From: Planctomycetota bacterium
Lineage (GTDB): Bacteria > Planctomycetota > GCA-002687715 > DRQF01
Direction of reading: 5' to 3'
Length of the DNA: 17,116 nucleotides
NCBI GenBank assembly: GCA_027001995.1
Contig: JALTLO010000146.1
Span: 23,757-40,872, forward strand
A program made the position numbers and the translations under genes. Numbering within the stretch: position 1 is the stretch's first letter; the number at the start of each line of letters is the position of its first letter. The notes under the pieces were generated by a model. That model was not told where the DNA came from and ran no database searches. It was given only the letters and a program-made list of their open reading frames with translations. Positions 1 to 17,116 of the stretch are shown piece after piece.

Positions 1-732
1 GTCACCCGAGAACGGCGTGACTATGATGTTGCCGAAAAGAGTGCCATCTATGCCCACAGACGCGAGTGCAGGAGACTCGACCTCTGAGATGACAACGATG
101 CTTCGAAACGGCACGTAACTCCCACGATCATTCAACAATCTTTCATAATCTTCTGCGAGCTTAACGACGCGATAGACAGTAACTCTTGTCGACTCGGTCA
201 AACCGATCACTCTTATCTTCCCAGACTGACTGGATTCGAGCACCTCTGCCTGCCCTACAGCAACGTAATCATCATAGTGAGTATTCCAAGGCACAGTATG
301 AGTCACACCAGTCGGGCAGGTGAGTAACGAGGACACAGTTGCCTCATGCGATCGTGGGACAAGATCGATTGTGCGTAGCAGAATGCTCCCTTTCTCATGG
401 AGCCCCGAACGGTGCGGTAGACTATTCTGATGTATCCTCACCTGCACGACCTGCTGGCGAGCTACAAAAGAGCTTGAATCTGGGATCGCAAAAACACCGG
501 TGCTGGAATGCCCAAGAATGAGTGCGCGTTGTTCGGGTGTATTTAGCTCCCACCGAGGGCACTTGGCCCCAACTTGGCACAAGCTGATCTGCAAATGATC
601 GTCAACTATCTCCAATGAAACGCTCGCTTTATGCTTACGCTTCGCATCTGCTTCAAAGGTAGTCAATGGGACCAGAAAAATGGTGGCGCTCAATGAGAAG
701 CACATTAAGAAGCGTATCGTTCGTGAAATCAT
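1..732 (-). CDS. Secreted hypothetical protein, 3'-truncated by the window edge (not in the ORF track)
   Basis: Manual minus-strand translation is open from ATG 732 to position 1 (244 codons): MISRTIRFLMCFSLSATIFLVPLTTFEADAKRKHK...GNIIVTPFSGD. N-terminus resembles a Sec signal peptide (basic, hydrophobic, ADA cleavage). AAGGAA lies ~13 nt upstream. Confidence 0.8.
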   Translation of the reverse strand, partial: MISRTIRFLMCFSLSATIFLVPLTTFEADAKRKHKASVSLEIVDDHLQISLCQVGAKCPRWELNTPEQRALILGHSSTGVFAIPDSSSFVARQQVVQVRIHQNSLPHRSGLHEKGSILLRTIDLVPRSHEATVSSLLTCPTGVTHTVPWNTHYDDYVAVGQAEVLESSQSGKIRVIGLTESTRVTVYRVVKLAEDYERLLNDRGSYVPFRSIVVISEVESPALASVGIDGTLFGNIIVTPFSGD

Positions 733-853
733 TAGGATCAGAGATTTCCTTTGTTTATTCTCCACGGATCGACTGCTCACATCCAGCAACAAAGGCTGCG
801 AAAGAAGAGACGCTGGCCATACACAGTCAGAATTAGCGAACAACCGACGTAAA

Positions 854-880
854 TGCTCGGGGTTCTTGGAACCCCGAGCA
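854..880 (-). terminator. Perfect 12-bp hairpin (leaky terminator or 3' stabilising stem-loop) after the Cys-rich peptide gene
   Basis: TGCTCGGGGTTC-ttg-GAACCCCGAGCA, 10 nt after the stop at 891. Followed by only TTT on the minus strand. Confidence 0.65.
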
Positions 881-890
881 ACAACTCTAA

Positions 891-1160
891 TTACCAACCA
901 GAATTTGAGTCTTCACACCAAACGGTCTTTATTGTTGGCGTACTGCAACCTTGAAAACAAGAATCTGGCCCGGGCTCGCAGAATCCTGCTGAAGTACAGA
1001 CTTCATGGGGGGCGGTCGAGTTGCAGTGCGGTGGCACGGTGCCTGGCCCTACGGTAATAACTCCAGACGAATAAGCGAATACGTCTCTGGATGGTGCAGA
1101 GACCAAGATTGCGGCCACACATCCCAACACCAAGGCTATTCTTGTAAGAGTCCGTTTCAT
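891..1160 (-). CDS. Small secreted cysteine-rich protein (89 aa; six Cys in the mature part)
   Basis: Start refined to ATG 1160 (GAAAGG upstream). MKRTLTRIALVLGCVAAILVSAPSRDVFA is signal-like. The 60-aa mature part has C-X8-C-X5-C-X6-C-X3-C-X9-C. Confidence 0.75.
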   Translation of the reverse strand: MKRTLTRIALVLGCVAAILVSAPSRDVFAYSSGVITVGPGTVPPHCNSTAPHEVCTSAGFCEPGPDSCFQGCSTPTIKTVWCEDSNSGW

Positions 1161-1401
1161 GTCTTTAGTACCTTTCAAATTCAAACAGCAGTGGTAAATG
1201 GTTTTCAAACCAAACACTTCGCCTACCACTCTTTGGCGAGATGTTGTCTCTTGGTCAACTGCAGCAAGGCCACGCAACCGTGATCCAACGAAGATTAATC
1301 TTACCCCGAGTCGGTGGCTGCGTTGCGAGCCACTCCCTTACAGGACTACTAGATAAAGGCTGACAATGAGTGTTTCGTTGAAGAAAATTTGGAAAAGTTC
1401 A

Positions 1402-1483
1402 TTTTTTTCTTGAGCACGAGCAAGGCTGCTGCTTCGGCAAGCGCCTTCTCCTTGCGACCAAGCTCGCGCTTAAGTTGACGGAT
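1402..1483 (-). mobile_element. IS3-family OrfA C-terminal fragment with A7 slippery site (remnant)
   Basis: IRQLKRELGRKEKALAEAAALLVLKKK is the typical IS3-type OrfA coiled-coil tail. It ends on AAG AAA AAA A (A7 at 1402-1408). No OrfB/DDE follows. Confidence 0.7.
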
Positions 1484-1870
1484 ACGCCACCATGCATCCC
1501 ATCTCTGGATGGTTTGTCTTCCTACGCCAAAGGCCGAAGAAAGCGTCTTGAGGCTTGCTGCGTCTGGGCCTAAGCGAAGAGCGGATACGAGAACGATGGG
1601 CGGCCCAAGGTAGCCTCGGCGGCCAAGAAATCGTGTGAACTGAAGATTCGCTCTGCCCCGACAGGTCGGAGCTGTGCAACAGAGGCTCAATCGAAGCTGA
1701 AATTGATCACCAGGGAACCCAGGGCCTCCCCGAGGCCGTCGTCGGTAGTCGGCTCGATCAAGACGCTTTCCGCAGTGCTTGCATCCTTAGGCTTGCATCT
1801 TGTCTCGCAACTCAACATCCACCTGAAAGAGAATAGGCCACAACTTTGACTTGGGTGGTATTGAATTCAT
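1484..1870 (-). pseudogene. Transposon-associated Zn-ribbon/HTH hypothetical protein pseudogene (RFLGRRxY-type)
   Basis: GGAGG RBS and ATG 1870: MNSIPPKSKLWPILFQVDVELRDKMQA*GCKHCGKRLDRADYRRRPRGGP...LSLCCTAPTCRGR...RFLGRRGYLG...FGVGRQTIQRWDAWWR. In-frame TAA at 1787-1789; 3' end fused to the IS3 fragment. Confidence 0.7.
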
Positions 1871-2179
1871 CAATTCTCGGCCTCCATGATTTCAATTGGA
1901 TAAAACTTCGGGCTAGGGACGCCAAGAGTCAAGAAAAGAAACTGAGGTCATTTTTCTTGGGAGCGCCTTCGGCGCATGAAGAAAGAGGAGGCCAGCCCCC
2001 TCAAACACCCCCGAGGCTTTAAAGCCATAGCTCAGATGCCGAGGGCAAAGATGGGTCAGTTTATTGGAAATCGAGCCCCAATGACTGTGGCGCTAAGAGG
2101 CCAAATTGACCTCATAGAACTTGGCTGCTGATACCCTTAACTCAAGCGAATCTTCCCTGACACCGAGGGATGGAATGGC

Positions 2180-2449
2180 ATGAGAAAAGTTATTTGCATC
2201 ATTTGCCACCGCCCTGGCACCACGTCACTTCCCATTCCGATTTGTGATTCCTGCTGCGAGCATTTCGAACTTCCTGCACTCACCACACTCTTAAGTGTTG
2301 GAACGGAGAACTTAGAATGGGGAGATGGACTTTGTCCAAAGTGTGGGGCGAGTTTCGTCAAAGGACTTGGACGACGGAGTAAGCGTTTGGATCGATTGGT
2401 AACCAATTGCATAATTTGCGCTTCTCAAAAGAAAAGACGACGCTCTTAG
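2180..2449 (+). CDS. Small double zinc-ribbon protein
   Basis: Four CxxC motifs (CIIC, CDSC, CPKC, CIIC) and a basic tail KKRRRS. GAGGGA upstream. Confidence 0.65.
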   Translation: MRKVICIICHRPGTTSLPIPICDSCCEHFELPALTTLLSVGTENLEWGDGLCPKCGASFVKGLGRRSKRLDRLVTNCIICASQKKRRRS

Positions 2450-2552
2450 GCAACGCCGCCAGCAGAATTCAAAGTGCCTGCTTCGAACCTGTCGAGGTCA
2501 CATGTCAGGGGTCATTTCAGCCGCAGCTCGATATTCCGGCGGGCAGAACGCT

Positions 2553-2867
2553 TTAGACAAACCCCTCATCTACGAGGCGGCTGCACTCGGAAGTTATCTC
2601 GTGGCGCTGACCGGAACCACTCGATACTCGTGACCAACTTTCCGAAATCAGTACTGCCTCGTCGCCACCAGTTTCAAACCAATACGAAAATCCGCCAGTC
2701 ATGCCGGGAATGTCAAGCCAGCCTTCATTCCCAGCAACGGAGGCTTGGGACAATTCTGGCAGCTCAACGCCATGCGTATCGACCAGGTCGCCGACCCGTT
2801 CTCGGATGACTGCGTGAAAACGATTTCGAATGGACTTCAGAATTTCTTGGGGGATATCCTCGATCAT
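2553..2867 (-). CDS. Hypothetical protein resembling the C-terminal domain of bacterial ankyrin-repeat proteins, here stand-alone
   Basis: Motif PGMTGGFSYW...ESWSRVSSGSGQRHEIT...LVDEGFV*. ATG 2867 has an AAGGA RBS; alternative starts at 2885 and 2933. Confidence 0.65.
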   Translation of the reverse strand: MIEDIPQEILKSIRNRFHAVIRERVGDLVDTHGVELPELSQASVAGNEGWLDIPGMTGGFSYWFETGGDEAVLISESWSRVSSGSGQRHEITSECSRLVDEGFV

Positions 2868-3729
2868 GTTGCTTCCTTCGCTCATGGCAAAGAGGTCCTT
2901 GCTTACTTCCTCAGGGTCAGTGGCATTTGGCATTGGGAAAAGAACGCCGTGGTTTGCCCCACAGACACTTCGTCACTCCATCTTGACTCTTGGGGCCCGA
3001 CCGACGCCTTGAGGCGAACGCAGGCCCCTCAAGCGCCTTCTAACGAGTCTCCGGCCCTCTGGAACGAACGCCGAGTTCAGTACGTTATCTGCCCCCTCTA
3101 TTTTCGCTTTGCTCTCAGCTCAATGCAAGGAGGGAATTCAGGCAGAGCTTCAGCATTGAAGGGAATTCACCGGCACAGCATCAAAGCGATCCGTGAGCTT
3201 CCCGTCGAGCGTGTGGGGCGACTTGCAAAGATTTTTCGAGGCGTCAGCCAAAGTTATGTACTTGGTTTTTTCCAAACCATGATTGTTGTCTTGCATCTAT
3301 AGTTCCGCTGCTCTTGAATTCCGGGACACCCAACTTGGTCGTCTCGTTAGAGCGACACTTCACCAGCATTCGCCATCCCCCGAAAACGAGGAATCACGGC
3401 TCAGCCCAGGACCAAGATGGGAACAAGCGAGTCATCGAAGACTCCAATGGCATATAGGCAAGAAACTTTTGAGGAGAGGTGAGAGCAAACGGGAAGGGAG
3501 GCCGTCGCTTCGCGTTGCTCTCGATGCTCCACTGCGCCTGTTAGTTGCCATCAGCGCAACCAAGGGGGGTTAACTTCATGAGCCTTAGGAAGCTACATGT
3601 CATTGGCGAGACGCCGCATTCTGAGCGCCCGATCTCACGGCAGGGTCTCTGTGCCGAGTCACAAACTCGCCGAACCGCCGAGAAATGTCGTTTCACTTGC
3701 CGAGATGCCACGACATTGCCCGCGAATCG

Positions 3730-4950
3730 CTACCCGATCTTCTCCATAACTTGGGAATCGACAGTCCTGTCGACCTCAGCGTAGATCTCGGTAGTGAAGG
3801 CGGAAGAATGGCCGAGGACGGCGCGGGCTTGTTCTATGCCGAATTCCCTCCGAATGCGAGTCGCCGCTGAATGCCTGAGTTGATTTGGGGTCCAACCCTC
3901 ACTCTTGGCTTTCTTGCAGGCTCGTTTGATTGCTCTACCGTATGATTGAGTGGTGAAGAACTCCCCCGGTGCCCTTGTACGGTCTGAGGTCTTTACAGTC
4001 CCCGGCTTGTTCCCCCAATTGATTGGGGTTTTCCTCTTGGCGTGGGCGGCCGCCCTGCGTTCTTTCTCCGATTCTTCCGGGGAAAAAAGATAGGCGTCAG
4101 GGTTTGGGCGCAGGAAACGACGAATAAGGTTGCGTACTTTCGGACCGAAAGGAATAACTCGTGACTTACCATGATGCAGAGTCTTGTGGTGTTCTGGACG
4201 GTAGAGCCAAGTCTCCGCTTCTCTGTCAATTTCGCGCATCTTGACTGTGCAAATTTCGCCAGGTCGGGCTGCGGTATACCACTGAACAAGAACCATCGTT
4301 CGAAGAACCGAGGTAAGGTAGGGAAGGACAGCTTTCACGTCATCCCAATCGACGGGAGCAATCGGCTCAGTTTCTTTGGCAAGGCTCCTACCGGCTCTCA
4401 GTGGCCTTACCGATTGAAGCGATCTCCAAATCGATTCGTCGACCAGTTCTTCCTCTACACCCCACCGGCACGCAGTGACGATGATCCTTACTTTGTAGGC
4501 AATTGTCGTCCGGGCGAGTTCTCGTTGAATCAAATCTTCCCGATAGTCCTTCAGCAATCGCGGTGTGAATGTTTCGACCTTGAGTTCGCCAAAGGTCGTC
4601 GCCCAATCTCGGAGAGTGACATCAACTTGGGCGAACCCACCAGAAAGCTCGCCAGTGGGAGTTCGATAGTAGACTTTGGCGACTTTCTCTATGTAAAGGT
4701 GAACAAGACGACCAACCGTGATGCCTTCTCGTTCTTCCGGCTTTTTCAGACAATTCGGGATTTCGCCGTATTCCAACAATTGGAGCTCAGCGAGCACTTG
4801 GTGATAAAGGGCCTTGCTCTTGGCAGAGCCATAGTGACCAGGAAAGTAATAGCGGTGGGTTCTCCCCTTCTCGGCGACGAATAACTCAACGAATCCGAGG
4901 TTTCGGGGCTTGTGAAGGCGATATGAGGGGTTTTTCTTCCTACGTGGCAT
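3730..4950 (-). CDS. Tyrosine-type site-specific integrase/recombinase
   Basis: Catalytic set R (ARPGE), K (HKT), NQLRH, LGH, Y (TTEIY). GAGGAG RBS. Located 135 bp downstream of a tRNA 3' end. Confidence 0.95.
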   Translation of the reverse strand: MPRRKKNPSYRLHKPRNLGFVELFVAEKGRTHRYYFPGHYGSAKSKALYHQVLAELQLLEYGEIPNCLKKPEEREGITVGRLVHLYIEKVAKVYYRTPTGELSGGFAQVDVTLRDWATTFGELKVETFTPRLLKDYREDLIQRELARTTIAYKVRIIVTACRWGVEEELVDESIWRSLQSVRPLRAGRSLAKETEPIAPVDWDDVKAVLPYLTSVLRTMVLVQWYTAARPGEICTVKMREIDREAETWLYRPEHHKTLHHGKSRVIPFGPKVRNLIRRFLRPNPDAYLFSPEESEKERRAAAHAKRKTPINWGNKPGTVKTSDRTRAPGEFFTTQSYGRAIKRACKKAKSEGWTPNQLRHSAATRIRREFGIEQARAVLGHSSAFTTEIYAEVDRTVDSQVMEKIG

Positions 4951-5085
4951 AGCGGACCGTCTCCTCTTTGACGGCTACCAAATCCGGGAAAACGGATACT
5001 GGTAACCGAAAACTGCTGAGGTTGCGGCCGCGCCACCGAATAGGTGGGTTGCCTGAAGTACAGGCGTCGGCGTGAGTTAAAAAAG

Positions 5086-5159
5086 TGGGCGATACAAGAC
5101 TTGAACTTGTGACCTCGTCGGTGTGAACGACGCGCTCTAGCCAGCTGAGCTAATCGCCC
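5086..5159 (-). tRNA. tRNA-Val(CAC), CCA not encoded
   Basis: GGGCGATTAGCTCAGCTGGCTAGAGCGCGTCGTTCACACCGACGAGGTCACAAGTTCAAGTCTTGTATCGCCCA. Acceptor GGGCGAT/ATCGCCC, anticodon stem CGTCG/CGACG, loop TTCACAC. Confidence 0.97.
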
Positions 5160-5169
5160 TGGCTGAGAG

Positions 5170-5198
5170 AATATAGGGTGGGGTTTGGGCAGAGACAA
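5170..5198 (-). promoter_or_regulatory. Sigma70-type promoter of tRNA-Val
   Basis: TTGTCT-N17-TATATT ending 10 nt upstream of the tRNA. Confidence 0.7.
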
Positions 5199-5358
5199 GA
5201 GTCGAGGCAAGTATTTGGGGGTGCTGAGGTTGGGAAGTTGGGGTTAAGGGTGGTTTGGTTGGGGTTTGAGGGTGTTTTGGGAGATTGGAGGCGTTGAGGG
5301 TATTTCTGGGAGGAAAAAGGGGATTGGGACCGTCCTTGGGGGGAACAAGGAGTCGTAA

Positions 5359-6258
5359 ATGCGAATTCGTCATGTTTTGAGTGTTGGTTTGGTGGGACTC
5401 GTTTCTTGGGGGTTCTTGGCTGGGTCCGTTGAGGCCCAGACATCGAGGCCCTCAGGGGCGCGGAAGGTGAAGAATGTGAATGCCAAGACAGAGCGCATTC
5501 GGGGGCTGTCTTGGTTCCCGAGCTTGGAAAGTGCCATGGCTGCCAACCGAAGAAATGCGAAGGACAAGCGCCCCATCTTCTTTGTGCGCATGCTCGGTAA
5601 CATGAAGGGCAAAACCTGAAGTGCGGCGCACGCACTGAGAACCGGGACGTTCTCAAACAGGGATGTGAAAAAGACTCTCGGACGCCACTTCCGCTTGGCT
5701 TGGATAGATCTTTCTGGGGAAGAATCTGCTGGGTCTTCATTTGCCCATAGCCCAAAAGATGCTCCGGTGATGTGCCTCAGAGGCAATGGCGAGCACAACG
5801 TACAGATGCTCATGACCACCCCAGATGGCAAGCTTCTGAATGCGGTGGCAGGTTATGCTTCGGCTAGGGTGCTTCTGGAAGAATTGAAATTGGTGCGGGA
5901 ATTAGACCAGAGCATCGATGGAAAGAAGCTTTTTGAGCAACGCAAAGTCATTGCGACGAAGCATCAGAAGCGGCTGGATGATGTGGAAAACATGGAATTT
6001 GACGGGGTCCTTGGACAGATCACCCGAACTCGTCTCACTGCCGACCGCAAGTACGCCCGTGATCACGCTCTCATCGATGCCAGAAGCTTCAACACCGTCG
6101 ATATGGTGGGCCATGCCAAAACGTTCTTTGGTAGTTCCACGGGCGGTGTGCCCAAAGGGAGAATCGGAGAATCCAAGAACGACCTCTCTAAGAAGAAGTC
6201 CAAGAAGAAAAAGGATGCACAAAAGCCGAAACGGAAGCGGAAAACCCTAAAAATCTGA
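5359..6258 (+). CDS. Putative exported thioredoxin-like (selenoprotein N-like) selenoprotein, 299 aa, Sec87 at TGA 5617-5619
   Basis: AAGGAG RBS and signal peptide (…GSVEA-Q). The two track ORFs are in one frame separated only by TGA: KRPIFFVRMLGNMKGKT-U-SAAHALRTGTFSNRDVKKTLGRHFRLAW, later TPDGKLLNAVAGY. SECIS-like hairpin follows. Confidence 0.8.
5636..5655 (+). promoter_or_regulatory. Candidate bacterial SECIS element
   Basis: TGAGAAC-cgggac-GTTCTCA, a 7-bp stem. The loop starts 24 nt after the UGA, with G at loop position 2. Confidence 0.6.
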
Positions 6259-6332
6259 ATTGACTCGCTGGAGCGCCCTGTGCCCCGTATTCTATTGCTT
6301 CCTGTAGATTGTTTTTCTGGAGATAGACTTCG

Positions 6333-6989
6333 ATGGATCCGTCGAGTCAAAGAAAACTCGCACCCAAAACTGGCCCAGTGAGGCCGGGAGTGAAGATCGA
6401 TGACGCGTTGATCCTAGGGCTCTTGCGCCGGGGTGACTTCAGAGCCATCGATTTGTTGGCCACCAACTACGGAGGGCGAATCTTAGGATTCGTAGAAAAC
6501 ATCCTGCAAGATGGAGCCGCGGCTGAAGACGTTTGCCATGACGTTTTTGTCAAGCTCTTCGAGAAACATGTGGACTGCCGAGATGCGGGGGCGTTTTCGA
6601 CTTGGATTTTTAGGATTGCCAGAAACTTGGCTTTGGACCGATTGCGGCGCAACGAAATTCACAAAAGAGTGCTGCGGAAAATCGAGGAGTCGGAACGCGT
6701 TGGCCGTGGGGCCAGGTCGAAGCCATCTTTCACACCGACTCCTTTGGAGCAGATGGAAAGAGCTGAAATGGTGGCCAAATTTGAAGATGCCCTTTTGTCT
6801 TTGCCGGAGCAGTTTATAACGATCTTTGTTTTGAGGGAGCGAGAAGAAATGAGCTACAGCCAAATCGCTTCTGTCTGCAACATTACCCAAAAAACCGTCT
6901 CGACCAGACTCTTTCGGGCGCGACGAGAGCTCAGAGAGGTCTTGCGGCCCTTTCTTGATGGCAAGAGATCTGGAGGGCAACCGTCATGA
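6333..6989 (+). CDS. ECF-type RNA polymerase sigma-70 factor
   Basis: Region 2 (AAEDVCHDVFVKL, FSTWIFRIARNLALDRLRR) and region 4 (LPEQF…MSYSQIA…TVSTRLFRARRELR). Confidence 0.95.
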   Translation: MDPSSQRKLAPKTGPVRPGVKIDDALILGLLRRGDFRAIDLLATNYGGRILGFVENILQDGAAAEDVCHDVFVKLFEKHVDCRDAGAFSTWIFRIARNLALDRLRRNEIHKRVLRKIEESERVGRGARSKPSFTPTPLEQMERAEMVAKFEDALLSLPEQFITIFVLREREEMSYSQIASVCNITQKTVSTRLFRARRELREVLRPFLDGKRSGGQPS

Positions 6990-8062
6990 ACACGTCAAGA
7001 AAGCAAGAAGGCTCTCGAGGATGTGCGCGGTTTGAGCCTCTGATCGATCTTATGATTGACGGAGAACTGGAAGCGCAAAGAACAGCCGGAGTACAAGAGC
7101 ACTTGCGAGGCTGCCCAAGATGTCGACGTATTCGTCGAGATATCTTGGGCTTGCGAGGCTCTTTGGGGGCTCAGGGCTCACGAGACTTGAGCACTGACTT
7201 TGTCTCGAGAGTGAAAGAAACCCTGTTCGAAGGTGCTGAACCACAACCGAGGCTTGTTTCTTCTCGCGGGCGCACACCCCGACGTCAACCTCAATTGGCC
7301 AATATGGCTGTCTATGCTGCCATGCTGATGATTGGCTGCTTCTTCGCTTTTGGGGCTTACCGTTTTGGACGGATGCACGAATCGCAGAGTGCCCTGGAAT
7401 TGGCGCGGCACAAGGTCGCCCCGGAATCAGAGAAAGAGGAAGTGAAGCTAGACAAGAAAAATCCTTCCATGGCGGCAGACTTTTCACCTGCCACAAGTAG
7501 TTCGGGTGAGGAGAGCGATGCTTCAGGGTCCTTGGGGCCCACCCCCCTAAAGAAAAAAGAGAAGCCCGCCACCCCACTCTTGGATGAGGCCATGCGCTCA
7601 GCTCAAGATGAAGCTGACATGGAGGCTTCATTCTATGATGATGACGACTTGTTTGATTCTGAGATCCCGACGGAAGACGTGATATTAAGTAGTACAGCCA
7701 AAGAAGTCTTGGAGAGTTGCGAGACGATGGCTGCTGTCAGGCGAGAAGTCTCGGCGGCCATGCCCATGGTGGAAGGTGGCATGCTTCATGCAGACCCTCT
7801 GGTCATGAATCTAGCTGAGACCACATTTGATTTAGAGTCCTTGCTCAAGAAAGGTCTTTTGGTCCCCGGAAGCAAGCTCATCGTCCCAGACGACATGCGT
7901 TTGATTTTCGAGATCAAAGGCAATGGAGTTCATCTGCGAATTGAAGTCGATCAATTGAAAGATCAGAAACCCCGCATCAACGTCGTTGACATGTCGGACG
8001 CTATTGAGAAGGCTCTTCGGCGGTCGAAGAAACCAGCTATCAAGAAGCTTAAGTTACGTTAG
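6986..8062 (+). CDS. Membrane anti-sigma factor with zf-HC2 (ZAS) domain
   Basis: ATGA overlap with the sigma gene. C…IDGEL…HLRGCPRC motif, one TM helix (MAVYAAMLMIGCFFAFGAY) and an acidic extracytoplasmic region. Confidence 0.9.
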   Translation: MNTSRKQEGSRGCARFEPLIDLMIDGELEAQRTAGVQEHLRGCPRCRRIRRDILGLRGSLGAQGSRDLSTDFVSRVKETLFEGAEPQPRLVSSRGRTPRRQPQLANMAVYAAMLMIGCFFAFGAYRFGRMHESQSALELARHKVAPESEKEEVKLDKKNPSMAADFSPATSSSGEESDASGSLGPTPLKKKEKPATPLLDEAMRSAQDEADMEASFYDDDDLFDSEIPTEDVILSSTAKEVLESCETMAAVRREVSAAMPMVEGGMLHADPLVMNLAETTFDLESLLKKGLLVPGSKLIVPDDMRLIFEIKGNGVHLRIEVDQLKDQKPRINVVDMSDAIEKALRRSKKPAIKKLKLR

Positions 8063-8099
8063 ATTGTTGGATGGCATGGAGTCTTCGCTCTTGTCGAAG

Positions 8100-8139
8100 A
8101 AGAAGACGAAGAACGGGCTAGGATGCCCACGCTCCCAGT
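8100..8139. repeat. Solo REP-like element related to the tandem array at 16981-17116
   Basis: AAGAAGACGAAGAA + hairpin (GGGC-taggat-GCCC) + GCTCCCAGT, located between convergent genes. Confidence 0.6.
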
Positions 8140-8153
8140 AACGAGTCTGTTTC

Positions 8154-8798
8154 TTAGAGGTGCTTGGGGCCTGGGTGAATAGCAACATAGGTGCGACCCG
8201 CTCCGATGTTGCAGGGCAGGATAAACCCGGCTCCAATGGCTAAATCCGCCAACTTCCTCAGCCGATGAGTTGAATAGTTGAACTTGCGGGCACAGATCTT
8301 TTCGCCAGCCTCACCGTTATTCCACAGCCAATTCAAAAGCTTGAGACCGTCAGCGTCCAAGTTGCGGTCGAAACCGTTCTTCCGTCGCAGCTTTGAGGCA
8401 ATCTTGACAACTTCTCGATTGACCGGGCGAGTTTCTTTGCCCATGCGAAAATAGGCCACCAAGTCTCCATCACAATCCACATGGGTGATGAGAGGAAACT
8501 CGTTCATCTCAACTTCGCAAATCACGATGTCTTTCAAATCGTGCTGCACAACCTTCGTCGAGATGGTTGGCCTGGGATCACAGTATTCGATGGCGAGCTC
8601 CAAGACGCCAATCTCTTTCTCCGGGTCACCCACCCCAACAATAACCCCCGTGTCATCCACCCCCACCAAGATGAGGCCCCCAGCAGAGTTGGCCAAAGAC
8701 GCAATCACGCGACCAATCTTCCATGGAATGGGACAAGTCACTTTGAATTCAAGCGTGGCGGATTCCCCCCCACGCATGATGGCTTTCAGGTTGGCCAT
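8154..8798 (-). CDS. Schlafen/AlbA_2-domain protein with probable C-terminal winged helix
   Basis: GESATLEFK…IASLANSAGGLILVGVDDTG…G motif. Start refined to ATG 8798 because the longer ORF overlaps the divergent gene. Confidence 0.88.
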   Translation of the reverse strand: MANLKAIMRGGESATLEFKVTCPIPWKIGRVIASLANSAGGLILVGVDDTGVIVGVGDPEKEIGVLELAIEYCDPRPTISTKVVQHDLKDIVICEVEMNEFPLITHVDCDGDLVAYFRMGKETRPVNREVVKIASKLRRKNGFDRNLDADGLKLLNWLWNNGEAGEKICARKFNYSTHRLRKLADLAIGAGFILPCNIGAGRTYVAIHPGPKHL

Positions 8799-8938
8799 GG
8801 TGATACCTATGAGATCGTTGTTCAGAAAAATCGAAGCCGCAATAGTCCGGCCCCCAGGGCAATGTAGCAAAGGGCTGAGCCACCCCAAGGAAGCCTCGTC
8901 ATCCCCTATGCTTAGATTGAAGTCAAAGGAGCCCGAAA

Positions 8939-9685
8939 ATGCACGCAGCACGCTATTTGGAGGCGATCACCAAATTGATCGCTTGTTTCGAAGAACATGA
9001 AATGGAAGCCATCAAAAAGGCGGCCCTCATAGCAGCAGAAGCTGTGGAAAAAGGTGGCAAGCTCCACCACTTCGACACGGGCCACATGAAACAAGAGCCC
9101 ATTCGCCGGGCTGGGGGGCTCTTGGGTCTGCACCATTTGGAACTGCGCATAGAAGCCGATCATATTCTACCAGCAGGCCGAGATGCAGAATTGACTGTGA
9201 TGGAGCAACAATACTTCTACGATCGAGAAGAACTGGCAGACTTCCTCTTAGACAAAAGCCATGTGAAGGCAGGGGACGTTTTGATTCAGGTGTCCAACTC
9301 TGGCAAAGAAGCGTTCACCGTTGGTGTGGGGGCGGGAGCAAAAGCTCGGGGTTTGCAGCTCATCGTCTTGTCGTCTTTGGCCTTTTCCAAGTCCGTTGAG
9401 CCCCGGCATTCCAGCGGTAAGAGGTTGTTTGAAATCGCCGATGCGGTGATCGACTTGCGAGCTCCCTTAGGGGACGCCGTTTTGGAGATCCCTGGTGTGG
9501 GCACAAAAGTCGGCGCCACTTCAGGAGTCATGACGGCAGTAGCCCTGTGGGCTTTGATGTGCGAGATCACTGGGCTATTGGCAGAGAAAGGAATGGCCCC
9601 GGCGGTCTACCGCAGCGTCAACATGCCCGGCGGGTTTGACTTCAATCGAGAGCAACAAAAGTTGTATGAAGAGCGCGGGTTCTAA
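8939..9685 (+). CDS. SIS (sugar isomerase) domain protein
   Basis: GGKLHHFDTGHM…RRAGGL…GDVLIQVSNSG…RHSSGKRLFEIADAVID…GDA…SVNMPGG. AAGGAG RBS. Confidence 0.9.
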   Translation: MHAARYLEAITKLIACFEEHEMEAIKKAALIAAEAVEKGGKLHHFDTGHMKQEPIRRAGGLLGLHHLELRIEADHILPAGRDAELTVMEQQYFYDREELADFLLDKSHVKAGDVLIQVSNSGKEAFTVGVGAGAKARGLQLIVLSSLAFSKSVEPRHSSGKRLFEIADAVIDLRAPLGDAVLEIPGVGTKVGATSGVMTAVALWALMCEITGLLAEKGMAPAVYRSVNMPGGFDFNREQQKLYEERGF

Positions 9686-9769
9686 GTCTCTCTGTTCCTA
9701 AGGAAGCAAGTCAAGAACTCAGAAATGGCGGTCTCAGAATTTTCTTCATCCACCGCACCCGATAGCTCC

Positions 9770-9807
9770 AATAAAATCGCCCCCGCATCGAATCGATACG
9801 GGGGCGA
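9770..9807 (-). terminator. Rho-independent terminator of the lyase-like gene
   Basis: Stem TCGCCCCCG/CGGGGGCGA plus inner ATCG/CGAT, followed by TTTTATT on the minus strand. Confidence 0.8.
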
Positions 9808-9842
9808 GAAACACCATGCCGGTTGCTGCGTGGAGAATTTTT

Positions 9843-12419
9843 CTACCAAGACCAAGTCCAAAGGGCATCGGCGCAATTGTAAGCCTGCCCCCAGAGTGCG
9901 ATGTTCGACATAATCTTAGTTTCCGAGTTCGGGAACTGCTGCATGCGAAAGGCAATCTTGTCGTAAGAACTTGGGTCATTGTAATCCTGAGGTGTCTGCG
10001 ACGTGGTCTCGCTGTGTTGGTAATATCTTGTCACAGATTGGAACAGTGTTCTTGAGGCCGCCATGTAAGAGGGATCAAAGAACACAATACTCGACCAGGC
10101 CAAAGCCTGAGACGTCACCCAAACATGATGAACACTGGGGTTCATGCGATAGGTTTGATCGTCAATGCGGCGCCAAACTGTCGCTGTGGTCCGCGCATTC
10201 ATCGGGCCAGTGGGCGTGTCCTTGATCACCTCATCACGCATGAGGATGGCCATCTTCTTGATAACATCAACGGCGGTTTGATCCCATGATGCCAAGTAGT
10301 ACTTGCACAGTGCATTCAGAACGATGGCGTGCATCCAAGTCTGAGCATGAGGAATGCTCCACCCTGGGTTATAGACCAAACCGTCTGAGCCTGTCCGTTG
10401 CAAGTCAAGAACCTTCCAACGTTCCATCGTATCATGAGCTTCTGTCAAGTAGGCCGGATCACCGATATAGTTGTAGAGGTTGGTAAGACCTTCCAACTGC
10501 CATCCAAGGATACGAGCACCCCACCACCCGCTCCAGTTTTCTGGAGCTTGACGTTTGTAGAATTCACCCACTTCCAAAGCTGACTCGTAAGCCCCTTCAT
10601 CACCGGTGGTGATGTAGTAGAGCAAAAGTCCGTGTACCCAAGTGTGAGACGCTTCAGGAGCATTGTAGTTACCGTGGGTATACCCCTTCTCGTAAATTTG
10701 TCCGCCCCGCCTGGAAGATGAAGCGTGAGTCGTATGGTTTTGGTCATAGTCTCGGCGATGCTCACTCATGTCCCTTGCCATGTCGAAGAAAGCATAGTCA
10801 CCGGTGCGGAACCAGTTAATCAGGACGCCAAAGTTAAGGTCGTAGTGGTTAGACGAGAAGCCATCACCCCAAGCGATGTCACCAAAGTTCTCCCAGCCGT
10901 ACATTTGACGACTGCCGTAGGTGCCACCTCGGGAACGGAACTTAGGAAGTCCAATTTGACCAAGGGCATCTTGCTGATCGGCTGCACTGTCGTGAGCCAA
11001 AGTATCCATCATCCGTTCCCAACGAATTTGAGATGCGTCCGTCCAGTTGCGGCGTTCGATGAGCAAATCACCAAAGGCCCAGTTTTGGAAGGGCCAAGAC
11101 TTGCCTGGACGTCCCAAAATAGGTGCATTCGTCGACTCAGCATGCTCATAGACTTCCGCCATGCTGAAGCCACCTTGAGAAGGCGACCTAAAATTGATGT
11201 TCATCGTATGAGTCTTCCAACGACCACCTTCAAAGCGATAGTGAGTCGTACTCATCAGGTCCACAACGTTGCTGGTAGGAATGCCGTATTGCCCGCGATA
11301 AACCGGGCCAAATCCAAATGAAGGAAAAAGAGCCAAGGAAATCGTGTCGCCATCCACCTCAAATGCCTTGGGATAGTTTTGCCAAAAACGGTCCGTGGCC
11401 ACAGAGATCGAACCTGCGGTACTGTTGAGAGCCAAGGCGCCGTTGAAGCGCCCGCCGGTGAAGATCGTCGTTCCGTTTAGCTTTTCACGATAAAAGAAGC
11501 CATCTTCCATTTGCAAGGCATTCAAAGGAGTAGCCCAGTTCTGATTGATGACATAGGGGGCACCAGCCAAGTCACGAACATCTGTGGAAGTCACAGCATC
11601 GCCATTGGAGTCAGGCACCTTGAGGCTCAACTTCAAGGAATCAAAATGACTGGTATCATCGCTGTTACCAGTCAGAGTACCGATTTGTCCGTAATTGCCT
11701 TGGTTTTCCAAACGGAACTCAACCTTAACGTCGCTGTGCCCAGTGTAGAAGTAGTAGCGAATGGTAAAATCCAAACCCAGGGAAGGGATGTTTCCACTTT
11801 GGCGAATGATGGTCCGAACACTCGAATTGTATTCGAACTTCGTCGAAGTCAGAACGGGCATGACGCTGGCGCCAGCCACATCGAGGATATCCAAAGAACC
11901 AGGTGCGGCAATCACATCTGTGCCGCCAATCTTCACTTCTTTGAAGAACGAAAAGTTGAGCTTGTCAATCTTGAAAACAGCAGTCCCTGTGTCAATGGTG
12001 TACTCGTTGGCGGTTTCTGTGCGAACAAGTTGCCCGGTATGGGCTGATCCGGGAACGACGTAGTAGGTACGGGTTGAGTTAGCGGGAAGATCGGCGTTGA
12101 AGCTGAGCAAAGTCCACTTAACGCGCTTTGAGCCATCCCAGCGTTTGCCACCCCAACGTGCGGTCACTTTGGCAGCAGCTTCGACTGGGTTACCCAAGTC
12201 ATCTACGAGCAAGAAATCTGAATTTGGGTTGCTGATGGCCATGCCCAATGGAATAGGGACGGGCGCTCTCACCGAAACATTGTTCCGAACAAAATTCGAC
12301 GGGTTATCGACATAAATTGGGAATCCCATAACTTGGGACTTCGCCTGTACGGCGAATGATAAAAAAAGCAGGGCAGCCAACGCCCACTTTGTGTGCGCTA
12401 ACGATGAAAGAATTCGCAT
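9843..12419 (-). CDS. Secreted YetA/PcRGLX (exo-rhamnogalacturonan lyase, PL26-like) fold protein, 858 aa
   Basis: GGAGG RBS, ATG 12419 and a signal peptide. N-terminal barrel (W.DGS.RVKW.LLSF.ADL), central sandwich (RFWQNYPKA) and toroid motifs (YGWENFGD…NHYD…FRTGD…HRRDYD…SHTW). CDS is secure; the specific activity is not. Confidence 0.65.
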   Translation of the reverse strand: MRILSSLAHTKWALAALLFLSFAVQAKSQVMGFPIYVDNPSNFVRNNVSVRAPVPIPLGMAISNPNSDFLLVDDLGNPVEAAAKVTARWGGKRWDGSKRVKWTLLSFNADLPANSTRTYYVVPGSAHTGQLVRTETANEYTIDTGTAVFKIDKLNFSFFKEVKIGGTDVIAAPGSLDILDVAGASVMPVLTSTKFEYNSSVRTIIRQSGNIPSLGLDFTIRYYFYTGHSDVKVEFRLENQGNYGQIGTLTGNSDDTSHFDSLKLSLKVPDSNGDAVTSTDVRDLAGAPYVINQNWATPLNALQMEDGFFYREKLNGTTIFTGGRFNGALALNSTAGSISVATDRFWQNYPKAFEVDGDTISLALFPSFGFGPVYRGQYGIPTSNVVDLMSTTHYRFEGGRWKTHTMNINFRSPSQGGFSMAEVYEHAESTNAPILGRPGKSWPFQNWAFGDLLIERRNWTDASQIRWERMMDTLAHDSAADQQDALGQIGLPKFRSRGGTYGSRQMYGWENFGDIAWGDGFSSNHYDLNFGVLINWFRTGDYAFFDMARDMSEHRRDYDQNHTTHASSSRRGGQIYEKGYTHGNYNAPEASHTWVHGLLLYYITTGDEGAYESALEVGEFYKRQAPENWSGWWGARILGWQLEGLTNLYNYIGDPAYLTEAHDTMERWKVLDLQRTGSDGLVYNPGWSIPHAQTWMHAIVLNALCKYYLASWDQTAVDVIKKMAILMRDEVIKDTPTGPMNARTTATVWRRIDDQTYRMNPSVHHVWVTSQALAWSSIVFFDPSYMAASRTLFQSVTRYYQHSETTSQTPQDYNDPSSYDKIAFRMQQFPNSETKIMSNIALWGQAYNCADALWTWSW

Positions 12420-12815
12420 GCAGAACCTCCGACGGCAAAAGGAATCGCGGCATGCGGCCCGTTTGCGCCTATGAATTAGGCCCAAATCGGTTGCGAGGTT
12501 GAAAGGGAAGTTCAAACAGAACCCCCGGTCTTCGTCATGGGGTGCAGAAAACAGGTGAAAACCACTGTTCTCCCCCAAGACGGAAGATCCGCTCCATCCA
12601 TGCATCTTGTGGGCAACCTGCTACCGTATCCGTCGTATGACAGACTTAGGCCATTGGCTTTGCGTCACCAGCTTTCGCCGGCTTTGCCTTGGTCCAAAGG
12701 GACGCTATGAGACGGGGCGCTTGCGCGCGTCGAATTATTGTACTCTCAGCTTAGTCTACCCCGCACTTGCTCATGAGGTCGGAAAGATTCTGAAACACAG
12801 CACGCAGGAATAAGA

Positions 12816-13544
12816 ATGCCATCAAAAGACGAAACACCCGCCTACTTATCTTTCCTCCAAGAAGCCCAGGCTCAATTGGCGGCCGTGGTCGATAAGAATG
12901 CAGAAGAACTGGGTAAAGCTGCCCGCAAGATTGCTCCTCGCCTGAAATCCGGTGGCCGGCTCTTGGGTTTCGGCTGCGGGCATTCTGGCTTGATTTCCCA
13001 GGATGCCTACTACCGGGCCGGTGGGCTCAAGGGATACATTCACATCTTTGCTCCCCGTGTCGAATTAGATCAGCACCCCATTGCCCACAGCTCGGTGGAA
13101 GAAAAGACCCCCGGATGGATCGAAGGGCACCTGCAAGCCCAGTCATTTACCGACCGCGATTGCTTGATCGTGATTTCCACAAGCGGAGTGAATGCTGTCC
13201 CCGTGGAGGCTGCTCTTTGCGCCAAGGAAGCAGGCGCCTTGGTGATTGCCATCACCAGCGTTGCCGCGAGCTCCGCACTTTCTACTGGCCACGAATCTGA
13301 GATGAAACTCAGCGATCTAGGCGATTTTGTTCTGGACAATCATTCTCCCTACGGTGATTCCTTGGTGGCAGTTACCCCAAATGGTTCAAAAATGGGGTCT
13401 GCCAGCACGGCCGCCGGGTGTTTATTGGTCCAGAGTCTGTCTATCGCGGTGCAAGAAGAGTCCCTGCGTTTGGGTGCCCCTCTTCCCACCTATGTGAGCG
13501 GTAACTTGCCGGGAGGCATGGAAAAGAATGCGAGCAGAGAATGA
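12816..13544 (+). CDS. SIS (sugar isomerase) domain protein, second paralogue
   Basis: GGRLLGFGCGHS…YYRAGGL…IVISTSGVNAVPVEAA…VLDNHSPYGD…SGNLPGG. Confidence 0.9.
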   Translation: MPSKDETPAYLSFLQEAQAQLAAVVDKNAEELGKAARKIAPRLKSGGRLLGFGCGHSGLISQDAYYRAGGLKGYIHIFAPRVELDQHPIAHSSVEEKTPGWIEGHLQAQSFTDRDCLIVISTSGVNAVPVEAALCAKEAGALVIAITSVAASSALSTGHESEMKLSDLGDFVLDNHSPYGDSLVAVTPNGSKMGSASTAAGCLLVQSLSIAVQEESLRLGAPLPTYVSGNLPGGMEKNASRE

Positions 13545-13570
13545 CCGGGTTTAATCTTGAGGCTAAACAG

Positions 13571-13604
13571 CAAAGAAATAAGCCTGCAGAATTAACTGCA
13601 GGCT
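13571..13604 (-). terminator. Rho-independent terminator after tRNA-Ala
   Basis: AGCCTGCAG-aattaa-CTGCAGGCT 9-bp stem, then TATTTCTTTG on the minus strand. Confidence 0.8.
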
Positions 13605-13607
13605 CCA

Positions 13608-13680
13608 TGGAGACGAAGGGAGTCGAACCCTCGACCTTCGCATTGCGAACACGACGCTCTCCCAACTGAGCTACGTCCCC
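13608..13680 (-). tRNA. tRNA-Ala(CGC), CCA not encoded
   Basis: GGGGACGTAGCTCAGTTGGGAGAGCGTCGTGTTCGCAATGCGAAGGTCGAGGGTTCGACTCCCTTCGTCTCCA. G3:U70 Ala identity pair, loop TTCGCAA. Confidence 0.97.
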
Positions 13681-13690
13681 GTGCAAAAGA

Positions 13691-13719
13691 AAGTTAGAAT
13701 CCAAAGCCCGGACAATCAA
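13691..13719 (-). promoter_or_regulatory. Sigma70-type promoter of tRNA-Ala
   Basis: TTGATT-N17-TAACTT ending 10 nt upstream of the tRNA, the same geometry as at tRNA-Val. Confidence 0.7.
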
Positions 13720-13752
13720 GCCTCAAGACATTTTCCCTCGGCAAAGACCAAC

Positions 13753-14214
13753 ATGGACATACAATTAGCCCTCTTCAATCCGGAAATTCCCCAAAACACC
13801 GGGAACATCGCACGACTCAGTGCCGGATTCAAAGTTCCTCTCCACATTGTCGGAGAAGCCAAATTCTCATGGTCTGAAAAAGCCCTGAGGCGATCAGGCC
13901 TTGATTATTGGCATTTAGTCGATCTTCACCATCAAGCGAGCATTTGGCATCTTTTGGAGTCAACCCCGGCGAAAAGGGTCATCCCTATTACTACCAAAGG
14001 CAAGACACCTTTGGGCAAAATGGTCTTTGAAACCGGCGATGTCTTGGCTTTCGGGAGCGAGTCTTCTGGGCTTCCACCAGAAATTCACCGAGATTTTGGG
14101 GCCAATTCTTGCCGAATCGAGCAATGGGGTGAAATTCGAAGCCTAAATTTAGCCACTGCTGCTGGTATTGTGATTTGGGAAGCTCTTAGGCAACTTAGAG
14201 AAGAAACCCCTTAG
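13753..14214 (+). CDS. trmL: tRNA (cytidine/uridine(34)-2'-O)-methyltransferase TrmL (SPOUT)
   Basis: LFNPEIPQNTGNIARL…LRRSGLDYW…FGSESSGLP…RSLNLA. Start refined to ATG 13753. Confidence 0.93.
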   Translation: MDIQLALFNPEIPQNTGNIARLSAGFKVPLHIVGEAKFSWSEKALRRSGLDYWHLVDLHHQASIWHLLESTPAKRVIPITTKGKTPLGKMVFETGDVLAFGSESSGLPPEIHRDFGANSCRIEQWGEIRSLNLATAAGIVIWEALRQLREETP

Positions 14215-14226
14215 GAGGATCTGGCG

Positions 14227-14916
14227 GTGAGTGACGAGCGCAAAGAAGAAAACGCATCCTTTGAACAATACCCCCTCACCCGGGCTGAGTACATCTCTGC
14301 TATGGTCCACCTCTATCGTGGAGAGCAGCAACGAGCCCAGGTCTGGCGTACCCGCTTGGACACCACCACCAACTGGGCAGTCATTTCCATGGGTGCCCTT
14401 TTGTCCTTCGCCTTCACCAACAAAGAACGAAGCGGTGACATCGTCTTGGTCTTAGGCATGTACATGATCTTTACCATGTTGGTCTTCGAATCCCGGCGCT
14501 TTCGGTTCTACGATGTCTGGCGCCATCGAGTCAGGCGGGTTGAAGAGAACTTCTATGTGCCCATCCTGAGGCGAGATTTGACCAGCCCCGTCGAAAATTG
14601 GGGATTCTTCGTGGCCGAAGATCTGTTGAATCCAAGCTATAAGATCAGTTTCTTCATGGCCATGAAAGCCAGGTTGGTCAACAACTATCTTCCACTTTTT
14701 GGGGTTCTCTTCGCAGCCTGGGCTTTTCGGTTCTTTGACCCAACTTCCGGGCACCACATCAACCTAGACACCCTGGTAGAATGGGCCCAAGTGATCGGAG
14801 TCGGATTGCTCTATGGGTTTATTGCTTACATCATCATTTTTGTAAGGCGAGCGGTGAAAGCCGAAGACATTTACTTCGGCTCTCGCTCGGTCGACTCTAT
14901 CGATGACGTGGGTTAA
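14227..14916 (+). CDS. DUF2270-family integral membrane protein
   Basis: HLYRGE…WRTRLDTTTNWAV…ESRRFRFYDVWR.RVR motif with several TM segments. GGAGG RBS and GTG start. Confidence 0.88.
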   Translation: MSDERKEENASFEQYPLTRAEYISAMVHLYRGEQQRAQVWRTRLDTTTNWAVISMGALLSFAFTNKERSGDIVLVLGMYMIFTMLVFESRRFRFYDVWRHRVRRVEENFYVPILRRDLTSPVENWGFFVAEDLLNPSYKISFFMAMKARLVNNYLPLFGVLFAAWAFRFFDPTSGHHINLDTLVEWAQVIGVGLLYGFIAYIIIFVRRAVKAEDIYFGSRSVDSIDDVG

Positions 14917-14942
14917 GGCGAGATGGTGAACAAAACCCCATC

Positions 14943-16460
14943 CTACTTGAAGCCCTTCTTGATGAACTTCATATAGGCCTCATTCAATTCTTCCAGGTCC
15001 ACCCCATCGATGGCTGCATCCAGGGCCTTACCTGAGCTCCCGGTTTTGACCATAGTGTTGAAGTAGATGTCCAAAATCTCGGGCCAACGCTTGTTTTGCT
15101 TCTTACAGCTTTTGCTTTTCAAAAAGTAAACAAAAGCCCACCCTTGCGCATAGCAAATTCGGCCATTGGCATAATATTGAGGCTGGGTGTAAGTGAGAAG
15201 ATCCTTCAGATGGACGTTCTTTCCTTCGCGGACAGCCTTTTTGACCGTGGCTGTGCGCCAGTCGAACAAGCCAATTTTGAAACCCTTCTTGGGGTTCGCG
15301 CCTGCAAAGTAGTCACCATAACCTTCGTCAAACCAACGATGAGCTGATGTCTCACCCACAGAATAGTACAAGTATTGGTGGAAAGCTTCGTGAAATAAGG
15401 TCGAATAAGAATCTGCCATGCCGCCATCTTTGGTGGCATCATAGATGACCAATTCACCTGATGAAGGATTGAAGTAACCAGCACTGCCACCAGGACCGCC
15501 ATATTGGTGATACTCCTCTCGATCCTGGCAAACCCGAACAACACTCACAGCGGTGATTTTCTTCTTCGGAGGAAACACCTTTTCGTAGTGCTTTCTCATG
15601 CGCTCAAGATACTTCACAATATTCTTGGCGAAGATGATCTGCTTGGTTTTTTTCTGAGGAATGTTGTGGACGACGACGTATTGCTTTGTCGGTGTGGGCA
15701 TGATTGTCCAACTCTTGGGCAAGCGTCCACGAATCTTCTCGATTTTCTTGTCCATCTCCGACAAGTTGTCCAGATCCATGCCCTTCTTTTGGTTTTTGCG
15801 TTCCCGATCAAAGAACTTAAGCGACTTAATCGATGAATAAATCTTCGATTTGACTTTTGTTTTCGAGTTAGGAGAGCGCTCAGGAAAAATCTGATCCGTA
15901 GGAGCTTCGTAGATCACCGCCCACTCGAAGGTGCCATCGAAGACCACCCCGACAATCATCGAAGTGTGACCGTACTTTGTGGAACGCAGGTCGAGTTCAA
16001 AGACCTTGCCTTTGGCCTTGCCAACTTTAATGGCTTTCGACTTGGGTAGTTTGGCCAGATATCCAAAGCTCTTTTTCCAATAGTCCTGAAACGAAACCGG
16101 ACGGTTACGCTCTTTCCAGCGCCTCATCATCTCCGCGCGGTCAATCTCTGGACTACCATCACCCTGGCCCCCCGCTGTCACTTCAGCGGGGACGGCCGAT
16201 CCCGTCACCCCCCCACGGCGGCGGAATTTCATCAGGCGCAGGGCATAGCGCTCGCCAGTGCCCTTTTTCATGGTATCGGCTGCCCATTTGGCCACCACGT
16301 CGTCTTCATCCGGTTGAGGAGGAATCTGATCCCACTGGCCTGGAACCTTGACGGAGACACCATCAGCAGGGAATTTCTGCCGCTTGAGTGACTTGATTTG
16401 CCCACCAGCAGAAACAGCCATGGTCACGATTAGGAATACGGTTGCGAAATAACGATACAT
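14943..16460 (-). CDS. Secreted gluzincin-type zinc metallopeptidase (DUF1570/peptidase MA-like)
   Basis: Signal peptide from ATG 16460. HEAFH, then WFDEGYGDYF and YAQGWAFVYFL. Confidence 0.85.
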   Translation of the reverse strand: MYRYFATVFLIVTMAVSAGGQIKSLKRQKFPADGVSVKVPGQWDQIPPQPDEDDVVAKWAADTMKKGTGERYALRLMKFRRRGGVTGSAVPAEVTAGGQGDGSPEIDRAEMMRRWKERNRPVSFQDYWKKSFGYLAKLPKSKAIKVGKAKGKVFELDLRSTKYGHTSMIVGVVFDGTFEWAVIYEAPTDQIFPERSPNSKTKVKSKIYSSIKSLKFFDRERKNQKKGMDLDNLSEMDKKIEKIRGRLPKSWTIMPTPTKQYVVVHNIPQKKTKQIIFAKNIVKYLERMRKHYEKVFPPKKKITAVSVVRVCQDREEYHQYGGPGGSAGYFNPSSGELVIYDATKDGGMADSYSTLFHEAFHQYLYYSVGETSAHRWFDEGYGDYFAGANPKKGFKIGLFDWRTATVKKAVREGKNVHLKDLLTYTQPQYYANGRICYAQGWAFVYFLKSKSCKKQNKRWPEILDIYFNTMVKTGSSGKALDAAIDGVDLEELNEAYMKFIKKGFK

Positions 16461-16530
16461 CTTGGGCAAAACCCCTCTTTTTTGTCCTGAGAATCGAATG
16501 CCTGAAAGCAATCTTCACTTCTTACACTGT

Positions 16531-16559
16531 TAAGACGCGAAAAATGGTGATTCCGTTCC
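16531..16559 (-). promoter_or_regulatory. Candidate ECF-sigma promoter of the metallopeptidase
   Basis: GGAAC-N17-CGTCTTA, 70 nt upstream of ATG 16460. Confidence 0.5.
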
Positions 16560-16618
16560 GATTTTATTTTTCGTTACAATAATTTGACACGAAACGAACT
16601 GAAAAATCAGAAAAGACT

Positions 16619-16852
16619 ATGAGCAACTCTCACGAACGCCTGACAGAAATCGAACATGATCTTAGCCACCAAGGGAGGCTTGCAGAAGTGCTGAATGAAG
16701 TTGTTTGCCAACAAGGTCGAGAGATCGCTGCCTTTGCTGGCGTTATCAAGAAACTTGAGGCGAGAATTACCTATTTGGAACAACGTTCCAGCGGCGGCGA
16801 CGCCGCGAGTACAGCGGAAGAAGCGTCTCCTTGGAAAGACCCAGAGATGTAG
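16619..16852 (+). CDS. slyX: SlyX-family coiled-coil protein
   Basis: ERLTEIE..LSHQ….E.LNEVV.QQ..EI pattern, 77 aa. Lacks the usual C-terminal PPHY. Confidence 0.75.
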   Translation: MSNSHERLTEIEHDLSHQGRLAEVLNEVVCQQGREIAAFAGVIKKLEARITYLEQRSSGGDAASTAEEASPWKDPEM

Positions 16853-16980
16853 GAAATCCGCCGGATCGCATTGTATTGCTTCCCGAAAGATTGGCGTCTT
16901 CGCCGTTTCCTCGGTCTTCGATTTGTGTCTTTTGGGCAGAGCAGCGTTATGGACTTCTGGGGGGCTGGGAGAGAAATCCA

Positions 16981-17116
16981 AGAAGCCGCGGGACGCGACT
17001 GCTCCCAGTTGGATAATCTTAAGAAGACGAAGAAGCCGCGAGACGCGACTGCTCCCAATTGGGTAATCTCAAGAAGACGAAGAAGCCGCGGGACGCGACT
17101 GCTCCCAGTTGGATAA
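16981..17116. repeat. Tandem array of 50-bp REP-like units (at least 2.7 copies, runs off the window)
   Basis: Units start at 16981, 17031 and 17081: AGAAGCCGCG[G/A]GACGCGACTGCTCCCA[G/A]TTGG[A/G]TAATCT[T/C]AAGAAGACGA. Internal imperfect palindrome AGCCGCG-gga-CGCGACT. Confidence 0.9.

Follow-up and report, generated by a model that had tools for sequence, protein, structure and literature searches.

The locus at positions 5359 to 6258 raises a simple question: does the TGA that divides it separate two small genes, or does it encode an amino acid within a single protein? It lies in a window of 17,116 nucleotides, the whole stretch of DNA analysed here, which belongs to a Planctomycetota genome (G000 in the following; 5.22 Mb in 204 contigs, 92% complete). 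A preliminary description had proposed a hidden exported selenoprotein with a thioredoxin-like fold and a resemblance to animal selenoprotein N (SELENON, SEPN1). In what follows, the locus itself, the sites just upstream of it and the two genes behind it all lie on the forward strand.

A single reading frame interrupted by TGA

The two ORFs at 5359-5619 (86 aa) and 5665-6258 (197 aa, GTG start) share one frame, and the only break in this frame is the TGA at 5617-5619. The 15 codons between them, SAAHALRTGTFSNRD (5620-5664), are open, as the preliminary description had stated. When the TGA is read as selenocysteine (Sec, U), the product has 299 residues with U87 at 5617-5619, and translation ends at a terminal TGA at 6256-6258. 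An in-frame TAA is present upstream of the ATG at 5359. The strong ribosome binding site claimed for the first ORF is seen as the Shine-Dalgarno sequence AAGGAG (5347-5352), separated from the ATG by 6 nt. GGAG or GGAGG likewise precedes the starts of the orthologues. Judged by eye, the N-terminus has two Arg residues followed by a hydrophobic core, with similar N-termini in the orthologues. This points to a probable type I signal peptide at residues 1-26 (5359-5436) with cleavage after SVEA (SVEA/Q), and the protein is therefore likely to be exported to the periplasm.

Conservation of the TGA among relatives

Searching 41 genomes gave 13 matches, of which 12 contain a single TGA and the thirteenth a TGC, all at the same aligned residue. 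Six metagenome contigs and another three genome records have the TGA at this site as well. The preliminary description had named a sequencing error as something that would undo its proposal. Such an error can be dismissed, because independent genomes and metagenome contigs carry the same TGA and the best-matching sequencing run, which may be the source sample, has no differing letters across 5200-5970.

A profile search over 301 Planctomycetota genomes matched 98 of them at E-values up to 1e-8, a count in which the weak matches include generic thioredoxins and some genomes hold several family genes. Among the best 100 matches in these genomes, 88 contain a TGA. A profile search centred on genome G308 returned the same genomes and is not an independent sample. 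On the loci that were fetched, the 113 aligned sites comprise 92 TGA, 17 Cys codons, 3 Ser and 1 Tyr, a ratio that is not an unbiased estimate because 20 loci were picked for lacking TGA. Removal of the Tyr row and of three rows that are generic CxxC thioredoxins left 109 rows, 92 with TGA and 17 without, and these family members are related sequences rather than independent samples. The selA gene was detected in 53 of the 55 genomes whose strong matches hold TGA, the two misses being 83-84% complete, and in 7 of the 10 whose listed strong matches are Cys-only, with a phylum background of 221 of 301. In a quick tree, which we treat as a lead and not as a result, the Cys clade is nested within a Sec clade. 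A range beyond Planctomycetota is indicated by one record titled Deltaproteobacteria and by taxa in the Atlas.

The expected division of these genes by annotation is evident in a protein library, where 131 of 150 matches begin past the site, 4 end just before it, 1 begins at residue 80 and 14 span it. The spanning homologues carry Cys (11), Trp (2) or Ser (1). The expectation that relatives would align across the TGA and have mostly TGA or Cys at this position is thus borne out, and the caveat that Trp, Arg or another residue there would speak against Sec applies to the two Trp and the one Ser among the 14 library homologues.

Several further observations concern individual relatives. Loci L076, L083 and L084 have Ser at the Sec site within a Sec clade of the quick tree and are possibly inactive paralogues. 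Tandem pairs of family genes with one TGA per gene occur at L098, L099, L104, L105, L106 and L110, raising the possibility of heterodimers. In genome G045, contig C298 carries selA (6618-7979) and, some 1.9 kb away, a family gene (3799-4767), and G000 itself holds two more TGA paralogues of the family, on contigs C84 and C56.

A SECIS hairpin downstream of the TGA

Folding identified a candidate bacterial SECIS hairpin at 5636-5655, with a stem of 7 bp (5636-5642 paired with 5649-5655) and a 6-nt loop, CGGGAC (5643-5648), that has G at position 2. The preliminary description contains neither this hairpin nor the conservation of Cys139 and the ECF operon context treated below. It lies 23 nt after the TGA, and the 22-nt segment has a folding energy of -8.3 kcal/mol. 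The published bSECIS model asks for a loop of 3-9 nt with G in the first two loop positions, a stem of 4-16 bp, a spacing of 16-37 nt and an MFE of at most -7.5 (PMC13188914, Fig. 2 legend). The hairpin agrees with all four criteria of this model, of which E. coli fdhF is a type, but it differs from that type in having no bulged U in the upper stem, and no Rfam family matched it.

The hairpin is also maintained in the family. A full 6-bp stem is present in 62 of the 92 TGA members, where resampling of synonymous codons gave an expectation of 2.2, and in none of the 17 non-TGA members; these counts are not independent trials because the members are related. In the other 30 TGA members the stem is not complete in this register, and many of these have a shifted one. 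Stem pairs are exchanged on both sides among members (A-U/C-G, G-C/A-U and C-G/G-C), and G is found at loop position 2 in 86 of 92 TGA members. The codon for the Arg seven residues after the Sec is AGA or AGG in 60 of 92 TGA members versus 2 of 17 others.

Decoding of the UGA

The check for a Sec machinery proposed in the preliminary description turned up all four components in the host genome. The proteins SelA (510.9 bits), SelB (334.3) and SelD (357.2) each scored above the cut-off, and tRNA-Sec (selC) was found by both ARAGORN and Rfam (RF01852). On contig C148, selA and selD adjoin the tRNA-Sec gene, with selB on C17, and selD carries an in-frame TGA itself. What marks a bacterial selenoprotein gene is thus present at this locus: a UGA conserved in one column with Cys homologues, the genes selA to selD and a SECIS hairpin. 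We conclude that UGA87 is almost certainly read as Sec, and the hidden read-through is strongly supported by the conserved column, the machinery and the hairpin.

Other ways of explaining the TGA have to be weighed against this. It might be decoded as Trp or another standard residue through a variant code or a suppressor, a reading that could draw on the two full-length library homologues with Trp at the site (P0089 and P0139). The 90% cluster of P0089, however, mixes two Trp forms with two forms starting past the site, which suggests that gene callers treated a TGA differently, and homologues without TGA mostly carry Cys. TGA is the commonest stop in G000 (681 of 1652 ORFs of at least 400 codons) and RF2 is encoded, so the genome does not use code 4 or 25. 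The same codon terminates the 5359-6258 gene, and the sole tRNA with a UCA anticodon is tRNA-Sec. Decoding as a standard residue is accordingly very improbable. We consider it just as improbable that the locus represents two genuine genes, a pseudogene or a sequencing error. Gene callers do list both pieces as proteins, but the stop is always TGA and always falls in one catalytic column across many families of Planctomycetota, and the SECIS is retained only alongside it. Two genes would moreover require that one thioredoxin domain be divided by the TGA, with its first strand on one side and the active-site helix on the other, leaving the downstream piece with no signal peptide.

Fold and active site

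The AlphaFold model of the Sec-containing protein, built with 112 sequences, has a thioredoxin fold (pLDDT 95.8, pTM 0.93). Its closest structural match is 3f9u (Z 10.7, rmsd 2.1, 108 residues aligned by VIA-align), followed by 3ira (Z 9.6), 2lst (Z 9.2), and AGR3 and DsbD-gamma (both Z 8.2). The predicted structure is with confidence of the DsbD-gamma/DUF255/AGR thioredoxin type. The core spans approximately residues 43-185 (5485-5913), as delimited by the model, the structure matches and conservation, and includes a loop insertion bearing the conserved motifs G-x-S-x-x-H-x-P and G-x-G-x-H-N-x-Q. In the model U87 starts a helix, and in the alignments it falls on the Cys of AGR2 and on the first Cys of the CxxC motif in 3ira and 2lst. 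The thioredoxin-like layout with U at the catalytic position, which had been read from the sequence, is therefore upheld by the predicted fold and its structural matches.

The active site has no second Cys three residues from the Sec, the sequence being U87-S-A-A, and Cys is absent from +3 in all 92 TGA members. This agrees with the earlier claim that an adjacent CxxU or UxxC partner is lacking, and it rules out a classical CxxC, UxxC or CxxU oxidoreductase. The only Cys of the protein is the distal Cys139 (5773-5775), a candidate resolving cysteine that is found in 72 of 109 rows and is invariant in the seven closest relatives. Around it G125, S127, H130, G144, N147 and Q149 are near-invariant. 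A resolving role for Cys139 is plausible because its loop by topology precedes the strand of the thioredoxin cis-Pro loop. In other clades a Cys occupies position -1 or another place within the loop, and both position -1 and the loop window are devoid of Cys in 24 of 92 TGA members. C-terminal to the core, the model and conservation define a helical extension (5914-6180) ending in a conserved FFGS motif. The Lys-rich tail of the preliminary description is seen at 6169-6255, where 15 of the last 29 residues are Lys or Arg, and its sequence is unconserved across the orthologues.

Relation to known thioredoxin-like families

Pfam returned no match for the window protein at E-values up to 1, and NCBIfam none of note. 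Among family members, 9 of 29 match PF13899 weakly (best E-value 6e-5), and weak matches to DUF255 also occur. The protein shares the fold of PF13899, PF03190 (DUF255), DsbD-gamma, AGR2/AGR3 and UAS domains, with its Sec at their first-Cys position. It differs from these by having Sec in place of Cys, no Cys at +3, a long conserved loop with Cys139 and a helical C-terminal extension.

Two groups of described selenoproteins, VPGUxxT (NF041382/NF041383) and Trx7/PDZ (NF041199), have Sec at the same structural position. Of 54 family cores, 6 match NF041382/NF041383 weakly (best E-value 7e-6) and 3 match NF041199 (best E-value 3e-4). Unlike these groups, the window protein has neither a VPGU or CxxU motif nor a PDZ domain, and it is matched by none of their models. 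The controls from the same genome were recognised: the Trx7/PDZ gene of G000 scored 360.7 against a cut-off of 300, and a partial reading of its VPGU gene gave 263.6 against one of 275. Membership of the window protein in either group is therefore rejected.

The family is real, well supported and uncatalogued in Pfam, NCBIfam 20.0 and a published family table. This table (PMC13188914, Table 1, May 2026), with 119 prokaryotic families, has no SelN-like entry and none with the motif of the family. The accessible portions of deep-Sep and BSepDB mention neither SelN nor Planctomycetes. Split thioredoxin-type selenoprotein candidates without SECIS do appear in the available text and Table S9 of a 2016 planctomycete paper. 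Literature searches, which covered few subscription papers, gave no description of the family.

The host genome contains other candidates of this kind. Thioredoxin-type genes with TGA read-through are found at C44:5498+, C68:54773-, C86:28474+, C88:69091- and C27:3790+ (L162-L165 and L169), most of them with signal-like N-termini. The C86 gene is the Trx7/PDZ selenoprotein above cut-off and the C27 gene is of the VPGU type; for the C44 and C88 read-through proteins no Pfam or NCBIfam model matched. Outside the thioredoxins, Sec candidates with a hairpin are an exported FG-GAP repeat protein with W-U-C (C105:4114-, L166), an exported 530-aa protein of no known type (C78:49749-, L167) and a CzcB-like efflux adaptor with the TGA in a Cys-rich repeat (C58:61213-, L168). 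The scan gave 16 hits from 303 TGA versus 9 from 369 TAA/TAG, so some of its Sec candidates arise by chance.

Relation to selenoprotein N

The preliminary description linked the protein to SELENON through the spacing U-x5-LR-x16-F-x3-W. This spacing is present, as U87-x5-LR94-x16-F111-x3-W115, but it is not specific to SELENON because AGR2 and DUF255 thioredoxins fit it too. Published work describes SELENON as having an SCUG motif (PMC8584023), with C427-U428 in a predicted thioredoxin domain, an EF-hand and a type II topology (PMC7474598), and a Sec domain that faces the extracytoplasmic space (PMC7474598, PMC10650576). Its residues G463, R466 and R469 are reported to sit inside the SRE hairpin (PMC3541580), whose codons 463-469 are mutated in myopathy, and we infer from SCUG and G463 that U is residue 462 in this numbering (PMC8584023, PMC3541580). 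A 2026 review likens the SRE to a bacterial SECIS and still calls the function of the Sec 'enigmatic' (PMC12936836).

Both proteins have Sec in a predicted thioredoxin domain that is extracytoplasmic, in the window protein by prediction, and both genes have a coding-region hairpin 3' of the UGA. The window protein differs in having K-T-U-S instead of SCUG and His at +4, in being half the length with no EF-hand match, and in a signal that by eye looks cleavable where SELENON has a type II anchor. Of the four SELENON positions C-1, G+1, R+4 and R+7 it keeps only R+7, and hence it is not a member of SELENON. Sister clades keep up to three of these: Arg at +4 occurs in 30 of 109 family members and Cys at -1 in 23 of 109, giving C-U in sister clades and C-U-G in two members. 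The essentially invariant Arg at +7, corresponding to R469, is found in 104 of 109 family members. The 5' arm of the family SECIS covers codons +6 to +8, including that of this Arg, and the SRE hairpin of SELENON covers the same codons.

Database searches add little on this point. SELENON was absent among the PDB sequence and fold matches, in searches that were word-limited or ran over sets without SELENON and are not evidence against homology. It was also absent among 7999 crowded candidates in a profile search of proteins of 525-2000 aa, which carries no weight against homology either. A single-sequence search with the core of a C-U clade gave 9 matches, all bacterial. In the Atlas, natural Cys homologues as queries led to unnamed bacterial clusters (0.90-0.91), most commonly of Myxococcota and Planctomycetota, and to Thioredoxin_7 leads under 0.8.

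A common ancestry of the redox domain with SELENON is plausible, and more so for the C-U clades. One might go further and propose that the Planctomycetota superfamily is the sister or source of the SELENON redox domain, with Sec as the ancestral state and the SRE as a relic of a SECIS; we regard this as a tentative idea that is more doubtful than not. A thesis is said to describe a SelN homologue from Poribacteria, which would lower the novelty of a 'bacterial SelN'; a literature search for such a homologue found nothing.

Genomic context

Behind the Sec gene, after a gap of 74 nt, lies an ECF sigma factor gene (6333-6989; Sigma70_r2, r4_2 and TIGR02937 above cut-off), the second gene of a probable operon. 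It is followed by a zinc-binding zf-HC2 anti-sigma gene (6986-8062; PF13490, E-value 6e-8), whose product has a hydrophobic segment and a C-terminal domain and whose start at 6986 overlaps the sigma stop. The sigma gene also adjoins the Sec gene in genomes G001, G004, G005 and G008, and the anti-sigma gene following it was confirmed in G001 and G005. In G005 and G008 it begins 7-13 nt past the stop of the Sec gene. In G004 its reading frame stays open all the way from that stop codon. Among nine genomes of the taxonomic family, the five with an orthologue all have their closest sigma directly behind it. In the four genomes lacking an orthologue, no sigma was matched at 1e-30 in three, and the remaining one has a 35% match. 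The ECF context is confined to this one taxonomic family, and in the wider subfamily no common partner was seen among 66 neighbour ORFs of the 86 listed.

A scan for sigma-70 promoters and terminators stayed at chance level and neither favours nor excludes co-transcription. Conserved boxes upstream of the Sec gene form a candidate ECF-type promoter at 5308-5334, with GGGAGG (5308-5313) and CGTC (5331-5334) separated by 17 nt. These boxes lie shortly upstream of all five family-level orthologues, with a spacer of 17 in four and 16 in one. The arrangement GGGAGG-N16/17-CGTC resembles an ECF promoter, judging by ECF -10 elements, and the adjacent sigma factor may be the one that reads it. Genome-wide the pair is not enriched (10 matches at spacer 17 versus 2-15 at other spacers), so it does not indicate a wider regulon. 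SigR-RsrA is an ECF sigma and zinc-binding anti-sigma (ZAS) system. The window operon resembles systems of that type in the order of ECF sigma then zf-HC2 anti-sigma and in the candidate self-read promoter, but its anti-sigma appears to be membrane-anchored with an outer domain and its first gene is an uncatalogued selenoprotein.

Elsewhere in the window, a phage-type integrase gene (3730-5159, reverse strand) adjoins tRNA-Val(CAC) and lies just upstream of the Sec gene in divergent orientation; this is probably the edge of an integrated element. An AlbA_2/Schlafen-domain protein is encoded at 8154-8951 (reverse strand). An exported protein of 920 aa, weakly similar to PcRGLX/GH127, is encoded between two SIS-domain genes (8939-13544), a tRNA-Ala lies at 13608-13680 and a DUF1570-like exported protein is encoded at 14943-16511 (reverse strand). 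In G004, an ECF sigma-like match (L176, C19:24151-24735) has one TGA in a frame of 692 codons; a fusion, two separate genes or recoding might each explain it.

Proposed mechanism

Taken together, we consider it probable that the protein acts as a periplasmic Sec thiol oxidoreductase in an ECF-controlled stress operon. SelB with Sec-tRNA would bind the hairpin 23 nt downstream and decode UGA87 as Sec in competition with RF2, yielding the 299-aa precursor, from which the signal peptide, as its sequence suggests, would export a protein of about 273 aa to the periplasm. There the selenolate of Sec87 may attack an oxidised target, such as a protein disulfide, a sulfenic acid or a peroxide, as the fold and established thioredoxin chemistry suggest. 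With no CxxU or UxxC partner to resolve the adduct, this step might fall to the distal Cys139 or to a thiol from outside, although Cys139 is not universal, which speaks against the mechanism in full. Re-reduction could proceed through a DsbD/CcdA relay; G000 encodes a membrane domain of the DsbD/CcdA type (DsbD_TM above cut-off). Synteny and the conserved promoter-like site suggest that the gene leads a self-regulated ECF sigma/zinc anti-sigma operon, and the protein is therefore probably an effector of envelope oxidative or thiol stress.

Instead of being a catalytic reductase, the protein might sense redox state or metals, or assist the sigma/anti-sigma pair. Sec87 would then relay a signal after reacting with the outer domain of the anti-sigma, with an oxidant or with a soft metal (Hg, Cu, As), and when selenium is scarce, termination at the UGA could in addition reduce how much of the downstream sigma is made. 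In line with such a role are the lone Sec, close in sequence to the conserved residues His91, Ser127, His130 and Asn147, the close spacing of the sigma gene in G005 and G008, the open frame in G004, and the presence of non-catalytic or single-Cys forms (AGR2/3, UAS) among the nearest structural relatives. A sigma neighbour is, however, missing from most of the wider family, so the core function of the family is independent of the sigma factor. We see a sensor as unlikely but not negligible, and favour the thiol oxidoreductase.

Implications

The recoding mechanism itself is textbook. What is gained is a large exported selenoprotein family whose genes annotation divides into two pieces. A lone Sec operating with a distal Cys in the periplasm would be an unusual redox design, and the conserved ECF operon gives a starting point for studying how the family is regulated. 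If the link to SELENON holds, the family would provide a soluble bacterial model for a human myopathy protein, and its small soluble proteins together with the ECF operon would be a tractable route to SELENON chemistry.
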